In this document: positions 1-64,000 of the stretch, piece after piece | How the letters are laid out: every line of letters begins with the position of its first letter | Position numbering within the stretch: position 1 is the first letter of the stretch | Sequence record: OQ446694.1 | Strand: one strand, 5' to 3' | Source: Escherichia phage Killian | DNA: 64,000 nt | Notes under the pieces: model-generated | The model's database searches: none | What the model was told of the DNA's origin: nothing | The model's input: the letters and a program-made list of their open reading frames with translations, nothing else | Made by a program: the position numbers and the translations under genes

Positions 1-1
1 G

Positions 2-469
2 TCTGGTTTAAGAGCGAATGTTTCGTGGTTAAATCAAATTGTTGGAACTGACTCCAGCGGAGGACAACCGTCTCCTTCTGGATCTCTATTAAATAAAGTT
101 TCAGTGCTTGAAGGAGAAGTTTCAGTTTTAAACAATAATGTTCAAAATATACAAGTTGAAATAGGAAATAATAGAACAGGAATTAAAGGTCAAGTTATTG
201 AACTTACTTCACTTATAAATGGAAATAATCCTGACGGATCAACTGTTGAAGAACGAGGATTAACTAATTCTGTAAAAACGAATGAAACCAACATTGCGGC
301 AGTTACACATGAAGTAAATACAGCTAAAGACAATATATCCTCTTTACAGAGCAGCGTTCAAGCTCTACAAGAAGCAGGTTATATTCCTGAAGCTCCAAAA
401 GATGGCCAAGCTTACGTTCGTAAAGACGGCGAATGGGTACTACTTTCTACCTTTTTATCACCAGCATAA
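2..469 (+). CDS. wac: Fibritin (whisker) C-terminal part, 5'-truncated at window edge; ends with foldon
   Basis: Open frame runs to position 2 with no stop; C-terminus [27 protein letters not shown] matches the T4 fibritin foldon. Track start at 104 is an internal GTG. Confidence 0.9.
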
Positions 470-472
470 CAT

Positions 473-488
473 GGGGCCGCAAGGCCCC
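473..488 (+). terminator. GC hairpin GGGGCC-GCAA-GGCCCC between wac and gene 13
   Basis: Perfect 6-bp GC stem with tetraloop; weak T-tract, so may be an RNA-stability hairpin rather than an efficient terminator. Confidence 0.4.
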
Positions 489-500
489 AAAGGATTTTAA

Positions 501-2202
<1,702 letters not shown>

Positions 2203-2243
2203 TAAATATTATAAACTAATTAAAGCCCAGATTAGGAGAAATC

Positions 2244-5384
<3,141 letters not shown>

Positions 5385-5412
5385 TATTAAAGCATATTAA
5401 AGAGGATTAAAA

Positions 5413-7392
5413 ATGACTTTATTATCTCCGGGCATTGAGCTCAAAGAAACTACGGTTCAAAGCACCGTGGTTAATAACTCTACTGGTACAGCAGCTTTGG
5501 CCGGTAAATTCCAGTGGGGTCCTGCTTTTCAAATTAAACAGGTTACAAATGAAGTAGATTTAGTTAATACTTTTGGTCAACCTACAGCTGAAACTGCTGA
5601 CTATTTTATGTCTGCAATGAATTTCTTACAATATGGAAATGATTTGCGAGTCGTGCGTGCTGTCGATAGAGATACCGCTAAAAACTCATCTCCGATTGCC
5701 GGTAATATTGAATACACTATTTCTACCCCAGGTAGTAACTACGCGGTTGGAGATAAAATCACGGTTAAGTATGTTTCAGAAGATGTTGAAACAGAATGTA
5801 AAGTTACCGAAGTAGATGCTGATGGAAAAATTAAGAAAATTAATATTCCTACCGCAAAAATTATCGCTAAAGCAAAAGAAGTAGGCGAATATCCAGCATT
5901 AGGTTCTAATTGGACCGCGGAAATTTCTTCGTCTTCCTCTGGTTTAGCTGCAGTAATAACTCTTGGAAAAATTATTACTGATTCTGGTATTTTATTAGCT
6001 GAAATTGAAAATGCCGAAGCTGCTATGACAGCGGTTGAATTTCAGGCAAATCTCGAAAAATATGGAATTCCAGGAGTAGTAGCTCTTTATCCAGGTGAGT
6101 TGGGCGATAAAATTGAAATTGAAATCGTATCTAAAGCTGACTACGCAAAAGGGGCTTCTGCATTACTCCCAATTTATCCAGGTGGCGGAACACGCGCATC
6201 TACTGCCAAAGCAGTGTTTGGATATGGACCACAAACTGACTCGCAATACGCTATTATAGTTCGTCGCAATGATGCTATTGTTCAAAGCGTTGTTCTTTCA
6301 ACAAAGCGTGGCGAAAAAGATATTTACGATAGTAACATCTATATTGATGACTTTTTCGCAAAAGGTGGTTCAGAATATATTTTCGCAACTGCACAAAACT
6401 GGCCAGAAGGCTTCTCTGGAATTTTAACTCTGTCTGGTGGATTATCATCAAATGCTGAAGTAACAGCAGGAGATTTGATGGAAGCTTGGGACTTCTTTGC
6501 TGACCGTGAATCTGTTGATGTTCAGTTGTTTATTGCGGGTTCTTGTGCCGGTGAATCTTTAGAAACAGCATCTACTGTCCAAAAACACGTCGTTTCAATT
6601 GGAGATGCTCGCCAAGATTGCTTAGTATTGTGCTCACCACCGCGTGAAACTGTTGTTGGAATTCCTGTAACTCGCGCTGTTGATAACTTAGTCAATTGGA
6701 GAACCGCAGCAGGTTCATACACTGATAATAACTTTAATATCAGTTCAACCTATGCAGCAATCGATGGTAACTACAAGTATCAGTATGACAAATATAATGA
6801 TGTAAATCGTTGGGTTCCATTAGCAGCTGACATTGCTGGTTTATGCGCGAGAACTGATAACGTTTCTCAGACTTGGATGTCTCCAGCTGGTTATAATCGT
6901 GGCCAGATTCTTAACGTTATTAAACTTGCTATTGAAACTCGCCAAGCTCAGCGCGACCGTTTATATCAAGAAGCTATCAACCCAGTAACTGGTACAGGTG
7001 GTGATGGTTACGTATTATATGGTGATAAAACAGCTACTTCTGTTCCTTCTCCATTTGATCGTATTAACGTTCGTCGTCTGTTTAATATGTTGAAAACGAA
7101 TATCGGACGTAGTTCAAAATATCGTTTGTTCGAATTAAACAACGCGTTTACTCGTTCATCGTTCCGCACAGAAACTGCCCAATACTTACAGGGAATTAAA
7201 GCTCTCGGTGGAATTTATGAATATCGTGTAGTTTGCGATACAACAAATAACACTCCGTCAGTAATTGATAGAAATGAGTTTGTTGCAACATTCTACATTC
7301 AACCGGCTAGAAGCATTAACTACATTACCTTAAACTTCGTAGCAACTGCTACTGGTGCAGATTTCGATGAGTTAACTGGTCTTGCAGGTTAA
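5413..7392 (+). CDS. 18: Tail sheath protein gp18
   Basis: 659 aa, same as T4 gp18; follows 17. Confidence 0.95.
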   Translation: MTLLSPGIELKETTVQSTVVNNSTGTAALAGKFQWGPAFQIKQVTNEVDLVNTFGQPTAETADYFMSAMNFLQYGNDLRVVRAVDRDTAKNSSPIAGNIEYTISTPGSNYAVGDKITVKYVSEDVETECKVTEVDADGKIKKINIPTAKIIAKAKEVGEYPALGSNWTAEISSSSSGLAAVITLGKIITDSGILLAEIENAEAAMTAVEFQANLEKYGIPGVVALYPGELGDKIEIEIVSKADYAKGASALLPIYPGGGTRASTAKAVFGYGPQTDSQYAIIVRRNDAIVQSVVLSTKRGEKDIYDSNIYIDDFFAKGGSEYIFATAQNWPEGFSGILTLSGGLSSNAEVTAGDLMEAWDFFADRESVDVQLFIAGSCAGESLETASTVQKHVVSIGDARQDCLVLCSPPRETVVGIPVTRAVDNLVNWRTAAGSYTDNNFNISSTYAAIDGNYKYQYDKYNDVNRWVPLAADIAGLCARTDNVSQTWMSPAGYNRGQILNVIKLAIETRQAQRDRLYQEAINPVTGTGGDGYVLYGDKTATSVPSPFDRINVRRLFNMLKTNIGRSSKYRLFELNNAFTRSSFRTETAQYLQGIKALGGIYEYRVVCDTTNNTPSVIDRNEFVATFYIQPARSINYITLNFVATATGADFDELTGLAG

Positions 7393-7408
7393 TACGGTGC
7401 ATTCTAAA

Positions 7409-7426
7409 GGCCTGTTTCGGCAGGCC
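7409..7426 (+). terminator. Hairpin GGCCTG-TTTCGG-CAGGCC after gene 18
   Basis: 6-bp GC stem immediately downstream of the gene 18 stop. Confidence 0.45.
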
Positions 7427-7427
7427 A

Positions 7428-7435
7428 TATAAATA
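7428..7435 (+). promoter_or_regulatory. Late promoter TATAAATA (first of two upstream of gene 19)
   Basis: Exact TATAAATA. Confidence 0.5.
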
Positions 7436-7486
7436 CACTATATCCTTAATTCTTTAATTCTATATGCCCTAGGTTAAACATAGGGA

Positions 7487-7494
7487 TATAAATA
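7487..7494 (+). promoter_or_regulatory. Late promoter TATAAATA proximal to gene 19
   Basis: Exact TATAAATA 15 nt upstream of the ATG region. Confidence 0.6.
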
Positions 7495-7508
7495 CTACAG
7501 AGGCTAAT

Positions 7509-8000
7509 ATGTTTGTAGATGATGTAACACGAGCGTTTGAATCTGGTGATTTTGCTCGACCTAACTTATTCCAAGTAGAAATTTCTTATCTTGGACAAAA
7601 TTTTACGTTTCAATGTAAAGCCACTGCTTTACCAGCTGGTATTGTAGAAAAAATTCCAGTCGGTTTTATGAACCGTAAAATTAACGTAGCAGGCGATCGT
7701 ACATTCGATGACTGGACTGTTACAGTAATGAACGATGAGGCGCATGATGCTCGCCAGAAGTTTGTTGATTGGCAAAGCATTGCTGCTGGGCAAGGGAATG
7801 AAATTACTGGTGGAAAACCAGCAGAGTATAAAAAGAGTGCTGTTGTTCGCCAATATGCTCGTGACGCTAAAACTGTAACAAAAGAAGTTGAAATTAAAGG
7901 CCTGTGGCCTACTAACGTGGGTGAACTTCAATTAGATTGGGATTCAAACAATGAAATCCAAACCTTTGAAGTAACTCTTGCTCTCGATTATTGGGAATAA
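7509..8000 (+). CDS. 19: Tail tube protein gp19
   Basis: 163 aa; synteny 18-19-20. Confidence 0.95.
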   Translation: MFVDDVTRAFESGDFARPNLFQVEISYLGQNFTFQCKATALPAGIVEKIPVGFMNRKINVAGDRTFDDWTVTVMNDEAHDARQKFVDWQSIAAGQGNEITGGKPAEYKKSAVVRQYARDAKTVTKEVEIKGLWPTNVGELQLDWDSNNEIQTFEVTLALDYWE

Positions 8001-8006
8001 AATGAA

Positions 8007-8022
8007 TGGGGAGAAATCCCCA
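8007..8022 (+). terminator. Short hairpin TGGGG-AGAAAT-CCCCA after gene 19
   Basis: 5-bp stem; weak. Confidence 0.3.
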
Positions 8023-8032
8023 TCCTGCTTAA

Positions 8033-9657
<1,625 letters not shown>

Positions 9658-9658
<1 letters not shown>

Positions 9659-9897
9659 TGGAAGGTTTAATTGAAGCTATTAAATCAAACGACCTCGTAG
9701 CCGCTCGTAAATTATTTGCTGAAGCCATGGCTGCAAGAACGATTGATTTAATTAAAGAAGAAAAAATCGCTATCGCTCGTAATTTCTTAATCGAAGGTGA
9801 AGAACCTGACGATGAAGATGACGAAGATAGCGATGATAAAGACGACAAAAAAGACAAAGACTCTGATGAAGATGACGAAGACGAGGATGATGAATAA
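9658..9897 (+). CDS. 67: Prohead core protein gp67 with poly-acidic C-terminal tail
   Basis: 79 aa; C-terminal D/E-rich tail; position between 20 and 68. Confidence 0.85.
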
Positions 9898-10322
9898 TGC
9901 TTCTGATCCCTGAAACTCATGAATTAGTTCTCGAGAATGTCGAAGCACTTATTCCTGAAGCACAGGGTCGCTTTGACGAATTGTCTTCTGCTTTAAATAA
10001 AGACGATATAAATACAATTGTCGAGAATATGCTTGATGATGAAACTGATTTAGCGGTTGCATTAGCTTCTATTAATGAAGATATGCCGCTAAATGAATTC
10101 ATCGTTAAACATGTTTCTGCTCGTGGTGAAATTACACGTACCAAAGACCGCAAAACGCGTGAACGTAATGCATTTCAAACCACCGGGCTGTCTAAAGCAA
10201 AACGTAGACAAATTGCTCGCAAAGCTACCAAAACGAAGATTGCCAATCCAGCAGGTCAATCTCGTGCTCAGCGTAAGCGTAAAAAAGCTCTTAAACGCCG
10301 TAAAGCATTAGGATTAAGCTAA
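9897..10322 (+). CDS. 68: Prohead core protein gp68
   Basis: 141 aa; basic C-terminus; synteny. Confidence 0.85.
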
Positions 10323-10960
10323 TGAATGAACCCCAATTACTAATTGAAACTTGGGGTCAACCTGGCGAAATTATTGATGGCGTGCCAATGCTTGAATCTC
10401 ATGATGGAAAAGACCTAGGTTTAAAACCCGGTTTATACATCGAAGGAATATTCATGCAAGCGGAAGTCGTCAATAGAAATAAACGTCTTTATCCAAAACG
10501 CATATTAGAAAAAGCGGTAAAAGACTATATCAATGAGCAAGTTTTAACTAAACAAGCTCTCGGAGAATTAAATCATCCTCCACGCGCTAATGTTGACCCG
10601 ATGCAAGCCGCTATCATTATAGAAGATATGTGGTGGAAAGGAAATGACGTATACGGACGAGCTCGTGTTATTGAAGGTGACCATGGTCCTGGAGATAAAT
10701 TAGCAGCTAATATTCGTGCCGGATGGATTCCAGGAGTTTCTTCTCGTGGATTAGGTTCATTGACTGACACAAATAAAGGTTATCGTATCGTAAACGAAGG
10801 ATTCAAATTAACTGTAGGTGTTGATGCAGTATGGGGTCCAAGTGCTCCAGATGCATGGGTAACTCCTAAGGAAATTACCGAATCACAGACGGCGGAAGCC
10901 GATACAAGTGCCGATGACGCCTATATGGCTCTCGCAGAGGCCATGAAAAAAGCGTTATAA
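10322..10960 (+). CDS. 21: Prohead core protease gp21
   Basis: 212 aa, same as T4 gp21. Confidence 0.95.
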   Translation: MNEPQLLIETWGQPGEIIDGVPMLESHDGKDLGLKPGLYIEGIFMQAEVVNRNKRLYPKRILEKAVKDYINEQVLTKQALGELNHPPRANVDPMQAAIIIEDMWWKGNDVYGRARVIEGDHGPGDKLAANIRAGWIPGVSSRGLGSLTDTNKGYRIVNEGFKLTVGVDAVWGPSAPDAWVTPKEITESQTAEADTSADDAYMALAEAMKKAL

Positions 10961-10990
10961 ATATTATTATCTAAACAACAGGACTACAAA

Positions 10991-11800
10991 ATGCTTAAAG
11001 AACAACTGATTGCTGAAGCGCAAAAAATTGATGCTTCCGTTGCTCTTGATAGTATTTTCGAATCAGTTAATATTTCTCCGGAAGCAAAAGAAACTTTCGG
11101 CACTGTATTCGAAGCTACCGTCAAGCAGCACGCCGTTAAATTAGCTGAATCTCATATCGCTAAAATTGCTGAAAAAGCAGAAGAAGAAGTAGAAAAAAAT
11201 AAAGAAGAAGCCGAAGAAAAAGCTGAGAAGAAAATCGCTGAGCAAGCTTCTAAATTCATCGACCATCTTGCGAAAGAATGGCTCGCTGAAAATAAATTAG
11301 CAGTTGATAAAGGCATCAAAGCCGAACTGTTTGAATCCATGCTTGGTGGATTAAAAGAGCTCTTTGTTGAACACAACGTTGTTGTTCCAGAAGAATCAGT
11401 TGATGTTGTAGCTGAAATGGAAGAAGAGCTGCAAGAACATAAAGAAGAATCAGCTCGTCTGTTCGAAGAACTCAATAAGCGTGACGCATATATCAATTAT
11501 GTGCAGCGTGAAGTGGCATTGAGCGAAAGTACTAAAGATCTGACTGAGTCTCAAAAAGAAAAAGTCTCTGCTCTGGTCGAAGGTATGGATTATTCAGATG
11601 CATTCTCAAGTAAATTGAGTGCCATCGTAGAAATGGTGAAGAAGTCTAATAAAGATGAAAGCACTATTACTGAGGGTATAAATACTCCTGATACTGAAGC
11701 AGCCGGACTGAATTTCGTCACTGAAGCTGTAGAAGATAAAGCTGCACCTGGTGCAGAAGATATTGTAAGTGTATATGCGAAAGTCGCATCTCGTTTCTAA
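10991..11800 (+). CDS. 22: Prohead core scaffold protein gp22
   Basis: 269 aa, E/K-rich coiled-coil-like; synteny. Confidence 0.95.
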   Translation: MLKEQLIAEAQKIDASVALDSIFESVNISPEAKETFGTVFEATVKQHAVKLAESHIAKIAEKAEEEVEKNKEEAEEKAEKKIAEQASKFIDHLAKEWLAENKLAVDKGIKAELFESMLGGLKELFVEHNVVVPEESVDVVAEMEEELQEHKEESARLFEELNKRDAYINYVQREVALSESTKDLTESQKEKVSALVEGMDYSDAFSSKLSAIVEMVKKSNKDESTITEGINTPDTEAAGLNFVTEAVEDKAAPGAEDIVSVYAKVASRF

Positions 11801-11818
11801 TTTTAAAGGTTAACACAA

Positions 11819-13384
11819 ATGACTATCAAAACTAAAGCTGAACTTTTGAACAAATGGAAGCCATTACTGGAAGGTGAAGGTTTACCGGAAATTGCTAATA
11901 GCAAACAAGCGATTATCGCTAAAATCTTTGAAAACCAGGAAAAAGATTTCCAGACAGCTCCAGAGTACAAAGACGAAAAAATCGCTCAGGCGTTCGGTTC
12001 TTTCTTAACAGAAGCTGAAATCGGTGGTGACCACGGTTACAACGCTACTAACATTGCTGCTGGTCAGACTTCTGGCGCAGTAACTCAGATTGGCCCAGCT
12101 GTTATGGGTATGGTACGTCGTGCTATTCCTAACCTGATTGCTTTCGATATTTGTGGTGTTCAGCCGATGAACAGCCCGACTGGTCAGGTATTCGCACTGC
12201 GCGCAGTATATGGTAAAGACCCAATCGCTGCTGATGCTAAAGAAGCATTCCACCCAATGTATGGTCCAGATGCAATGTTCTCTGGTCAGGGTGCTGCTAA
12301 GAAATTCCCAGCTCTGGCTGCTAGCACACAAACCAAAGTAGGTGATATCTATACTCACTTCTTCCAGGAAACTGGTACTGTATATCTGCAAGCTTCTGCT
12401 CAAGTAACAATTAGTTCTACTGCAGATGATGCAGCTAAATTAGATGCTGAAATTAAGAAACAAATGGAAGCTGGCGCATTGGTAGAAATCGCTGAAGGTA
12501 TGGCTACTTCTATCGCTGAACTTCAGGAAGGTTTCAACGGTTCTACCGATAACCCATGGAATGAAATGGGCTTCCGTATCGATAAACAAGTTATCGAAGC
12601 TAAATCTCGTCAGCTGAAAGCTGCTTACTCTATCGAATTAGCACAAGACCTCCGCGCTGTTCACGGTATGGATGCTGATGCTGAACTGTCTGGTATTCTG
12701 GCTACCGAAATCATGTTGGAAATCAACCGTGAAGTTGTTGATTGGATTAACTACTCAGCTCAGGTTGGTAAATCTGGTATGACCCTGACTCCGGGTTCTA
12801 AAGCTGGTGTATTTGACTTCCAGGATCCGATTGATATTCGTGGTGCTCGCTGGGCGGGTGAATCCTTTAAAGCTCTGTTGTTCCAGATTGACAAAGAAGC
12901 AGTTGAAATTGCTCGTCAGACCGGTCGTGGTGAAGGTAACTTCATTATCGCTTCCCGTAACGTAGTTAACGTTCTGGCTTCAGTTGATACTGGCATTTCT
13001 TATGCTGCACAGGGTCTGGCTACCGGCTTTAACACTGATACTACCAAGTCAGTATTTGCTGGTGTTCTGGGTGGTAAATACCGTGTATATATCGACCAGT
13101 ATGCTAAACAGGATTATTTCACTGTAGGTTATAAAGGTCCGAACGAAATGGATGCTGGTATTTACTACGCTCCATATGTAGCTCTGACTCCGCTGCGTGG
13201 TTCCGATCCGAAGAACTTCCAACCGGTAATGGGATTCAAAACTCGTTACGGTATCGGTATCAACCCATTTGCAGAATCCGCTGCTCAGGCTCCGGCTTCT
13301 CGCATCCAGAGCGGTATGCCTTCTATTCTGAATAGCCTTGGTAAAAACGCTTACTTCCGCCGTGTATATGTTAAAGGTATCTAA
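11819..13384 (+). CDS. 23: Major capsid protein gp23
   Basis: 521 aa; sequence essentially identical to T4 gp23 as I recall it. Confidence 0.98.
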   Translation: MTIKTKAELLNKWKPLLEGEGLPEIANSKQAIIAKIFENQEKDFQTAPEYKDEKIAQAFGSFLTEAEIGGDHGYNATNIAAGQTSGAVTQIGPAVMGMVRRAIPNLIAFDICGVQPMNSPTGQVFALRAVYGKDPIAADAKEAFHPMYGPDAMFSGQGAAKKFPALAASTQTKVGDIYTHFFQETGTVYLQASAQVTISSTADDAAKLDAEIKKQMEAGALVEIAEGMATSIAELQEGFNGSTDNPWNEMGFRIDKQVIEAKSRQLKAAYSIELAQDLRAVHGMDADAELSGILATEIMLEINREVVDWINYSAQVGKSGMTLTPGSKAGVFDFQDPIDIRGARWAGESFKALLFQIDKEAVEIARQTGRGEGNFIIASRNVVNVLASVDTGISYAAQGLATGFNTDTTKSVFAGVLGGKYRVYIDQYAKQDYFTVGYKGPNEMDAGIYYAPYVALTPLRGSDPKNFQPVMGFKTRYGIGINPFAESAAQAPASRIQSGMPSILNSLGKNAYFRRVYVKGI

Positions 13385-13399
13385 TCTTTGACGATTTAA

Positions 13400-13428
13400 G
13401 GGACCTTCGGGTCCCTTTAGTTGTTTTT
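13400..13428 (+). terminator. Hairpin GGGACC-TTCG-GGTCCC plus T-tract after gene 23
   Basis: 6-bp GC stem, TTCG loop, followed by TTTAGTTGTTTTTAT. Confidence 0.6.
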
Positions 13429-13432
13429 ATGG

Positions 13433-13440
13433 TATAAATA
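13433..13440 (+). promoter_or_regulatory. Late promoter TATAAATA upstream of gene 24
   Basis: Exact TATAAATA about 28 nt upstream of the ATG. Confidence 0.6.
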
Positions 13441-13467
13441 AATCATATAAACCAAAAGGAAAGCGCA

Positions 13468-14751
13468 ATGGCTAAAATCAACGAACTTCTGCGCGAATCA
13501 ACCACAACGAATAGCAACTCAATCGGTCGCCCAAATCTCGTTGCTTTGACTCGCGCTACCACTAAATTAATATATTCTGACATTGTAGCAACGCAAAGAA
13601 CTAATCAACCTGTTGCTGCTTTTTATGGTATCAAATACCTTAACCCAGATAACGAATTTACATTTAAAACTGGTGCTACTTACGCCGGCGAAGCTGGGTA
13701 TGTAGACCGAGAACAAATCACAGAATTAACAGAAGAGTCTAAATTAACTCTCAATAAAGGCGATTTATTCAAATATAATAATATCGTTTATAAAGTATTA
13801 GAAGATACACCATTTGCTGATATTGAAGAAAGCGATTTAGAATTAGCTCTTCAGATTGCAATTGTTCTTTTAAAGGTTCGTCTATTTTCTGATGCTGCAG
13901 TAACAAGCAAATTTGAAAGCTCTGATAGTGAAATTGCGGATGCTAGATTCCAGATTAATAAATGGCAAACCGCAGTTAAATCTCGTAAACTTAAAACTGG
14001 CATCACAGTCGAATTAGCACAAGATTTAGAAGCAAATGGATTCGATGCTCCTAATTTCTTGGAAGATTTGCTTGCAACTGAAATGGCGGATGAAATCAAT
14101 AAAGATATTCTACAGTCTTTGATTACAGTATCAAAACGCTATAAAGTTACAGGAATTACTGATACTGGATTCATTGATTTGAGTTATGCATCTGCACCTG
14201 AAGCTGGTCGTTCATTATACCGAATGGTGTGTGAAATGGTTTCACATATTCAGAAAGAATCAACTTATACAGCAACGTTCTGTGTTGCTTCAGCTCGTGC
14301 CGCTGCGATTCTTGCTGCATCAGGTTGGTTAAAACATAAACCAGAAGATGACAAATATCTTTCACAAAATGCCTACGGGTTCTTAGCTAATGGTTTACCG
14401 CTTTATTGCGATACCAACAGTCCATTAGATTATGTAATCGTTGGCGTAGTAGAAAATATTGGTGAAAAAGAAATTGTTGGATCAATTTTCTATGCTCCGT
14501 ATACAGAAGGTCTTGACTTAGATGACCCTGAACATGTAGGTGCATTTAAAGTTGTAGTTGATCCAGAAAGTTTGCAGCCATCTATCGGTTTATTAGTTAG
14601 ATATGCTTTATCTGCAAATCCTTACACTGTAGCAAAAGATGAAAAAGAAGCAAGAGTAATTGATGGTGGAGACATGGATAAAATGGCGGGTCGTTCAGAT
14701 TTGTCTGTTTTATTAGGTGTTAAGTTACCAAAAATTATCATTGATGAATAA
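13468..14751 (+). CDS. 24: Capsid vertex protein gp24
   Basis: 427 aa, same as T4 gp24; paralog of gp23. Confidence 0.95.
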   Translation: MAKINELLRESTTTNSNSIGRPNLVALTRATTKLIYSDIVATQRTNQPVAAFYGIKYLNPDNEFTFKTGATYAGEAGYVDREQITELTEESKLTLNKGDLFKYNNIVYKVLEDTPFADIEESDLELALQIAIVLLKVRLFSDAAVTSKFESSDSEIADARFQINKWQTAVKSRKLKTGITVELAQDLEANGFDAPNFLEDLLATEMADEINKDILQSLITVSKRYKVTGITDTGFIDLSYASAPEAGRSLYRMVCEMVSHIQKESTYTATFCVASARAAAILAASGWLKHKPEDDKYLSQNAYGFLANGLPLYCDTNSPLDYVIVGVVENIGEKEIVGSIFYAPYTEGLDLDDPEHVGAFKVVVDPESLQPSIGLLVRYALSANPYTVAKDEKEARVIDGGDMDKMAGRSDLSVLLGVKLPKIIIDE

Positions 14752-14757
14752 AACAAA

Positions 14758-14779
14758 GGGACCGAAAGGTCCCTTTTTA
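14758..14779. terminator. Bidirectional terminator hairpin GGGACC-GAAA-GGTCCC between 24 (+) and rnlB (-)
   Basis: Stem flanked by A-run upstream and T-run downstream; sits between convergent genes. Confidence 0.65.
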
Positions 14780-14780
14780 T

Positions 14781-15785
14781 TTAACTTACCAATTCAATCC
14801 AAGCCGGACGAAGTACATCTTGTACCATTTTAACTAATTCCTTCTTAATCAAAGAAGGATTATCCGCTTGAGTTAGAGTAATACCTTCACGAGAAGTTTC
14901 TTCCAAAATATCTTGAACCGTTAGTCCCATCACCTTTCCAAAATCTTTTGGACCGATTTCGCCAATTTTAGAAATAACGTTATTTACTCGGTTCAGTGTA
15001 ACGTAACAAGCTAAAATTCCAACCAATTTGTTATCAGCTTCTGACAGTTCAACTTTAGCTTTAATAGGCTTATCAGACTTTTTCTTTTCACTAAATTTAG
15101 AGTTCTTGCATTTGATAGCTACGCGATTGCCATTAGGCATCCAAGAAGGATAACAAGGTTTCAATACATATCCTTCAGCGGTAAATACTTCGCCTTTTAC
15201 TTCAGCATTCCAAACGCATTTATTCGCATCAACTAATCCAGCATGGTCTACTGTAAAATTATAATCTTGGACGACAGAATCTAAATCATTTGGCAATTTA
15301 ATAAGCTCTTCAAATTTACCGCGACCTAAAAGTGGAGCCATTTTAAATTTAAATGTATTACAGAATGATTCCATCATATAATCATCGACATAAGTCACAT
15401 CACCACTTTCTGTAGTAACAATAATGTCAAATACATAAAAATCTTTATCGCCATAATCGACATTCTTCTGAATGCCAGGTCCGGCAAATTCACCGAAGAC
15501 TTGATAAGATACAACCGCTGAAGTTTCCATAATATCTTGTACTGCTTTAATGGAATCAGCGTAATTCTTCAAAATAATTTCATACCCAAAGAAATCTTCA
15601 GCAGGAAGAATAGGACCAGTTCGTTTAGCACAAGTTACTTTATCACGCTCAATAATCAATGAGAAATTTGTGCCATGAATCTTTTCACGAGCTACCCATT
15701 CGCCACCAGTCAATCCTAAACTATAAAGTTTTTCAATGAATTTAGAATTGTAATGATTTTCAAGACTGCTATACTTTTTAAACAT
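14781..15785 (-). CDS. rnlB: RNA ligase 2
   Basis: 334 aa, same as T4 Rnl2; nucleotidyltransferase-like KIHGTN; convergent with 24 as in T4. Confidence 0.9.
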
Positions 15786-15794
15786 AATTAATCC

Positions 15795-16073
15795 TCAAAA
15801 TGTAATTTCTAACCAATCACCATCACGCTGATCACTATTGACTTTAAAGCTAAATCCTTCTTTTCTCAGCCAATCACCAATTTCTTCAGTAATCAATTTA
15901 TCGCGAGCAGTACAATAATAACTAAAATATGTTTTACCTTGTTCAGCTGCTTTATTAGCAAGTTCCGAAAAATCTTTAATAAAACACTCTAACTTAAACT
16001 GTTTACTTTTAAGTGCTTTTTCACGTAATTGATTAGCAAAAGATTCATTTTCATAAAGATCATACTGTTCCAT
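15795..16073 (-). CDS. Hypothetical protein (T4 24.2 position)
   Basis: 92-aa ORF in the expected position; no recognised motif. Confidence 0.6.
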   Translation of the reverse strand: MEQYDLYENESFANQLREKALKSKQFKLECFIKDFSELANKAAEQGKTYFSYYCTARDKLITEEIGDWLRKEGFSFKVNSDQRDGDWLEITF

Positions 16074-16076
16074 TTT

Positions 16077-16262
16077 TCACCTTTTATTAATATGTCTTTT
16101 TCTATAGACAACTTTTTCTCGAGTTTCAAATTTATTCTTAGCAGTCATAGCTCGAGCCCATAATACAGCCACTTCTTTCGCCTGTAAGTTTAATTCACGA
16201 GCAATTTCAATGAATGACTTTCCAGACTCATGAAGAGTAAACACCACAACCTCAGTTCTCAT
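16077..16262 (-). CDS. Hypothetical small protein (T4 24.3 position)
   Basis: 61-aa ORF tightly packed downstream of the hoc hairpin. Confidence 0.55.
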   Translation of the reverse strand: MRTEVVVFTLHESGKSFIEIARELNLQAKEVAVLWARAMTAKNKFETREKVVYRKRHINKR

Positions 16263-16340
16263 ATCAATCTCACGTTATCGAGTTGATGCCATTATATACA
16301 TCATTTTCTGAGTATGTTTTGTGTGCTTTCAAAATGAAGA

Positions 16341-16358
16341 AAGGGGCCGAAGCCCCTT
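16341..16358 (-). terminator. Hairpin GGGGC-CGAA-GCCCC immediately after hoc stop
   Basis: 5-bp GC stem with tetraloop downstream of hoc on the minus strand. Confidence 0.45.
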
Positions 16359-16368
16359 ATGATTATGA

Positions 16369-17787
16369 TTATGGATAGGTATAGATGATACCAGTTTCTA
16401 AAGCAGTTTTATGAATGATGTATCCATTACGTGATTCTTGAACATCAACTTCTGGATAGTCTTTCATCATCTTCTGAAGAGTGTAACGATGCAGGTAGTA
16501 TTTACTGTCTGGATCTTCAGTTTTCCAATCTTTACCTTCTTCGGTCATTTTTTGGATTTCATCCATAACCCACCAACCGCACCAGATATAAGCTGAAGTA
16601 CGATGTGGAAGAGGATGAACATAAGGCAATTCACCTTCTGGTTCCGGAGCAACTTTATCAGTTACCTGAACTTGGCCTGTTGCTTTAACTGTTTTACTAT
16701 CATAGTCGGTTGCTGTAACGACAGCAGTAACTTCAATAGTTTGACTTCCAATAGATGAGGTGTCAACGGTGTATACGTTAGTTGACCCTTCTACAGGAGA
16801 AGAATCTTTCTTCCATGAGTATTCGATTTGTGCTTCTTCTGGAGCATCAGTGACATTAGCCGTAAATGTAGCCGAAGCATCTTGCTGAACGTTAATAGAA
16901 GGAGGAGTCAATGTAACCTGCGGATTCATTGTCTTCTTATTAACTGTCAATGATACTTCATTAGAAGTAACTTCCTTTTCATTGTAATTTTCAGCCGTTA
17001 CTTGGGCTACACACTTAACTGTTTTAGCTCCAACTGTGGTAGGAGTATAGTTAAATGTAGTAGTAGTTTCTCCATCGACCAGAGAACCGTCAACATACCA
17101 CTGATACGTAGCAGACGCTCCTGGTGGCTGTGAATCCAAGGCAGCAGTAAATTGAACTGGGGTTCCAATTACTCCGGCAGCAGGATTAGCAGGAGTTACG
17201 GCTAACGTAGTTGTCTGTGTTTTCTTATTAACTGTTAATGATACTTCATTAGAAGTAACTGTTTTTGCGTCATAATCTGTTGCTGTTACTTGAGCTACAC
17301 ACTTGATTTTTTTAACTCCGCTTGTGTCAGGAGTGTAATTGAATGTAGCGTCAGTTGCTTCGTCTACAGGAGAACCGTCAACGTGCCATTGATACGTAGC
17401 GTTTGCACCTGATGGCTGTGAAGCTAAGGCAGCGGTAAATTCAATTGGAGTTCCAATCACTCCAGCATCAGGGCTACCAGGAGTTACAGCTAAAGTAGTT
17501 GTTTGTGTTTTATTTTTGACTGTGATAGTTGTCGTAGTTTCTGCTGTTTCAGGATCAGCTTCTGGAACTGTATTTGTTGCAACCACCTTAATAGTCTTTT
17601 GACCTGCAGGTCCTTTTAGTACATAGCTAAAAGTTGCTTCAGCTCCATCCTGTGGAACATTATCTACACTCCAAGCATAGGTAATAGTTCCACCTTCAGT
17701 TTGACCACTGGGTGTAGCAGTAAACTGCTTGGTTTCATCAATAACTCCTGTTGGGGTTTTAGGAGTTATATCAACTGTAAAAGTCAT
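16369..17787 (-). CDS. hoc: Highly immunogenic outer capsid protein Hoc, with an extra Ig-like domain
   Basis: 472 aa against 376 aa in T4; N- and C-termini match T4 Hoc; contains two about 96-aa near-identical Ig-like repeats. Confidence 0.9.
   Translation of the reverse strand: MTFTVDITPKTPTGVIDETKQFTATPSGQTEGGTITYAWSVDNVPQDGAEATFSYVLKGPAGQKTIKVVATNTVPEADPETAETTTTITVKNKTQTTTLAVTPGSPDAGVIGTPIEFTAALASQPSGANATYQWHVDGSPVDEATDATFNYTPDTSGVKKIKCVAQVTATDYDAKTVTSNEVSLTVNKKTQTTTLAVTPANPAAGVIGTPVQFTAALDSQPPGASATYQWYVDGSLVDGETTTTFNYTPTTVGAKTVKCVAQVTAENYNEKEVTSNEVSLTVNKKTMNPQVTLTPPSINVQQDASATFTANVTDAPEEAQIEYSWKKDSSPVEGSTNVYTVDTSSIGSQTIEVTAVVTATDYDSKTVKATGQVQVTDKVAPEPEGELPYVHPLPHRTSAYIWCGWWVMDEIQKMTEEGKDWKTEDPDSKYYLHRYTLQKMMKDYPEVDVQESRNGYIIHKTALETGIIYTYP
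16942..17517 (-). repeat. Tandem duplication of a 288-bp Ig-like domain unit inside hoc
   Basis: Protein repeats KNKTQTTTLAVTP...SNEVSLTV occur twice back to back; DNA shows the same about 40-nt string near 16930 and 17220. Confidence 0.85.
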
Positions 17788-17796
17788 AAGTTATCC

Positions 17797-18477
17797 TTAT
17801 TTTAATGTTACGAAAGAAGAATTGCGTGTTTCACGAATTAGAACTGATCCGTCACGATTAATGTAGTAAATTAAGCTAAATAAAGTTTGATGCGCAGACG
17901 CATGTTCAAAACTGGTTGGGCGAGATTTCCAATCTGGAGTTTCAGCAATCCATTGGTAAATCCACCAAGGAACAGTGCAGAATCCTGGATTTTTTCCAAT
18001 CAGCTGAAGATTTGGGCTAAAGTTTTCCGGAAGAGTAAATACAGACGGCTTTTCAGATTCAATAATCTCAGCTACAGCCTGTTCGAATTTTTCTTCAACA
18101 AAAGGAGTATCTTCAATCAAAACATCGGTATTTTCAGGAATTTTATCCGTTTCTACTACTTCAATTTTAATGTCAGATTTAACCGGAGAATCAATCAGAA
18201 GTGCTGCCTCTGGATTGACTTCTTCATCGTCATATTTTAATCCGTCTGCGGCATCAGCAGCATCGATTAAGTCTTTAATAGATAACCCATCAGTCTCTGG
18301 CATAGGTTCACTAGCGAGCTTCTGGAGGGCTTCTTCAATATCATTAACGATATTATCAAAAGATTTATTCTTTTTGACCTTTATACCAAACTGTTCAGCA
18401 TATTCAGCTAATTTAGCTTTAGCTTCTTTATTATCATCAAGAGCCTTCAGCTTTGCAATATAATCTTTATCTATCAT
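17797..18477 (-). CDS. inh: Inhibitor of prohead protease
   Basis: 226 aa, same length and position as T4 inh. Confidence 0.85.
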   Translation of the reverse strand: MIDKDYIAKLKALDDNKEAKAKLAEYAEQFGIKVKKNKSFDNIVNDIEEALQKLASEPMPETDGLSIKDLIDAADAADGLKYDDEEVNPEAALLIDSPVKSDIKIEVVETDKIPENTDVLIEDTPFVEEKFEQAVAEIIESEKPSVFTLPENFSPNLQLIGKNPGFCTVPWWIYQWIAETPDWKSRPTSFEHASAHQTLFSLIYYINRDGSVLIRETRNSSFVTLK

Positions 18478-18527
18478 AATATTTCCTCAGTATAAATATA
18501 GATATATTTATTACATGGTATTTAAAC

Positions 18528-20039
18528 ATGACTGACATTAAAGTACATTTTTATGATTTTAGTCACGTGAGAATTGATTGCGAAGAAAGTACATTTCATG
18601 AACTCCGTGATTTCTTTAGCTTTGAAGCTGATGGGTATCGTTTTAATCCGAAATACAAATATGGCCACTGGGATGGACGAATTCGTCTTTTAGATTATAA
18701 TCGCCTTCTTCCATTCGGTTTAGTCGGGCAAATTAAAAAGTTCTGTGATAACTTTGGCTATAAAGCCTGGATTGACCCGCAAATTAACGAAAAAGAAGAA
18801 TTATCAAGAAAAGATTTTGATGAATGGCTTTCTAAATTAGAAATCTATTCAGGAAATAAAAGAATTGAACCGCATTGGTATCAAAAAGATGCAGTGTTCG
18901 AAGGATTAGTTAATCGTCGTAGAATTCTTAATCTTCCAACATCCGCAGGTAAATCTTTAATTCAAGCTTTGCTCGCTCGGTATTATTTGGAAAATTATGA
19001 AGGCAAAATTCTTATCATTGTTCCAACAACTGCTCTGACAACTCAGATGGCTGATGACTTTGTTGACTATCGTTTATTCAGTCATGCAATGATAAAGAAA
19101 ATCGGCGGTGGAGCATCAAAAGATGATAAATATAAAAATGATGCACCGGTCGTTGTTGGTACATGGCAAACTGTAGTAAAACAACCAAAAGAATGGTTCT
19201 CACAGTTTGGAATGATGATGAATGATGAATGTCATCTTGCTACAGGAAAAAGTATTTCATCTATCATATCAGGTTTAAATAACTGTATGTTTAAATTTGG
19301 TTTGTCTGGTTCATTGCGCGATGGCAAAGCTAATATCATGCAGTATGTTGGAATGTTCGGTGAAATATTTAAGCCAGTAACGACCTCTAAATTAATGGAA
19401 GATGGACAAGTAACTGAGTTAAAAATTAATAGTATTTTTCTTCGCTATCCCGATGAGTTCACTACTAAATTAAAGGGAAAAACTTACCAAGAAGAAATAA
19501 AAATTATTACTGGGCTCAGTAAAAGAAATAAATGGATCGCTAAATTAGCTATTAAGCTTGCGCAAAAAGATGAAAATGCTTTTGTCATGTTTAAACACGT
19601 ATCGCACGGTAAAGCTATTTTCGATTTAATTAAAAATGAATACGATAAAGTTTATTACGTATCAGGGGAAGTTGATACCGAAACCCGCAATATAATGAAA
19701 ACCTTAGCTGAAAACGGTAAAGGAATAATTATAGTAGCTAGTTATGGTGTATTTTCTACCGGTATTTCAGTTAAAAATCTGCATCACGTTGTTTTAGCAC
19801 ACGGTGTTAAATCTAAAATTATTGTATTGCAAACAATAGGTCGCGTATTACGTAAGCATGGTTCTAAAACAATCGCAACAGTCTGGGACCTCATAGATGA
19901 CGCGGGCGTAGTTTCTAAATCAAAAACATCTTCTAAAAAATACTCGCATTTAAACTATCTTTTAAAACATGGACTTGATCGTATTCAGCGTTATGCTGAT
20001 GAGAAGTTTAATTATGTGATGAAAGAGGTTAAACTTTGA
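18528..20039 (+). CDS. uvsW: UvsW RNA-DNA / DNA helicase
   Basis: 503 aa; helicase motifs (DECH box, TSAGKS Walker A-like). Confidence 0.9.
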   Translation: MTDIKVHFYDFSHVRIDCEESTFHELRDFFSFEADGYRFNPKYKYGHWDGRIRLLDYNRLLPFGLVGQIKKFCDNFGYKAWIDPQINEKEELSRKDFDEWLSKLEIYSGNKRIEPHWYQKDAVFEGLVNRRRILNLPTSAGKSLIQALLARYYLENYEGKILIIVPTTALTTQMADDFVDYRLFSHAMIKKIGGGASKDDKYKNDAPVVVGTWQTVVKQPKEWFSQFGMMMNDECHLATGKSISSIISGLNNCMFKFGLSGSLRDGKANIMQYVGMFGEIFKPVTTSKLMEDGQVTELKINSIFLRYPDEFTTKLKGKTYQEEIKIITGLSKRNKWIAKLAIKLAQKDENAFVMFKHVSHGKAIFDLIKNEYDKVYYVSGEVDTETRNIMKTLAENGKGIIIVASYGVFSTGISVKNLHHVVLAHGVKSKIIVLQTIGRVLRKHGSKTIATVWDLIDDAGVVSKSKTSSKKYSHLNYLLKHGLDRIQRYADEKFNYVMKEVKL

Positions 20040-20728
20040 ATTATAAATTAATATATGATAATTTAATTAATAGAGCCCAGAATCGGGCTCGCCTTAATGG
20101 ATACACTGAAACTCATCATATAATTCCTAGATGTATGGGTGGTACAGATGATAAGTGTAATTTGGTAGAACTAACAGCTGAAGAGCATTTTATAGCTCAT
20201 AAACTTTTAGCTAAAATTCATCCAAACCATTACGGTATAATTAAAGCCGTTATATGTATGGGAATGAATTCAAATACTCATGAAAGACACGTTAATAAAT
20301 CTTACGCCTGGGAACGTCGTAAAATGGCAAAACTTCAATCAGGTGAAGGTAATCCATTTTACGGAAAACACCATACGGAAGAACATAAACAATATATGTC
20401 AAAACTCATGAAAAATCGTCCAATTACGTGGGGAAGTAAAATTAGTAAAACTAAAAGAATGAACCCAACAAAATGGACTGAAGAAGCTAAAAGATTGCAT
20501 TCTATCAATCAATCAGGTAAAAATAATGGCATGTATGGAAGGAAACATTCCGCTAAATCTATTCAGAAAATTAAAGATAACATGCCAGATAATTCAGGAG
20601 CTAATAACCCAGCTGCTAAACCTATAGAAGTAAATGGTGTTAAGTATAAATGCATGAAAGATGCTTCTAAAGCTACTGGATTATCAATGTACAAACTAAG
20701 AATACTTAGAAAAACAGTTAATTTATAA
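20036..20728 (+). CDS. HNH homing endonuclease, MobE-like, with NUMOD-like repeats
   Basis: N-terminus ...YTETHHIIPRCMGGTDDKCNLVELTAEEHFIAH closely parallels the mobE product at 47946-48587; apparent TTG start overlapping the uvsW stop with AGAGG about 8 nt upstream. Confidence 0.8.
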   Translation: MNYKLIYDNLINRAQNRARLNGYTETHHIIPRCMGGTDDKCNLVELTAEEHFIAHKLLAKIHPNHYGIIKAVICMGMNSNTHERHVNKSYAWERRKMAKLQSGEGNPFYGKHHTEEHKQYMSKLMKNRPITWGSKISKTKRMNPTKWTEEAKRLHSINQSGKNNGMYGRKHSAKSIQKIKDNMPDNSGANNPAAKPIEVNGVKYKCMKDASKATGLSMYKLRILRKTVNL

Positions 20729-20740
20729 GGGCTTCGGCCC
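20729..20740 (+). terminator. Small hairpin GGGC-TTCG-GCCC after the HNH gene
   Basis: 4-bp GC stem with tetraloop; weak; directly abuts the uvsW.1 ribosome-binding site. Confidence 0.3.
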
Positions 20741-20753
20741 TTTGGAGAAAAAG

Positions 20754-20984
20754 ATGTTACTAGAATTTAAACAATTTCTTTATGAAGCTTCTATTGATGA
20801 ATTTATGGGTAAAATTGCCTCTTGTCAAACAATAGAAGGTCTAGAAGAACTTGAAGCTTATTATAAGAAAAGAGTTAAAGAAACTGAATTAAAAGATACT
20901 GATGACATCTCAGTCAGAGATGCTTTGGCAGGAAAAAGAGCTGAATTAGAAGATTCAGACGATGAAGTAGAAGAAAACTTTTAA
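20754..20984 (+). CDS. uvsW.1: UvsW.1 small acidic helical protein
   Basis: 76 aa from the ATG at 20754 (track start 20742 is TTG), preceded by GGAG; acidic; T4 UvsW.1 is 76 aa. Confidence 0.7.
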   Translation: MLLEFKQFLYEASIDEFMGKIASCQTIEGLEELEAYYKKRVKETELKDTDDISVRDALAGKRAELEDSDDEVEENF

Positions 20985-21039
20985 ATTAAAAAAGGCCCAA
21001 CCAAAAAGGAAGGGCCAAAACTATAGACTAAAGGTCACA

Positions 21040-21207
21040 CTATAGCAAAAGTTGAGTTTCATTTAATTGTTCTTCCGAACTTTCTGAAACTGGTAGTTCT
21101 TTAATGTAATTATAACAAGGCCCAGGATGTACAGGACCTTTGTCTGTTTCAACAACCAATGCAGAATCGATTGGAGTTTTACAGACAACGCAAATCTTAT
21201 CTGACAT
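21040..21207 (-). CDS. Small Cys-containing protein (uvsY.-2 position), not in the ORF track
   Basis: 55-aa ORF MSDKICVVCKTPIDS... with GAGGAG 6 nt upstream of the ATG; fills the gap between uvsW.1 and uvsY.-1. Confidence 0.6.
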   Translation of the reverse strand: MSDKICVVCKTPIDSALVVETDKGPVHPGPCYNYIKELPVSESSEEQLNETQLLL

Positions 21208-21235
21208 GATTGTCTCCTCTAAATTATATATCTAT

Positions 21236-21460
21236 TTATATAACTCTCATATGCATATCAATGCCCATATCTTTAGAATAAAAATATTCATCAAGATATC
21301 CGGCAAATTTTCCTTTAACATAAAGTACATCTTCACCACATGGATGATCGGCCAGGATACGAATATCCTGACGCTTGAGATTATACTTTTTCATTAAGAA
21401 TTGAATTTCCGTTTCGAATTCTTCTTCATAATTAAAAGCATCATCAATGCTATATTTCAT
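21236..21460 (-). CDS. Hypothetical protein (uvsY.-1 position)
   Basis: 74-aa ORF immediately upstream of uvsY. Confidence 0.65.
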   Translation of the reverse strand: MKYSIDDAFNYEEEFETEIQFLMKKYNLKRQDIRILADHPCGEDVLYVKGKFAGYLDEYFYSKDMGIDMHMRVI

Positions 21461-21873
21461 TATTTTCCAGCCTCAAATGCTCGCATGTCTTGAATATGCT
21501 TAATAGCAAATCCGCGTGATTTAATAGCATCAAGAGCTCCGCTACAGAAATCCAATAAAATTCCCCAATACTGCAATGAAGTATCAACTTTTAAAACATC
21601 CTTATCAGCTGATAGAACTGTCTTCATTTCTGATTTCTCATAACGGTCCATACTAAATTCATCACCATCTCCTCGTCCCGAGTAGTAGTCTAATTTAGCT
21701 TTAAGAGCAACTTTTTTCTGTGCTTCAATTCTAAGCATTTCCTTTTTAATACTTGAATGCTTATTGAGCCATTTACTATATAACATCACATTATTAGCTG
21801 CTTCATACTGTAATTTAGTCGAATCTATAAACACATCTTTCTTCAATTCTTCTTGAAGATCTTCTAATTTCAT
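21460..21873 (-). CDS. uvsY: Recombination mediator UvsY
   Basis: 137 aa, same as T4 UvsY; synteny with 25/26. Confidence 0.9.
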   Translation of the reverse strand: MKLEDLQEELKKDVFIDSTKLQYEAANNVMLYSKWLNKHSSIKKEMLRIEAQKKVALKAKLDYYSGRGDGDEFSMDRYEKSEMKTVLSADKDVLKVDTSLQYWGILLDFCSGALDAIKSRGFAIKHIQDMRAFEAGK

Positions 21874-21939
21874 ATTGTTCTCTATTCAATTGTTATTGGA
21901 TGGACTTAGATTCATTATACCACGTTTATACGTGAAGCA

Positions 21940-22338
21940 TTATACTCTGTTACTGGAAGCCAGTTGTAGTTTTATCTGCTCAATATCATCAGGGTTATCA
22001 ATGACTGAAAAGCGTATTTCTACTATCAGAGTATAATCATCATAAACCGGTATTACATTAACTGCTAATTTATCAATACGTGGCTCGTAGTTTCTTACTG
22101 CGCTTTCAATGTTACGCTCAACAGTATCAGCAGTAAGAGGAGTCATATTCTCAAAAAGCTGATCAGATAAATCGCATCCAAATTCTGGGTCAAATGGCCT
22201 TGACCCTTTCCTGGTTGTAATAATTCCTAAAAGGCTATTTTTAATTGACCTTAATCCAAGGGATCTAGAAACATCTTTATCCCAATCCATTTTCATTTCT
22301 GGGTCAATGTCAGAATAAAGCTTATTAATATTTGCCAT
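21940..22338 (-). CDS. 25: Baseplate wedge protein gp25
   Basis: 132 aa; synteny. Confidence 0.9.
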   Translation of the reverse strand: MANINKLYSDIDPEMKMDWDKDVSRSLGLRSIKNSLLGIITTRKGSRPFDPEFGCDLSDQLFENMTPLTADTVERNIESAVRNYEPRIDKLAVNVIPVYDDYTLIVEIRFSVIDNPDDIEQIKLQLASSNRV

Positions 22339-22964
22339 TACAATAGCTCAAAGAATTCTTTGAGTCCTCTTATTACATGAGCGTGAGTTTTTCCACACTC
22401 TGGACACTTAATTGGAACAGCCAAATAAACAGTAGGCTTTAAAAGCATATCTTTTATAGCTACAATATCTGACTCTGTGATGATAGAATATAAATCTTCC
22501 AGTTCTTTTTCATTTAAGTCTTCAACTGGAATGCTTTCACCGTTAGCATGAATCGTTTCTATACATGATACTATCATGTGGGCTATATTTTTATCATCAA
22601 AAATTTTAGGGTAATGGAACTTAATTTTAATGTCACCCAGTGTATACCAGAGGTCTTCTGGTGCATCTATTTGTGTATGTAATAGATTTATATGGGTTGG
22701 TATTTCAGCTCCACAGGTGCACTTCCAGGAGTTTTCATGATTAACTTCTCCAAGAGAATGCGCCCATAAATGAATCAGCAGTAGTTCTGATTCTTGACGG
22801 TTTAAATCTTTTGCATTTGTGCATTCTTTGATTAGCTTTTTAACGATCTCTTCTACTGAACCGTTCTTTTTAGCAGTAATAAGCTCTAGATATTCTTTAA
22901 GAGTAAATGCGCGACAGTTGATTATTTTAGAACCAACTCTCACATCAAATTTGTATTCATACAT
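22338..22964 (-). CDS. 26: Baseplate hub protein gp26
   Basis: 208 aa; synteny; divergent from gene 51. Confidence 0.85.
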
Positions 22965-22985
22965 ATTTAGCTCCTTTATTTATCA

Positions 22986-22997
22986 TATTTATAAATA
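22986..22997. promoter_or_regulatory. Overlapping divergent late promoters between genes 26 (-) and 51 (+)
   Basis: TATTTATAAATA: TATAAATA reads on the plus strand at 22990-22997 and on the minus strand at 22986-22993. Confidence 0.6.
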
Positions 22998-23014
22998 GAA
23001 TAAAAGGAGCATCT

Positions 23015-23767
23015 ATGGCAAACATTATTCGTTGTAAATTACCAGATGGTGTTCATCGTTTTAAACCATTTACGGTAGAAGATTATCGAGATTTTTTGTT
23101 AGTTCGAAACGATATAGAACATCGGTCACCACAAGAACAAAAAGAAATAATTGCTGATTTAATTGCCGATTATTTTGGAGACTATCCGAAGACTTGGCAA
23201 CCATTTATATTTTTGCAGGTATTTGTAGGGTCAATAGGTAAAACTAAAGTACCGGTCACATTTGCATGTCCAAAATGCAAAAAAGAAAAGACAGTTCCAT
23301 TTGAAATATATCAAAAAGAATTAAAGGAACCTGTTTTTGATGTAGCTAATGTTAAAATTAAATTAAAGTTTCCTTCTGAGTTTTATGAAAATAAAGCAAA
23401 GATGATTACTGAAAATATTCATTCCGTTCAAGTAGATGAAATGTGGTATGATTGGAAGGAAATTAGCGAATCGAGTCAAATAGAACTTGTTGATGCCATC
23501 GAGATAGAAACATTAGAAAAAATTCTCGATGCAATGAATCCTATTAATTTAACATTGCATATGTCGTGTTGTAATAAGTATGTAAAAAAATACACTGATA
23601 TAGTAGATGTGTTTAAGCTATTAGTTAATCCAGATGAGATATTTACTTTTTATCAAATTAATCACACACTTGTAAAAAGTAATTATAGCTTAAATTCAAT
23701 AATGAAAATGATTCCTGCTGAGCGCGGATTCGTATTAAAACTGATTGAGAAGGATAAACAACAATGA
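23015..23767 (+). CDS. 51: Baseplate hub assembly catalyst gp51
   Basis: 250 aa; synteny 26-51-27. Confidence 0.85.
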
Positions 23768-24939
23768 GTATGTTGCAACGCCCCGGATATCCAAATCTCA
23801 GCGTTAAATTATTTGAGAGTTATGACGCTTGGAGTAATAATAGATTTGTTGAATTAGCTGCTACTATTACCACATTAACTATGCGGGATTCTCTTTATGG
23901 TCGAAATGAAGGAATGCTGCAGTTTTATGATTCTAAAAATATCCATACAAAAATGGATGGAAATGAAATAATTCAGATTTCTGTAGCTAATGCAAACGAT
24001 ATTAATAATGTTAAAACACGAATTTATGGATGTAAGCACTTTTCCGTATCGGTAGATTCAAAGGGTGATAACATCATTGCTATTGAATTGGGAACTATTC
24101 ATTCTATAGAAAATCTTAAATTTGGCAGACCGTTTTTCTCTGATGCAGGTGAATCTATAAAGGAAATGCTTGGTGTCATTTATCAGGATCGCACGTTATT
24201 AACTCCAGCAATAAATGCCATAAATGCCTATGTTCCTGATATTCCATGGACTAGCACATTTGAAAACTATTTGTCGTATGTCAGAGAAGTTGCTCTAGCT
24301 GTAGGAAGTGACAAATTTGTATTTGTATGGCAAGACATCATGGGAGTTAACATGATGGACTATGATATGATGATAAATCAAGAACCATATCCAATGATTG
24401 TCGGTGAGCCATCTTTAATAGGTCAATTCATCCAAGAATTAAAATATCCATTAGCATATGATTTCGTTTGGTTGACTAAATCGAATCCTCATAAACGCGA
24501 CCCAATGAAAAATGCTACTATTTATGCTCATTCATTTTTAGATTCTTCATTGCCAATGATTACTACAGGAAAGGGCGAAAACTCTATTGTAGTGTCAAGG
24601 TCAGGTGCTTATTCTGAAATGACTTATAGGAATGGCTATGAAGAAGCTATTCGTCTTCAAACTATGGCACAATACGATGGCTATGCTAAATGTTCTACTG
24701 TCGGTAATTTTAACTTGACTCCTGGCGTTAAAATTATTTTTAATGATAGTAAAAACCAATTTAAAACAGAATTTTACGTTGATGAAGTTATCCATGAATT
24801 ATCCAATAATAATTCAGTAACTCATCTATATATGTTCACTAATGCAACGAAACTGGAAACAATAGACCCAGTTAAGGTTAAAAATGAATTTAAATCTGAT
24901 ACTACCACTGAAGAAAGTAGTTCTTCCAATAAGCAATAA
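23764..24939 (+). CDS. 27: Baseplate hub protein gp27
   Basis: 391 aa, same as T4 gp27. Confidence 0.9.
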
Positions 24940-25417
24940 AGAAGTTTCTATTCCTAAAATGGGTCTTAAACATTATAACATTTTAAAAGATGTTAAAGGT
25001 CCTGATGAAAATTTAAAACTTCTTATTGATTCTATTTGTCCGAATTTATCACCGGCAGAAGTTGATTTCGTTTCTATTCATTTATTGGAATTTAATGGAA
25101 AGATTAAATCTCGTAAAGAAATAGATGGTTATACTTATGACATTAATGATGTTTATGTATGCCAAAGATTAGAATTTCAATACCAAGGAAATACATTTTA
25201 TTTTAGACCTCCTGGAAAATTTGAGCAATTTTTGACAGTAAGCGATATGTTATCTAAATGCTTGCTTAAGGTCAATGATGAAGTTAAAGAAATTAATTTT
25301 CTTGAGATGCCAGCATTTGTATTAAAATGGGCAAATGATATTTCTACAACTTTAGCAATTCCTGGCCCTAATGGTCCAATAACTGGAATTGGCAATATTA
25401 TTGGATTATTTGAATGA
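24884..25417 (+). CDS. 28: Baseplate hub distal subunit gp28
   Basis: 177 aa; overlaps the 3' end of gene 27. Confidence 0.85.
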
Positions 25418-27186
25418 AAAAGCCACAAGAAATGCAAACGATGCGTAGAAAAGTTATTTCAGATAATAAACCAGTTCAGGAAGCGGCTAAATCCGCTTCT
25501 AACACTTTATCTGGGCTTAATGACATTTCTACAAAATTGGATGATGCTCAAGCTGCTTCTGAATTAATAGCTCAAACCGTTGAAGAAAAATCGAATGAAA
25601 TAATTGGAGCAATTGACAATGTAGAAAGCGCAGTGAGTGATACTACTGCTGGTTCTGAGTTAATTGCTGAAACTGTAGAAATTGGCAACAATATTAATAA
25701 AGAAATCGGTGAATCACTCGGAAGTAAATTAGATAAATTAACGAGTTTACTAGAACAAAAAATTCAAACAGCTGGAATTCAACAGACAGGAACCAGCTTA
25801 GCTGTAGTCGAAAGTGCTATTCCCGTTAAAGTTGTCGAGGATGATACAGCTGAATTTGTTGGTCCATTATTACCAGCTCCTGAAGCAGTTAATAATGATC
25901 CTGACGCTGATTTTTTCCCTGCCCCTCAACCAGTTGAACCTAAGCGAGAGTCACCGGAAGAAAAACAGAAAAAAGAAGCATTTAATTTAAAATTATCTCA
26001 AGCTTTAGATAAATTAACAAAGACTGTTGATTTTGGATTTAAAAAATCCATTTCAATTACTGATAAAATATCAAGCATGCTATTTAAGTATACTGTCAGT
26101 GCTGCTATTGAAGCTGCTAAAATGGTTGCATTAATAATGGCTGTTGTTATTGGAATAGACCTACTGATGGTTCATTTTAAATATTGGTCAGATAAATTTT
26201 CAAAAGCCTGGGATTTGTTTAGCACTGATTTTAAAACTTTTTCAAGCGAAACCGGAACTTGGGGTCCTTTATTACAGAGCATCTTTGAATCTATTGATGA
26301 AATTAAAAAGTTCTGGGAAGCGGGAGATTGGGGCGGTTTGACGGTAGCTATTGTAGAAGGGCTTGGAAAGGTTCTTTATAATTTAGGAGAACTTATTCAG
26401 CTTGGAATGGCTAAATTATCAGCAGCAATTCTTCGAGTTATTCCTGGTATGAAAGATACTGCTGACGAAGTAGAAGGAAGAGCACTAGAAAATTTCCAAA
26501 ATTCTACTGGAGCATCTCTCAATAAAGAAGACCAGGAAAAAGTTGCAAATTATCAAGATAAACGAATGAACGGAGACCTTGGTCCGATAGCAAAAGGATT
26601 AGATAAAATTGCTAATTGGAAAACTCGTGCATCTAACTGGATTCGTGGCGTTGATAATAAAGAAGCACTAACTACCGATGAAGAACGCGCAGCAGAAGAA
26701 GAAAAATTAAAGCAACTTTCACCTGAAGAAAGAAAAAATGCTTTAATGAAGGCTAATGAAGCGCGCGCCGCGATGATTCGCTTTGAAAAATATGCTGATT
26801 CGGCTGATATGAGTAAAGACTCAACAGTTAAATCAGTTGAAGCTGCCTATGAAGACCTTAAAAAACGGATGGATGACCCGGATTTAAATAATTCACCGGC
26901 AGTTAAAAAAGAACTTGCTGCTAGATTTTCTAAAATTGATGCTACTTATCAAGAGCTCAAGAAAAATCAGCCTAATGCCAAACCTGAAACTTCTGCTAAA
27001 TCGCCAGAAGCAAAACAAGTCCAGGTAATAGAAAAGAACAAAGCACAGCAAGCTCCTGTTCAACAAGCATCTCCTTCAATCAATAATACTAATAATGTTA
27101 TTAAGAAAAATACTGTCGTTCATAATATGACACCCGTAACGAGCACAACTGCTCCTGGTGTATTTGGCGCGACTGGAGTTAATTAA
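25414..27186 (+). CDS. 29: Baseplate hub / tail length tape-measure protein gp29
   Basis: 590 aa, same as T4 gp29; low-complexity A/E/K-rich. Confidence 0.9.
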   Translation: MKKPQEMQTMRRKVISDNKPVQEAAKSASNTLSGLNDISTKLDDAQAASELIAQTVEEKSNEIIGAIDNVESAVSDTTAGSELIAETVEIGNNINKEIGESLGSKLDKLTSLLEQKIQTAGIQQTGTSLAVVESAIPVKVVEDDTAEFVGPLLPAPEAVNNDPDADFFPAPQPVEPKRESPEEKQKKEAFNLKLSQALDKLTKTVDFGFKKSISITDKISSMLFKYTVSAAIEAAKMVALIMAVVIGIDLLMVHFKYWSDKFSKAWDLFSTDFKTFSSETGTWGPLLQSIFESIDEIKKFWEAGDWGGLTVAIVEGLGKVLYNLGELIQLGMAKLSAAILRVIPGMKDTADEVEGRALENFQNSTGASLNKEDQEKVANYQDKRMNGDLGPIAKGLDKIANWKTRASNWIRGVDNKEALTTDEERAAEEEKLKQLSPEERKNALMKANEARAAMIRFEKYADSADMSKDSTVKSVEAAYEDLKKRMDDPDLNNSPAVKKELAARFSKIDATYQELKKNQPNAKPETSAKSPEAKQVQVIEKNKAQQAPVQQASPSINNTNNVIKKNTVVHNMTPVTSTTAPGVFGATGVN

Positions 27187-27194
27187 GGAATAAT

Positions 27195-28289
27195 ATGGCA
27201 ATTGTTAAAGAAATAACTGCTGATTTAATTAAAAAGTCCGGTGAGAAAATTTCAGCCGGACAGAGTACTAAATCAGAAGTAGGAACTAAAACATACACAG
27301 CCCAGTTTCCAACTGGGCGTGCTAGTGGTAATGACACTACAGGGGACTTCCAGGTAACAGATCTATATAAGAATGGATTATTATTTACTGCATACAATAT
27401 GTCATCTAGGGATTCTGGAAGTCTTAGATCGATGAGATCTAACTACTCTTCTTCATCTTCGAGTATTTTAAGTACAGCTAGAAACACTATTAGTAGTACA
27501 GTATCAAAACTATCAAATGGATTAATATCAAACAATAATTCAGGAACAATAAGTAAAGCTCCTGTCGCAAACATTCTTTTACCGAGATCTAAATCTGATG
27601 TTGATACATCATCACATAGATTTAATGATGTTCAAGAAAGTCTTATCAGCAGAGGCGGAGGTACTGCTACTGGTGTGTTAAGTAATATTGCTTCAACTGC
27701 AGTATTTGGGGCACTGGAAAGTATAACACAAGGTATAATGGCTGATAATAATGAACAGATTTATACGACAGCCAGAAGTATGTATGGCGGTGCTGAGAAT
27801 AGAACTAAAGTGTTTACATGGGATTTGACGCCACGTTCAACAGAAGATTTGATGGCTATTATTAATATCTATCAATATTTTAACTATTTTTCTTATGGTG
27901 AAACGGGCAAATCTCAATATGCTGCTGAAATAAAGGGGTATTTAGATGATTGGTATCGTTCTACGTTAATTGAACCTTTATCTCCGGAAGACGCAGCTAA
28001 AAATAAAACACTATTTGAGAAAATGACATCGAGTTTAACTAACGTTCTAGTAGTTTCAAACCCGACAATTTGGATGGTGAAAAACTTTGGTGCAACATCT
28101 AAGTTTGATGGAAAAACGGAAATATTTGGCCCATGCCAAATACAAAGCATCAGATTTGATAAAACACCTAATGGTAACTTTAACGGATTAGCTATTGCTC
28201 CAAACCTCCCTAGTACATTTACTCTCGAGATTACTATGAGAGAAATTATCACGTTAAACCGTGCTTCTTTATATGCGGGGACTTTTTAA
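27195..28289 (+). CDS. 48: Baseplate tail-tube cap gp48
   Basis: 364 aa; synteny. Confidence 0.9.
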   Translation: MAIVKEITADLIKKSGEKISAGQSTKSEVGTKTYTAQFPTGRASGNDTTGDFQVTDLYKNGLLFTAYNMSSRDSGSLRSMRSNYSSSSSSILSTARNTISSTVSKLSNGLISNNNSGTISKAPVANILLPRSKSDVDTSSHRFNDVQESLISRGGGTATGVLSNIASTAVFGALESITQGIMADNNEQIYTTARSMYGGAENRTKVFTWDLTPRSTEDLMAIINIYQYFNYFSYGETGKSQYAAEIKGYLDDWYRSTLIEPLSPEDAAKNKTLFEKMTSSLTNVLVVSNPTIWMVKNFGATSKFDGKTEIFGPCQIQSIRFDKTPNGNFNGLAIAPNLPSTFTLEITMREIITLNRASLYAGTF

Positions 28290-29254
28290 TGTATTCTTTA
28301 GAGGAATTTAATAATCAAGCAATAAACGCAGATTTTCAACGTAATAATATGTTTAGCTGCGTTTTTGCGACAACTCCATCAACTAAAAGCTCTTCGTTGA
28401 TAAGTTCAATTAGCAACTTTTCTTATAATAATTTGGGTCTAAATTCAGACTGGTTAGGATTGTCTCAAGGCGATATTAATCAGGGAATTACCACGCTAAT
28501 TACTGCTGGCACACAAAAACTGATAAGAAAATCAGGGGTTAGTAAATATCTTATTGGTGCCATGAGTCAACGTACAGTTCAAAGTTTATTGGGCTCATTT
28601 ACAGTTGGTACATATTTAATTGACTTCTTTAACATGGCATATAACTCGTCTGGATTGATGATATATTCTGTAAAAATGCCAGAGAATAGATTATCCTATG
28701 AAACTGACTGGAACTATAACTCTCCTAATATTCGTATAACTGGGAGAGAATTAGACCCTTTGGTTATTTCATTTAGAATGGATTCAGAAGCTTGTAACTA
28801 TCGTGCAATGCAAGACTGGGTTAACGCTGTTCAAGACCCAGTAACTGGACTGCGTGCTTTGCCACAAGATGTCGAGGCAGATATTCAGGTTAATCTTCAT
28901 GCTCGTAATGGATTACCTCATACTGCAGTGATGTTCACCGGATGCATTCCAGTGTCAGTGAGCGCTCCTGAGTTATCATATGATGGAGATAACCAAATAA
29001 CTACATTTGATGTTACTTTTGCGTATAGAGTCATGCAGGCTGGAGCAGTTGATAGACAAGCTGCCCTTGAATGGCTTGAATCTGCTGCTATAAACGGTAT
29101 TCAAAGCGTTCTCGGAAATAGTGGAGGTGTCACTGGATTATCTAATTCGCTTTCACGACTTAGTAGATTAGGGGGAACTGCTGGAAGCATTTCAAACATT
29201 AATACTATGACGGGAATTATCAACTCGCAAAGTAAAATATTAGGAGCAATATAA
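28289..29254 (+). CDS. 54: Baseplate tail-tube initiator gp54
   Basis: 321 aa; synteny. Confidence 0.9.
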   Translation: MYSLEEFNNQAINADFQRNNMFSCVFATTPSTKSSSLISSISNFSYNNLGLNSDWLGLSQGDINQGITTLITAGTQKLIRKSGVSKYLIGAMSQRTVQSLLGSFTVGTYLIDFFNMAYNSSGLMIYSVKMPENRLSYETDWNYNSPNIRITGRELDPLVISFRMDSEACNYRAMQDWVNAVQDPVTGLRALPQDVEADIQVNLHARNGLPHTAVMFTGCIPVSVSAPELSYDGDNQITTFDVTFAYRVMQAGAVDRQAALEWLESAAINGIQSVLGNSGGVTGLSNSLSRLSRLGGTAGSISNINTMTGIINSQSKILGAI

Positions 29255-29256
29255 CA

Positions 29257-29288
29257 ATGGGGACCTTTCGGTCCCCATGTTTTTATTT
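29257..29288. terminator. Bidirectional terminator GGGGACC-TTTC-GGTCCCC between 54 (+) and the alt operon (-)
   Basis: 7-bp GC stem followed by TTTTTATTT; convergent genes on both sides. Confidence 0.65.
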
Positions 29289-29573
29289 ACGGAATGAAAT
29301 AAAAGCAGCAACTGAAGCAACTAAACTGTCTTCAATATAAACTTCAATTTTTACCGGAGCTTCTGATTCAAATTTACCTGTTACTACACCCTGGAAAATG
29401 CTTTCAGTCTGTTCTGGCTTTGAAAAATTTTCAGAAGGAAAAATTCCGAACTTTTTATCTGTTCCAAAAATTTTGATAAATTCATCATAAACTGCTTCAT
29501 TAAAAGCGTTATCAGCAGGAATAACGCCTTCAACTACAAGTTCTTGACCTAAAAAGCGTAAAGAAGATTTCAT
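29283..29573 (-). CDS. Hypothetical protein downstream of the alt paralogs
   Basis: 96-aa ORF; no recognised motif. Confidence 0.55.
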   Translation of the reverse strand: MKSSLRFLGQELVVEGVIPADNAFNEAVYDEFIKIFGTDKKFGIFPSENFSKPEQTESIFQGVVTGKFESEAPVKIEVYIEDSLVASVAAFISFRK

Positions 29574-29633
29574 TTTGTGTTCCTCATGTTATGTCAGTAA
29601 GATTATTATAACACAGCACGAGGGACTTGTAAA

Positions 29634-31691
29634 CTACATCTTGAACTTTTTAGACATTCCGTTGATGTTAACCAAAGAAGCCAAGATTTGAGAAACTTCG
29701 TTTTCCTCTTCTTTTGATTCTTCTACAAGGAATTGATTAAATCCAGCCATTGGACGAACTTCACCAGTTTCCATCAGATGATCGCCATCATATACCGATT
29801 CTTCTAATTGTTCAGAAGGAGGAACGATTGTACCTTCGATTAAATACTTGTTATAAGCAGTTTCTTTCATCATGTACGTGCTCACTTTATTAATCTTCAG
29901 CAAAATTCCACGTGGTAAAATAACTTCAGCTTCTGACGGAAATCCTGATAAATGACCCGGAACGATAACTTTGATTCGCTCAGCTCCTTTTATTACCATA
30001 CCTACGCTAGTTTCAGCATCTTCATTCGCATAAGCAGAGTGACTGCCCATATGCATCAAATCTTCTGCGTCAACAGAACCTTCTCCTTCACCAGAAAATA
30101 CTGCACTGGAATCATCTAGAGCCATATAGTTTTTACCATACTCACCGAAGATATTTGGTTTAAGCGATGTGGATACGAAGTTCTTAAAATAGAACATTTT
30201 ATTTTCAATATTATGACGTAAAGTTTTAAAGGTAACTTCTTGGCCACGGTAAAGCGTAGTTCCTGGAGGAAGAACTGATCCTTTGGCAAAAGCAGAATCC
30301 ATCGTCTCGATGTGTTTAATAGCTCGTTCCATATATTCTTCACGAGTAGAATCCGGTTTACCTAAAAGGAACGAGTTCATTTCAACATATGAATCCGCGC
30401 AATAATCTTCAATTACATCAGACTCAGCCTGAGTTAATCCTTTTGGGGGTACTTCAGTACTTGCATATTCATACGCTTGAGAAGCAGACTCATTAATCAA
30501 TTTATAAATGCCATTCATGACAAATTGAACAATAGCTACCTTTTCGTCTGGCGTGGCTTTAGAACCTTTAACTAAATCATTGATAATTTTCTTAATAACA
30601 TCAAAGCTATTAGAAATATTAATGTCAGCGAGATCGCTCAAAATTTTATCGGTTTTATAATCAAAGAATTCTTTATTCTTTAAATATTCTTGAGAACCTT
30701 GATATGTTATATCGCTCTGCAGTCTGATAGACGGATCACGTAAACGTGCATGGGCCAATGCAATATGATTTCGGAAGCTTTCTAGTTCATAATCGTTAGA
30801 TTTAAAACGAGAAGCACTTCTCATACCACCGATAGCTCCTTTGCTGAAGTTTGAACCAATCTGAATAACGCCAGAGTTCATTGGTCCTTCTGCTTTATAT
30901 ACCGGAACTTTAGATTCAAACTCTTGATATTTCTTGGCAGCGAAGCTATCACCCTGTAGCGAAGCATCGACAGTAGAATATTGAGCTTGTGCTGCTAATC
31001 GACGACTAATTTTAGTTTTCTGAATAACAGCTTGATCCGTGCGCTTATCATTTTCTAAAGCAATAGAAGCAGCAACAGCAACAGCTTTAGGAACAGCATT
31101 ACCTGTTTTAACATCTACATAAACATCACCAACCTTTGATTCAACTTTTGTGAATAACTCAGTTGAAATAGGAGGTACACCTGGAATGTCTTCTAAATTG
31201 GCATTTTTACGGTAAACCATAATATATGCATACTTTTTATCATAGTCCCAGATTTCCTTTAAAAGAACATATCGACCTGCTCCTTTAGTACGTACTAAAC
31301 GGTCAGCAATAACTTGCATTTGACGAGCAGCGCCATTTGTTTTACTTTTTAGTACGCGGAATAGGCATGCGTCAATTTTATACTGTTTCATTGTTTGAAG
31401 AGCAGTATCAAAAACCGCATTAATGACACCAATTGGATTTCCACCCAAGTTTTTAAGTTTAACTAATGATAGTTTCTCATTGACACCTATCATTACGATA
31501 TGCATCATTTTATCGCCTGGCTTAACGTTTTTATTTGTATCACCACCGGAGGTGTATGTACAAAATCTAAATCCAGGAAGCACGCTTTCTTCACCGGCTT
31601 GAATAGCAAAAATTTGAGGTATTTTATGCTTAGGATTTAAGTTAACAACCGGCGCCGAAGCGCCGTCAAATAATTCTGTAATAAGTTCCAT
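29634..31691 (-). CDS. alt: Alt-like ADP-ribosyltransferase, paralog 1 (head-packaged)
   Basis: 685 aa; N-terminal MELITELFD propeptide-like; C-terminal R-S-E ART motifs YRGQ, FVSTSL, EAEVILPRG. Confidence 0.85.
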   Translation of the reverse strand: MELITELFDGASAPVVNLNPKHKIPQIFAIQAGEESVLPGFRFCTYTSGGDTNKNVKPGDKMMHIVMIGVNEKLSLVKLKNLGGNPIGVINAVFDTALQTMKQYKIDACLFRVLKSKTNGAARQMQVIADRLVRTKGAGRYVLLKEIWDYDKKYAYIMVYRKNANLEDIPGVPPISTELFTKVESKVGDVYVDVKTGNAVPKAVAVAASIALENDKRTDQAVIQKTKISRRLAAQAQYSTVDASLQGDSFAAKKYQEFESKVPVYKAEGPMNSGVIQIGSNFSKGAIGGMRSASRFKSNDYELESFRNHIALAHARLRDPSIRLQSDITYQGSQEYLKNKEFFDYKTDKILSDLADINISNSFDVIKKIINDLVKGSKATPDEKVAIVQFVMNGIYKLINESASQAYEYASTEVPPKGLTQAESDVIEDYCADSYVEMNSFLLGKPDSTREEYMERAIKHIETMDSAFAKGSVLPPGTTLYRGQEVTFKTLRHNIENKMFYFKNFVSTSLKPNIFGEYGKNYMALDDSSAVFSGEGEGSVDAEDLMHMGSHSAYANEDAETSVGMVIKGAERIKVIVPGHLSGFPSEAEVILPRGILLKINKVSTYMMKETAYNKYLIEGTIVPPSEQLEESVYDGDHLMETGEVRPMAGFNQFLVEESKEEENEVSQILASLVNINGMSKKFKM

Positions 31692-31694
31692 GAT

Positions 31695-33791
31695 TTATCC
31701 TTGAATGAACTTGTAAGGCATGTTTGCAATATCTATGCAAGATGCAATAATTCCAAGAGATGATTCTACTTTTTGTTTAACATTTGATGAAACAAATGAT
31801 GCAAAGTCAACTCTGTCTTCTATTTCAATATCACCTGCCATTGCAACTACTTCACCAGTTTCCATTAGACGGTCACCGTCATAAATTACTGATTCAGTGA
31901 GTTCTTCCGTAGTCATAACTTCAGCTTGAATGAGTTTTGTATTATTAGATGTTGTTCCGTCATTATTAGAAGCATCAGTTATTTTATTAACTTTGACCAT
32001 CAATCCGCGTGGTAGAATAACTTCAGCTTCTGTTGCTATTCCGAGGCTTCCTGGATATACAACATTAACTTTATGAGCTCCATCAATTGCCCATCCTATT
32101 TGAACTTTAACGTATTCGGGATTTTCTTTATACGCTCTTATTTCGTTTGAATTAATAGTTATTCCTTCTTCATTTTTATCAACTGTCAATTCATTACGAG
32201 CTTCTGGTTCTAAAAGACCAATACCAGCATGTGTAATTCCAAAACGTCCAAAAATGATAGGAGTTAAAGAAGTAGATACAAAATTTCTGAAATAGAACAC
32301 TTTATTTTTAACTAGTGCTTCGTATATAGGAGCAGTCATGCTTTGAGCACGATAAACTGTAATGCCTTCTGGTATACGGTCACCATTTTCAAAGGCTGAA
32401 TCTAAATTATTTATCGCAGATTCAATTTCTTTTTCACTCATTACCTCATATCGTTCTGGATTGTAGCGACCTAAAAGAAGATTATTGATGTCAGTATATC
32501 CTGAACCACAATACTCTCTAATGCCGCGCTTTTGTGATGGAGTATATTTAGAACCATCACGAGCAATAGTAATATCAATCATTGGACCTGCACCAATTCC
32601 AGAAAAACTATAAATCATTCTTTTGAGGAATTTAGTTTTTGCTGCGTTCCAGGAATTTTTAGTTATTTCTTCCCAGACTTCATCTGGCTGTCCTTTACGG
32701 GTTTTATTATGTTTATCAAGCCAATTATCTTTATATTCTTCAAATAATTGATTAACAGCTGCTGCGTATTTCTCTAAACATTTTATTGAAGTAGTTGGTT
32801 CATTTTTAATCGCATTAAGAATTACATCTTTAATTTTTTCAGAAACTTCATTAACCTCACTTTTTGAAAAGAATTTATAGTCATAATGAAGTTCATCTGC
32901 AGTTCCTTCAGCAATAATTTTTGCTGCCTTAGTTTTAGAAGCTAATGAATTAATTCCAAGCTTCATTTCTTCCGCTTCGGGAATTAAAGGAGCGGTAGCA
33001 GGTTTATTGAAATTAGCTGCGGTAGATTCATACTTCTGGAATAATTCACTTTCAAATCTAGAAGATTCTAATGACTGACTTTGCGCAATTGCTCTACGGG
33101 AAATTTTAACTTTAACGATTACAGCTTGGTCAGAACGTTTATCATTTTCTTGTGCAATAGATGCTGCAATTGCCTCATTTTTAGTTACTTGAGCTCCAGT
33201 ATCTTTATTGATATAAACATCACCGACTTTCGATTCAACTTTAGTAAAGAGCTCGGTACTAATTTCTGGAACTCCTGGAATGTCTTCTAATGATACATTT
33301 TTGCGATGTATAAGAATATATGCGTACTTTTTATCGTAATCCCAGAGTTCCTTAAGAAGGACGTATCTGCCACCTGAACGACTGCGGATAAGTCTATCAG
33401 CAATAAGTTGAATTTGTCGAGCTTGACCAGCAGTTTTAGACTTAAGAATACGGAGCATGCAGGCATCAATTTTATACTGACGCATCGTTTGCATTGCAAC
33501 TGTAAAAACTGAATTGATATAATTAATTGGGCTTGGACCGAGACCTTTTAATTTAGCAATTGAACCTTTAGCAGTTAATGTAAAAGGAACAATATGCATC
33601 ATTTTATCGCCCATCTTTAAATCGCGATTAGTATCACCTCCAGATGTATAGGTACATAAACGAAAGCCTGGTTGTTCAATTGCGTCATCAACGTGAACTG
33701 AAAAAATTTGCGGTATTTTCTTCTTTGGATTTAAGTTTGTAATCGGAAGAGTAGTATCTTCGTCAAATAATTCTGTAATGAGTTCCATCAT
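31695..33791 (-). CDS. Alt-like ADP-ribosyltransferase, paralog 2
   Basis: 698 aa; same N-terminal MELITELFD and C-terminal motifs YRAQ, FVSTSL, EAEVILPRG; central region divergent from paralog 1; start may be the second Met (33788). Confidence 0.85.
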   Translation of the reverse strand: MMELITELFDEDTTLPITNLNPKKKIPQIFSVHVDDAIEQPGFRLCTYTSGGDTNRDLKMGDKMMHIVPFTLTAKGSIAKLKGLGPSPINYINSVFTVAMQTMRQYKIDACMLRILKSKTAGQARQIQLIADRLIRSRSGGRYVLLKELWDYDKKYAYILIHRKNVSLEDIPGVPEISTELFTKVESKVGDVYINKDTGAQVTKNEAIAASIAQENDKRSDQAVIVKVKISRRAIAQSQSLESSRFESELFQKYESTAANFNKPATAPLIPEAEEMKLGINSLASKTKAAKIIAEGTADELHYDYKFFSKSEVNEVSEKIKDVILNAIKNEPTTSIKCLEKYAAAVNQLFEEYKDNWLDKHNKTRKGQPDEVWEEITKNSWNAAKTKFLKRMIYSFSGIGAGPMIDITIARDGSKYTPSQKRGIREYCGSGYTDINNLLLGRYNPERYEVMSEKEIESAINNLDSAFENGDRIPEGITVYRAQSMTAPIYEALVKNKVFYFRNFVSTSLTPIIFGRFGITHAGIGLLEPEARNELTVDKNEEGITINSNEIRAYKENPEYVKVQIGWAIDGAHKVNVVYPGSLGIATEAEVILPRGLMVKVNKITDASNNDGTTSNNTKLIQAEVMTTEELTESVIYDGDRLMETGEVVAMAGDIEIEDRVDFASFVSSNVKQKVESSLGIIASCIDIANMPYKFIQG

Positions 33792-33811
33792 ATCCTCTCT
33801 AGTGTTTATTC

Positions 33812-33819
33812 TATTTATA
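33812..33819 (-). promoter_or_regulatory. Late promoter TATAAATA (minus strand) upstream of the alt paralog pair
   Basis: Plus-strand TATTTATA, about 20 nt upstream of the ATG at 33791. Confidence 0.5.
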
Positions 33820-33825
33820 AAATTA

Positions 33826-33843
33826 AAGGCCCGAAGGCCTTTA
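33826..33843 (-). terminator. Hairpin AAAGGCC-CGAA-GGCCTTT between the 62-aa ORF and alt
   Basis: Perfect palindromic stem with tetraloop. Confidence 0.4.
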
Positions 33844-34029
33844 ATAATCTATTGGTAAGAGAGTACGATATATTTCAAACTTTGGGCCTTTTTCATAGGC
33901 ATCAAATGTTTCTGTGAATTTATTATAAGCATATGCATCTATAAATTCAATCATAATTTGTGATACAGAAGTAGAAACATCTCCACCTTCTTTTTGAGCC
34001 ACGACAATTGTTTCTAAGTAAGCTTTCAT
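33841..34029 (-). CDS. Hypothetical small protein between ligase and alt
   Basis: 62-aa ORF whose start overlaps the ligase stop. Confidence 0.5.
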   Translation of the reverse strand: MKAYLETIVVAQKEGGDVSTSVSQIMIEFIDAYAYNKFTETFDAYEKGPKFEIYRTLLPIDY

Positions 34030-35486
34030 AGACCAGTTACCTCATGAAAATCACCAAATACATCCTCGAATGTATTAGCTTTAGTTTTATCTTCACGCAA
34101 ACGAATCGCAATCGGAAGAAATAATTTAACGTAATCAGTGCGGCCATCAGATTTTAACCAACCATTACATTCGCACTCTAGAATTTTTCCAATATAATAA
34201 TTTTGGTTTTCCATAATGCGAGTACGGTCAAGTTCATGCGATTTTACACCGGCTTTATCTTTTAAGCCTGAACCAGCATTTACTTTAATTTTTCCACATT
34301 CTGATTCAAGAATAAATCCACCCGCTTTAGTAGGGTCTTTACGGTGAGGATAAATTCCTACAATTTTTAAATCAACATCAATTACTTCTTTAAATTTATA
34401 GAGATTTTTTGAACGAGCATTTTCCCATAATCCATCGATATTTTTGAGAATAATACCTTCAAGACCTTGGTCAATATACTTTTTATAAATTACCTTAGCT
34501 TCATCTAGGTTATTTACTATCTGGTTTTCAATTAAAATTACTTTATCATATCCTGATGTCATTTGTTCTAGTTTAGAAAAACGTACATCATATTTTAAAC
34601 GAAATGCTGGAAGACCGTATATTTCTACCAACGGGACATAATCCCAGACCTGAAACTTCATGCATTTGGCTTCTTTTTCTGAAATAGTTCCCTTTAAAGA
34701 TTTATTGGCGATTCCATTAGAAGCAGTACGCGATTCAGCTACTTCGGAAAACTCTTTAGCTTTACTGATTTCAGGAGCATCAAAAAGAAAATCTAGGCCT
34801 TCTGGCTCCTTTTCAACTTGCTCATGGTATACCAATTCGCCATCAATTAACACGCCTTCTGGATGAATCTGGCGAGCTTCAGCAGTCATTTTGATTAACT
34901 CTTCCTTAAGAAGATCTAATCCTAGATATTCATTACCAGCTCGTGATAAAAGACGAACATCATCTAATTCATCGCCTCGGACTTCAGCAAAACACCGAGC
35001 TCCATCTGCTTTTAACTGTGCAAAAGCTGGAAATTTGATATTCTTACTAATGCCTTTTTCATCATAAGAACTTGCCAGCATTTGAGGTTGTTCAGGAATT
35101 AAACCTGGCCAAACTTTATTTGCGATAGATACTGAAGCACCGCATTCAAGATCTCGCATCATAACTCGACGCAAAACTTCAACATCATCCTTTTTACCAT
35201 CAGTGATATATCCAGTTAATTCCTCAATTGCAGCATTTCCAGTCAATTTCCGAGTAGCTAACGTGAATTCAATGAAGTCAAGCATATCGGTAATAGTCAG
35301 CATTCCAAAACTCTGGGTAGCAATACCAGGTTTAGGCCATTTCTTGATATAATACTGTAACCCACGAGAATAAGTCAGACGATATACTCGTTTAAGCAAT
35401 TCATTATCTTTATTCTTTTCAAGAATTGCTTGCTTCTGCTTAGTTGATCCAATAGATGCTATTTCATTCAGAATTTTAAGAATCAT
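34026..35486 (-). CDS. 30: ATP-dependent DNA ligase gp30
   Basis: 486 aa (T4 ligase 487 aa); adenylation-site lysine motif KADGAR. Confidence 0.95.
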   Translation of the reverse strand: MILKILNEIASIGSTKQKQAILEKNKDNELLKRVYRLTYSRGLQYYIKKWPKPGIATQSFGMLTITDMLDFIEFTLATRKLTGNAAIEELTGYITDGKKDDVEVLRRVMMRDLECGASVSIANKVWPGLIPEQPQMLASSYDEKGISKNIKFPAFAQLKADGARCFAEVRGDELDDVRLLSRAGNEYLGLDLLKEELIKMTAEARQIHPEGVLIDGELVYHEQVEKEPEGLDFLFDAPEISKAKEFSEVAESRTASNGIANKSLKGTISEKEAKCMKFQVWDYVPLVEIYGLPAFRLKYDVRFSKLEQMTSGYDKVILIENQIVNNLDEAKVIYKKYIDQGLEGIILKNIDGLWENARSKNLYKFKEVIDVDLKIVGIYPHRKDPTKAGGFILESECGKIKVNAGSGLKDKAGVKSHELDRTRIMENQNYYIGKILECECNGWLKSDGRTDYVKLFLPIAIRLREDKTKANTFEDVFGDFHEVTGL

Positions 35487-35752
35487 TGCTCATCCTTCAA
35501 GGTTTGGTTTACAGCTCTATTATAAATCAATTCATCATTAAGCTCAGGCAAAGACCTATGATATGTAGTTCTAACTTTATTTCCTTGCATCCAGTGCTTA
35601 ACGTAAATGAAACCTTGCTCTACACATTTTTTAAAAATTCGTTCGTCTTTTTGAGCTCGGAATTTTGGATTACATCTAAAAAATTGATTTACGTGACCGT
35701 AATCACGTGTAGTATTACCTTCATTTTCATAAATAGTGTGAACGACAAACAT
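35483..35752 (-). CDS. Hypothetical protein (30.1 position)
   Basis: 89-aa ORF, start overlaps ligase. Confidence 0.55.
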   Translation of the reverse strand: MFVVHTIYENEGNTTRDYGHVNQFFRCNPKFRAQKDERIFKKCVEQGFIYVKHWMQGNKVRTTYHRSLPELNDELIYNRAVNQTLKDEQ

Positions 35753-36591
35753 TAGAATGCTCCTTGGAAAATATTATCACCGCTAGTAGGTCTATTATAC
35801 AAATACTCTATGCCACCAGGTTTAATATAGTTCCATGTCTGAAATGGATGTGTCTGATATGGATGATATAGATGATTATAAGGATTAAATCCAGGCGTTC
35901 TCCAGGTAGTGTTCCAAGGAAAAGAATCGTTTTTAACCATCTTCTCAATTAAATCTTTTACAGCTTTTTCACTATCAAAACTTTCTTTATTTTCCTTCGG
36001 CGAAAAAAGCTTATTTTCTACATCATTCCATGTATAAACTCGCTGAGCAGTTTTTGGAATATTGTCACGCTCTCCTCGAGCCATCCAATAAACAGGAACA
36101 TTTAATATTTCACTCGCATGATCGCAGTGATGAGCGAGATCGTCAATATAACAAATTACGTTATATTTCTCTTTTGCCTTTTTAAACAACTCTTCTTTTG
36201 AAGAATCATGACCACACATCATTACTTCTGAGAAGGCACCAGGAAAAAGAGCATTCAAATTAAATTGACGATTCAACAGAGCGTCAATAGAATCACCCAA
36301 TGCTGTGACAGCTACAAAATTATAATCTTCTTTTAATTTGTTAATTACACACAGTGCATCTTTATATGGAGACAAGTAACGAATAAAATCTGATCGATTA
36401 TATTTTTCAATTAGCTTGACACCGAGTTCTTCATCACAATTAAAGAGTTTACCTGGAGAAATAAATTTCTCATCTTGGATCATTTTTAAAATATGTTCTA
36501 ACGGAAGATTATATTTCTGAGCAAAATAAGGAAGACCTGATTGCCAGCTTAAACATACTCCATCAATATCAGTTAAAATAGTAGGCTTCAT
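35752..36591 (-). CDS. HAD-superfamily phosphatase-like protein (30.2 position)
   Basis: 279 aa; N-terminal ILTDIDGV (HAD motif I, DxDG) and later YIDD motif. Confidence 0.65.
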   Translation of the reverse strand: MKPTILTDIDGVCLSWQSGLPYFAQKYNLPLEHILKMIQDEKFISPGKLFNCDEELGVKLIEKYNRSDFIRYLSPYKDALCVINKLKEDYNFVAVTALGDSIDALLNRQFNLNALFPGAFSEVMMCGHDSSKEELFKKAKEKYNVICYIDDLAHHCDHASEILNVPVYWMARGERDNIPKTAQRVYTWNDVENKLFSPKENKESFDSEKAVKDLIEKMVKNDSFPWNTTWRTPGFNPYNHLYHPYQTHPFQTWNYIKPGGIEYLYNRPTSGDNIFQGAF

Positions 36592-37052
36592 AGAGAGTCT
36601 CTTAATAGGTTTAACACATCAATAAATTCAGCTTCGGTTAGTATTGTATCATCTTTTGTTAGACCACTAGCCATGCTGTGCTTCAAAACTTTTCCTTTCG
36701 AGGCTTGTAATGCATCACGAAAGCCCCTGTTTTGGAACGCTGCTTCAAAATATGCATTTGTGTATAATTCTTTCCACGCTGGAGAGTATCTTGAAAACTG
36801 AACTCCAAGCCAGAAGAGGGTCCCACGGTCCTGAGCTCTAGCATAAGCTCGTCCAGCTTGTTGGGCGGCAAGCCCGGATAACCCAAATATACGATGTTGC
36901 TGTTCAACATTTTTCACCTTGCATCCTTGGAGGAATCCTTCGAGACCTCCAAATTGGATACCATCCATAACAAAAGGCCATTGGGCGAAATTACTTAATG
37001 CACATGATGGCCATCTAAAATTGCTTCTAATCTCTAACTCAGACATTTTCAA
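36588..37052 (-). CDS. NADAR / YbiA-family protein (30.3 position)
   Basis: 154 aa; LSNFAQWPFVMDG...EGFLQGCK parallels the E. coli YbiA signature FSNFAAWPIKVDG...EHYFQAQK. Confidence 0.7.
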   Translation of the reverse strand: MKMSELEIRSNFRWPSCALSNFAQWPFVMDGIQFGGLEGFLQGCKVKNVEQQHRIFGLSGLAAQQAGRAYARAQDRGTLFWLGVQFSRYSPAWKELYTNAYFEAAFQNRGFRDALQASKGKVLKHSMASGLTKDDTILTEAEFIDVLNLLRDSL

Positions 37053-37254
37053 TACTTATAATTTCAACATCAGCCCAATGACCGTAACTTGGTAAACGGT
37101 CTTCAATAGATAATCCGCCATCATATTTAAGCATTTTAATTGTCATAATATATGGCTCTAAATGGTCTTCAGTGAGCGGAGAGACATCAGTCACACGATA
37201 AGTAACTTCGACCATTTCCGTGCCCAGTAATTTCTTGATTAATTTCTTAAACAT
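37039..37254 (-). CDS. Hypothetical protein (30.4 position)
   Basis: 71-aa ORF in the operon. Confidence 0.5.
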   Translation of the reverse strand: MFKKLIKKLLGTEMVEVTYRVTDVSPLTEDHLEPYIMTIKMLKYDGGLSIEDRLPSYGHWADVEIISIENV

Positions 37255-37258
37255 TTTA

Positions 37259-37546
37259 TTAGAACCTCATCTGAAAACCGTGCGATTTAACACTACCGCC
37301 GCCAATATCAGAAATATTAATTTCACGCGCAATTGAAGGGTCAATGTCAATTTCACGATTGAGTTTAGTGATAGCTAAAGTATCGCGGCCATTTACAGTA
37401 CGGAACTCTAAAGGGCAGACTACATTAACATAGTTTTTAATCGATTCACTGGTAGGTTGCAAATGAGCAGGAAGGTCTTTAGGCGCCTTAGAGAAAACCA
37501 CTTCACAGAAATTTTTGCGGGTATCAAAATAAGTAGTCATAAACAT
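37259..37546 (-). CDS. Hypothetical protein (30.5 position)
   Basis: 95-aa ORF. Confidence 0.5.
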   Translation of the reverse strand: MFMTTYFDTRKNFCEVVFSKAPKDLPAHLQPTSESIKNYVNVVCPLEFRTVNGRDTLAITKLNREIDIDPSIAREINISDIGGGSVKSHGFQMRF

Positions 37547-37587
37547 AGTATTTTCCTCAGTAAGGGGCCGAAGCCCCTCATTTTATT

Positions 37588-37953
37588 TTAAATATCAAAT
37601 TCGTTAAGAACTACATCAAAGATTGCTTCAAGATGCTCAGGTTTAGCTCTGTTACTCAGAATATGACGAATCCAAGTTTTAACCAGAAGCTTGCGATTAA
37701 CACCATTCCAGCAAGGATGAGTCCCTAAATCGCGTTGACGAAAATCATCATCCAAAGCGATTTTGAAGTTGGAACCTTCCATTGTGATTGAAACCGTGAT
37801 GCCATTTTCAAATCGCATATAAACGTAGTTAGGAGTCATATACTGTTCAATTTCGCATACTGATCCATTTTGATGTTTCCAAAGGCAAATAGTATCAATA
37901 GAACCTGCAATACCATTAGAAACATATTTACGTTCAAAGTTGATGTAGTTCAT
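37588..37953 (-). CDS. Hypothetical protein (30.7-like)
   Basis: 121-aa ORF. Confidence 0.5.
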   Translation of the reverse strand: MNYINFERKYVSNGIAGSIDTICLWKHQNGSVCEIEQYMTPNYVYMRFENGITVSITMEGSNFKIALDDDFRQRDLGTHPCWNGVNRKLLVKTWIRHILSNRAKPEHLEAIFDVVLNEFDI

Positions 37954-38021
37954 TTTTATTCTCCGAGCTGTTTAATTGCGGTACAGGTATATAATATCAT
38001 ATCCTGTACCAAAGTAAACAA

Positions 38022-38354
38022 TTATTTTACTACTTTCCAGTGCTGCATGTCAAGTTTACCAACTTTTTTCATCTTCTCAATTAAGCGTTCGGCGCGTTGG
38101 CGAGCTGTAACATAATACCATTCACCCAATTCATTTTGTTCAATTTTTCCAACGATTACTGTATTCAATTCATAAATCCAACCAGTAAAGAAATTATGAA
38201 CTTGAATTGTAAAGGTGAAATCTGTTCCCATACCTTCTGTTGTTTCTACTTCAATAATATCACCTTCAACTGCCATTAAGAACCACATAGTTTCATCATA
38301 TTTACCATTGAAGCATTTAGTTTTAACTGCAGCGTTCAGATTAATCGTTTTCAT
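38022..38354 (-). CDS. Hypothetical protein (30.8-like)
   Basis: 110-aa ORF. Confidence 0.5.
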   Translation of the reverse strand: MKTINLNAAVKTKCFNGKYDETMWFLMAVEGDIIEVETTEGMGTDFTFTIQVHNFFTGWIYELNTVIVGKIEQNELGEWYYVTARQRAERLIEKMKKVGKLDMQHWKVVK

Positions 38355-38430
38355 TTTATTCTCCTTTGTTTGTGTAAGATAATACTATCACAAAGGAACC
38401 ATACTGTAAACAACTTTGTGCAGTCTTTGG

Positions 38431-38460
38431 AAAATAAAAAAGGACTCCCGAAGGAGTCCT
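38431..38460 (-). terminator. Rho-independent terminator AGGACTCC-CGAA-GGAGTCCT plus U-tract after the small basic protein gene
   Basis: 8-bp stem; plus-strand AAAATAAAAA gives a U-run after the hairpin on the minus-strand transcript. Confidence 0.65.
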
Positions 38461-38464
38461 CAAC

Positions 38465-38641
38465 TTATGCTTTCTGCTTACCAAAACGAGAAGCATCATC
38501 TCGAAGAACCGCACGTGCTCGGCGCATGATCTTCTCAACAGTTTGATTGATACGAGAGTTCGACCCACGCTTGTAACCAGCGCGTTTAGAATCACCAACT
38601 TTCTTTTCAACTGCTTTCTTTGCTTTAGCTTGTTTTGCCAT
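38465..38641 (-). CDS. Small highly basic protein (30.9 position)
   Basis: 58 aa from the internal ATG (MAKQAKAKK...), K/R-rich; the longer track start at 38683 would run through the rIII-distal hairpin. Confidence 0.55.
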   Translation of the reverse strand: MAKQAKAKKAVEKKVGDSKRAGYKRGSNSRINQTVEKIMRRARAVLRDDASRFGKQKA

Positions 38642-38761
38642 TATAAATTCTCTTTTAAATGAAAATGCAGGACTTATTGGCATTGCCTGCGCAAGCCCTC
38701 AAGGGGAACATAGGTTTTTGAATATTTAACGACCAGGATAACCATAAACCCGTCATCATAC

Positions 38762-39010
38762 TTACTTCAGTGTTACCACAAAATGACGAACTGCTTTTCG
38801 TGCAGCAGAAGCCAGTGGCTTAGCATATTTAAGTTCATCTTTTTCCTGAAGCTCAGCAGCTAATGCAGTTTGAGCAGGATTTAGATGTTTGAAATAACGC
38901 AGGATTTCAAGAGCTTCGGCTTCAACATCAATAGATGCGCCATAGTTTTCGTGACCATTATTCCATGCGTTTCGTTGCAGTTCAAGAGCGTGTTGTAATT
39001 GTTTAATCAT
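38762..39010 (-). CDS. rIII: Lysis-inhibition accessory protein rIII
   Basis: 82 aa (T4 rIII is 82 aa), directly downstream of gene 31 on the minus strand. Confidence 0.75.
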   Translation of the reverse strand: MIKQLQHALELQRNAWNNGHENYGASIDVEAEALEILRYFKHLNPAQTALAAELQEKDELKYAKPLASAARKAVRHFVVTLK

Positions 39011-39157
39011 TTAAAAATTCTCGTTAGAGATTAAAACTCGGTAGTCACGTTCTTCTGAATTTCATCTTCTTTCGACAGATCTCTCAGTTGTAGACTACCA
39101 CATAGAATTGTTCGGTTAACTTATTATTCCGACACCCAATTCATATTATTATTTATA

Positions 39158-39493
39158 TCACTTATAAAGACACGGAATAGCTTTATAGTGACAGGTAACG
39201 AATTTTTGTTTAATTTCTTTTGGCTGCTTAAGACCCAGAGCTACAAAAGGATGCGGAACGTTTCGAATTTGACCAACTGGAAGAGAAGTCAAATCACCAA
39301 CTTCACAGAAACCTTCAGGAACATCAGGACCAACAGAGTGAACTACACACAGTTCAGGAACTTCACCTTGAACACGTTTACCGATAATAAGTCCTGATTC
39401 TGTAACTTCTTCATCACCGGCTTGTGCAGGTTCAGAAACTAAAATAACATATTCACCGACAGCACGAATTGGTAGCTGTTGTACTTCAGACAT
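39158..39493 (-). CDS. 31: Co-chaperonin gp31 (GroES analogue)
   Basis: 111 aa, same as T4 gp31; synteny with rIII and cd. Confidence 0.9.
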
Positions 39494-39549
39494 CGTTTTT
39501 CCTTTTTGTTAACAGATGAATTAATAATAACAAATAATTCTTAAAGCAT

Positions 39550-39858
39550 TTATTTACCAATAAATTGAAGCAAATGCTCAGCTTTCATACCATTAACGGA
39601 AATCAATTTGTCAATAGAAAAACCTCGCCATGCACCAAGCTCAACATCAAATACTGGAATCATATCAGTAGATTCTTTCCGAGCAGATTCAGTCAATTTA
39701 CCAGTTTGCATGGTTGGCATAAAGTCCGCATCACGAGTGCCTTTCATAGTACGAATAGTACCATCAGACTTTTCAAAAACTACGTTTGAAATCCCCATGG
39801 ACAATTTAGTTTTCAAAATTTCACGAATTGCTACTTTTTGTTCAGTCGTTAGTTTCAT
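39550..39858 (-). CDS. Hypothetical protein (31.1 position)
   Basis: 102-aa ORF. Confidence 0.55.
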   Translation of the reverse strand: MKLTTEQKVAIREILKTKLSMGISNVVFEKSDGTIRTMKGTRDADFMPTMQTGKLTESARKESTDMIPVFDVELGAWRGFSIDKLISVNGMKAEHLLQFIGK

Positions 39859-40095
39859 TTATTTACCTATTACAGTTTTAATATGGGTTGTTCCACGTTC
39901 TTTAAGAGTGGAAAGCAATTTTTGGCATTTTTCTAAATCAGATTTCCAACTATACGGCCTATCAATACAAACCCATTCTGACTTATAATACTGCTTCCAT
40001 TTAGAGAAAAAATATTTCTTATACTCTACAGCAAATGAAATGTTCTCGTTAGAATAAGAACTAATTGCTGTGAGCTGTACCAAACGAAATTTCAT
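39859..40095 (-). CDS. Hypothetical protein (31.2 position)
   Basis: 78-aa ORF. Confidence 0.5.
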   Translation of the reverse strand: MKFRLVQLTAISSYSNENISFAVEYKKYFFSKWKQYYKSEWVCIDRPYSWKSDLEKCQKLLSTLKERGTTHIKTVIGK

Positions 40096-40676
40096 TATTC
40101 ACCACAGAATTCGTTGATGTTTTCCCAGTTTAACTTATTCAAGTTTTTCTTAGGAACATTAAACACTTCAATACCTGCATTTCGCAGAATATCATCCCAG
40201 CCAGGTTTATTTTTATCGTATGTTTCGCAATAAACCAGCTTTTTAATACCAGATTGAGCTATCGCTTTTGCGCAATCTGGGCAAGGAGAAAGTGTTACAT
40301 ACATAGTAGCACCTTCAATTGAAGAACCATTTCGTGCAGCAAACAAAATCGCATTTAGTTCAGCATGAATTTCATTTTTAGACGACCATTCAGAGTGAGC
40401 ACTACGGTGTTCTTTCGCTAAGACAAAACGATCAGTTGAACCAAACGATACACATTCAGGCTTATGGCCTTGAATGATAGTATGTTTAGGCTTATTCAGC
40501 AACCAACCTTGCTCAGCAGCATAATCACAACAGTTCACACCCCCGGCAGGTGAACCATTATATCCGGTAGAAATAATACGTCCATTCTTTTCAATTACTG
40601 CTCCTACCTTCCAGGAGCAACATTTTGATTCTTGCGATACTAAATATGCAATTTGAAGTACTGTACTCGCTTTCAT
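40095..40676 (-). CDS. cd: dCMP deaminase
   Basis: 193 aa; zinc-binding deaminase motifs HAELNAI and PCPDC. Confidence 0.95.
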   Translation of the reverse strand: MKASTVLQIAYLVSQESKCCSWKVGAVIEKNGRIISTGYNGSPAGGVNCCDYAAEQGWLLNKPKHTIIQGHKPECVSFGSTDRFVLAKEHRSAHSEWSSKNEIHAELNAILFAARNGSSIEGATMYVTLSPCPDCAKAIAQSGIKKLVYCETYDKNKPGWDDILRNAGIEVFNVPKKNLNKLNWENINEFCGE

Positions 40677-41011
40677 TTCATAATCACCAGATAAGCAGAT
40701 TTAGCAGTTTCAACACGATAAATTTCGTGACGAAGTTTAGTTATACTTTTAATAACAGAACTAATTATATTCTGCCCATCTTTAAAGCGGTTTTTCTTAT
40801 CAATAAAAATTGCGCCAACAATCTTTTTGTGAAGCTCAACTGGATACTTCGTCACAATAATAGCATCATACACAGAAGGATGAATACTATTCACTAGAGT
40901 GTCATTCATTAAAGTTATTCTAATGAACTGTGCTGTTTCAGAATCAAGCGCTCTATGATCGCCAGTATCATTTTCAAGACAATTATCAATTATATCAGTT
41001 AAATTCATCAT
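40673..41011 (-). CDS. Hypothetical protein (cd.1 position)
   Basis: 112-aa ORF. Confidence 0.5.
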   Translation of the reverse strand: MMNLTDIIDNCLENDTGDHRALDSETAQFIRITLMNDTLVNSIHPSVYDAIIVTKYPVELHKKIVGAIFIDKKNRFKDGQNIISSVIKSITKLRHEIYRVETAKSAYLVIMK

Positions 41012-41244
41012 AGTACGCCATACACCCTTTGTGCTTCAACTAATCCATCAAAATCCAGTTTAAGATGTGTTATTTGGTCACCATCACCTGGATTCACAAT
41101 TACTAATACTGAACGAGGAGTTTCGGTAATAACACGAACCGATGTTTCAGGAAATCGTTCAGAAACCTTATTTACCAATTCCTGAGCAAATAGTTTAACT
41201 TTTTCTTGGAATTCTTTAACAGTAATTGGTTTTTCACTTAGCAT
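41008..41244 (-). CDS. Hypothetical protein (cd.2 position)
   Basis: 78-aa ORF. Confidence 0.5.
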   Translation of the reverse strand: MLSEKPITVKEFQEKVKLFAQELVNKVSERFPETSVRVITETPRSVLVIVNPGDGDQITHLKLDFDGLVEAQRVYGVL

Positions 41245-41768
41245 GTTGATCCCAGCTCCTTACTTTCAACGTTTTTAACTAATTTGACAGAAACTAATTC
41301 AGCATCTTGTGTAATCATTACCGGGCCTTCTTCATACTCTTCAAGATATTCTAGAGCTTTCTTTTTAGCTTCTTCCTTCGTATCAGTTTGAGCATAGATA
41401 TAAAACATGCAACCACCAGTAATACCTACTACTTTCCACTTAATTTCTTTATCAGTTTTAATTTCAAATTTACTGACAGAATCATCTTTTTGAACTTCTT
41501 CGAAAAAAGAATATTCTAACATATAAGCAATTGAAAATAGCGGGCTAACTTTATAGGATTCGCCCATTACATCAACAGCTTTATACCAGCGGTCATCAAT
41601 TTCGCGTTTAATGCTAATAACATTTTTCGCAGGATCTATTTTTACTTTAAATGAATTTTCCCCAATAAACTGGGCAATTCGTTTATTAGCCCCGCAAGTT
41701 TCATTAAAAATATCTTTATATCCAGCTTTAAAGCGATAAACCTTATCTTCTTCAAACCATTCGCTCAT
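41238..41768 (-). CDS. Hypothetical protein (cd.3 position)
   Basis: 176-aa ORF. Confidence 0.55.
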   Translation of the reverse strand: MSEWFEEDKVYRFKAGYKDIFNETCGANKRIAQFIGENSFKVKIDPAKNVISIKREIDDRWYKAVDVMGESYKVSPLFSIAYMLEYSFFEEVQKDDSVSKFEIKTDKEIKWKVVGITGGCMFYIYAQTDTKEEAKKKALEYLEEYEEGPVMITQDAELVSVKLVKNVESKELGSTC

Positions 41769-41830
41769 TTCAATTTCCTCATTTGTTTTGGTAGAGCTAT
41801 AATATCACAACTCTACCATAAAGTAAACTA

Positions 41831-42106
41831 TTAAATTGCTTTGAATTCTGATGTCTGCGATTCAAAACGAATATCACCTTTGATGACTAGCTCAGCGTCA
41901 AGACCGAATACGACAATGATATGCGCGGAACCTGGATACAGCGTAATGGCAATAGAATCCACCTGGTCTGGAAGCAAAGTGTTCAATACATGAGTCACTT
42001 GAGCATGAATTCGAAGCTCGGCAGCGTTATCAAGCTTTTCAAACATATTATTAGCAATAATTTGGCTAAACACTACTTCTACGATTTTAGAATAAGTCGG
42101 AAACAT
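41831..42106 (-). CDS. Hypothetical protein (cd.4 position)
   Basis: 91-aa ORF. Confidence 0.5.
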   Translation of the reverse strand: MFPTYSKIVEVVFSQIIANNMFEKLDNAAELRIHAQVTHVLNTLLPDQVDSIAITLYPGSAHIIVVFGLDAELVIKGDIRFESQTSEFKAI

Positions 42107-42108
42107 AT

Positions 42109-42309
42109 TTACCTCACATAATTTTCTTCAAGCCAATCAATAACATCCAATGCATTATCAAAAGTTGAACCATCTACTTTATCTTCTGTTTCATAATCAA
42201 GAACATCTAAGCCTACTCTTCCATCAACAATAGGCCATAAACAAAATAGATATTTCTTTTCTTTTTCAATTTTATCACAAAGTCGATAAATCTTTTCTAT
42301 GTTATTCAT
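42109..42309 (-). CDS. Hypothetical protein (cd.5 position)
   Basis: 66-aa ORF. Confidence 0.5.
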   Translation of the reverse strand: MNNIEKIYRLCDKIEKEKKYLFCLWPIVDGRVGLDVLDYETEDKVDGSTFDNALDVIDWLEENYVR

Positions 42310-42498
42310 AAGTTTTCCATGGTAAAGGCAGTTTAGTTTTCTTTACTGTTAGTTCAATATCAGGATTCTTTTCTCTTAATTTAAGGCATTCCTCCCAAGC
42401 TCTGATTTCACTAGTGAATACACAAAACTGCCCATTACTAGTACCAACTAAACCACTATTTACAATAACAATAGACCAAGTTTCATGATGCCACGCCA

Positions 42499-42499
<1 letters not shown>
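42302..42499 (-). CDS. Hypothetical small protein downstream of pseT
   Basis: 65 aa from the ATG overlapping the pseT stop (TAATG); the longer track start would overlap pseT by 31 nt. Confidence 0.45.
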
Positions 42500-43720
<1,221 letters not shown>

Positions 43721-43724
<4 letters not shown>

Positions 43725-43957
43725 TTATTTTTCTCAACCAATGATTGAATATAATCATGCAGGTCTTTAGATGCTTTACCCCACTTATTTTGGTATTCAT
43801 TTTTAAGATTAGCACGTGATTGAGCTAATAAAACATCATTAGTTGGAGGTAAAGATTCTAATCGTTGAATCTGGCGTCCATAAATCATTGCAGCCATCTC
43901 AGATTCATAAATCAATCCTTTGAGATGTTCAAATTGATGCCATGAAATCATTTGCAT
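43721..43957 (-). CDS. Hypothetical protein
   Basis: 78-aa ORF. Confidence 0.5.
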
Positions 43958-44247
43958 TTATCCTCTTTTAGCTCTTGACGATAATAACATATCATAGTTT
44001 TCTGATCATGTACATATCGTTTTACATCATTAAGCCAAATACGAAATTCCTGGGAATCTTCAAATGGCATACCGACCCAAGCTTTACCATCAATAACTTT
44101 AACTTGCCAAGATAGTTTAGCTTCATCGTATGACTTTATTTGTACTGGCCAATTAGGATGAACTGTTTCTTTCTTTACTTCTAGAGGCTTTGTCGAACAA
44201 CCAACTAGAAGACCAATAGATAATATTACTGCTGATAGTTTAATCAT
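43948..44247 (-). CDS. Outer-membrane spanin (o-spanin) lipoprotein
   Basis: 99 aa; signal peptide with lipobox LLVGC; overlaps the upstream i-spanin-like gene. Confidence 0.7.
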   Translation of the reverse strand: MIKLSAVILSIGLLVGCSTKPLEVKKETVHPNWPVQIKSYDEAKLSWQVKVIDGKAWVGMPFEDSQEFRIWLNDVKRYVHDQKTMICYYRQELKEDKCK

Positions 44248-44597
44248 TTAGAAAGGTCCTGGATGTCTTCTGCGAACTTATTGAAGGAGTTGTTGATTTG
44301 TTTTTCAACCAATCCTGGCTTATGAGCCACCACATCCGCCTTCTTTGCGTCTTTGCGCAGTTTTTCATTTTCACGCTCAATAGCAGCAATTGCCTCACGA
44401 TTTTTATTATTCATCGCATCAATATAATTATACTGAATTCGCAAATTATTTAATGCTAAAGCGTTTTCATTGGCCGTTTTTGTAATTTCAGTAACCGATG
44501 TTTCTAATCTTTCTACCTTATTTTTTAAAATAATAGATGTTCCGCCAAATGCTATTACAAGTAATAGCAATCCAGCTGTAAAATTACTTACATGCAT
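44244..44597 (-). CDS. Inner-membrane spanin (i-spanin)
   Basis: 117 aa; N-terminal transmembrane helix then coiled-coil-like region; adjacent to the lipoprotein gene. Confidence 0.7.
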   Translation of the reverse strand: MHVSNFTAGLLLLVIAFGGTSIILKNKVERLETSVTEITKTANENALALNNLRIQYNYIDAMNNKNREAIAAIERENEKLRKDAKKADVVAHKPGLVEKQINNSFNKFAEDIQDLSK

Positions 44598-45091
44598 AAA
44601 GTTTTAATAACCTCTACAATATCGTCTTGAGAAAGACCGTTAATTAAAATGTGATGTTCAGCCGGAGATTTAGAAATTTTAAAGCATGCCTCAACATCTT
44701 CTGCCATATCTGACGCGTTACGATTTGGATTACTAATTCCAAGACGATGTTTTCCAGTTAAAGGATTAACGATGATATAGCATTTACAGTTGTTAATATG
44801 AACATTAGGTTGAGTCTGATTAATGAATACATCACAATCATATTTCGCAAGCTGATTTTCTAAAAAGACTTTCATCTCCTCAACTGCATCAGGAAGCATA
44901 TCACGGGCTTGCTCAAGACGACGATTTCGATATTCTTTAATGGTCGTTTTCCGCTTGACTTGCTTAGCTAAATCTTTCTTAAGATCGGTGATATATCCAA
45001 CTCGACGATTTCCTTTAAATACAGAAATCCCATCTGTAGTATCACCGTATGCTTCAACGACCATTTCAGTAGTAATAAGCTGTAAATCCAT
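44588..45091 (-). CDS. alc: Alc, inhibitor of host transcription
   Basis: 167 aa from the second Met; position between spanins/pseT and rnlA as in T4. Confidence 0.8.
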   Translation of the reverse strand: MDLQLITTEMVVEAYGDTTDGISVFKGNRRVGYITDLKKDLAKQVKRKTTIKEYRNRRLEQARDMLPDAVEEMKVFLENQLAKYDCDVFINQTQPNVHINNCKCYIIVNPLTGKHRLGISNPNRNASDMAEDVEACFKISKSPAEHHILINGLSQDDIVEVIKTLCM

Positions 45092-45155
45092 CATAAAGTC
45101 CTCATGTTATGTCAGTAAGTCTACTGTAACACAACATGAGGGACTTGTAAACAGC

Positions 45156-46743
<1,588 letters not shown>

Positions 46744-46750
46744 AATAAAA

Positions 46751-46766
46751 TGGGCCTTGCGGCCCA
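46751..46766 (-). other. Intercistronic hairpin TGGGCC-TTGC-GGCCCA between nrdB and denA
   Basis: 6-bp GC stem in the 27-nt spacer. Confidence 0.4.
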
Positions 46767-46770
46767 CTCC

Positions 46771-47949
46771 TTAAAAATATTTTTTAAAACTCATCATAAC
46801 TTTATCATCAACATCATTATCAATCTGTGCAACAAGGTAAGATGACAGTTCTACTTCTTGTGGCGCGGATTGAACATTATCAGAATTAAGATATTCACGA
46901 ATCCAAGGATATGGATGTTTAACCGGAGCATCGGTAATTGGGCATGGAAGACCGCACTGTTTCATACGAGATACAGTTAAGTAATCAATAAAGCTCCGCA
47001 TGCTATTTGTATTTAATCCAGGAACATCACCATCTTTAAATAAATGAACTGCCCAGTCTTTTTCTTGACGGTTAACTTCCATGAAAATATCAACTGCTTC
47101 TTGTTCACACTCTTGAGCAATTTTAACCCATTCATCGCCATCAGTACCGGATTGAAGTTGACGAATAATATATTGGGTGCCTTTAAGGTGAAGCTGCTCA
47201 TCACGTGCAATGAACTTCATAATCTTGGCATTACCTTCCATGATTTCCATGTTCTTATGGAAGTTAAAGGTACATGCAAAAGATACATAAAAACGAATAG
47301 CTTCTAAGGCATTAATAACGTGCAAACAGAGGTAAAGAGATTTCATTAGTGCTCGTTTAGCTTCGGCTTCTTGTTTAATAGCTCGATTTAAACGAAAAAC
47401 AGCATCAGGAGATTCTTTAGCTAGTTCTGTAAATTCTTTAGCATTTTCCCATTCACGGGTTTTAGTCAGAACATCATCATAATAGCGACCGATAGATTCA
47501 GCACGTTTCATGATAGCTTCATCTAGTACAATCTCATCAAATACCTTCGATGGATCAGTATAAAGATTTCGCATGATATGAGTATATGAACGACTGTGAA
47601 TAGTTTCACTAAAAGTCCATGTAGCAACCCATGTATCAAGACTTGGGTCTGAAATTAATGACATAAGTACAGCAGATGGCGCACGACCCTGAATGCTATC
47701 TAGAAGTGATTGATACTTCAGGTTATTAGTAAAAATATCTTGCTGATACTGAGGAAGCTTGTTAAATTGTGCAGCATCCATCATCAAGTTTACTTCTTCA
47801 GGACGCCAAAAAAATGATAAAGATTTCTCAATAAGTTCTTCAAATACTCTATGCCGTTGAATATCATATCGAGCTAAACCCAATCCAGAACCAAAAAACA
47901 TCGGCTCAGTTAAAATATTAACAGGGGATGTATTAAAAACTGTACTCAT
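46771..47949 (-). CDS. nrdB: Ribonucleotide reductase small subunit, intron-less
   Basis: 392 aa continuous ORF with di-iron ligand-type motifs; no interruption. Confidence 0.95.
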   Translation of the reverse strand: MSTVFNTSPVNILTEPMFFGSGLGLARYDIQRHRVFEELIEKSLSFFWRPEEVNLMMDAAQFNKLPQYQQDIFTNNLKYQSLLDSIQGRAPSAVLMSLISDPSLDTWVATWTFSETIHSRSYTHIMRNLYTDPSKVFDEIVLDEAIMKRAESIGRYYDDVLTKTREWENAKEFTELAKESPDAVFRLNRAIKQEAEAKRALMKSLYLCLHVINALEAIRFYVSFACTFNFHKNMEIMEGNAKIMKFIARDEQLHLKGTQYIIRQLQSGTDGDEWVKIAQECEQEAVDIFMEVNRQEKDWAVHLFKDGDVPGLNTNSMRSFIDYLTVSRMKQCGLPCPITDAPVKHPYPWIREYLNSDNVQSAPQEVELSSYLVAQIDNDVDDKVMMSFKKYF

Positions 47950-48587
47950 TTAGAATCCTTAAATTTACATTTATCATAATGCCATCTTAAAGCATTGCCT
48001 TTATTAACTTTCTTGCCACAATGCGGACAAGGCGGATACTCTGTACCTTGCTTAGTTCTCAAAGAGATCAAATCACGAGTTTCTTTAGTATGAGGAACAT
48101 CTCTTGTCGGAGAGATTGTACCATACATCGGATTAAGCACGCCGACTTTAGCAGCAGCTATATTCTTTTTAGCTTCTTCGGTTTTAGGTTTTCTCATGCG
48201 AGCTAAATGCTCTTTGGTAAATTTCCTTCCTTTAAGAGCTCTACTTATCTTTTCTCTGGTTTCTATAGAAACTTCACGTCCTATAGCAGCTTCAGATAAA
48301 CGTCGTCTACCTAATTCGTATAGTTGAGAAGAAATTTTATATGAGCGATTTTTACCAGTCAAGCACATTAAACCAAAAGCTTTCTTTAATCCTGGCGTGT
48401 CATATATTTTACATAAAAGCCAATGAGCTATAAAATGCTCTCTACCTGTTAATTCAACTAAATTTTCTTTATCATCAGAACCTCCCATACATCTAGGGAT
48501 TATATGATGAGTCTCTTTATATCCTAATAAAGGTTCCCGGGTTTTAGCCCGGGAAATTAAACTATTATATACGTTTTGATAATTCAT
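47946..48587 (-). CDS. mobE: HNH homing endonuclease MobE
   Basis: 213 aa; HNH motif ETHHIIPRCMGGSDDKENLVELTGREHFIAH; located between nrdA and nrdB as T4 mobE. Confidence 0.85.
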   Translation of the reverse strand: MNYQNVYNSLISRAKTREPLLGYKETHHIIPRCMGGSDDKENLVELTGREHFIAHWLLCKIYDTPGLKKAFGLMCLTGKNRSYKISSQLYELGRRRLSEAAIGREVSIETREKISRALKGRKFTKEHLARMRKPKTEEAKKNIAAAKVGVLNPMYGTISPTRDVPHTKETRDLISLRTKQGTEYPPCPHCGKKVNKGNALRWHYDKCKFKDSK

Positions 48588-50851
48588 TACAATTTACACG
48601 CTGCGCAATCTTCAGCTTTTGGAGTTTCTATTTCATAATCATCAGTACCAGAACCATCGCGGGTATTATGATAATAGAAATTTTTTCCGCCAAAATACCA
48701 AAAGTACAAAAGGTCATCAATCATTACAGACATTGGAACCTTTCCTTTTGGAAAAATCTGCGGGTCATAATATGTATTCGCTGAAGCTGATTGACATACC
48801 CATTTCAGCATAATAGCTACCTGCGTAAGATAAGGTTTATTACCTTTCTTAGCTAATTTCCACGTATAATCATAGAGGTCTATGTTATGTTCAATATTGG
48901 GCACGACTTGATTAAAGGAACCCTCTTTTGATTCTTTAACCGAGACTGGTCCACGTGGAGGCTCGATACCGTTTGTGCTGTTAGAAACTTGGGAAGATGA
49001 CTCACATGGCATAAGTGCTGATAATGTGCTATTACGGATGCCAAAGAGCTTAAGGTCTTCCCGCAGCGACGACCAGTCACAAACGTATTTTGGAGCTGCG
49101 ATTTGGTCAATCTTTTTATTGTACCAGTCGATAGGTAATTCGCCTCGAGACCAACGAGTGTCTGAATAATATTCGCAAGGTCCTTTTTCTTTGGCGAGCT
49201 TAATGGATGCTTTAATGAGTCCATACTGCAATCTCTCAAATAGTTCATGTGTTAAATCGTTAGCATCTTCATAAGAAGCAAAGTTACTTGCCAGCCAAGC
49301 TGCATAGTTAGTAACACCTACGCCAAGGTTTCGACGCTTTTTAGCTTTTTCTGCTTCAGGAACTGGATATCCTTGGTAATCCAACAGATTATCAAGAGCG
49401 CGAACTTGAACTTCTGCCAATTCATTAATTTTATCTTGGTCTTGCCAATCGAAGTTATCCAACACAAATGCAGATAACGTGCACAATCCAATTTCAGCAT
49501 CAGGACTATTCACATCATTTGTTGGAATAGCAATTTCACAACACAAGTTACTCTGACGAATAGGTGCCTTTTCACGAATAAACGGAGTATAGTTATTCGT
49601 ATTATCAATGAACTGTACATAAATCCTTGCTGTTCCTGATCGTTCAGTCATGAGCAATTCAAATAGTTCACGGGCTTTAATACGCTTTTTACGAATATTA
49701 GGATCTTTTTCTGCTGCTTCGTATAATTCACGGAAACGGTCTTGGTCTTTAAAATAAGAATAATAAAGTTCGCCACCCATTTCATGCGGACTAAACAAAG
49801 TAATGTAATCGTTCTTTCCGAATCGTTCCATCATTAGGTCATTCAGCTGAACACCATAATCCATATGACGGATACGGTTTTCTTCTACGCCTTTGTTATT
49901 TTTCAAAACGAGAAGATTTTCAACTTCCAAATGCCAAATAGGATAATAAGCAGTAGCAGCGCCGCCACGAATTCCGCCCTGTGAACATGATTTAACAGCA
50001 GTCTGAAAATGTTTCCAAAAAGGAATAACACCAGTATGACGCACTTCACCTGTGCCAATCTTAGAACCTTCGGCACGAATCATACCAACGTTAATACCAG
50101 TTCCAGCGCGTTTGGAGATATATTCAACAATTGAAGCAGAAGCTTTGTTAATAGACTTCAGCGAATCACCTGCTTCAATAACAACGCATGAACTAAACTG
50201 CCGAGTTGGAGTACGGCAACCAGCCATAATAGGAGTTGGTAATGAAATCTGTCGAGTAGATACTGCTTCATAAAAACGAATAACATGTTTTAATCTATCA
50301 ACAGGTTCATCTTGATGCAGTGCCATTCCAATAGTCATAAATGCAAACTGCGGAGTTTCATAAATTTGACCAGTGGTTTTATCTTTAACTAGATATTTTT
50401 CTTTTAATTGCATTGCCCCGGAATAAGTAAATTCCATATCCCGCTCATGCTTAATTTTTGATTCTAAAAATGTAATTTCTTCGGCAGAATATTTTGACAA
50501 CAATTCAGGGTCGTATTTACCTTCATTTACACAGTAAGAAATATGGTCAATAAATGAACGGGGCTCATACTGCCCGTAAACATGCTTACGAAGAGCGAAC
50601 ATTAAACAGCGTGCAGCTACATATTGATAATCAGGCTCTTCAACTGAAATAGAATTCGCGGCAGCCTTAATTACAATAGTTTGAATGTCATCAGTGGTCA
50701 TTCCATCACGGAGATATGATTTAATATTTTCATATAATTCATAAGGATCTACAGATGTTCCTTCAGCTGCCCAAGATAAAACTTTAATAATTTTTTGCGG
50801 GTCAAAGCTCTGAGAAACACCACTACTTTTGATAACATTAATTAATTGCAT
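48587..50851 (-). CDS. nrdA: Ribonucleotide reductase large subunit
   Basis: 754 aa, same as T4 NrdA; class I RNR motifs. Confidence 0.95.
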   Translation of the reverse strand: MQLINVIKSSGVSQSFDPQKIIKVLSWAAEGTSVDPYELYENIKSYLRDGMTTDDIQTIVIKAAANSISVEEPDYQYVAARCLMFALRKHVYGQYEPRSFIDHISYCVNEGKYDPELLSKYSAEEITFLESKIKHERDMEFTYSGAMQLKEKYLVKDKTTGQIYETPQFAFMTIGMALHQDEPVDRLKHVIRFYEAVSTRQISLPTPIMAGCRTPTRQFSSCVVIEAGDSLKSINKASASIVEYISKRAGTGINVGMIRAEGSKIGTGEVRHTGVIPFWKHFQTAVKSCSQGGIRGGAATAYYPIWHLEVENLLVLKNNKGVEENRIRHMDYGVQLNDLMMERFGKNDYITLFSPHEMGGELYYSYFKDQDRFRELYEAAEKDPNIRKKRIKARELFELLMTERSGTARIYVQFIDNTNNYTPFIREKAPIRQSNLCCEIAIPTNDVNSPDAEIGLCTLSAFVLDNFDWQDQDKINELAEVQVRALDNLLDYQGYPVPEAEKAKKRRNLGVGVTNYAAWLASNFASYEDANDLTHELFERLQYGLIKASIKLAKEKGPCEYYSDTRWSRGELPIDWYNKKIDQIAAPKYVCDWSSLREDLKLFGIRNSTLSALMPCESSSQVSNSTNGIEPPRGPVSVKESKEGSFNQVVPNIEHNIDLYDYTWKLAKKGNKPYLTQVAIMLKWVCQSASANTYYDPQIFPKGKVPMSVMIDDLLYFWYFGGKNFYYHNTRDGSGTDDYEIETPKAEDCAACKL

Positions 50852-51168
50852 AAGTCCTCAACTTGAAAATCGTCTTTAAACAATCGGTTAACTATATGAG
50901 CTATTATATCACCATGACACGGCTTTGGTTTACATGTGCATCCTAGCCTCATTCCACGTAAAGGCTCTAAATGTGCTTTAGTTATTTCTCCGGATTTAAT
51001 TCGACGTATAAAATCTTTTTTGAATAATTCAATGGCAGCCTCCCGGCTGCCAGCATCTTTACCGACGTAATTTCCCCAAAATGTACCACGGTGAATATTA
51101 ACATCAAAGTCGGATTTATATTTATTCACTACCTGGCATAGACGGCCCGCGCGGTGATAATTCGTCAT
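50842..51168 (-). CDS. Hypothetical protein (nrdA.1 position)
   Basis: 108-aa ORF with C-terminal [11 protein letters not shown]. Confidence 0.6.
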
Positions 51169-51385
51169 ATTGTTTTTCCGTTAAAACAGTAATATCATAG
51201 TAACAATCTGAAGAAGTTTTAACTGTAGAAATTTTATTATCAAAATACTCACGAGTCATTTTATGAGTATAATATTTTTTGCCGTAAATGATAATAGGCT
51301 GATTTGGTCCTGGAACTTCTAACTCACTTGGGTTAGGAAGTGTAAAAAGAACTGCACCAGAAGTATCTTTAAATCGTAAAATCAT
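51122..51385 (-). CDS. Hypothetical protein (nrdA.2 position)
   Basis: 87-aa ORF. Confidence 0.5.
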
Positions 51386-51408
51386 ATATCCTCACAATTG
51401 ATAATTAA

Positions 51409-52269
51409 TTACACCGCCATTTTTCCTTTAATAGGAGGGTGTGATTCGTAACCTTTAAGAACGAAATCTTTAGGCCTGAGTTTAAGAACATATTCCAATT
51501 GTTCTTTAGTAGAAAGATAGCGGAATTTATAAGGCAATCCGCCTATTACCAGTTCACAAAGCTCTTTAGGTTCACGACGTAAAATTTCTTTACATTGTTC
51601 TACGTGATTCATATAGATATGAGTATTACCACCAGAAAATATCAAATCTCCTGGAATAAGATTACACATCTTAGCTACAATATGAACTAACGCAGCATAT
51701 GATGCAATATTAAATGGAAGACCGAGGAAAACATCTACTGATCGTTGATACCACTGCAAATCCAAATAGCCATTACGCACATTAAACTGATAGAACATAT
51801 GACAAGGCGGTAATGCCATATATTTAAGTTCAGCTGGATTCCATGCTGAAACAATTTGACGTCTATCATTTGGCAGTTTTTTAATACGATTAACAACTTC
51901 TACAATTTGGTCTACACCGCCAAAATCACGCCATTGTTTTCCATAAATTGGACCAAGTTCACCGCTATGATATCCTAAATCTTTTGCTTGATTTTCGTAA
52001 TTTTCGTCCCAGACTGTTTTGCCTTGAATTAATGAATCATGCTGAATTAATCGTAAATCATTGACATTTGTGCTTCCTGATAAAAACCAAAGTAGCTCAG
52101 CAATGCAAGCTTTCCAGGCGAGCTTCTTAGTTGTTACTGCAGGAAAACCTTTACTTAAATCCCAACGTAATTTAGTACCGAACAAAGCAATTGTTCCTGT
52201 GCCTGTTCGGTCATCAGTTTCATAGCCATTTTCAAAAATGTCTTTAATTAAATCTTGGTATTGTTTCAT
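51409..52269 (-). CDS. td: Thymidylate synthase, intron-less
   Basis: 286 aa continuous ORF, equal to the spliced T4 Td length; no group I intron. Confidence 0.95.
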   Translation of the reverse strand: MKQYQDLIKDIFENGYETDDRTGTGTIALFGTKLRWDLSKGFPAVTTKKLAWKACIAELLWFLSGSTNVNDLRLIQHDSLIQGKTVWDENYENQAKDLGYHSGELGPIYGKQWRDFGGVDQIVEVVNRIKKLPNDRRQIVSAWNPAELKYMALPPCHMFYQFNVRNGYLDLQWYQRSVDVFLGLPFNIASYAALVHIVAKMCNLIPGDLIFSGGNTHIYMNHVEQCKEILRREPKELCELVIGGLPYKFRYLSTKEQLEYVLKLRPKDFVLKGYESHPPIKGKMAV

Positions 52270-52314
52270 TTAGTACCTTATATAAATTATAATACATTTT
52301 ATGAAGCTAAATAA

Positions 52315-52665
52315 TCAATACGGTTTAGCGTCAAATTTTCTTTCAATTTCAGGCGTAAAATACAATTCTTTACCACGCTTGGAAAAGCGACCAATAATAT
52401 GATAATTATTCTCATCAAACGTGATATTGCCAATATCCATAGCTTTCAACCAAATATCGATATTTCTATCCAGCTTTATATCAAAATTCCAATACGGAGA
52501 ACTATTACCAAAAATACTGCAAGCGGATTCAGTGCAATAACTGCTGCTATAAATCTTGTCTTTGGGAACTACTAATTGATAGACGCCTTTAATAAACTGA
52601 GGACCCTGCCATTTTGGTTGTTTCGCGTCTTTTTCTAATAGAATAGGGTAATAATTAAAGTTCAT
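52315..52665 (-). CDS. Hypothetical protein between frd and td (absent from this position in T4)
   Basis: 116 aa from the ATG (120 aa from upstream GTG); no recognised motif. Confidence 0.55.
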   Translation of the reverse strand: MNFNYYPILLEKDAKQPKWQGPQFIKGVYQLVVPKDKIYSSSYCTESACSIFGNSSPYWNFDIKLDRNIDIWLKAMDIGNITFDENNYHIIGRFSKRGKELYFTPEIERKFDAKPY

Positions 52666-52685
52666 ATTTTCCGCCACGCGTTATT

Positions 52686-53270
<585 letters not shown>

Positions 53271-53513
53271 TCAAAACCCCCTTTCAATAAACCATTCAGT
53301 GGCTTTATTAGCATCAAAGAATAATTCTTCATATGTCTTTTCTTTGTTTTCAAAGACTGTCACACAAACGCGTTGACATTCTCCGCAGTATTCTTCTGAC
53401 ATACTCAAAGCGTCAGAAAACATTTCATTAAATTCATTTAAATCAGGATTATACAAAGCGTTAAAAATTGCATAATCGAATTCATCATTCATAAATTCAA
53501 ATACAAAAATCAT
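53271..53513 (-). CDS. Hypothetical protein (frd.1 position)
   Basis: 80-aa ORF. Confidence 0.5.
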   Translation of the reverse strand: MIFVFEFMNDEFDYAIFNALYNPDLNEFNEMFSDALSMSEEYCGECQRVCVTVFENKEKTYEELFFDANKATEWFIERGF

Positions 53514-53521
53514 ATTATCTC

Positions 53522-53857
53522 CTAATATAAAGGATCGGGAACATATCCACTGGCTTTAATCATTTTAATTAACGTTAACATTCCTTTATTAACTGCTCGT
53601 GAGATTTCATCAAAAACTTCATCACTAAAAAGTTCTAACACACCCTTCTGAACTTTTAATTTACATCCAACAATTTCGTCATCACCTATAGTAAATTCGT
53701 TTCCGCCAATTCCACCGAAAAACTTAATTACGCCAGTTAACTGTCTTCCACGAGAATATGGGTCGTGTGATAAAGTAATATGAGTCACCCCAGGTACAGT
53801 TTTAAATTGGCAGCGGATATTTACTTGGGCAATTCCAGTTACGTGAATGTCAGACAT
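53522..53857 (-). CDS. Hypothetical protein (frd.2 position)
   Basis: 111-aa ORF. Confidence 0.5.
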   Translation of the reverse strand: MSDIHVTGIAQVNIRCQFKTVPGVTHITLSHDPYSRGRQLTGVIKFFGGIGGNEFTIGDDEIVGCKLKVQKGVLELFSDEVFDEISRAVNKGMLTLIKMIKASGYVPDPLY

Positions 53858-53867
53858 AATATTTTCC

Positions 53868-54110
53868 TCAAACAGACTTTTTCACAATTTTCCAATCAGC
53901 TTTAAACTGATTGACGTCAGAATGGTAAATCCAGAATCCTGCGCTTTCTCCATCCTCATAAAGAGGGCATCCATCGCATTCATCTTCCCATCCCATATCA
54001 CGTAAAAGTTGTTCAGCTTTTTCAACAAGTTCAGAATCTTTACCGATGATATTAAAATACCACTTACCTCTAACTTCTGAATCTTTAATGCTCTGACGTT
54101 GTAATCTCAT
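53868..54110 (-). CDS. Hypothetical protein (frd.3 position)
   Basis: 80-aa ORF. Confidence 0.5.
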   Translation of the reverse strand: MRLQRQSIKDSEVRGKWYFNIIGKDSELVEKAEQLLRDMGWEDECDGCPLYEDGESAGFWIYHSDVNQFKADWKIVKKSV

Positions 54111-54164
54111 TTTATTCTCCTTAGTTGATAGGGTAATAGTATCACACTACTACCCTGCTGTAAA

Positions 54165-54545
54165 CTACTTTTTGAAAGTTTTTCGCAAAAGTTCAATGAT
54201 TTCATCTACATTGTTTTCGTCTACAATGCAGTGAATTTTTGTTACGCCAGAAATCTTGTCTTCGACTTCATCTTCTTCAGAAGTCGGTTCTTTATACTCA
54301 CGAAAACAATGAAATTCGTCTTCGCAAATTTCTAAAAGTCTATCTTTGAGATAAAAATGCTTTCCATTTGCGCATTCAATGTGTTTTACTGCTTTGTATC
54401 CATTGGCGACGGAAACTTCTTTAACTTCAAACCATCCGCCATTATCTCGAATAGCTTTAACTATTGATGAATTAGAACGTGGACTATAATCAATAAATGT
54501 ATCAATAAGTCTTGGAACAAGTTCATACTTTCTACCAGTATACAT
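54165..54545 (-). CDS. Hypothetical protein
   Basis: 126-aa ORF with acidic patch. Confidence 0.5.
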   Translation of the reverse strand: MYTGRKYELVPRLIDTFIDYSPRSNSSIVKAIRDNGGWFEVKEVSVANGYKAVKHIECANGKHFYLKDRLLEICEDEFHCFREYKEPTSEEDEVEDKISGVTKIHCIVDENNVDEIIELLRKTFKK

Positions 54546-54588
54546 TACGTTTTCCTCATTTTAACGGGGCTTGATAGCCCCTTAATAA

Positions 54589-54816
54589 TTATTGTTCGAT
54601 CAGTCCCATATAAAATTCTGCATCTTCAGAATCCATGCCATCACAGTATTCATTAGCCATAAAGCGGGTGAGGTCTTCAAGAGGACCTTCAATAACGATT
54701 TGAATACTCCAAAACTTAGAATCTTGTACATTTGTGATTATAAGTTCAGGATAACGATTACGAATAATTTCTTCAATATATTCAAAATCAACGATGTCAA
54801 TATCAACTTTAGCCAT
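54589..54816 (-). CDS. Hypothetical small acidic protein
   Basis: 75 aa from the internal ATG preceded by AAGAGGAAA; the longer track start (54942) would include the gene 32 terminator. Confidence 0.5.
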
Positions 54817-54910
54817 GTTATTTTCCTCTTTAATCATCAGCAGTATTGCCGATAGTTGTATAGTACCATAGAAGAACAGAGATGTAAACAGTTTTGTGAA
54901 AAAAATTTTG

Positions 54911-54940
54911 AAATAAAAAAAGGGGACCTCTAGGGTCCCC
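54911..54940 (-). terminator. Rho-independent terminator GGGGACC-TCTA-GGGTCCCC plus U-tract after gene 32
   Basis: 7 to 8-bp GC stem; plus-strand AAATAAAAAA gives a U-run after the hairpin on the minus strand. Confidence 0.7.
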
Positions 54941-54962
54941 AATTAATTAGTAATATAATCTA

Positions 54963-55871
54963 TTAAAGGTCATTCAAAAGGTCATCCAGGTCCGTGTCAT
55001 CAGCACTAGATGAACTGCCAGAGCTTGAGCTCATAAAATCATCTTCAGTTTTTGTTTTGAAGTCATCAACATTGAATGCATCCAAATCATCAGCAACTTT
55101 ATCAGCTTTCTTAGCAGCAGTTGCAGCGGCACCACCCATAGCAGCAGTTCCCATAACTTGACTGAACTTAGTGCTCAGTTCTTCAAACGATTTGAATTTA
55201 TCTTTAGAAGTCATTTCAGAAAGGTCAACCATTTGTTCGAACAGTTCTTTCTGGAAAGATTCATCATCAATGTTTGGAATCGCAGATTGATTCAGGAATT
55301 TAGATTCGTCGTAGTTACTAAAACCAGAAACTTGTTTAACTTTCAGTACAAAGTTAGCACCTTCCCACGGACAAGTTACATCAACCGGAGTTTCACCCAT
55401 TTCAACATCAACTGCAATCATTGCATTGATTTTATCCCAGATTTTCTTACCGAAACGGTATTTAAATACTTTACCTTCATTTTCTGGAGCAGCTGGGTCT
55501 TTTACTACAAGAATGTTAGCCCAGTAAGAAGTTTTACGTTTAACAAGACCATACTCTTTATTGTCAGTGTTGTACAAATCATTTTTACTGATGTACTGAC
55601 ATACTGGGCAAGAATCGTAATCACCGTGGGTAGATGAACAGTTTTCAATATACCATTTACCATTTTTCTTGAAACCGTGATTTACAAGAATTGCGAATGG
55701 TGCTTGTTCATCATTTTTAGACGGAAGAAAACGAATTACTGCTTGACCGTTACCCGCATTATCGAGTTTCAGTTTCCACTCGCCTTTATCTTCAGAAGAA
55801 AAACCACCTTTATTTCCAGCCAGTTTAGCCATTTGTGCAGCGAGTTCAGCAGTAGATTTACGTTTAAACAT
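54963..55871 (-). CDS. 32: Single-stranded DNA-binding protein gp32
   Basis: 302 aa; matches T4 gp32 including zinc-binding region and acidic C-terminal tail. Confidence 0.97.
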
Positions 55872-55950
55872 TTTTATTTCCTTTTTAATTTAATTAACAG
55901 TTGGTGCTATGACGATGTATGACCTCATAGCTGGTCAGTGAGATAATTAT
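55872..55950 (-). promoter_or_regulatory. Gene 32 mRNA leader with autoregulatory translational operator
   Basis: Minus-strand leader ends ...UUAAUUAAAUUAAAAAGGAAAUAAAAAUG, preceded by a GC-containing structured segment, as in the T4 gene 32 leader. Confidence 0.5.
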
Positions 55951-55954
55951 AATC

Positions 55955-55962
55955 TATTTATA
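55955..55962 (-). promoter_or_regulatory. Late promoter TATAAATA (minus strand) upstream of gene 32
   Basis: Plus-strand TATTTATA between the gene 59 stop and gene 32. Confidence 0.45.
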
Positions 55963-55970
55963 ATAAGCAA

Positions 55971-56624
55971 TTAGTACTTACAAGATTTCACAGTTTCAAT
56001 AAAAACATTTTTAGCTTTCTGTGAATCAATATTTAAAATTTTTCTATAAGCCTTTAACTTTATAGAATAATTATTCCAGACTAAATTATCAGTCTGTTCA
56101 TCATGTTTATCGATTATATTTAAAAACGAATCAAGCAAGATAAACGTCTCAAACGAAATTATATTCGATTGAAGTAGTTTAAAAATATAACTTGATTGAA
56201 CTTTTGGATTATATTCAAAAATTTCTTTAAAAGCAGAAACTTCAACTTTTTTACTAAAATAGTAAATATTGCGAATATCTTCTTCAAACTTAAATTTAAT
56301 TTGCTTTAAGCGTCCGATATATTCACGATAAAACACAAGTGCATCAGCGTCAGAAATGTCACCAATCCAAGCATCCTGGTTAGCAACAAGATTGCTTATA
56401 AAGATTAAAGCAAGTTCCTTTAATTTATATTTTTCTGATAACTTCTGGAAAAAATACTTATCCCTTCGCTTTTGATAAGCGGCATCAGACACCCGCATGC
56501 ACCAATTATACTTAATTACATCATACTTTCCATTCATATGTTGTTTTATCATTAAGTATAATTTATAAACTGATTTACCATCAATATATCTTTCACCACC
56601 AGCAGGCATGCGGAGTTTAATCAT
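55971..56624 (-). CDS. 59: Helicase loader gp59
   Basis: 217 aa, same as T4 gp59. Confidence 0.9.
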   Translation of the reverse strand: MIKLRMPAGGERYIDGKSVYKLYLMIKQHMNGKYDVIKYNWCMRVSDAAYQKRRDKYFFQKLSEKYKLKELALIFISNLVANQDAWIGDISDADALVFYREYIGRLKQIKFKFEEDIRNIYYFSKKVEVSAFKEIFEYNPKVQSSYIFKLLQSNIISFETFILLDSFLNIIDKHDEQTDNLVWNNYSIKLKAYRKILNIDSQKAKNVFIETVKSCKY

Positions 56625-56959
56625 AGTAGAAAATCTAATGTATTAGTTTTTTCACAGCGAACAACAGAAGGACGTAAAAGATTTTCGTCAATAGCTTCTG
56701 ACTGAATTTTTTCAATTATACCCGAAGGAATAAATTTAGCAAATTGAGTTTCAGGAATAGAATTTTCTTCCAAGAATGCTGTTGTAGCTTCAAGATAACT
56801 CATTCCAAACTCTTCTACCATTTTTTCGATAATAAATCCATTTTCTTGGCGGTCAAGAAGCTTTGCTATTTCATCCTTTTCTTTCTTAATTGAAAGTTCT
56901 TTTTCTGAAAGACCGGTCTCATCGACCGGACGAATATCATTTAGAGAAAACTGTGTCAT
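56621..56959 (-). CDS. 33: Late transcription co-activator gp33
   Basis: 112 aa from the Met that matches the T4 gp33 N-terminus MTQFSLNDIRP. Confidence 0.9.
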   Translation of the reverse strand: MTQFSLNDIRPVDETGLSEKELSIKKEKDEIAKLLDRQENGFIIEKMVEEFGMSYLEATTAFLEENSIPETQFAKFIPSGIIEKIQSEAIDENLLRPSVVRCEKTNTLDFLL

Positions 56960-57206
56960 AAAGTTCAACTACCTCTTCAGTTTCAGCTTCAAACACATCA
57001 CGGTTATCTTTATGATACAAAGCTAAAAGACGATTAAACATCTTACCATCAACGCCAAGTTCATCTTTAGCGCGAATTCGAATATCTTTAATCAATTCAT
57101 TATAACCAGAAATTTTCAGTTTATGATCAGATGCTTCTTTGATAAATTTGGCCAAGTCTTCGCCATGGATAGCTTCATCAAATTCAACCATTTCTTTTTT
57201 AGCCAT
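56937..57206 (-). CDS. dsbA: dsDNA-binding protein DsbA
   Basis: 89 aa; position between 33 and rnh. Confidence 0.85.
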   Translation of the reverse strand: MAKKEMVEFDEAIHGEDLAKFIKEASDHKLKISGYNELIKDIRIRAKDELGVDGKMFNRLLALYHKDNRDVFEAETEEVVELYDTVFSK

Positions 57207-57214
57207 TATTCACC

Positions 57215-58132
57215 TCAAAATTCATTAATGCTATTAGTTAATTTAGAAAGACCCGCTTTTACAAAATATGAATAAATTTTGCCACGCGGTGGTAATTTAT
57301 ATGAATTATAGTAATTCACAATGTTTGAAGCAATATTATCAGGAATATAATCAAAATCAATTAGAACTAAATTTTCCTTATATCGATTATATTCAGATTC
57401 AGTGAGAAGCACCTTAGCTTGCTCACGGTCATTAGCAATAGCTTCAACAATAGAAGTTTTCATTGAAGGAGTTCGTTCACCTTCAACTCTGGTAAACCAA
57501 AAGTCAGATCGTACTTTAACTGAAGCGACGTTATCCTTTTTATCACCTTTAAGAATTTTAGTCATACAGTCAATTTCAGCAGAACCGCTTTTAATTTTAA
57601 CCCATTTCTTGTGCATCGGTGACCATTGCTTAACATTTGGGTATTTGTGAAGTTGAGTAAAGTCACCATCCGATGAAATGATTAAAATCTTGTGTCCTTC
57701 TAAAGAGAACTTTTTAACAAGAACAGCAATGTGGTCATCTGCTTCATACTTATCAATATCCATAACAATGTATGGCATATAAGCTTTCAATTCATCTATA
57801 ACTTTATGGCTAGATTCAAAATAACCTTCCCAATCCCAAGTAGATTCTTCTCGTGCTTTTCCACGGTTTTTCTTATAGTAATAAGCGAAATCACGACGCC
57901 AGTATCCAGATTTCGCGTTATCGATACACAGTACAATTTTAGTGTATCCAAGAGTTTTCGCTTTTTTGACATTAAACTTAATTGAGTTCAATATCAAATG
58001 ACGAACCATTGATAAATTAATTTTTTCTTTATCTGGGAAGTTTACCAAAGCAGTTGAAAGCGCAATTTGACTAAAGTCAATTAAGCAGATTCCTTCTTTG
58101 TAATCTTCATCCAGCATCATTTCTAAATCCAT
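57215..58132 (-). CDS. rnh: RNase H (5'-3' exonuclease, FEN-1 family)
   Basis: 305 aa from internal Met MDLEMMLDEDYKEG, matching T4 RNase H. Confidence 0.95.
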   Translation of the reverse strand: MDLEMMLDEDYKEGICLIDFSQIALSTALVNFPDKEKINLSMVRHLILNSIKFNVKKAKTLGYTKIVLCIDNAKSGYWRRDFAYYYKKNRGKAREESTWDWEGYFESSHKVIDELKAYMPYIVMDIDKYEADDHIAVLVKKFSLEGHKILIISSDGDFTQLHKYPNVKQWSPMHKKWVKIKSGSAEIDCMTKILKGDKKDNVASVKVRSDFWFTRVEGERTPSMKTSIVEAIANDREQAKVLLTESEYNRYKENLVLIDFDYIPDNIASNIVNYYNSYKLPPRGKIYSYFVKAGLSKLTNSINEF

Positions 58133-58194
58133 ATGAACCTCGTTCAATTAGTGAGATTTCTATTATATACTATCCAAATCTTAAAGTAAACAAG

Positions 58195-58202
58195 TATAAA
58201 TA
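58195..58202 (+). promoter_or_regulatory. Late promoter TATAAATA upstream of gene 34
   Basis: Exact TATAAATA about 35 nt upstream of the ATG, followed by AGGAG. Confidence 0.6.
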
Positions 58203-58236
58203 CTTATTATTGAAAACACAATAGGAGCCCGGGAGA

Positions 58237-61200
58237 ATGGCCGAGATTAAAAGAAAGTTCAGAGCAGAAGACGGTCTGGACGCAGGTGGCGATAAAATAA
58301 TCAACGTAGCTTTAGCTGATCGTACCGTAGGAACTGACGGTGTTAACGTTGATTACTTAATTCAAGAAAACACAGTTCAACAATATGATCCAACTCGTGG
58401 ATATTTAAAAGATTTTGTAATCATTTATAATAATCGTTTTTGGGCAGCAACGGATAATATTCCAAAACCTGCTGGAAGTTTTAACAGAATTCGTTGGAAA
58501 GCATTACGTACTGATGCCGTATATACAACCGTATCATCTGGACCATATCAATTAAAATCCGGAGAAGCAATTTCAGTAGATACATCAGTTGGTAATGACA
58601 TTGAGTTTAATTTACCACCTTCTCCGCTTGATGGAGAAACCGTAATAATTCAAGATATTGGTGGAAAACCTGGTATAAATCAGGTTAAAATAAATTCTTC
58701 AAATCAGAGTATTGTTAATTTTAGAGGTGAACAAGTACGTTCAGTTCTAATGACTCATCCAAAGTCACAGATGATATTCATTTTTAATAATCGTTTGTGG
58801 CAAATGTATGTTGCTGATTATAGCAGAGAAGCTGCGATTGTTACTCCATCGACTGCATATCAAGCACAATCTAATGATTTTATCGTGCGTAGATTTACTT
58901 CCGCTGCGCCGATTAATATTAAACTTCCGAGATTTGCTAATCATGGCGATATTATTAATTTCGTTGATTTAGATAAATTAAATCCACTTTATCATACAAT
59001 TGTCACAACATATGATGAAACAACTTCAGTACAAGAAGTTGGAACTCATTCTATTGAAGGCCGTACATCAATTGACGGTTTCTTGATGTTTGATGATAAT
59101 GAAAAATTATGGAGACTGTTTGACGGGGATAGTAAAGCACGTTTACGCATTATAACAACTAATTCTAATATTCGTCCAAATGAAGAAGTTATGGTATTTG
59201 GCGCGAATAACGGAACAGCCCAAACAATTGAACTTCAACTTCCAACCGATATTTCCATTGGTGATACTGTTAAAATTTCCATGAATTACATGAGAAAAGG
59301 ACAAACAGTTAAAATCAAAGCTGCAGGTGAAGATAAAATTGCTTCTTCAGTTCAATTGCTGCAATTCCCAAAACGCTCAGAATATCCACCTGAAGCTGAA
59401 TGGGTGACTGTCCAAGAATTAGTTTTCAATGGTGAAACTAATTATGTTCCGGTTTTACAACTTGCTTATATAGAAGATTCTGACGGAAAATACTGGGTTG
59501 TACAACAAAACGTTCCAACGGTTGAAAGAGTCGATTCTTTAAATAATTCTACTAGAGCAAGATTAGGCGTAATAGCTTTAGCTACACAAGCTCAAGCTAA
59601 CGTCGATTTAGAAAATTCTCCGCAAAAAGAATTAGCAATTACACCAGAAACATTAGCTAACCGTACTGCTACAGAAACTCGTAGAGGTATCGCAAGAATA
59701 GCAACTACTGCTCAAGTGAATCAGAACACTACATTCTCTTTTGCTGATGACCTTATCATCACTCCTAAAAAGCTGAATGAAAGAACTGCTACAGAAACTC
59801 GCAGAGGTGTTGCTGAAATTGCTACGCAGCAGGAAACTAATACAGGTACTGATGATACTACAATCATCACTCCTAAAAAGCTTCAAGCTCGTCAAGGTTC
59901 TGAATCATTATCTGGTATTGTAACCTTTGTATCTACTGCAGGAGCTACTCCAGCTTCTAGTCGTGAATTAAATGGTACAAATGTTTATAATAAAAACACT
60001 AATAATTTAGTTGTTTCGCCTAAAGCTTTGGATCAGTATAAAGCTACTCCAACACAACAAGGTGCAGTAATTTTAGCAGTTGAAAGTGAAGTAATTGCTG
60101 GACAAAGCCAAGAAGGATGGGCAAATGCGGTTGTAACGCCAGAAACGTTACATAAAAAGACATCAACTGATGCAAGAATTGGTTTAATTGAAATTGCTAC
60201 ACAAAGCGAAGTTAATACAGGAACTGATTATACTCGTGCAGTCACTCCTAAAACTTTAAATGACCGTAAAGCAACTGAAAGTTTAACTGGTATAGCTGAA
60301 ATTGCTACACAAGTTGAATTCGACGCAGGCGTCGACGATACTCGTATCTCTACACCATTAAAAATTAAAACCAGATTTAATAGTACTGATCGTACTTCTG
60401 TTGTTGCTCTATCTGGATTAGTTGAATCAGGAACTCTCTGGGACCATTATACCCTTAATATTCTTGAAGCAAATGAGACACAGCGTGGTACACTTCGTGT
60501 AGCTACACAAGTTGAAGCTGCTGCAGGAACATTGGATAATGTTCTAATAACTCCTAAAAAGCTTTTAGGTACTAAATCTACTGAAGCGCAGGAAGGTGTT
60601 ATTAAAGTTGCAACTCGGTCTGAAACTGTAGCTGGAACGTCAGCAAATACTGCTGTATCTCCAAAAAATTTAAAATGGATTGTGCAGAGTGAACCTACTT
60701 GGGCAGCTACTACTGCGATAAGAGGTTTTGTTAAAACCTCATCTGGTTCAATTACGTTCGTTGGTAATGATACAGCGGGTTCTACGCAGGACTTAGAACT
60801 ATATGAGAAAAATAACTATGCAGTATCACCATATGAATTAAACCGCGTATTAGCAAATTATTTGCCGTTAAAAGCAAAAGCTGTAGATAGTAATTTATTA
60901 GATGGTTTAGATTCACTCCAGTTCATTCGTAGGGATATTGCGCAGACGGTTAATGGTTCACTAACCTTAACACAACAAACGAATCTGAGTGCCCCTCTTG
61001 TATCATCTAGTACTGCTACGTTTGGTGGATCAGTTTCGGCAAATAGTACATTAACTATTTCTAATACTGGAACGGCAACTCGTCTGATTTTTGAGAAAGG
61101 ACCTCAAACTGGAACTAACCCGGTACAGACGATGACAGTCAGAGTGTGGGGAAATCAATTCAGCGGTGAATCGGACACAACACGTTCTACTGTATTTGAA

Positions 61201-62106
61201 GTTAGTGATGAAACTTCTAGTCATTTTTATTCTCAGCGTAATAAAGCTGGTAATATAACATTTAATATCAATGGTACAGTAACACCGATAAATGTGAATG
61301 CTTCAGGCACATTGAATGTGAATGGCGTAGCAACATTCGGCAGTTCGGTTACTGCTAATGGCGAATTTATCAGTAAATCATCGAATGCTTTTAGAGCGAT
61401 AAACGGTGATTATGGATTCTTTATTCGTAATGATGGCGCTAACACCTATTTTATGCTTACTGCATCTGGTGATCAGACCGGTGGATTTAATGGATTACGT
61501 CCTTTAACTATTAATAATGCATCTTGTCAAGTAACGATTGGTGAAAGCTTAATCATTGCCAAAGGTGCTACTATAAGTTCAGGTGGTTTAACTGTTAACT
61601 CGAGAATTCGTTCTCAGGGTACTAAAACCTCTGATTTATATACCCGTGCGCCAACATCTGATACTGTAGGATTCTGGTCAATCGATATTAATGATTCAGC
61701 CACTTATAACCAGTTCCCGGGTTATTTTAAGATGGTTGAAAAAACTAATGAAGTGACTGGGCTTCCATACTTAGAACGTGGCGAAGAAGTTAAATCTCCT
61801 GGTACATTGACTCAGTTTGGTAACACACTTGATTCGCTTTACCAAGATTGGATTACTTATCCAACGACTCCAGAAGCACGTACCACTCGCTGGACACGTA
61901 CATGGCAGAAAACCAAAAACTCTTGGTCAAGTTTTGTTCAGGTATTTGACGGAGGTAACCCTCCTCAACCTTCAGATATAGGAGCGATCCCATCTGATAA
62001 TGGAATAATAGGTAATCTTACTATTCGCGATTTCTTGCGAATTGGTAATGTTCGCATTATTCCTGACCCAGTGAATAAAACTGTTAAATTTGAGTGGATT
62101 GAATAA
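58237..62106 (+). CDS. 34: Long tail fibre proximal subunit gp34
   Basis: 1289 aa, same as T4 gp34; internal about 40-aa repeats. Confidence 0.95.
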   Translation: MAEIKRKFRAEDGLDAGGDKIINVALADRTVGTDGVNVDYLIQENTVQQYDPTRGYLKDFVIIYNNRFWAATDNIPKPAGSFNRIRWKALRTDAVYTTVSSGPYQLKSGEAISVDTSVGNDIEFNLPPSPLDGETVIIQDIGGKPGINQVKINSSNQSIVNFRGEQVRSVLMTHPKSQMIFIFNNRLWQMYVADYSREAAIVTPSTAYQAQSNDFIVRRFTSAAPINIKLPRFANHGDIINFVDLDKLNPLYHTIVTTYDETTSVQEVGTHSIEGRTSIDGFLMFDDNEKLWRLFDGDSKARLRIITTNSNIRPNEEVMVFGANNGTAQTIELQLPTDISIGDTVKISMNYMRKGQTVKIKAAGEDKIASSVQLLQFPKRSEYPPEAEWVTVQELVFNGETNYVPVLQLAYIEDSDGKYWVVQQNVPTVERVDSLNNSTRARLGVIALATQAQANVDLENSPQKELAITPETLANRTATETRRGIARIATTAQVNQNTTFSFADDLIITPKKLNERTATETRRGVAEIATQQETNTGTDDTTIITPKKLQARQGSESLSGIVTFVSTAGATPASSRELNGTNVYNKNTNNLVVSPKALDQYKATPTQQGAVILAVESEVIAGQSQEGWANAVVTPETLHKKTSTDARIGLIEIATQSEVNTGTDYTRAVTPKTLNDRKATESLTGIAEIATQVEFDAGVDDTRISTPLKIKTRFNSTDRTSVVALSGLVESGTLWDHYTLNILEANETQRGTLRVATQVEAAAGTLDNVLITPKKLLGTKSTEAQEGVIKVATRSETVAGTSANTAVSPKNLKWIVQSEPTWAATTAIRGFVKTSSGSITFVGNDTAGSTQDLELYEKNNYAVSPYELNRVLANYLPLKAKAVDSNLLDGLDSLQFIRRDIAQTVNGSLTLTQQTNLSAPLVSSSTATFGGSVSANSTLTISNTGTATRLIFEKGPQTGTNPVQTMTVRVWGNQFSGESDTTRSTVFEVSDETSSHFYSQRNKAGNITFNINGTVTPINVNASGTLNVNGVATFGSSVTANGEFISKSSNAFRAINGDYGFFIRNDGANTYFMLTASGDQTGGFNGLRPLTINNASCQVTIGESLIIAKGATISSGGLTVNSRIRSQGTKTSDLYTRAPTSDTVGFWSIDINDSATYNQFPGYFKMVEKTNEVTGLPYLERGEEVKSPGTLTQFGNTLDSLYQDWITYPTTPEARTTRWTRTWQKTKNSWSSFVQVFDGGNPPQPSDIGAIPSDNGIIGNLTIRDFLRIGNVRIIPDPVNKTVKFEWIE
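59629..60700 (+). repeat. Degenerate in-frame repeats inside gene 34 (approximate bounds)
   Basis: At least seven copies of a motif like ITPKKL/TPETL ... TETRRG/ATESLTG ... IATQ in the protein. Confidence 0.6.
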
Positions 62107-62115
62107 GAGGTATTT

Positions 62116-63231
62116 ATGGAAAAATTTATGGCAGAGTTTGGACAAGGATATGTCCAAACGCCATTTTTATCGGAAAGTAATTCAGTAAGATACAAAATAA
62201 GCATAGCGGGTTCTTGCCCGCTTTCTACAGCAGGACCATATGTTAAATTTCAGGATAACCCTGTCGGAAATCAAACATTTAGTGCAGGTCTTCATTTAAG
62301 AGTTTTTGACCCTTCAACAGGAGCATTAGTTGATAGTAAGTCATATTCTTTTTCTACTTCAAATAATACTACATCAGCTGCTTTTGTTAGTTTCATGAAT
62401 TCTTTGTCAAACAATAGACTTGTTGCTATATTAACTAGCGGAAAGGTTAATTTTCCTCCTGAAGTGGTATCTTGGTTAAGGGGAGCAGGAACTTCAGTTT
62501 TTCCATCAGATTCAGTATTGTCAAGATTTGACGTATCATATGCTGCTTTTTATACTTCTTCTAAAAGAGCTATTGCATTAGAGCATGTTAAACTAAGTAA
62601 TAGAAAAAGCACAGATGATTATCAAACTATTTTAGATGTTGTATTTGATAGTTTAGAAGACGTCGGAGCTACGGGATTTCCTAAAAGAACATATGAAAGT
62701 GTCGAGCAATTTATGTCAGCGGTTGGTGGAACTAATAACGAAATTGCGCGATTGCCAACTTCAGCTGCTATAAGTAAACTTTCTGACTATAATTTAATTC
62801 CTGGTGATGTTCTTTATCTTAAAGCACAGTTATATGCTGATGCTGATTTACTTGATCTTGGAACTACAAACATATCCATTCGTTTTTATGATGCATCAAA
62901 TGGTTATATTTCCTCTACCCAAGCTGAATTTACTGGGCAAGCTGGGTCTTGGGAATTAAAGGAAGATTATGTAGTTGTTCCTGAAAATGCAGTCGGATTT
63001 ACTATATATGCGCAGAGAACTGCTCAAGCTGGTCAAGGCGGAATGAGGAATTTAAGCTTTTCTGAAGTATCAAGAAATGGCGGCATTTCAAAACCTGCCG
63101 AATTTGGCGTCAACGGTATTCGCGTTAATTATGTCTGTGAATCGGCTTCACCTCCAGATATAATGGTACTTCCTACACAAGCCTCTTCTAAAACTGGCAA
63201 AGTGTTTGGGCAAGAATTTAGAGAAGTTTAA
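62116..63231 (+). CDS. 35: Long tail fibre hinge connector gp35
   Basis: 371 aa; synteny 34-35-36-37. Confidence 0.9.
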   Translation: MEKFMAEFGQGYVQTPFLSESNSVRYKISIAGSCPLSTAGPYVKFQDNPVGNQTFSAGLHLRVFDPSTGALVDSKSYSFSTSNNTTSAAFVSFMNSLSNNRLVAILTSGKVNFPPEVVSWLRGAGTSVFPSDSVLSRFDVSYAAFYTSSKRAIALEHVKLSNRKSTDDYQTILDVVFDSLEDVGATGFPKRTYESVEQFMSAVGGTNNEIARLPTSAAISKLSDYNLIPGDVLYLKAQLYADADLLDLGTTNISIRFYDASNGYISSTQAEFTGQAGSWELKEDYVVVPENAVGFTIYAQRTAQAGQGGMRNLSFSEVSRNGGISKPAEFGVNGIRVNYVCESASPPDIMVLPTQASSKTGKVFGQEFREV

Positions 63232-63236
63232 ACTGA

Positions 63237-63262
63237 GGGAGCCTTTGGGTTCCCTTTTTCTT
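63237..63262 (+). terminator. Hairpin GGGAGCC-TTTGG-GTTCCC plus T-tract after gene 35
   Basis: Stem followed by TTTTTCTTT. Confidence 0.55.
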
Positions 63263-63270
63263 TATAAATA
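63263..63270 (+). promoter_or_regulatory. Late promoter TATAAATA upstream of gene 36
   Basis: Exact TATAAATA about 24 nt upstream of the ATG. Confidence 0.6.
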
Positions 63271-63293
63271 ATATTAAAATAAAGGGGCATATA

Positions 63294-63944
63294 ATGGCTG
63301 ATTTAAAAGTAGGTTCAACTGTGGGTGGATCTGTCATTTGGCATCAAGGAAATTTTCCATTGAATTCAGCCGGTGACGATGTACTCTACAAATCATTTAA
63401 AATATATTCAGAATATAATAAACCGCAGGCAGCTGATAACGATTTCGTTTCTAAAGCTAATGGTGGTACTTACACCGGTCCAATTACTATTAATTACGGG
63501 GTAAATAGTTATCTTCAATTAAGTAATAATGAAACCCCTATCCGAATTCGTTCTGGTGGCGGCACCGGTAATACTCTTGTAATCGGTGGCTCTTCTGGTG
63601 GTATTAGTTTTAGACCTGCAGGTAGTGAAATCACTACTGGGCAAATTACTATTACGCCAGAAGGTTTGACAACATTTACCAGGGCTGTAACGGCTCCATC
63701 TGTAACTGTTACATCTACTCCTTCAGCAGCATCTGATGTTACTCGTAAAGATTATGTCGATGGAGCAATAAATACTGTTACGGCAAATGCGAATTCTAGA
63801 GTTTTGCGTAAAGGTGACACCATGACAGGTAATTTAACAGCGCCAAACTTTTTCTCGCAGAATCCTGCATCTCAACCCTCGCATGTTCCACGATTTGACC
63901 AAATCGTGATTAAGGATTCTGTTCAAGATTTCGGCTATTATTAA
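63294..63944 (+). CDS. 36: Long tail fibre distal connector gp36
   Basis: 216 aa; synteny. Confidence 0.9.
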   Translation: MADLKVGSTVGGSVIWHQGNFPLNSAGDDVLYKSFKIYSEYNKPQAADNDFVSKANGGTYTGPITINYGVNSYLQLSNNETPIRIRSGGGTGNTLVIGGSSGGISFRPAGSEITTGQITITPEGLTTFTRAVTAPSVTVTSTPSAASDVTRKDYVDGAINTVTANANSRVLRKGDTMTGNLTAPNFFSQNPASQPSHVPRFDQIVIKDSVQDFGYY

Positions 63945-63952
63945 GAGGACTT

Positions 63953-64000
63953 ATGGCTACTTTAAAACAAATACAATTTAAAAGAAGCAAAACTGCAGGT
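63953..64000 (+). CDS. 37: Long tail fibre distal subunit gp37, 5' end only (3'-truncated at window edge)
   Basis: MATLKQIQFKRSKTAG matches the T4 gp37 N-terminus; ORF runs off the window. Confidence 0.85.
   Translation, partial: MATLKQIQFKRSKTAG

Follow-up and report, generated by a model that had tools for sequence, protein, structure and literature searches.

The window analysed here is a stretch of 64,000 nucleotides from Escherichia phage Killian (OQ446694.1), whose genome is of the Tequatrovirus (T4-like) class. Between the genes cd (40095-40676) and pseT (42499-43407) the window contains six open reading frames, all on the minus strand, with products of 112, 78, 176, 91, 66 and 65 residues. 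Five of these genes are orthologues of T4 cd.1 to cd.5 and appear in the same order as in T4: cd.1 (112 aa, 40673..41011; phrog_2063, E = 1.2e-49), cd.2 (78 aa, 41008..41244), cd.3 (91 aa, 41831..42106), cd.4 (66 aa, 42109..42309; phrog_2360) and cd.5 (65 aa, 42302..42499). The remaining gene (176 aa, 41238..41768; phrog_3710, E = 1.3e-54), further referred to as ORF176, has no counterpart in T4. The preliminary description had put five cd.x genes in T4 and suspected that one of the six might be extra; this is confirmed, and the extra gene is ORF176. All six ORFs match their own PHROG family end to end (E = 1e-37 to 1e-54) and were found by tblastn in 302 to 926 phage records, and thus the six small genes described at these positions are real and not chance frames.

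The genes were said to be tightly packed, with overlapping start and stop codons. This holds for most junctions of the cd-pseT block, with overlaps of 4, 4, 7, 8 and 1 nt and a single gap of 2 nt, but not for the 91-aa ORF and ORF176, which are separated by 62 nt (41769-41830). The frame of cd.5 is open from 42302 to 42529 and specifies 75 residues from the first ATG or 65 from the ATG at 42499, the latter overlapping the stop codon of pseT by one base.

The Cd.1 to Cd.5 proteins are 87-99% identical to those of T4 (Cd.1 97%, Cd.2 87% relative to the annotated T4 protein, Cd.3 99%, Cd.4 97% and Cd.5 94%). The annotated T4 cd.2 has a 1-nt insertion in its 5' end and hence a GTG start; this insertion is present neither in T2 nor in the Killian window. 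Three of the six island proteins match Pfam families, all of unknown function: Cd.2 (DUF7320, 3.4e-34), Cd.3 (DUF7355, 1.1e-32) and Cd.5 (T4_Y13H, PF25744, 4.5e-32). Cd.1 has no Pfam match, and a comparison of all six proteins with NCBIfam, PADLOC (the models of which represent defence proteins only) and the PDB sequences gave nothing significant. The earlier remark that the products carry no recognisable motif thus holds for the most part; ORF176, however, is no orphan but the predicted GoF paralogue discussed below. Some records label cd.2 as DinI-like; we rejected this label, as the match to PF06183 (E = 0.048, 33 residues covered) scores 14.4 bits against a gathering cut-off of 24.2.

In a genome-wide CRISPRi-ART knock-down the T4 genes cd.1 to cd.4 were scored 'Not Fit', i.e. 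without fitness effect, and the individual guides listed for cd.5 in the supplement carry the same score (PMC11879866 supplement). The T4 products of cd.1 to cd.5 are small proteins that are dispensable in the laboratory, and we found no functional study on them or on RB32ORF214c, the name given to ORF176 elsewhere, in the literature. At an identity of at least 90%, cd.1, cd.2 and cd.3 each occur in 497 phage records (926 and 895 records in total for cd.2 and cd.3, respectively), cd.4 in 418 and cd.5 in 422. Both cd.4 and cd.5 are missing from the T2 record, and in one Mosigvirus a DAHP synthase is found where cd.1 would be. Variability of the region among T-even phages is seen for cd.1, cd.4 and cd.5 as well as for ORF176. 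The cd-pseT island is a known variable accessory region of T-even genomes, as opposed to a novel type of system. Its genes may serve host takeover or anti-defence, as the preliminary description proposed, but the analysis yielded no evidence of anti-defence.

Expression signals in front of ORF176

The 62-nt gap upstream of ORF176 harbours a T4-type early promoter (41799..41827, minus strand), identified by a consensus scan, that consists of TTTACT, a 17-nt spacer and TATTAT, with a TG upstream of the -10 element; transcription would start at about 41792. It is homologous to the T4 promoter Pe133295, which is annotated between cd.2 and cd.3. A Shine-Dalgarno sequence, GAGG (41777..41780, minus strand), can be read 8 nt upstream of the ATG of ORF176. 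The same conserved element, AAATGAGGAAA, is present in T4, T2, JS10, VR26 and a Mosigvirus. In addition, folding revealed a conserved inverted repeat, and predicted RNA hairpin (41789..41818, minus strand; -19.5 kcal/mol, z = -4.9), that overlaps the spacer and the -10 element of the promoter. The hairpin has 12 consensus pairs in four phages from three genera, and two of these pairs show compensatory double changes. ORF176 is the first gene behind this conserved promoter in the Killian window, whereas in T4 that place is held by cd.2, which the promoter drives directly.

Distribution and history of ORF176

The gene is known as RB32ORF214c in the records of vB_SsoM_113 and RB14, and its identity to RB32ORF214c within Tequatrovirus is 95-100%. 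A comparison of presence and absence across T4-like genomes had been proposed as a check and, besides the T2 losses given above, it yielded 302 records with ORF176, all at least 90% identical, versus approximately 497 with cd.1, cd.2 and cd.3 at that level, or about 61% of the Tequatrovirus records. Carriers include T6 and RB phages; the gene is missing from T4, T2 and Mosigvirus. The Killian allele has one extra Gly codon, giving 176 residues as compared to the common 175.

Syntenic orthologues of ORF176 lie between cd.3 and cd.2 in JS10 (EpJS10_0210, 184 aa) and VR26 (gp207, 180 aa). The JS10 protein is 31% identical to ORF176 (E = 1e-11) and the two orthologues share 45% identity with each other, while around 30 columns are invariant between genera. 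In the databases RB32ORF214c, EpJS10_0210 and gp207 are 'hypothetical proteins', and none of the records compared for them links the gene to GoF. Since Dhakavirus and Gaprivervirus carry divergent orthologues at this very place, the sequence comparison suggests that ORF176 was most likely lost from T4 rather than gained in the Killian lineage. The gene would then be ancestral to several genera of the Tevenvirinae, and in T4, T2 and Mosigvirus it would have been excised exactly from ATG to ATG, with cd.2 inheriting the promoter and the ribosome-binding site.

All tblastn and Foldseek matches of ORF176 fall in T4-like phages. Among 1.84 billion representative proteins, only fragments of the same gene were retrieved and no true relatives further out, a word-indexed homologue search with ORF176 as sole query gave near-identical proteins only, and tblastn against plasmids gave nothing. 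One candidate relative, P0006 (1345 aa, matched in 17 stretches), was discarded as an artefact, because it contains 17 Ig-like repeats that are identical and each match weakly.

Two records of the BASEL collection, AndreasVesalius and PaulHMueller, annotate the gene as a 'putative homing endonuclease'. In line with that label, a comparison with T4 shows ORF176 as an indel flanked by conserved genes, and the patchy distribution might be ascribed to the mobility of a free-standing homing endonuclease gene. However, ORF176 has no match at E <= 1 in Pfam, NCBIfam or the PDB and shows no GIY-YIG, HNH, LAGLIDADG or PD-(D/E)xK motif, and an HNH site is excluded by the complete lack of histidines. Moreover, the orthologues in three genera keep the same slot, and their divergence (31-45% identity) is similar to that of cd.3 (43%), which fits vertical descent. 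In addition, the promoter and ribosome-binding site that serve the gene are those of the locus and it brings none of its own, and its detectable homology is to GoF and not to nucleases. We rejected the label on the grounds of motifs and synteny, and consider it extremely improbable that ORF176 is such an endonuclease.

The absence from about 39% of the Tequatrovirus records and from Mosigvirus might also indicate a decaying, functionless remnant that is heading for loss as in T4. In that respect, a natural in-frame deletion allele exists, in which residues 15-104 are gone and the C-terminal domain is kept, and related genes, goF for one, are not needed in the laboratory. Nevertheless, the full-length frame is retained in 300 of the 302 records and has persisted across three genera despite the low identity, with the invariant columns mentioned above. 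The codon differences among alleles comprise 10 synonymous versus 6 non-synonymous changes, and the gene holds what is, as predicted from the sequence signals, the best-expressed position of the transcription unit. A remnant thus appears very unlikely, although somewhat less so than an endonuclease.

Relation of ORF176 to the GoF/Frd.2/MotB.1 family

[quoted passage not shown] 2025, PMC12152347). Profile searches connect ORF176 to this family in both directions. ORF176 matches the goF PHROG (3.6e-4) as well as phrog_622, the family of GoF itself (1.3e-4), and T4 GoF in turn matches phrog_3710, the family of ORF176, at 8.1e-12 and phrog_5804, the family of the JS10 and VR26 proteins, at 1.6e-5. 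Alignment of the two family profiles by hhalign gave a probability of 88% (E = 3e-6, 112 columns), and BLASTP of ORF176 against the 'GoF' of PEi26 gave 5e-7. Pairwise BLASTP between ORF176 and T4 GoF was not significant and an HMM built from GoF only did not recover ORF176 among the window ORFs; the homology, which concerns the N-terminal domain, is thus one at the profile level. No match was obtained by hhalign between ORF176 and the Frd.2 of the window, and HMMs of ORF176, of GoF and of both mixed revealed no second copy among all window ORFs. A goF gene is also present in phages that match the whole region, for instance UGKSEcP1 and ESh26, so that ORF176 would be an additional copy.

The likeness extends beyond the scores. 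The alignment of T4 GoF (ComC-alpha, 141 aa) with ORF176 covers the N-terminal 112 or so residues, and the two have in common the motifs FE..K.Y.FK and N...A...G...FK and an FF(E/D)EV strand. Both are acidic (pI 5.0 for ORF176), consist of two domains, have an early promoter upstream and are restricted to the Tevenvirinae. The structural neighbours, FeoA and IdeR, are also the same. In line with the family being early and confined to T4-like phages, the promoter and Shine-Dalgarno signals suggest early expression of ORF176. There are clear differences as well: ORF176 is located at cd-pseT whereas goF lies in the 39-motB region, it is the larger protein with a longer and different C-terminal domain, and it has no T4 gene, so that PMC12152347, which names three proteins, does not include it.

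The N-terminal domain of the family is a bent antiparallel beta-sheet with five strands and about 80-90 residues. In a low-confidence AF2 model, ORF176 has a GoF-like N-terminal domain (residues 1-94; 41487..41768, minus strand) with five strands in a predicted SH3/LSm-like arrangement, and a small beta-beta-alpha-beta-beta C-terminal domain (residues 107-176; 41241..41450, minus strand), joined by a low-confidence linker (residues 96-106). The linker followed by a variable C-terminal domain, characteristic of the family, is thus seen in the model and is in keeping with the deletion allele that keeps the C-terminal domain; the AF2 prediction from the single sequence (pLDDT 44) was unusable. 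Foldseek against BFVD, in which predicted structures of viral proteins are collected, gave as best matches uncharacterised proteins of T4-like phages throughout, headed by a 180-aa protein of VR26 that has the size of the syntenic orthologue. The rmsd of the alignments is high, which fits a mobile domain arrangement. ORF176 has no sequence similarity to the Hfq/Sm (LSm) or the FeoA-type SH3-like domains and, compared with these, lacks metal-binding histidines. Judged by the reciprocal profile matches, the profile-profile alignment and the low-confidence fold, ORF176 is a predicted fourth paralogue of the GoF/Frd.2/MotB.1 family.

A putative early modulator

The whole island can be explained, in our view with moderate confidence, as the cd.1 to cd.5 orthologues plus ORF176 acting as an early, non-essential modulator that belongs to the GoF family. 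ORF176 comes first behind the conserved early promoter, which is of the sigma-70 type, and has a strong ribosome-binding site; on these signals its product should appear in the first minutes after infection. By analogy to GoF it may act after transcription, and its target would be phage or host RNA, or a host RNA-handling protein. Such an action would be of benefit in some hosts and not in others, and this would account for the approximately 40% of close relatives that are without the gene.

The GoF(D25Y) variant stabilises gene 41 RNA post-transcriptionally; the effect was reported for this gain-of-function mutant only and not for wild-type GoF or MotB.1, and AlphaFold3 gave no confident dimer or hexamer for GoF or MotB.1 (PMC12152347). 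In the alignment D25 of GoF corresponds to Thr24 of ORF176, and the phenotype of D25Y can thus not be transferred. The genes goF and motB.1 were scored 'Not Fit' by CRISPRi-ART (PMC11879866 supplement). In that genome-wide screen frd.2 alone, of all T4 genes with unknown function, was rated 'Fit', or important for fitness.

The acidity of ORF176 argues against simple RNA binding. It is conceivable that the SH3-like domain binds a host protein, e.g. a defence component or Rho, and not RNA, and that the patchy presence of this counter-defence or host-range factor reflects an arms race. Many phage inhibitor proteins are acidic. Genomes that are otherwise nearly identical differ in having or lacking the gene (302 of about 497 records carry it); this, the in-frame deletion allele and the first position behind an immediate-early promoter are all consistent with such a role, and the genetics of goF have been linked to host rho alleles (PMC12152347). 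On the other hand, the similarity to Gp2 amounts to a generic small alpha/beta fold from a low-confidence model, and the GoF pull-down recovered mainly GoF itself. We consider this protein-directed alternative possible but doubtful. According to a more specific proposal, ORF176 would be a host-range or counter-defence gene of conditional use, which may for example protect early phage transcripts or neutralise exclusion by the host that is RNA-directed or Rho-linked; this is tentative and rather unlikely.

Apart from the assignment of ORF176, the island is an ordinary plastic region of T-even genomes that had been catalogued before. The assignment itself as a GoF/Frd.2/MotB.1 paralogue would bring some 300 T-even phage genes, now labelled 'hypothetical' or 'putative homing endonuclease', into that family. 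Moreover, among near-identical phages some carry the gene in nature and others lack it, so that paired isolates provide a cheap route to a phenotype. If the host-range or counter-defence proposal is true, the losses in T4, T2 and Mosigvirus, set against T6 and the RB phages, which have kept the gene, would constitute a natural knock-out series, which could reveal the role of the GoF/LSm-like family.

The genes between cd and pseT

The minus-strand gene order in this part of the window is rIII, 31, 31.1, 31.2, cd, six small ORFs, pseT, a 106-aa ORF and pseT.1, and the 3.5 kb around the six ORFs matches many Tequatrovirus genomes at 97-98% identity (e.g. EPIMAM01, vB_SsoM_113 and ime09). The ORF listing confirmed the coordinates and sizes that the preliminary description had given for the six (40673-42499; 112, 78, 176, 91, 66 and 65 aa). 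The tight packing claimed there holds where neighbours overlap by 1-8 nt or are 2 nt apart, and fails at 41769-41830, where a gap of 62 nt precedes the 176-aa ORF. All six products have an end-to-end match to a phage protein family (E = 1e-37 to 1e-54), and they are considered genes and not chance ORFs because each occurs in hundreds of phage genomes.

The interval between cd and pseT of T4 contains cd.1, cd.2, cd.3, cd.4 and cd.5, and the earlier count of five cd.x genes, with one ORF extra in the window, was therefore correct. The orthologues in the window are those of cd.1 (112 aa, 97% identity to T4), cd.2 (78 aa, 87%, Pfam DUF7320), cd.3 (91 aa, 99%, DUF7355), cd.4 (66 aa, 97%) and cd.5 (65 aa, 94%, T4_Y13H), and these three families are all that Pfam yielded for the five products; a DinI-like label for cd.2 was discarded as its Pfam score lay under the threshold. 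In the CRISPRi-ART knock-down screen T4 cd.1-cd.4 were scored 'Not Fit', and the individual guides shown for T4 cd.5 were likewise 'Not Fit' (PMC11879866). The extra gene, ORF176 (41238-41768, minus strand), is named RB32ORF214c in records with T4-style naming, and a comparison of the cd-pseT regions revealed no counterpart of it in T4 or T2.

One further difference concerns cd.2. Compared to window 41205-41244, the T4 reference (4262-4290 of the T4 excerpt L002) has one additional G, AAAGGAATTCC versus AAAGAATTCC, located right after the promoter-proximal ATG, and because of it the annotated T4 cd.2 begins at an internal GTG. The frame from the promoter-proximal ATG is intact in T2 and in the window; the additional G reflects either a genuine frameshift in T4 or a sequencing error of long standing.

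Relation of ORF176 to the GoF family

ORF176 matched nothing in Pfam, NCBIfam or PADLOC and has no sequence relative in the PDB, and searches covering 5.8 billion clusters of proteins plus 1.84 billion representative sequences recovered the same gene only, apart from one match that was rejected as a repeat artefact. Profile searches did reveal relatives: ORF176 matches phrog_5804, the family of the JS10 and VR26 proteins, at 5e-12, phrog_622, the family of T4 GoF, at 1.3e-4 and a 'goF' PHROG at 3.6e-4. In the reverse direction T4 GoF matches phrog_3710, the family of ORF176 itself, at 8.1e-12 over residues 1-120, and phrog_5804 at 1.6e-5. Moreover, GoF of Edwardsiella phage PEi26 aligns with ORF176 residues 5-70 (E = 5e-7), and when the profiles of the two families (16 sequences for ORF176, 12 for GoF) were aligned to each other, the probability was 88%, with E = 3e-6 across 112 columns. 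The alignment has positions in common at the start and the end of the N-terminal domain alike (F5, Y11, F13, F21, N28, A32, G36, F40 and a FF(E/D)EV strand).

The LSm-like family to which GoF, Frd.2 and also MotB.1 belong is built of an N-terminal five-stranded domain of SH3 topology, a linker that is flexible and C-terminal domains that vary, with FeoA, IdeR/SloR and Hfq as structural neighbours (Kim et al., PMC12152347). An AF2 model of ORF176 built on the 16-sequence alignment has low confidence (pLDDT 56); it places five strands within residues 10-92, followed by a disordered linker and a C-terminal domain of beta-beta-alpha-beta-beta order. Against predicted viral structures, Foldseek matched this model to uncharacterised T4-like phage proteins only, the best being a 180-aa VR26 protein of the same size as the syntenic VR26 orthologue. 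On these sequence comparisons ORF176 is very probably a member of the GoF family. It would be an additional paralogue, because phages that match the whole region (e.g. UGKSEcP1 and ESh26) also encode GoF proper; Frd.2 is likewise encoded in the window.

The Frd.2 orthologue (54165-54545, minus strand) has only 64% identity to T4 Frd.2, with two differences in the last ~40 residues and a far more divergent N-terminal domain, and is unusually mosaic in a genome that is otherwise 94-99% identical to T4.

Two records of the BASEL phage collection carry the label 'putative homing endonuclease' for ORF176 and for a T4-absent ORF upstream of pseT. For ORF176 the label was rejected in view of the lack of a nuclease domain or motif, the absence of any histidine, the GoF homology and the divergent orthologues in synteny. 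The window holds a second T4-absent ORF between pseT and pseT.1 (43404-43724, minus strand; 106 aa, basic, pI 8.9), which corresponds to RB32ORF217c; it has a match to phrog_2364 (3e-58) and none in Pfam. JS10 and VR26 have ORFs of ~106 aa just upstream of pseT that resemble it in size and position, and the labelled BASEL ORF in this slot is shorter (~100 aa).

Promoter context, history and possible role of ORF176

A consensus scan of the 62-nt gap revealed an early promoter of T4 type (TTTACT and TATTAT spaced by 17 nt, with TG upstream of the -10), followed by the ribosome-binding site AAATGAGGAAA. T4 has the same promoter, annotated Pe133295, and the same ribosome-binding site, with cd.2 directly behind; T2 shares this arrangement. 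The Mosigvirus junction, GAGGAAATTGAAATG-CTAAGTGA, equals the window sequence minus the stretch from the ORF176 ATG to the cd.2 ATG. The same slot, behind the same promoter and ribosome-binding site, holds an ORF of 184 aa in Dhakavirus JS10 and one of 180 aa in Gaprivervirus VR26; the former shares 31% identity with ORF176 along 159 residues (E = 1e-11), the latter 45% with the JS10 ORF. The neighbouring cd.3 of the window and VR26 share 43% identity. These relations fit vertical descent of ORF176 and its loss from T4, T2 and Mosigvirus, and do not fit a recent insertion. Within Tequatrovirus its alleles differ by 10 synonymous versus 6 non-synonymous codon changes.

An inverted repeat that can form an RNA hairpin (41789-41818, minus strand; -19.5 kcal/mol, z = -4.9) lies over the spacer and the -10 of the promoter. 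It is kept in T4, JS10 and one Mosigvirus, with two compensatory pair changes, and VR26 has a different hairpin at this position. Only cd.3 read-through transcripts would carry both arms; the hairpin may serve RNA processing or stability, or be an operator bound by a protein.

From its sequence, ORF176 lies next to the promoter, is preceded by a strong ribosome-binding site, is conserved as a full-length reading frame and encodes an acidic protein (pI 5.0). T4 is rescued by goF mutations on hosts mutant in rho; the D25Y variant of GoF, unlike wild-type GoF and MotB.1, stabilises the RNA of gene 41 post-transcriptionally, and goF and motB.1 are dispensable (PMC12152347). Among T4 genes of unknown function, frd.2 is the only one with a score of importance in CRISPRi-ART. 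ORF176 may be an immediate-early, host-dependent accessory protein whose target would be either RNA metabolism or a host partner. An RNA-related mechanism is a tentative suggestion, and the main rival is a protein-binding or counter-defence role.

Variability of the island

With at least 90% amino-acid identity taken as corresponding to Tequatrovirus, cd.1, cd.2 and cd.3 are each found in 497 records, cd.4 in 418, cd.5 in 422 and ORF176 in 302. ORF176 is therefore present in ~61% of the close relatives, T6, RB3, RB7, RB14 and RB33 included. The window allele has an extra glycine codon (41411-41416, minus strand; ITGGCMF versus the usual ITGCMF, 176 versus 175 aa) and is 100% identical to that of one record only, LF73P3. 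Phage PaulHMueller (2983-3240 of its excerpt) has an 85-aa in-frame deletion allele without residues 15-104, in which residue 14 is joined to 105 and hence the C-terminal domain alone is retained.

The other genes vary as well. In the T2 record PV648364 (1736-1801 of its excerpt) cd.3 directly follows pseT, so that cd.4 and cd.5 are missing, in line with ~75-80 Tequatrovirus records without these genes; since the record is labelled an 'escape mutant', this loss may not be an ancestral T2 trait. In JS10, cd.1 is missing and cd.4 has a different small ORF as its neighbour. In Mosigvirus LF82-3 (2331-3484 of its excerpt) the position of cd.1 holds an ORF of 50 aa together with a gene of 330 aa, the latter annotated as phospho-2-dehydro-3-deoxyheptonate aldolase (DAHP synthase), an auxiliary metabolic gene within the same island. 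The preliminary description had set the case of six invariant T4 orthologues against its proposal; compared across genomes, not all six are such orthologues, and the island is variable.

Elsewhere in the window, td (thymidylate synthase; 51409-52269, minus strand) is a single uninterrupted ORF of 286 aa, free of the I-TevI-bearing group I intron by which the T4 gene is interrupted. Extra ORFs of 120, 80 and 111 aa (52315-52677, 53271-53513 and 53522-53857, minus strand) are located in the td-frd and frd-frd.1 intervals, places at which the T4 genes overlap or lie 71 nt apart, and are further indel ORFs relative to T4.

The cd-pseT island is a plastic region of an ordinary kind that had been catalogued before, and what the analysis usefully adds is that its extra gene would be a GoF-family paralogue lost from T4.

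Follow-up and report, generated by a model that had tools for sequence, protein, structure and literature searches.

The window analysed here, 64,000 nucleotides of Escherichia phage Killian (OQ446694.1), a T4/T6-like phage, contains two genes for HNH endonucleases of the same family, one at the nrdA/nrdB junction and one directly after uvsW. Are they recent copies of one catalytic cassette that was moved onto two different DNA-binding tails, or old members of a family in which such combinations are common? An earlier note on this DNA took the former view, and suggested that the two copies could act as sites of ectopic recombination. It identified the gene at 47946..48587 as mobE and placed a paralog next to uvsW, about 28 kb away. 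On this point the ORFs and a tblastn search of the window agree with it: there is exactly one mobE paralog, at 20036..20728 on the plus strand, and the two genes lie 28.5 kb apart on opposite strands.

The gene at the nrdA/nrdB junction (47946..48587, minus strand) is an intact ORF of 213 amino acids, a T6-type allele of the homing endonuclease gene mobE. It is free-standing, outside any intron or intein. Its ATG overlaps the stop codon of nrdA (48587..50851) in the sequence TAATGA, and its TGA overlaps the ATG of nrdB (46771..47949) in ATGA. Proteins with the annotation homing endonuclease or mobE in T6 and many Tequatroviruses share 95-97% identity with it. The nrdB gene of the window has no intron and no I-TevIII, and at codon 42 it reads AAA, like the nrdB of phages that carry mobE.

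By position this gene is the ortholog of T4 mobE (Wilson & Edgell 2009, PMC2790892). The two share the slot, the TAATGA overlap, the HNH head and a hairpin inside the 5' coding region, and the last 80 amino acids, including a CCHC motif, are ~99% identical. However, T4 MobE is longer (232 amino acids), the middle of the protein has diverged with a 17-residue indel, and the overall identity is 69%. For the T4 gene, site-specific nicking and super-Mendelian inheritance have been demonstrated: MobE causes a nick in the nrdB of phages without mobE, and repair by recombination copies mobE together with its flanks (PMC2790892).

The nuclease head of MobE (residues 1-62, HHIIPRCMGGSDDKENLVELTGREHFIAH; 48402..48587, minus strand) carries an HNH motif that scores above the curated Pfam cut-off of 21.4 bits (E=8.4e-5, 23.1 bits). 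In the AlphaFold model it consists of two strands (25-28 and 43-46) and a helix (48-61), with pLDDT >90. Two NUMOD3 stretches are found by Pfam (PF07460, E=9.1e-9): the best-scoring repeat at residues 103-121 (48225..48281, minus strand) and another one farther downstream. The CPHC...HYDKC element reported in the earlier note is present at the C-terminus as a CxxC...H...C motif (47967..48029, minus strand), whose residues C187, C190, H203 and C207 are invariant across 30 MobE-type sequences of 41-97% identity. The motif has weak matches to zinc fingers in Pfam, and a fold search with this region of the model, where confidence is low (pLDDT 47-70), gave no match. It is presumed to be a zinc-binding element for DNA targeting. 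A match to the I-TevI DNA-binding domain was sought for MobE by sequence and by fold, and none was found.

The second gene, of 230 amino acids (20036..20728, plus strand), lies between the helicase gene uvsW (18528..20039, plus strand, 503 codons) and uvsW.1 (20754..20984, plus strand, 76 amino acids). It starts at a TTG that overlaps the stop codon of uvsW (TTGA), and a GAGG ribosome-binding site lies 7 nt upstream (20025..20028, plus strand). It is the same gene as T6 ORF179 and as the "mobD" of Yersinia phage PST, with 97-98% protein identity and identical junctions. The names in the records are inconsistent: in T6 it is T6ORF179 or "homing endonuclease", in PST "mobD" with a note of MobE, and hypothetical protein and group I intron endonuclease are used as well. 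The gene is absent from the T4 genomes examined, including resequenced ones. A literature search found no paper that describes it or reports an activity for its product.

The head of this protein (residues 1-62; 20036..20221, plus strand) falls under the Pfam HNH cut-off (16.7 bits against 21.4), and its fold matches to HNH domains are weak. It keeps all residues that are invariant in the family, and the model has the same strand-strand-helix arrangement as MobE (pLDDT ~90). Pfam finds NUMOD3 (PF07460, E=1.3e-13, two stretches), with one repeat at residues 94-122 (20315..20401, plus strand) and a second, placed by eye, at 157-180 (about 20504..20575, plus strand). The NUMOD repeats that the earlier note ascribed to this protein thus exist, but they do not set it apart, as Pfam finds two in each protein.

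The helix-turn-helix-like end that had been noticed is present too. Residues ~193-230 (20612..20725, plus strand) form a putative helix-turn-helix DNA-binding module of I-TevI type. Residues 157-216 align weakly (phmmer, E=0.006) to the minor-groove helix and helix-turn-helix of I-TevI in PDB entry 1I3J_A; the tail matches the Pfam family I-TevI_DNA-bd (PF20987) with E=0.03 and 14.7 bits, below the cut-off of 27; and the model, with strand-strand-helix-helix at 197-228, has 1i3j_A as its top Foldseek match in the PDB (probability 1.00, weak E=0.098). These are three independent weak matches, and all of them point to the same domain.

How similar are the two genes? The proteins align over 183 amino acids with 38% identity (BLASTP, E=2e-32). 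In the first 60 residues 42 are identical, i.e. 70%, in line with the 60-70% given before for the HNH region. The description of this region as near-identical does not hold. At the DNA level megablast gives no match between the genes, the only blastn match covers 182 nt with 74.7% identity (72% if the register is kept ungapped), and no exact run exceeds 19 nt. The nucleotide comparison, which the earlier note had proposed in the form of a dot-plot, therefore reveals distant similarity only, the outcome that it had linked to a shared ancient family rather than recent paralogy.

Further, the similarity of the heads is not specific to this pair. Against MobE, the head of the uvsW-site protein has 41 of 58 identities. 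Against dozens of proteins with unrelated tails it has 40-45 of 57-58, and against its own orthologs in other genera 40-43. A head identity of 70-79% is common to dozens of family members with unrelated tails, and the likeness of the two heads is therefore better described as conservation throughout the family than as recent paralogy. When 25 members are aligned, hardly any gaps fall within the first ~100 residues, and the tails include CCHC fingers, NUMOD3 with helix-turn-helix, NUMOD1 and other Cys-rich ends. This supports a family built of a conserved HNH head joined to interchangeable DNA-binding tails, which is already textbook. The module shuffling proposed earlier can be kept for the family as a whole, but not as recent paralogy or as one cassette shared by these two loci. 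Both proteins consist of an HNH head of ~60-100 amino acids and two NUMOD3 repeats, and only the extreme C-termini differ. Having a finger-like CCHC element in one and an I-TevI-type helix-turn-helix in the other fits different target sites. Taken together, both genes are probably (we estimate roughly 0.85) free-standing T-even "Mob" HNH homing endonuclease genes that diverged anciently and belong to two separate homing sites, not the products of a recent duplication.

The borders of the gene at uvsW can be seen by comparison with phages that lack it. Over the final ~160 nt of uvsW, the divergence from the alleles without the endonuclease is 32-38%, against 0-3% among carriers. This recoded tract (19875..20039, plus strand) is linked to the endonuclease gene in alignments: it has 19-23 mismatches per 60 nt to T4T and L014, which lack the endonuclease, and 0-2 among carriers. 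It contains a strongly recoded patch at about 19883..19935 and gives uvsW the new terminus KEVKL*. Downstream, uvsW.1 is essentially identical to the alleles of endonuclease-less phages (0-3 mismatches per 60 nt). The divergent tract is hence sharply bounded and accompanies the gene, next to an identical downstream flank. The last five codons and stop of the endonuclease ORF, AAAACAGTTAATTTATAA (KTVNL*; 20711..20728, plus strand), match the uvsW terminus of resequenced T4 exactly. They represent the ancestral uvsW 3' end, and the insertion has its right edge here. The final codons of uvsW are imperfectly duplicated on the two sides of the insertion. Between the stop and uvsW.1 lies a hairpin, GGGCTTCGGCCC (20729..20740, plus strand), and T4 has the same one between uvsW and uvsW.1.

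The T4 RefSeq shows a single uvsW of 587 amino acids, and an endonuclease that splits an intact uvsW, as in the nrdA of Aeh1 with its genes in pieces, was considered. It was rejected, as both Nolan et al. 2006 (PMC1524935) and the resequenced T4 genomes show that T4-like phages have two distinct ORFs here, uvsW and uvsW.1. The fusion in RefSeq is a frameshift error at a GC hairpin.

The uvsW-site gene has a patchy distribution. It is found in 48 of 502 related phage records, in all 48 with a protein that is at least 95% identical. Orthologs with 55-70% identity occupy the same slot between uvsW and uvsW.1 in Klebsiella phage Roth16, Escherichia phage PSD2002 and Morganella phage Rgz1, as well as in two metagenomic contigs. 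Counted separately, the N-terminal and C-terminal halves of the gene, its locus as one contiguous place with the flanks, and the uvsW tract are each found in 48 records (at least 95% identical, or contiguous); these four figures are equal tallies, not a comparison record by record. For the recoded tract, with at least 95% identity in 48 records, the tally equals that of the gene itself.

In general, the patchy distribution, the shared slot, the imperfect duplication at the insertion and the linked recoded tract make this gene look like a homing element, and uvsW is presumed to be its target. We infer that the target site lies in the recoded tract. It should be noted that Roth16 carries the gene and yet retains T4-like sequence in the most recoded patch, so this patch may not be the recognition site, or the specificity may vary between lineages. 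A possible course of events starts with the endonuclease being translated by coupling to uvsW, given the TTG start that overlaps the uvsW stop and the GAGG 7 nt upstream, and with a hairpin in its 5' coding region damping its expression. In a mixed infection, the enzyme would nick or cut uvsW at its 3' end, or at its junction with uvsW.1, in phages without the gene. Repair would then copy the gene along with the ~160-nt recoded end of uvsW, and this recoded end would shield the carrier from cleavage by its own enzyme.

The expression of T4 mobE depends on transcription of nrdA and is attenuated by a hairpin in its 5' coding region, which has been shown experimentally to terminate ~30-50% of the transcripts (PMC2790892). 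In the window, mobE has a GC-rich hairpin at the place of this internal weak terminator (48534..48555, minus strand): TTCCCGGG-CTAAAA-CCCGGGAA, followed by CCTTTATT. With a stem of 8 bp and a loop of 6 nt, against 9 bp and 4 nt in T4, it scores as terminator-like, and no other 28-nt window within the first 330 nt folds more stably (-14.8 kcal/mol). The uvsW-site gene has one as well, GAGCCC-AGAATC-GGGCTC (20073..20090, plus strand), and here too it is unsurpassed in stability over the first 330 nt (-12.3 kcal/mol). It has no U-tract on the sense strand and may therefore not act as a terminator. Of 12 T4-like Mob-family genes, 11 have a GC-rich hairpin ~30 nt from the start of the ORF, where T4 mobE has its internal terminator; they come from three different insertion sites, and their stem sequences are unrelated. 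The hairpin as a feature of the entire family was rejected: 67 diverse members from viral metagenomes show no positional enrichment, and only six of them reach -9 kcal/mol at this position. In the sequences compared, the 5' hairpin is confined to the T4-like copies and rare in the wider family.

Could the two genes still be recent paralogs, one catalytic cassette on two tails, with the shared stretch mediating ectopic recombination? The 70% identity of the heads beside unrelated tails fits this, as does the agreement of third codon positions at conserved residues (32 of 42). However, many other family members are as close to the uvsW-site head as MobE is, and similarity at megablast level is lacking. 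T4 recombination reportedly needs roughly 50 bp of good homology (Singer et al. 1982), the longest exact run is 19 nt, and the stretch of ~180 nt at 72-75% is inverted between the genes. The equal tallies of gene halves, contiguous locus and uvsW tract also speak against it, although they were not compared record by record. The search for rearrangements between the loci in related genomes, which the earlier note had called for, revealed neither these nor chimeric alleles among the 48 carriers of the uvsW-site gene. One record, HY03, has discordant strands of the two loci. An inversion between the two genes was rejected here, as both endonuclease genes keep their normal neighbours, with uvsW and uvsW.1 still flanking the uvsW-site gene; the visible change of gene order lies past alt, at a distance of about 10 kb from this gene, and may be a misassembly or an unrelated rearrangement. 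All in all, we find recent paralogy with ectopic recombination highly improbable. Another reading, in which occasional gene conversion among co-resident Mob-family genes keeps their 5' ends and hairpins alike, draws on the identity profile: over the first ~200 nt there is little difference between paralogs and cross-genus orthologs (60-78%), and downstream of this the orthologs (55-74%) clearly exceed the paralogs (33-48%). The T4 and T6-type MobE are also mosaic themselves. Further, one metagenomic uvsW-site gene, P0004, has a mobE-like hairpin (21 of 24 nt), and over 70 nt it is 84% identical to mobE of the window, against 64-77% to other uvsW-site genes. The same profile is, however, expected if a short catalytic domain is under strong purifying selection and its synonymous sites are saturated. 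Within the window, the uvsW-site head resembles distant metagenomic proteins at least as closely as it does the mobE of the same genome, and the signal in P0004 spans only 70 nt of the most conserved motif. As a general account such conversion is quite unlikely, and for the likeness of the two heads in the window it was rejected as the main explanation, since proteins with unrelated tails are equally or more similar. In view of the mobE-like 5' end of P0004, mobE-type and uvsW-site genes may occasionally exchange sequence.

The uvsW-site gene might also have lost the ability to home and be a relic, either decaying or domesticated, perhaps kept for the exclusion of competitors or the regulation of uvsW and uvsW.1. 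It sits inside a conserved operon with both start and stop codon coupled, UFV-AREG1 (P0008) has a truncated version of 146 amino acids, and the literature search found no activity for the enzyme. Against this, the ORF is intact with its catalytic residues preserved, and the protein is conserved within the 48 records (at least 95%) as well as across genera in the same slot (55-70%). A distribution of 10% with a tightly linked flanking tract is, moreover, what active or recently active homing yields. We therefore regard the relic as unlikely. A more far-reaching reading of this gene, an active homing endonuclease with the ORF and the recoded 160-nt uvsW end as the mobile unit, is tentative and given slightly less than even odds; it includes the hairpin as a general brake on expression at the RNA level, occasionally swapped between loci together with the head, as P0004 hints.

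To a large degree the finding is ordinary, as the modular construction of phage homing endonucleases was already known. NUMOD3 and helix-turn-helix modules form the modular tails of these enzymes. I-HmuI is an example with such a tail that is cited together with MobE (PMC2790892). The uvsW-site protein also has the extended two-part layout of I-TevI, with a nuclease head, a linker and a DNA-binding tail; the difference is that the head of I-TevI is GIY-YIG and this one is HNH. SegE (between inh and uvsW), SegF and SegG (PMC2988022) resemble the uvsW-site gene in being located between conserved genes, in their patchy occurrence and in the divergent flank that travels with them. However, the uvsW-site gene belongs to a different nuclease family and lies at the end of uvsW opposite to SegE, and unlike in the Seg systems its ORF makes use of the ancestral stop codon of uvsW and leaves uvsW with a new 3' terminus.

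SegE is known to target uvsW at its 5' end (PMC2988022), and the window shows the corresponding dimorphism at this end. Homing elements seem to besiege uvsW from two sides, SegE from the 5' end and this HNH gene from the 3' end. If so, it would suit the study of competing homing elements and of co-conversion in a single gene. In the uvsW-site enzyme, a MobE-type head is combined with what appears to be an I-TevI-type tail, and the target of the enzyme is probably easy to map by crosses of T6 with T4. Finally, a hairpin that is conserved in position but variable in sequence suggests that the attenuation known from T4 mobE is a general adaptation of the family to T4-like hosts.

A tblastn search of the window with MobE finds a single true paralog, at 20036..20728 (plus strand). 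This uvsW-site gene encodes 230 aa from a TTG start that overlaps the uvsW stop; a GGGCTTCGGCCC hairpin follows it, and then uvsW.1. It lies 28.5 kb from mobE, on the opposite strand. On one side of mobE itself (47946..48587, minus strand, 213 aa) is nrdA (48587..50851), on the other nrdB (46771..47949), which is intron-less here. The nrdA stop and the mobE ATG overlap as TAATGA, a layout that the Edgell review (PMC2988022) reports for T4 mobE, and at the other end of the gene the TGA overlaps the ATG of nrdB. The genome is a Tequatrovirus (T4/T6-like): the nrdB-mobE-nrdA block is 94-96.5% identical to that of hundreds of such phages, and in T6 and many relatives there are proteins with the annotation homing endonuclease or mobE that share 95-97% identity with MobE. 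The group I intron and I-TevIII, both present in T4, are absent from the window nrdB. Its codon 42, where MobE nicking has been mapped, reads AAA, which is among the variants reported for mobE-carrying phages.

The two proteins share 38% identity over 183 aa (BLASTP, E=2e-32). In the first 60 residues 42 are identical, which agrees with the 60-70 percent given by the earlier note for the HNH region. However, its description of the N-termini as near-identical is not justified by the DNA: megablast finds no match between the two loci, blastn finds one of 182 nt with 74.7% identity (72% when compared in register without gaps), and no exact run exceeds 19 nt. At the nucleotide level the similarity is thus distant.

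How should the resemblance of the heads be understood? For the 58-aa head of the uvsW-site protein, 120 database homologs served as the comparison. In dozens of homologs with unrelated tails 40-45 of 57-58 residues are identical, while its own orthologs in other genera share 40-43 and the co-resident MobE 41/58. Further, in a 25-member alignment the first ~100 residues are nearly gap-free and strongly conserved, and several unrelated tail types follow. Since proteins with unrelated tails are equally similar, the likeness of the two window heads, judged from these alignments, reflects conservation throughout the family. A recent paralogy, as implied by the proposed shuffling of one catalytic cassette, is therefore unsupported. 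The generic part of that proposal stands: the enzymes are indeed modular, but such a build was already established for Mob, Seg and intron endonucleases (PMC2988022; PMC2790892).

The C-termini do differ, although not by NUMOD repeats, which had been taken as a mark of the uvsW-site protein: Pfam finds two NUMOD3 repeats in both, and also HNH in both, with a score below the cut-off in the uvsW-site protein. MobE ends in a Cys/His motif (C187/C190/H203/C207), invariant across 30 MobE-type sequences. The uvsW-site protein probably has an I-TevI-like end: the I-TevI DNA-binding domain (PDB 1I3J) aligns with its residues 157-216 at E=0.006, and Pfam I-TevI_DNA-bd matches weakly. Its model (pLDDT 82.6) has a strand-strand-helix-helix arrangement, with 1i3j_A as the best PDB fold match. 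In the MobE model (pLDDT 80.1) the head is the same, while a fold search with the tail, a low-confidence region, gave no matches. Mosaicism is seen between mobE alleles. T4 MobE (L102, a record with T4 mobE, 2133-2831) is 69% identical to the T6-type MobE of the window: the last 80 aa agree at ~99% and the heads (first 60 aa) at ~80%, while the middle parts have diverged strongly and differ in length by 17 aa.

The suggestion that the two copies could act as ectopic recombination sites finds no support. What homology there is amounts to ~180 nt at 72-75%, and the copies are inverted relative to each other. In the phage collection, the contiguous uvsW-endonuclease-uvsW.1 locus (one place, >=80% of query), the protein at >=95% identity, and the 5' 190 nt and the 3' 503 nt of the gene, each at >=95%, gave 48 records apiece. 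Compared as totals, these tallies match and offer no indication of chimeras or of halves moved elsewhere. One record, HY03, has the two endonuclease loci on discordant strands. The change of gene order in this record comes after alt, at ~10 kb from the uvsW-site gene, and the neighbours of either endonuclease gene are unchanged. The e/tk/nrdC/49/nrdD block after alt (KR269718.1, about 54600-56000) is inverted relative to T4; either a misassembly or a genuine rearrangement may lie behind this.

Exchange within the family is suggested weakly by the sequence of P0004, a metagenomic uvsW-site gene (L104, 421-560) whose 5' end is mobE-like. It is 84% identical to the window mobE over 70 nt, and 21/24 nt of the hairpins match. 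Thus 5' ends may sometimes be swapped, but this concerns P0004 and not the two window copies.

In each of the two window genes a GC-rich hairpin begins ~30 nt from the start of the ORF (20073..20090 in the uvsW-site gene, 48534..48555 in mobE), with unrelated stems. The T4 mobE hairpin has been shown by experiment to be a weak terminator. We compared 12 Mob-family genes of T4-like phages from three insertion sites (uvsW/uvsW.1, nrdA/nrdB and denA/rnlA; records including L008, L009, L011, L102 and L104-L109). In 11 of them no local structure within the first 330 nt is more stable than the one at +26..+38, with energies of -11.7 to -16.2 kcal/mol and stems unrelated in sequence. A structure of -9 kcal/mol or stronger occurs at that position in just 6 of 67 diverse viral-metagenome family members, without positional enrichment. 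The uvsW-site hairpins have no U-tract, and may therefore damp expression otherwise than by termination.

We rejected the idea that the uvsW-site gene splits an intact uvsW, as the single ORF of T4 RefSeq is a known sequence error. In resequenced T4 genomes 25 nt separate uvsW from the uvsW.1 that follows, and according to Nolan et al. 2006 two ORFs are present in every T4-like genome that was examined. The window (20711..20760) and resequenced T4 (L003, L005) read TTTATAAGGGCTTCGG where RefSeq reads TTTAATAAGCTTCGG, so the 587-aa fusion is a frameshift error at a GC hairpin; RefSeq (NC_000866.4, 3678-5441) still annotates it. In the junction alignment, the end of the endonuclease ORF, AAAACAGTTAATTTATAA (KTVNL*), is the ancestral uvsW end. 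The window uvsW carries a new end, AAAGAGGTTAAACTTTGA (KEVKL*), which provides GAGG 7 nt upstream of the TTG start. The PSD2002 junction has the same design, while in Roth16 and Rgz1 an ATG start overlaps the native uvsW stop.

Elsewhere in this region, no segE separates inh (17797..18477) from uvsW (18528). The beginning of uvsW exists in two forms, with 15-16 mismatches per 60 nt over the first ~150 nt (window 18478..18680): T4, T6 and PST, which carry segE, have one form, and the window and records L013, L014 and L016 have the other. Beside inh, the hoc-position ORF (16369..17787, 472 aa) has visibly repeated segments; T4 Hoc (1131 nt, 376 aa) is about 95 aa shorter.

The uvsW-site gene is patchily distributed, in 48/502 records. 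The same slot holds an ortholog (55-70% identity) in Klebsiella phage Roth16, Escherichia phage PSD2002, Morganella phage Rgz1 and two metagenomic T4-like contigs. The window, T6, PST and two viral contigs, all carriers of the gene, were compared with T4T and L014, which lack it. In the final ~160 nt of uvsW these five show 19-23 mismatches per 60 nt to T4T and L014 but only 0-2 to one another; elsewhere in uvsW and in the downstream flank, divergence is nil or a few per cent. This recoded tract is >=95% identical in 48 records, the number that has the gene. Its most recoded patch need not be the recognition site, because Roth16 retains T4-like sequence there. We infer the activity and target site of the enzyme from such comparisons. 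Patchy presence, a fixed site across genera and a tightly linked recoded flank are together, at the sequence level, the footprint expected of a homing endonuclease. mobE is already known, and the uvsW-site gene is an annotated, yet unstudied, addition to a known kind of endonuclease.

Follow-up and report, generated by a model that had tools for sequence, protein, structure and literature searches.

The td and nrdB genes of Escherichia phage Killian (OQ446694.1) are free of introns, and the homing endonuclease genes segD, segE and segG are missing from the 64,000-nucleotide stretch analysed here (the window). This picture, first drawn from the sequence alone in a first-pass annotation, is correct but ordinary and already known. 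The window very probably holds a standard T-even cluster in which T2-like empty sites are combined with an intact mobE of the T6/LZ7 type, a pairing that is both known and common.

Uninterrupted td and nrdB genes

The cluster runs in the order frd, ORF229c, td, nrdA.2, nrdA.1, nrdA, mobE, nrdB, denA. The two genes that are interrupted in T4, and their intron sites, are:

46771..47949, minus strand: nrdB, ribonucleotide reductase small subunit, an uninterrupted 392-aa ORF (ORF list; Pfam PF00268, E 1.5e-37; T4 exon colinearity)
47243..47318, minus strand: empty nrdB intron site (between 47274 and 47273) with a surrounding stretch that corresponds to the homing site for I-TevIII (junction sequence)
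51409..52269, minus strand: td, thymidylate synthase, an uninterrupted 286-aa ORF (ORF list; Pfam; T4 exon colinearity)
51710..51747, minus strand: empty td intron site with the ~38-bp equivalent of the I-TevI homing site (junction alignment with the T4 delta-intron, T2 and vB_Eco_CP sequences)

Both ORFs are colinear with the T4 exons and encode full-length proteins, the introns being precisely absent, as expected from the earlier reading of td (286 aa) and nrdB (392 aa) as continuous. Td matches the Pfam family PF00303 (Thymidylat_synt) from end to end (E 7.9e-96) and is identical to spliced T4 Td at 275 of 286 residues. By blastn, window positions 51720 and 51721 abut T4 (NC_000866) positions 143546 and 144564, which leaves out the 1017-bp intron. 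The junction sequences place the insertion point of a precise empty site between 51721 and 51720, and nothing is inserted there that would correspond to a td group I intron with I-TevI, a ~1-kb insertion after td nucleotide 549.

I-TevI has a 38-bp site, cuts at -23/-25 and prefers CNNNG; it is generally tolerant of substitutions, and the main determinants of cleavage are the CNNNG motif and its distance (PMC2988022). The window carries a putative site of this kind, with CNNNG in the range 23–27 nt upstream and a predicted binding region of ~20 bp centred on the insertion point. The cleavage motif is CAACG at 51747-51743, or -27..-23 of the insertion site. There are seven substitutions relative to T4 and two relative to T2, every one synonymous; those without a T2 counterpart lie at -7 and -4, and the exon II side is identical to T2. 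At td positions 544 and 546 (-6 and -4) the intron-containing phages a48 and T6 are both T4-type, as the I-TevI cleavage position predicts, whereas the window is not, its base at 544 being that of T2. The exon II flank of a48 is window-type, as is that of T6 except at position 552.

For nrdB, blastn shows window 47273..47276 abutting T4 138457..139058, so that the 598-bp intron is missing. The T4 join reads TTTTGCGT followed by GTACC, with exon 1 ending in TTTTGCGT, the intron ending in CATACG and exon 2 starting with GTACC. Compared with this delta-intron join, the window has a single synonymous difference, at -2, over at least -44..+30. No insertion corresponding to an nrdB intron with I-TevIII, whether the 598-bp T4 relic or the intact form of ~1.09 kb, is present between 47274 and 47273, and a phmmer search with T4 I-TevIII gave no match in six frames of the window. 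Alignment with the T4 exons, the check that the first-pass annotation had proposed, thus finds both insertion sites empty, with seven synonymous changes at the td site and one at the nrdB junction.

Covariance-model scans agree with the alignments. Rfam in a permissive mode recovered both introns of the T4 control (Intron_gpI at 40.3 bits in td and 35.7 bits in nrdB), and in the same mode no Intron_gpI was found in the equivalent td/nrdB region of the window at E<=1 or across the whole 64-kb window at E<=0.01. Rfam at the gathering threshold also returned zero window matches, but this blank is uninformative, since the same setting missed the real T4 td and nrdB introns.

An intact mobE between nrdA and nrdB

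Between the two intron-free genes lie nrdA and its small neighbours, which are colinear with T4 at 94%, and a free-standing homing endonuclease gene:

47819..47836, minus strand: nrdB nucleotides 114-131, corresponding to the region nicked by MobE, with AAA at codon 42 (allele comparison)
47946..48587, minus strand: mobE, intact free-standing HNH + NUMOD3 homing endonuclease gene, 213 aa (Pfam; phrog_655)
48534..48555, minus strand: hairpin within the 5' end of mobE, with an 8-bp stem, a 6-nt loop and a U-rich tail (fold -17.8 kcal/mol, z -2.36)
48587..50851, minus strand: nrdA, ribonucleotide reductase large subunit, 754 aa (ORF list)
50842-51168, upstream of nrdA: nrdA.1 (ORF list)
51122-51385, upstream of nrdA: nrdA.2 (ORF list)

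The predicted MobE protein has an N-terminal HNH domain (23.1 bits against a cut-off of 21.4, at aa 24-44) and a C-terminal DNA-binding region, with NUMOD3 at 35.5 bits. It matches the homing endonuclease family phrog_655 at E 3e-65 and T4 MobE by phmmer at E 2.4e-40, the middle part of the T4 protein being divergent. The closest alleles are those of LZ7 (DQ178119; 98.9% nucleotide identity) and T6 (96.6%). The gene occupies the nrdA/nrdB slot, where T-even mobE has been described as a promoterless cassette (PMC2790892, PMC2988022); its start codon, ATG, shares bases with the stop codon of nrdA (UAAUGA), as in T4 mobE (PMC2988022), and a terminator hairpin lies ~27 nt into the ORF. That hairpin is one of just two terminator-like sites in the region. 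An internal terminator has been mapped in T4 mobE, and the LZ7/RB15 variant has a shorter stem and a longer loop (PMC2790892); the window hairpin is, by its predicted fold, the equivalent of the mapped T4 element.

The nrdB allele next to this gene is of the kind found with mobE. MobE nicks mobE-less nrdB at nucleotides 122-126, with a characteristic pattern at codon 42, and MobE assays so far have used T4 mobE only (PMC2790892). In the nick-site region the window is identical to T6, LZ7, a48 and vB_Eco_CP, all of which carry mobE. Codon 42 is AAA in the window, AAG in T2, which lacks mobE, and CGG in T4, and codons 42-44 set the window apart from the T2 allele that is nicked.

Empty seg sites

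The seg positions of T4 correspond to short spacers in the window. These, and the one GIY-YIG gene recovered, are:

13385..13467, unstranded: gene 23-24 spacer, empty segD site, 83 bp; T4 106521-107311 has no counterpart
18478..18527, unstranded: inh-uvsW spacer, empty segE site, 50 bp; T4 112044-112680 has no counterpart
55872..55970, unstranded: gene 59-32 spacer, empty segG site, 99 bp; T4 147918-148547 has no counterpart
46333..46767, minus strand: denA, encoding endonuclease II; its catalytic domain is of the GIY-YIG type, and it does not belong to the homing endonucleases (Pfam PF01541, 27.1 bits against a cut-off of 22.6)

All three spacers are close to those of T2, being identical at 83/83, 49/50 and 99/99 positions, respectively, and gene 32 is T2-like as well. 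Searches of all six frames with SegD, SegE, SegG and I-TevI (phmmer, E<=10) found no GIY-YIG seg gene; the sole match of this set was between I-TevI and a 230-aa HNH protein encoded beside uvsW (20033-20725, E 1.4e-05). Nor did Pfam detect a GIY-YIG domain in the seven scanned ORFs that are missing from, or differ from, T4. The earlier statement that no seg genes occupy the T4 positions therefore stands for segD, segE and segG, all of which are missing, but one of the positions it named was wrong: segD of T4 lies between genes 23 and 24 (Table 1, PMC2988022), not in the 24-hoc region, where T4 has no seg gene. The 23-24 spacer is likewise empty in the window. As of a 2010 review, no activity had been determined for segD and its target was unknown (PMC2988022). 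We assessed the SegD, SegE and SegG targets purely through similarity to T2. The presence of denA, which the first-pass annotation had also reported, is supported by the PF01541 match and by a phmmer search with T4 DenA (E 5e-94).

Relationship to other T-even phages

The window shares with T4 (NC_000866) a syntenic backbone, 89–97% identical in most blocks, together with denA, nrdA, nrdA.1, nrdA.2 and frd. T4 differs in having a td intron with I-TevI, an nrdB intron with an I-TevIII relic, and segD, segE and segG, and in lacking ORF229c, the HNH gene adjacent to uvsW and a second full-length alt paralogue. In the T4 annotation mobE is split into two ORFs (mobE, 141 aa, and nrdB.1, 83 aa), whereas that of the window is one 213-aa ORF.

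T2 (MH751506) has the same empty sites. As in the window, its td (861 bp) and nrdB (1179 bp, 392 aa) have no introns, ORF229c sits between frd and td, and segD, segE and segG are missing. It differs in lacking both mobE and an HNH gene in the gap separating uvsW from uvsW.1, and in carrying the nicked nrdB allele. The mobE genes of LZ7 and T6 resemble that of the window in being 642-bp ORFs in the same nrdA/nrdB slot, with the same overlap of the ATG and nrdA stop and an internal hairpin. T6 also pairs mobE with an intron-free nrdB, but has a td intron with I-TevI.

The complete arrangement is found in vB_Eco_CP (OZ034683), which has nrdB (392 aa), a homing endonuclease (213 aa), nrdA, nrdA.1, nrdA.2, td (286 aa), a small ORF and frd. 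In slur02/04, KAW1E185 and Ge15 the match spans equal the query, so these genomes, like the window, have no intron-sized insertions. All of these are just ~94–96% identical to the window at the nucleotide level, which makes the window phage a separate isolate or lineage.

Among roughly 500–600 records that carry the region, about 197 have the td intron and about 118 the nrdB intron (at >=80% coverage), and reviews describe T4 as the outlier among T-even phages for introns and homing endonucleases (PMC2988022; Table 5, PMC2993671). The minority status of the introns in the records, the empty sites of T2, the gene order of vB_Eco_CP and these reviews together remove the contrast that the first-pass annotation had drawn in presenting the absence of introns as surprising "despite" a near-T4 backbone: intron-free td and nrdB with few homing endonuclease genes are the majority state. 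Little is at stake in the observation itself, as the sporadic distribution of introns and homing endonucleases in T-even phages, in which T4 is heavily colonised and T2-like genomes act as natural recipients, is on record from the 1990s onwards and was reviewed in 2010. For annotation, the td, nrdB and gene 32 loci of the window phage can be confidently labelled as empty-site alleles, and the nrdA/nrdB slot as holding an intact LZ7/T6-type mobE.

Alternative explanations

A cryptic or degenerate intron, which the first-pass annotation had named as the finding that would overturn its claim, or an assembly error in which the introns were collapsed, can be dismissed for practical purposes. We looked for evidence in support of either and found none by alignment or by the T4-controlled permissive Rfam scan, which picks up both T4 introns and none in the window; both ORFs are uninterrupted, their full-length proteins align end to end with those of T4 and T2, and continuous td and nrdB genes recur in many independent genomes. 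Secondary loss is a more serious proposition, albeit an improbable one. Here the lineage would once have had the td and/or nrdB introns, and perhaps the seg genes, and these would have been precisely removed, for instance through recombination with relatives that have none. Recombination could feasibly replace an allele carrying an intron, since the genome is strongly mosaic (identity to T4 varies from 69% to 97% between blocks by blastn) and the nearest relatives, just 95–97% identical, include some with introns and some without. The retention of mobE without an nrdB intron, as in T6, also fits such a history, and replacement of a whole allele by recombination would leave no trace. Against it, td positions 544 and 546 are not T4-type, unlike those of intron-containing a48 and T6, the exon II flank is T2-type, and the short spacers match T2 and hold no intron or seg remnants.

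It is similarly improbable that the homing sites have drifted beyond the reach of the T4 endonucleases, leaving the phage immune rather than a recipient. The seven synonymous differences from T4 at the td site could be read in this way, and the two without a T2 counterpart, at -7 and -4, might make the site resistant to I-TevI, but this is the weaker alternative. The CNNNG motif and its distance are kept, I-TevI is substitution-tolerant (PMC2988022), and the primary binding region in exon II is that of T2, an efficient intron recipient (I-TevI/input ratio 2.1; PMC2790892); resistance of the td site thus appears unlikely. The case of nrdB is different. In its MobE region, codons 42-44 are not those of the nicked T2 allele, and Wilson and Edgell proposed that nrdB polymorphism serves as self-protection in mobE-carrying phages (PMC2790892). 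For MobE and nrdB, the resistant-allele reading is part of our main explanation, that of a T-even cluster with T2-like empty sites and an intact mobE.

Expected outcome of crosses with T4

The first-pass annotation had proposed that introns and seg genes would home into this genome when it is crossed with T4. This is plausible for the td intron and segG and is unsupported for the T4 nrdB intron. In crosses between T4 and T2, the latter is the classical recipient (PMC2790892, PMC2988022). The window td is a plausible recipient for the T4 td intron because CAACG lies at the correct distance, the exon II side is that of T2, a proven recipient, and a48 shares the flank. On mixed infection with T4, window td would be cut by I-TevI at CAACG (23/25 nt upstream of where the intron inserts), and repair of the break would then copy in the td intron and at least 23 bp of T4 exon I. 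The gene 32 locus is likewise a plausible recipient for segG, given the T2 identity of the 59-32 spacer and the T2-like gene 32: SegG would be expected to cut T2-type gene 32 and drive segG in.

Homing of the T4 nrdB intron into window nrdB is doubtful. I-TevIII of T4 is a deletion form that has no activity, and mobility of the intron is restricted to action in trans by MobE, which nicks a mobE-less nrdB (PMC2790892). As I-TevIII is defunct, mobility depends on MobE, and the window has both mobE and a mobE-linked nrdB allele, the T4 nrdB intron would be expected to home inefficiently. An intact I-TevIII of the RB3 type could probably cut window nrdB, whose site is one base off the tested T4 substrate; the cuts would be expected 14 and 16 bp upstream of 47274. 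In planned crosses, the td intron and segG of T4 should therefore be driven into this phage, whereas transfer of the T4 nrdB intron should not be driven by I-TevIII or, probably, by MobE.

A second HNH gene beside uvsW

The window also carries a second HNH gene:

20036..20728, plus strand: HNH + NUMOD3 gene, mobE paralogue, 230 aa, between uvsW and uvsW.1 (Pfam; phrog_655)

With mobE, this gives two HNH + NUMOD3 genes, which upholds the suggestion that the phage carries its own HNH elements, one of them inside the interval originally reported. NUMOD3 is detected in the paralogue at 51 bits and HNH at 16.7 bits, below the cut-off; the protein matches phrog_655 at E 4e-61 and is 38% identical to window MobE, and the first 190 nt of the gene match T4 mobE at 72% (blastn). 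It has a TTG start that overlaps the uvsW stop and an internal hairpin of its own. About 48 of 501 related records contain it, at identity >=98%. Literature searches found no paper on this gene or on Tequatrovirus intron surveys. It might be an active homing endonuclease that targets the 3' end of uvsW, in which case the separation of uvsW and uvsW.1 in T-even phages might be an insertion scar, by analogy with the mobE-split nrdA of phage Aeh1, although we consider this unlikely. The idea that segE and this gene are mutually exclusive was rejected, as HY03 carries both, while W143 has the HNH gene only. The 5' part of uvsW is 92% identical to that of T4 (blastn).

Introns absent from td and nrdB

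The window spans gene 13 to gene 36 of a Tequatrovirus (T4-like) genome, in blocks colinear with T4 (NC_000866) at mostly 89-97% identity by blastn. Database relatives are at best ~95-97% identical, over 5.5-18 kb, so the phage is a distinct but typical group member. The reported interval (46771-52269) is bounded exactly by the nrdB stop and the td start:

46771-47949 (-): nrdB, a single 392-aa ORF, the length of T2 nrdB
47946-48587: mobE in the nrdA/nrdB gap, an intact 213-aa HNH and NUMOD3 gene
48534-48555: terminator-like hairpin within the 5' end of the mobE ORF
51409-52269 (-): td, a single 286-aa ORF, with Pfam Thymidylat_synt across its full length

Td shares 275 of 286 residues with spliced T4 Td. 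In the alignment to T4, the check that the first-pass annotation had proposed, T4 143546|144564 are joined at window 51720|51721 and T4 138457..139058 at window 47273..47276; because the T4 alignment ends abut, both T4 introns (td, 1017 bp; nrdB, 598 bp) are absent exactly at their insertion sites, which are precisely empty. An Rfam scan of the window at the gathering threshold was negative, and was set aside because it also missed the genuine T4 introns: these group I introns, in the T4 control locus (L001, NC_000866 133000-150000), score below the cut-off of 50 bits, so such a negative scan cannot exclude ORF-containing phage introns. Permissive mode recovered both controls (td 40.3 bits, nrdB 35.7 bits), and gave no Intron_gpI match at E<=1 in the window region equivalent to T4 td/nrdB or at E<=0.01 across the entire window. 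An artefact or cryptic intron is thus excluded by full-length translation and the control-validated scan, and td and nrdB are continuous, as first annotated.

The intron-free state is not unusual; the configuration is already known and common. Among roughly 500-600 INPHARED records carrying the region, the T4 td intron is found in 197 and the nrdB intron in 118 (at least 80% coverage), and uninterrupted td is listed for T2, RB27, AR1 and dozens more. Phage vB_Eco_CP has the window's gene order and ORF lengths, 213-aa endonuclease included; T2 has this layout minus mobE, and T6 likewise combines mobE with an intron-free nrdB. Among T-even type genomes then sequenced, only T4, T6, RB3 and LZ2 had intron-encoded endonucleases (Petrov et al., Table 5, PMC2993671). 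A 2010 review treats T4 as the outlier (PMC2988022). The surprise implied by the first-pass annotation, that introns are missing despite a near-T4 backbone, is therefore unfounded.

Empty seg slots

In T4, segD is flanked by genes 23 and 24, segE by inh and uvsW, and segG by 32 and 59 (T4 annotation; PMC2988022). None of these segments has a window counterpart by blastn, and spacers of 83, 50 and 99 bp are left, identical to those of T2 at 83/83, 49/50 and 99/99 positions. Six-frame phmmer searches of the window with SegD, SegE, SegG and I-TevI found no GIY-YIG homing endonuclease. The GIY-YIG domain is present in denA, as had been noted, and the claim that seg genes are absent stands once one position is corrected: segD does not belong between 24 and hoc. 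The gene-32 locus is T2-type: its spacer is identical, and of 19 fifty-base blocks of the coding sequence, 15 match T2 at least as well as T4. The phage documented as SegG recipient is T2 (PMC2988022). For segD, the 2010 review records no determined activity and no known target (PMC2988022).

Two HNH genes

Scanned ORFs absent from or differing from T4 have no nuclease domain apart from two HNH genes, mobE and a paralogue, which bear out the statement that the phage carries its own HNH elements:

20036-20728 (+): mobE paralogue, 230-aa HNH and NUMOD3 protein, 38% aa identity to window MobE

The 213-aa gene bears the published mobE hallmarks. At the DNA level it shares 98.9% identity with LZ7 mobE and 96.6% with that of T6. 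nrdA ends in two stop codons, and the ATG of mobE overlaps the first (UAAUGA). In T4 the mobE terminator is found 27 nt past the AUG, and its LZ7/RB15 variant has a shorter stem and longer loop (PMC2790892), as does the window hairpin. T4 139716-140416 (L001 6717-7417) holds mobE (141 aa) and nrdB.1 (83 aa) where the window, LZ7 and T6 have one intact 213-aa ORF; the NUMOD3-like middle of T4 mobE runs on in the +1, then the +2 frame, and the reference gene looks frameshifted or mosaic, though genetically active.

The paralogue sits exactly between uvsW (18528-20039) and uvsW.1 (20742-20984). It starts at a TTG that overlaps the uvsW TGA, GAGG stands 7 nt before this start, and close to the 5' end of the ORF there is a GAGCCC...GGGCTC hairpin, as in mobE. 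The ORF ends in ...TTAATTTATAA, the end of T2 uvsW, which suggests insertion within the final uvsW codons. It occurs at 98% identity or more in ~48 of 501 relatives, with segE in HY03 and without it in W143; our literature search found no paper on a uvsW-adjacent mobE paralogue.

Recipient status of td and nrdB

The first-pass annotation took the phage for a recipient in crosses with T4, a reading that holds better for td than for nrdB. The recognition site of I-TevI covers ~38 bp; the enzyme cleaves 23 and 25 nt upstream of where the intron inserts, preferring CNNNG there, and tolerates many substitutions (PMC2988022). The window keeps CAACG at -27..-23, and its site differs from that of T2 only at -7 and -4, the exon II side being identical; the td intron reaches T2 at about twice input (PMC2790892). 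Intron-containing a48 and T6 are T4-type at td 544 and 546 (-6 and -4), the pattern that invariable co-conversion of the stretch from cut to insertion would produce, and their exon II flank is of the window type, entirely in a48 and except at position 552 in T6. Together these features make the window td a plausible recipient of the td intron. That the td allele might resist I-TevI is unlikely, as the enzyme is tolerant and motif and spacing are conserved. Genomes of this group are mosaic, and the sites might once have been occupied and then lost their introns precisely; this is improbable, since the T4-type bases at -6 and -4 that a48 and T6, the two intron-containing phages compared, both carry are missing and the window spacers match T2.

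For nrdB, efficient homing of the T4 intron is doubtful, since T4 I-TevIII is an inactive deletion (PMC2790892) and the window has its own mobE and an nrdB allele of mobE-carrying phages; the nrdB part of the recipient claim overlooked both the defunct enzyme and the mobE inside the interval. The T4 intron moves only in trans, through a MobE-dependent nick at nt 122-126 in mobE-less nrdB alleles, and Wilson and Edgell proposed that polymorphisms in the MobE region protect a mobE-carrying host (PMC2790892). Over nt 100-165, window nrdB matches LZ7 throughout and departs from T6 and a48 by one base (nt 165) and from vB_Eco_CP by two (nt 141 and 165), all four mobE-carrying; all five share the stretch proposed for MobE recognition (nt 114-131, codon 42 AAA), whereas the nicked T2 allele differs there. 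Around the insertion site, window nrdB is a single synonymous base from the T4 delta-intron substrate, and an intact I-TevIII of the RB3 type, whose cuts fall 14 and 16 bp upstream, would probably act on it.

Other differences from T4

Small ORFs absent from T4 occupy gene junctions (52315-52677, 53271-53513, 53522-53857, 41238-41768 and 43404-43724, all (-)). They all fall in PHROG families of unknown function, none nuclease-like: the frd/td ORF is annotated RB32ORF229c in T2 and T6, one at frd/frd.1 is DUF7247, that at cd.2/cd.3 has 176 aa (phrog_3710) and that at pseT/pseT.1 106 aa. The window has a tandem pair of full-length alt-like ADP-ribosyltransferase genes (29634-31691 (-) and 31695-33791 (-); 685 and 698 aa, 41% aa identity, PF03496 in both); at the position of the second copy, T4 has no more than the relic ORFs alt.-1 and alt.-2. 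Finally, hoc (16369-17787 (-)) is longer than its T4 counterpart (472 versus 376 aa); T4 110748-111053 aligns to it twice and Pfam reports PKD and Ig hits, consistent with one extra Ig/PKD-like domain.

Follow-up and report, generated by a model that had tools for sequence, protein, structure and literature searches.

The genome of Escherichia phage Killian (sequence record OQ446694.1) was analyzed over a stretch of 64,000 nucleotides, referred to here as the window. In the window, the genes for dihydrofolate reductase (frd) and thymidylate synthase (td) are separated by a small open reading frame (ORF) on the same strand. A preliminary description made from the sequence had given this ORF 116–120 amino acids (aa) and had placed its start 8 to 20 nt beyond frd and its end 45 nt short of td. 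The ORF list and the sequence confirmed these spacings exactly: the frd stop is followed by the ORF start after 8 nt (GTG) or 20 nt (ATG), and the ORF end lies 45 nt from the td ATG. The parts of the locus are as follows.

48587-50851, minus strand: nrdA; homologs of nrdA.1 and nrdA.2 lie in the same minus-strand cluster as nrdA, td, the ORF and frd
51409..52269, minus strand: td, thymidylate synthase, 286 aa, intronless, directly downstream of the ORF
52264..52272, minus strand: 9-bp direct repeat TAAATGAAA, right copy, spanning the td ATG (52267-52269)
52289..52318, minus strand: sigma-70-like element (TTGATT, 18 nt, TATTAT) in the ORF–td spacer, consensus match 9/12
52315..52665, minus strand: frd–td spacer ORF, ATG form, 116 aa plus stop, from the ORF list and the sequence
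52315..52677, minus strand: frd–td spacer ORF, GTG form, 120 aa
52666..52677, minus strand: candidate 4-codon N-terminal extension from the GTG (MAEN-), read directly from the sequence
52670-52675, minus strand: SD-like GGCGGA, separated from the ORF ATG by 4 nt
52684..52692, minus strand: 9-bp direct repeat TAAATGAAA, left copy, covering the final codon of frd and its stop (TGA, 52686-52688)
52686..53267, minus strand: frd, dihydrofolate reductase, 193 aa, directly upstream of the ORF, named frd or DHFR in matching records

Translation from the internal ATG (52665) yields a 116-aa protein that begins MNFNYYPILLEKDAK. This start is preferred because the SD-like GGCGGA precedes the ATG, whereas our reading of the sequence found nothing comparable ahead of the GTG. 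Public records annotate the ORF in its 115/116-aa ATG form, and the segment 52666..52677 is probably an untranslated leader that holds the SD-like GGCGGA. Several ORFs of 33–58 aa on the opposite strand (52301-52575, plus) were rejected as unsupported, being accounted for by the minus-strand gene. A scan of the ORF region found no terminator-like site and no excess of promoter-like sites over shuffled sequence. The record of phage Lutter has a promoter annotated at the position homologous to the sigma-70-like element at 52289-52318; if the element is real, ORF-bearing phages would have a td-proximal promoter that T4 does not have. By our reading, an AGCTTCA string in the ORF–td spacer resembles a T4 MotA box. 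An Rfam scan of window positions 48000-56000 gave no match. The td gene showed no sign of a group I intron: there was no Rfam match and no I-TevI, and the 286-aa ORF was continuous. It matched td of T2 and RB27 as a single piece, and td of RB3 and T4 is split by the I-TevI intron. This intron is carried by RB3, RB5-10, KMB39, FL33 and T4. Since RB3-type phages have both the td intron and the frd–td ORF, the two polymorphisms are separable.

The preliminary description had treated the ORF as unannotated, which did not hold. It is annotated in most of the approximately 350 Tequatrovirus carriers: megablast retrieved 349 records with the gene at 87–99% nucleotide identity, nearly all of them with an annotation, and the carriers include T2, RB3, RB5-10, RB27, RB33, AR1 and wV7. 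The window protein is 100% identical to P0001, a hypothetical protein of phages FL33 and SP1, which represents a 154-member cluster in which every named member is a “hypothetical protein”. It is 95–97% identical to the proteins of T2 and the RB phages, and it matched PHROG 1928 (“hypothetical protein”) with an E-value of 1.3e-33 (residues 8–116 against profile positions 2–125/126). The PHROG 1928 gene found between frd and td in T2, RB3, RB27, AR1, FL33, SP1 and others is the same gene in the same position and orientation. In the T2 record AY310907.2, which derives from a gp32 study, the ORF is unannotated and a 413-nt gap separates frd and td. The frd–td ORF is a widespread hypothetical gene that is already catalogued. 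The preliminary description had named identification as a widespread known frd–td spacer gene as the outcome that would count against it; the gene proved to be widespread and catalogued in PHROG 1928, but with no function attached. A literature search found no paper on the frd–td ORF, an absence that is no proof of its never having been discussed. MN580668.1 and PQ571308.1 give this ORF the name “putative glucose-1-phosphate adenylyltransferase”, for which there is no support; like the “putative homing endonuclease” label considered below, it looks to be an erroneous annotation that has propagated.

Could the ORF be a chance reading frame in a non-coding spacer, with no functional product? The few records that leave it unannotated (T2 AY310907.2, LC348380, TB004) would suit such a reading, and poor coding statistics had been named in advance as evidence for it; the opposite was found. 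When the protein was compared with the phage collection by tblastn, all 555 of 555 matches were a single unbroken piece covering at least 80% of the query. Pairwise dN/dS values (Nei–Gojobori) among five alleles (window, T2, AdolfPortmann, PHB12 and F2) were 0.015–0.05 for the ORF; dS reached 0.97, and each pair showed 10–35 synonymous against 1–12 non-synonymous differences. In the same genomes, dN/dS was 0.10–0.29 for frd and 0.03–0.13 for td, indicating that the ORF is constrained at least as much as its enzyme-coding neighbors. Protein-level homologs at the same locus, with identity down to 23%, and confident AF2 models also speak against a chance frame, the probability of which we regard as negligible; that reading is effectively refuted. 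The ORF is a real gene under very strong purifying selection, and the intact frame and low dN/dS bear out the earlier view of a tightly packed coding gene on the frd/td strand.

Comparison of frd–td junctions among Tequatrovirus records revealed three states.

116-aa ORF: 349-362 Tequatrovirus records
Unrelated 68-aa ORF: about 135 Tequatrovirus records
Direct frd/td overlap (T4 type): about 32 records

Direct overlap is therefore the minority state and the ORF the majority state in Tequatrovirus. Homologs also follow the DHFR gene in at least five other genera and in metagenomic T4-like contigs, so that the ORF is not the unusual insertion into the thymidylate-synthesis operon that it was first taken to be. 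The position was assessed in the window, nine phage records and four metagenomic contigs. Homologs with 23–62% identity lie directly after DHFR and ahead of thymidylate synthase in Kanagawavirus PEi20, Jiaodavirus JD18 and ValerieMcCarty04, Marfavirus F48, Moonvirus CF1 and the four metagenomic T4-like contigs; Mosigvirus PHB12 has a homolog of 92% identity in this position. The gene also follows DHFR in T2, AdolfPortmann and F2. For one distant member (L010), no DHFR was present in the 4 kb upstream, and the contig ends just past the gene. In the genera other than Tequatrovirus, the ORF start mostly overlaps the frd stop, and in JD18 the ORF end overlaps the td start; such overlapping stop and start codons suggest translational coupling. 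Across genera, the identity of the ORF to that of the window declines roughly in step with the identity of Frd, as expected for co-inheritance.

A family HMM detected two tandem members after DHFR in PEi20, F48, CF1 and contigs L009 and L011. The one nearer DHFR is of the short A type, to which the window protein also belongs, and the second is of a B type with an insert of approximately 20 residues (ALVxxGxxPTIEQYKRNP). Second post-DHFR ORFs that are B-type paralogs with a PTIEQYKRNP-like insert were located at the following positions.

L004:2817-3173
L006:2790-3143
L007:2787-3134
L009:4001-4387
L011:4001-4405

Because the B-type insert is common to several genera, the duplication is likely to be old. 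Tequatrovirus phages such as the window phage and T2 have the A type only. In contigs L017 and L018, a second ORF of approximately 113 aa, seen as an ORF and outside the HMM set, comes after the family member. In contig L011, three additional small ORFs, of 90, 94 and 183 aa, precede td; across T4-like phages the frd–td interval thus ranges from 0 to 5 genes. No paralog was found elsewhere in the 64-kb window, where the ORF was the sole hmmsearch match (E = 5e-28). An exhaustive HMMER search of 1.8 billion representative proteins returned 50 matches. Of these, 47 are genuine family clusters (50% identity), all small stand-alone proteins of 95–148 aa; the remaining three, which are long (P0053, P0069 and P0076), are SprB-repeat or ricin-repeat proteins and were dismissed as repeat artefacts. 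In a Foldseek search against BFVD, the family reached T4-like phages of Pectobacterium, Serratia, Erwinia and Aeromonas.

The 68-aa ORF (PHROG 9550), which begins MSNKLKVKDVPNAMALF, is located at L013:2578-2784 in Shigella phage Sf21, in the slot that corresponds to window positions 52270-52685. Like the window ORF, it occupies exactly the space from the frd stop to the td start, but its sequence is unrelated to that of the window ORF and it overlaps both neighbors. About 135 records, Sf21, PD112 and SP21535 among them, contain it at no less than 90% identity, and it has homologs of 74–79% identity in Klebsiella phages and approximately 43% in phAPEC8-like myoviruses. Since the phAPEC8-type myoviruses are unrelated phages, the 68-aa ORF behaves more like a mobile accessory gene, and on this sequence distribution it looks like one that moves horizontally.

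In T4 (NC_000866), the operon is the same and its flanks are 95–98% identical to those of the window, but T4 and about 30 near-identical records do not have the ORF; T4 also has the td intron and I-TevI, and the window has neither. The overlap of the T4 frd stop with the td start, stated in the preliminary description, was verified in NC_000866, where the end positions of frd and td are 145109 and 145112 and the two genes share 4 nt (ATGA). A 61-nt probe centered on the T4 junction (tataTAAATGAAAcaatacc) was fully covered in only 32 records, namely T4 strains, T4T, RB55, RB59, vB_EcoM_112, G28, F1, FN, FL12, HY03, SG1, G2133, JEP6 and FL18. In the window, frd ends with ...gtgtaTAAATGAAAtaacg and td begins with ...gtacTAAATGAAAcaata, while the T4 junction reads ...tataTAAATGAAAcaata. 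Removal of the 420 nt between the two copies of TAAATGAAA from the window sequence yields the exact T4 frd/td overlap, and phages that carry the ORF match the td side of the T4 junction from the TAA immediately ahead of the ATG. From this arrangement we infer that the T4 lineage lost the ORF by a 420-nt deletion between the 9-bp repeats, which is more parsimonious than repeated insertions. A deletion is favored because the gene occupies the site in other genera, because divergence among the ORF alleles is as great as in the flanking genes, and because the T4-type junctions are 98–100% identical to each other. The complete T4 genome contained no family member among 1831 stop-to-stop ORFs (best hmmsearch E-value, 0.44), indicating that the family is dispensable for T4 growth.

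The interval between frd.1 (DUF5417, 53868-54110) and frd also differs from that of T4. In the window it contains two small ORFs, 53271-53513 (minus) and 53522-53857 (minus), and T4 has only a 71-nt gap there. Their products are a PHROG 3183 protein of 80 aa and a DUF7247 protein of 111 aa. DUF7247 follows DUF5417 also in the metagenomic T4-like contigs L017 and L018. Judged from these gene orders, the frd–td ORF appears to be only one of several small ancestral genes that T4 has lost in the neighborhood of frd.

Sequence searches with the window protein against Pfam, NCBIfam, PADLOC (E<=1; a library of defence proteins, with anti-defence proteins outside it) and the PDB (phmmer) gave no match, in agreement with the earlier statement that it has no recognizable motif; likewise, no characterized homolog was found, as had been anticipated. 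A profile of 57 members searched against the PDB returned only noise, such as transthyretin (E = 0.06). When each of the 57 members was searched against Pfam, the matches were scattered and single (E>0.003), with no nuclease family at E<=0.1. In the 57-member alignment (A3), the only invariant columns were W19, G92, K96 and G98; G27, Y29, F94 and F103 were conserved in at least 90% of the sequences, and R93 in most. The window protein conforms to the family pattern, which consists of W19 and a G-R-F-x-K-x-G hairpin motif (92–98) in a stand-alone protein of approximately 100–140 aa. The family is aromatic-rich and mildly basic, with a median pI of 8.6. No set of conserved Asp, Glu, His or Cys residues was found across the 57 members, which makes a metal-dependent nuclease or a zinc-binding protein very unlikely. 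To judge from these sequences, the family is phage-restricted and has no catalytic signature. The AF2 model of the window protein (A type) had a pLDDT of 78 and a pTM of 0.74, with a third value of 3.7; the corresponding values for the B-type paralog P0022 were 87, 0.79 and 4.7. The predicted structure is probably a small OB-like β-barrel (β1-β2-β3-α-β4-β5), a resemblance in which membership is not established. The nearest likenesses of the OB type are SSB, PriB, RPA subunits, Stn1/Ten1, the OB domain of the ExoVII large subunit and the BOF protein YgiW.

Two other explanations for a small gene at this junction need to be weighed. The label “putative homing endonuclease”, given to the ORF in the BASEL phages AdolfPortmann, FelixPlatter, TadeuszReichstein and FriedrichMiescher and also in ValerieMcCarty04, would make it a homing endonuclease gene of the free-standing kind, intact or as a remnant, that entered the frd–td junction. 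Like the Seg and Mob genes and I-TevI, the ORF is indeed present in some phages and absent from others, here at a site between conserved genes of the nucleotide-metabolism cluster, and short direct repeats flank the ORF segment. In addition, a GVYQLV...IYSS string in the protein superficially recalls, by our reading, the GIY-YIG motif; this candidate was rejected, as the family conserves neither the positions of the string nor the Arg, Glu and Asn that the motif requires. Neither the window protein nor the 57 members matched GIY-YIG, HNH, LAGLIDADG or PD-(D/E)XK in Pfam, NCBIfam or the PDB, and invariance is limited to W19, G92, K96 and G98; no set of Asp, Glu, His, Arg or Cys that might build an active site is conserved. 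Unlike the Seg, Mob and I-TevI proteins, the window protein has no nuclease domain or catalytic residues, its length of 116 aa is roughly half that of Seg and Mob proteins, and a separate DNA-binding domain is missing. Its fold is predicted to be OB-like, and the gene shows vertical inheritance and strong purifying selection. As far as sequence comparison can tell, the label is unsupported and a homing endonuclease is essentially excluded, with a very small residual probability.

An accessory gene for counter-defence or host takeover, a “moron” at a permissive junction that inhibits immunity or a host factor of some strains only, deserves more weight, although we consider it unlikely. It would explain why close relatives have the ORF, another small gene or nothing at one site, and three alternative alleles do occur at a single junction within one genus. 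The protein is small, phage-restricted and free of enzymatic motifs, and T4 is fully viable without any family member. Many small T-even early genes of a similar kind have proved to be anti-defence factors. Arms-race genes, however, typically show rapid turnover, and the strong constraint and deep conservation seen here form a different pattern: the dN/dS of 0.015–0.05 is tighter than that of the flanking enzymes, and the position is fixed across at least six genera with different hosts. The search against PADLOC also gave this explanation no support, though its library holds defence and not anti-defence proteins.

Taken jointly, the reading that we favor, and hold to be probable, is that the ORF is an ancestral accessory gene which the T4 lineage deleted and which encodes an OB-like binder rather than an enzyme. 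It would be an early/middle-operon gene ancestral to the T4-like phages (Straboviridae, Tevenvirinae and relatives). It belongs to a Straboviridae-restricted family (PHROG 1928) whose members lie directly downstream of the DHFR gene, and its product would be made together with Frd and Td. The more specific mechanism, a non-catalytic binding module of the OB kind, is put forward only tentatively, at less than even odds. Such a protein would bind single-stranded nucleic acid or a conserved protein partner without catalysis and, like many OB proteins, might be oligomeric; the median pI of 8.6 and the conserved W, Y, F, R and K residues are indirect pointers to predicted nucleic-acid binding. It might, for instance, link or tune the enzymes of thymidylate/dNTP synthesis. 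A bolder version, which we think improbable, is that the A and B paralogs are an unrecognized OB-fold subunit of the T-even thymidylate/dNTP-synthetase machinery that tethers or regulates Frd and Td on single-stranded nucleic acid, perhaps as a homo- or heterodimer in the manner of Stn1–Ten1 or RPA32–RPA14. If this were true, the subunit would have escaped notice for 60 years because its gene happens to be deleted in T4, the model phage.

The locus is ordinary and already catalogued, and does not point to a new kind of system. The present analysis adds the family with its tandem paralogs and probably OB-like fold, a measure of how strong selection is, and the putative repeat-bounded deletion behind the T4 overlap. 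A family fixed beside DHFR across genera, under tighter constraint than the neighboring enzymes, retains a modest interest and is a reasonable candidate for study. For the biology of these phages, a T4-centered expectation is corrected: the textbook frd/td overlap, seen in about 6% of the Tequatrovirus records sequenced, would have arisen by deletion and be the derived state, and most T4-like phages have one or two small, highly constrained genes at the frd–td site.
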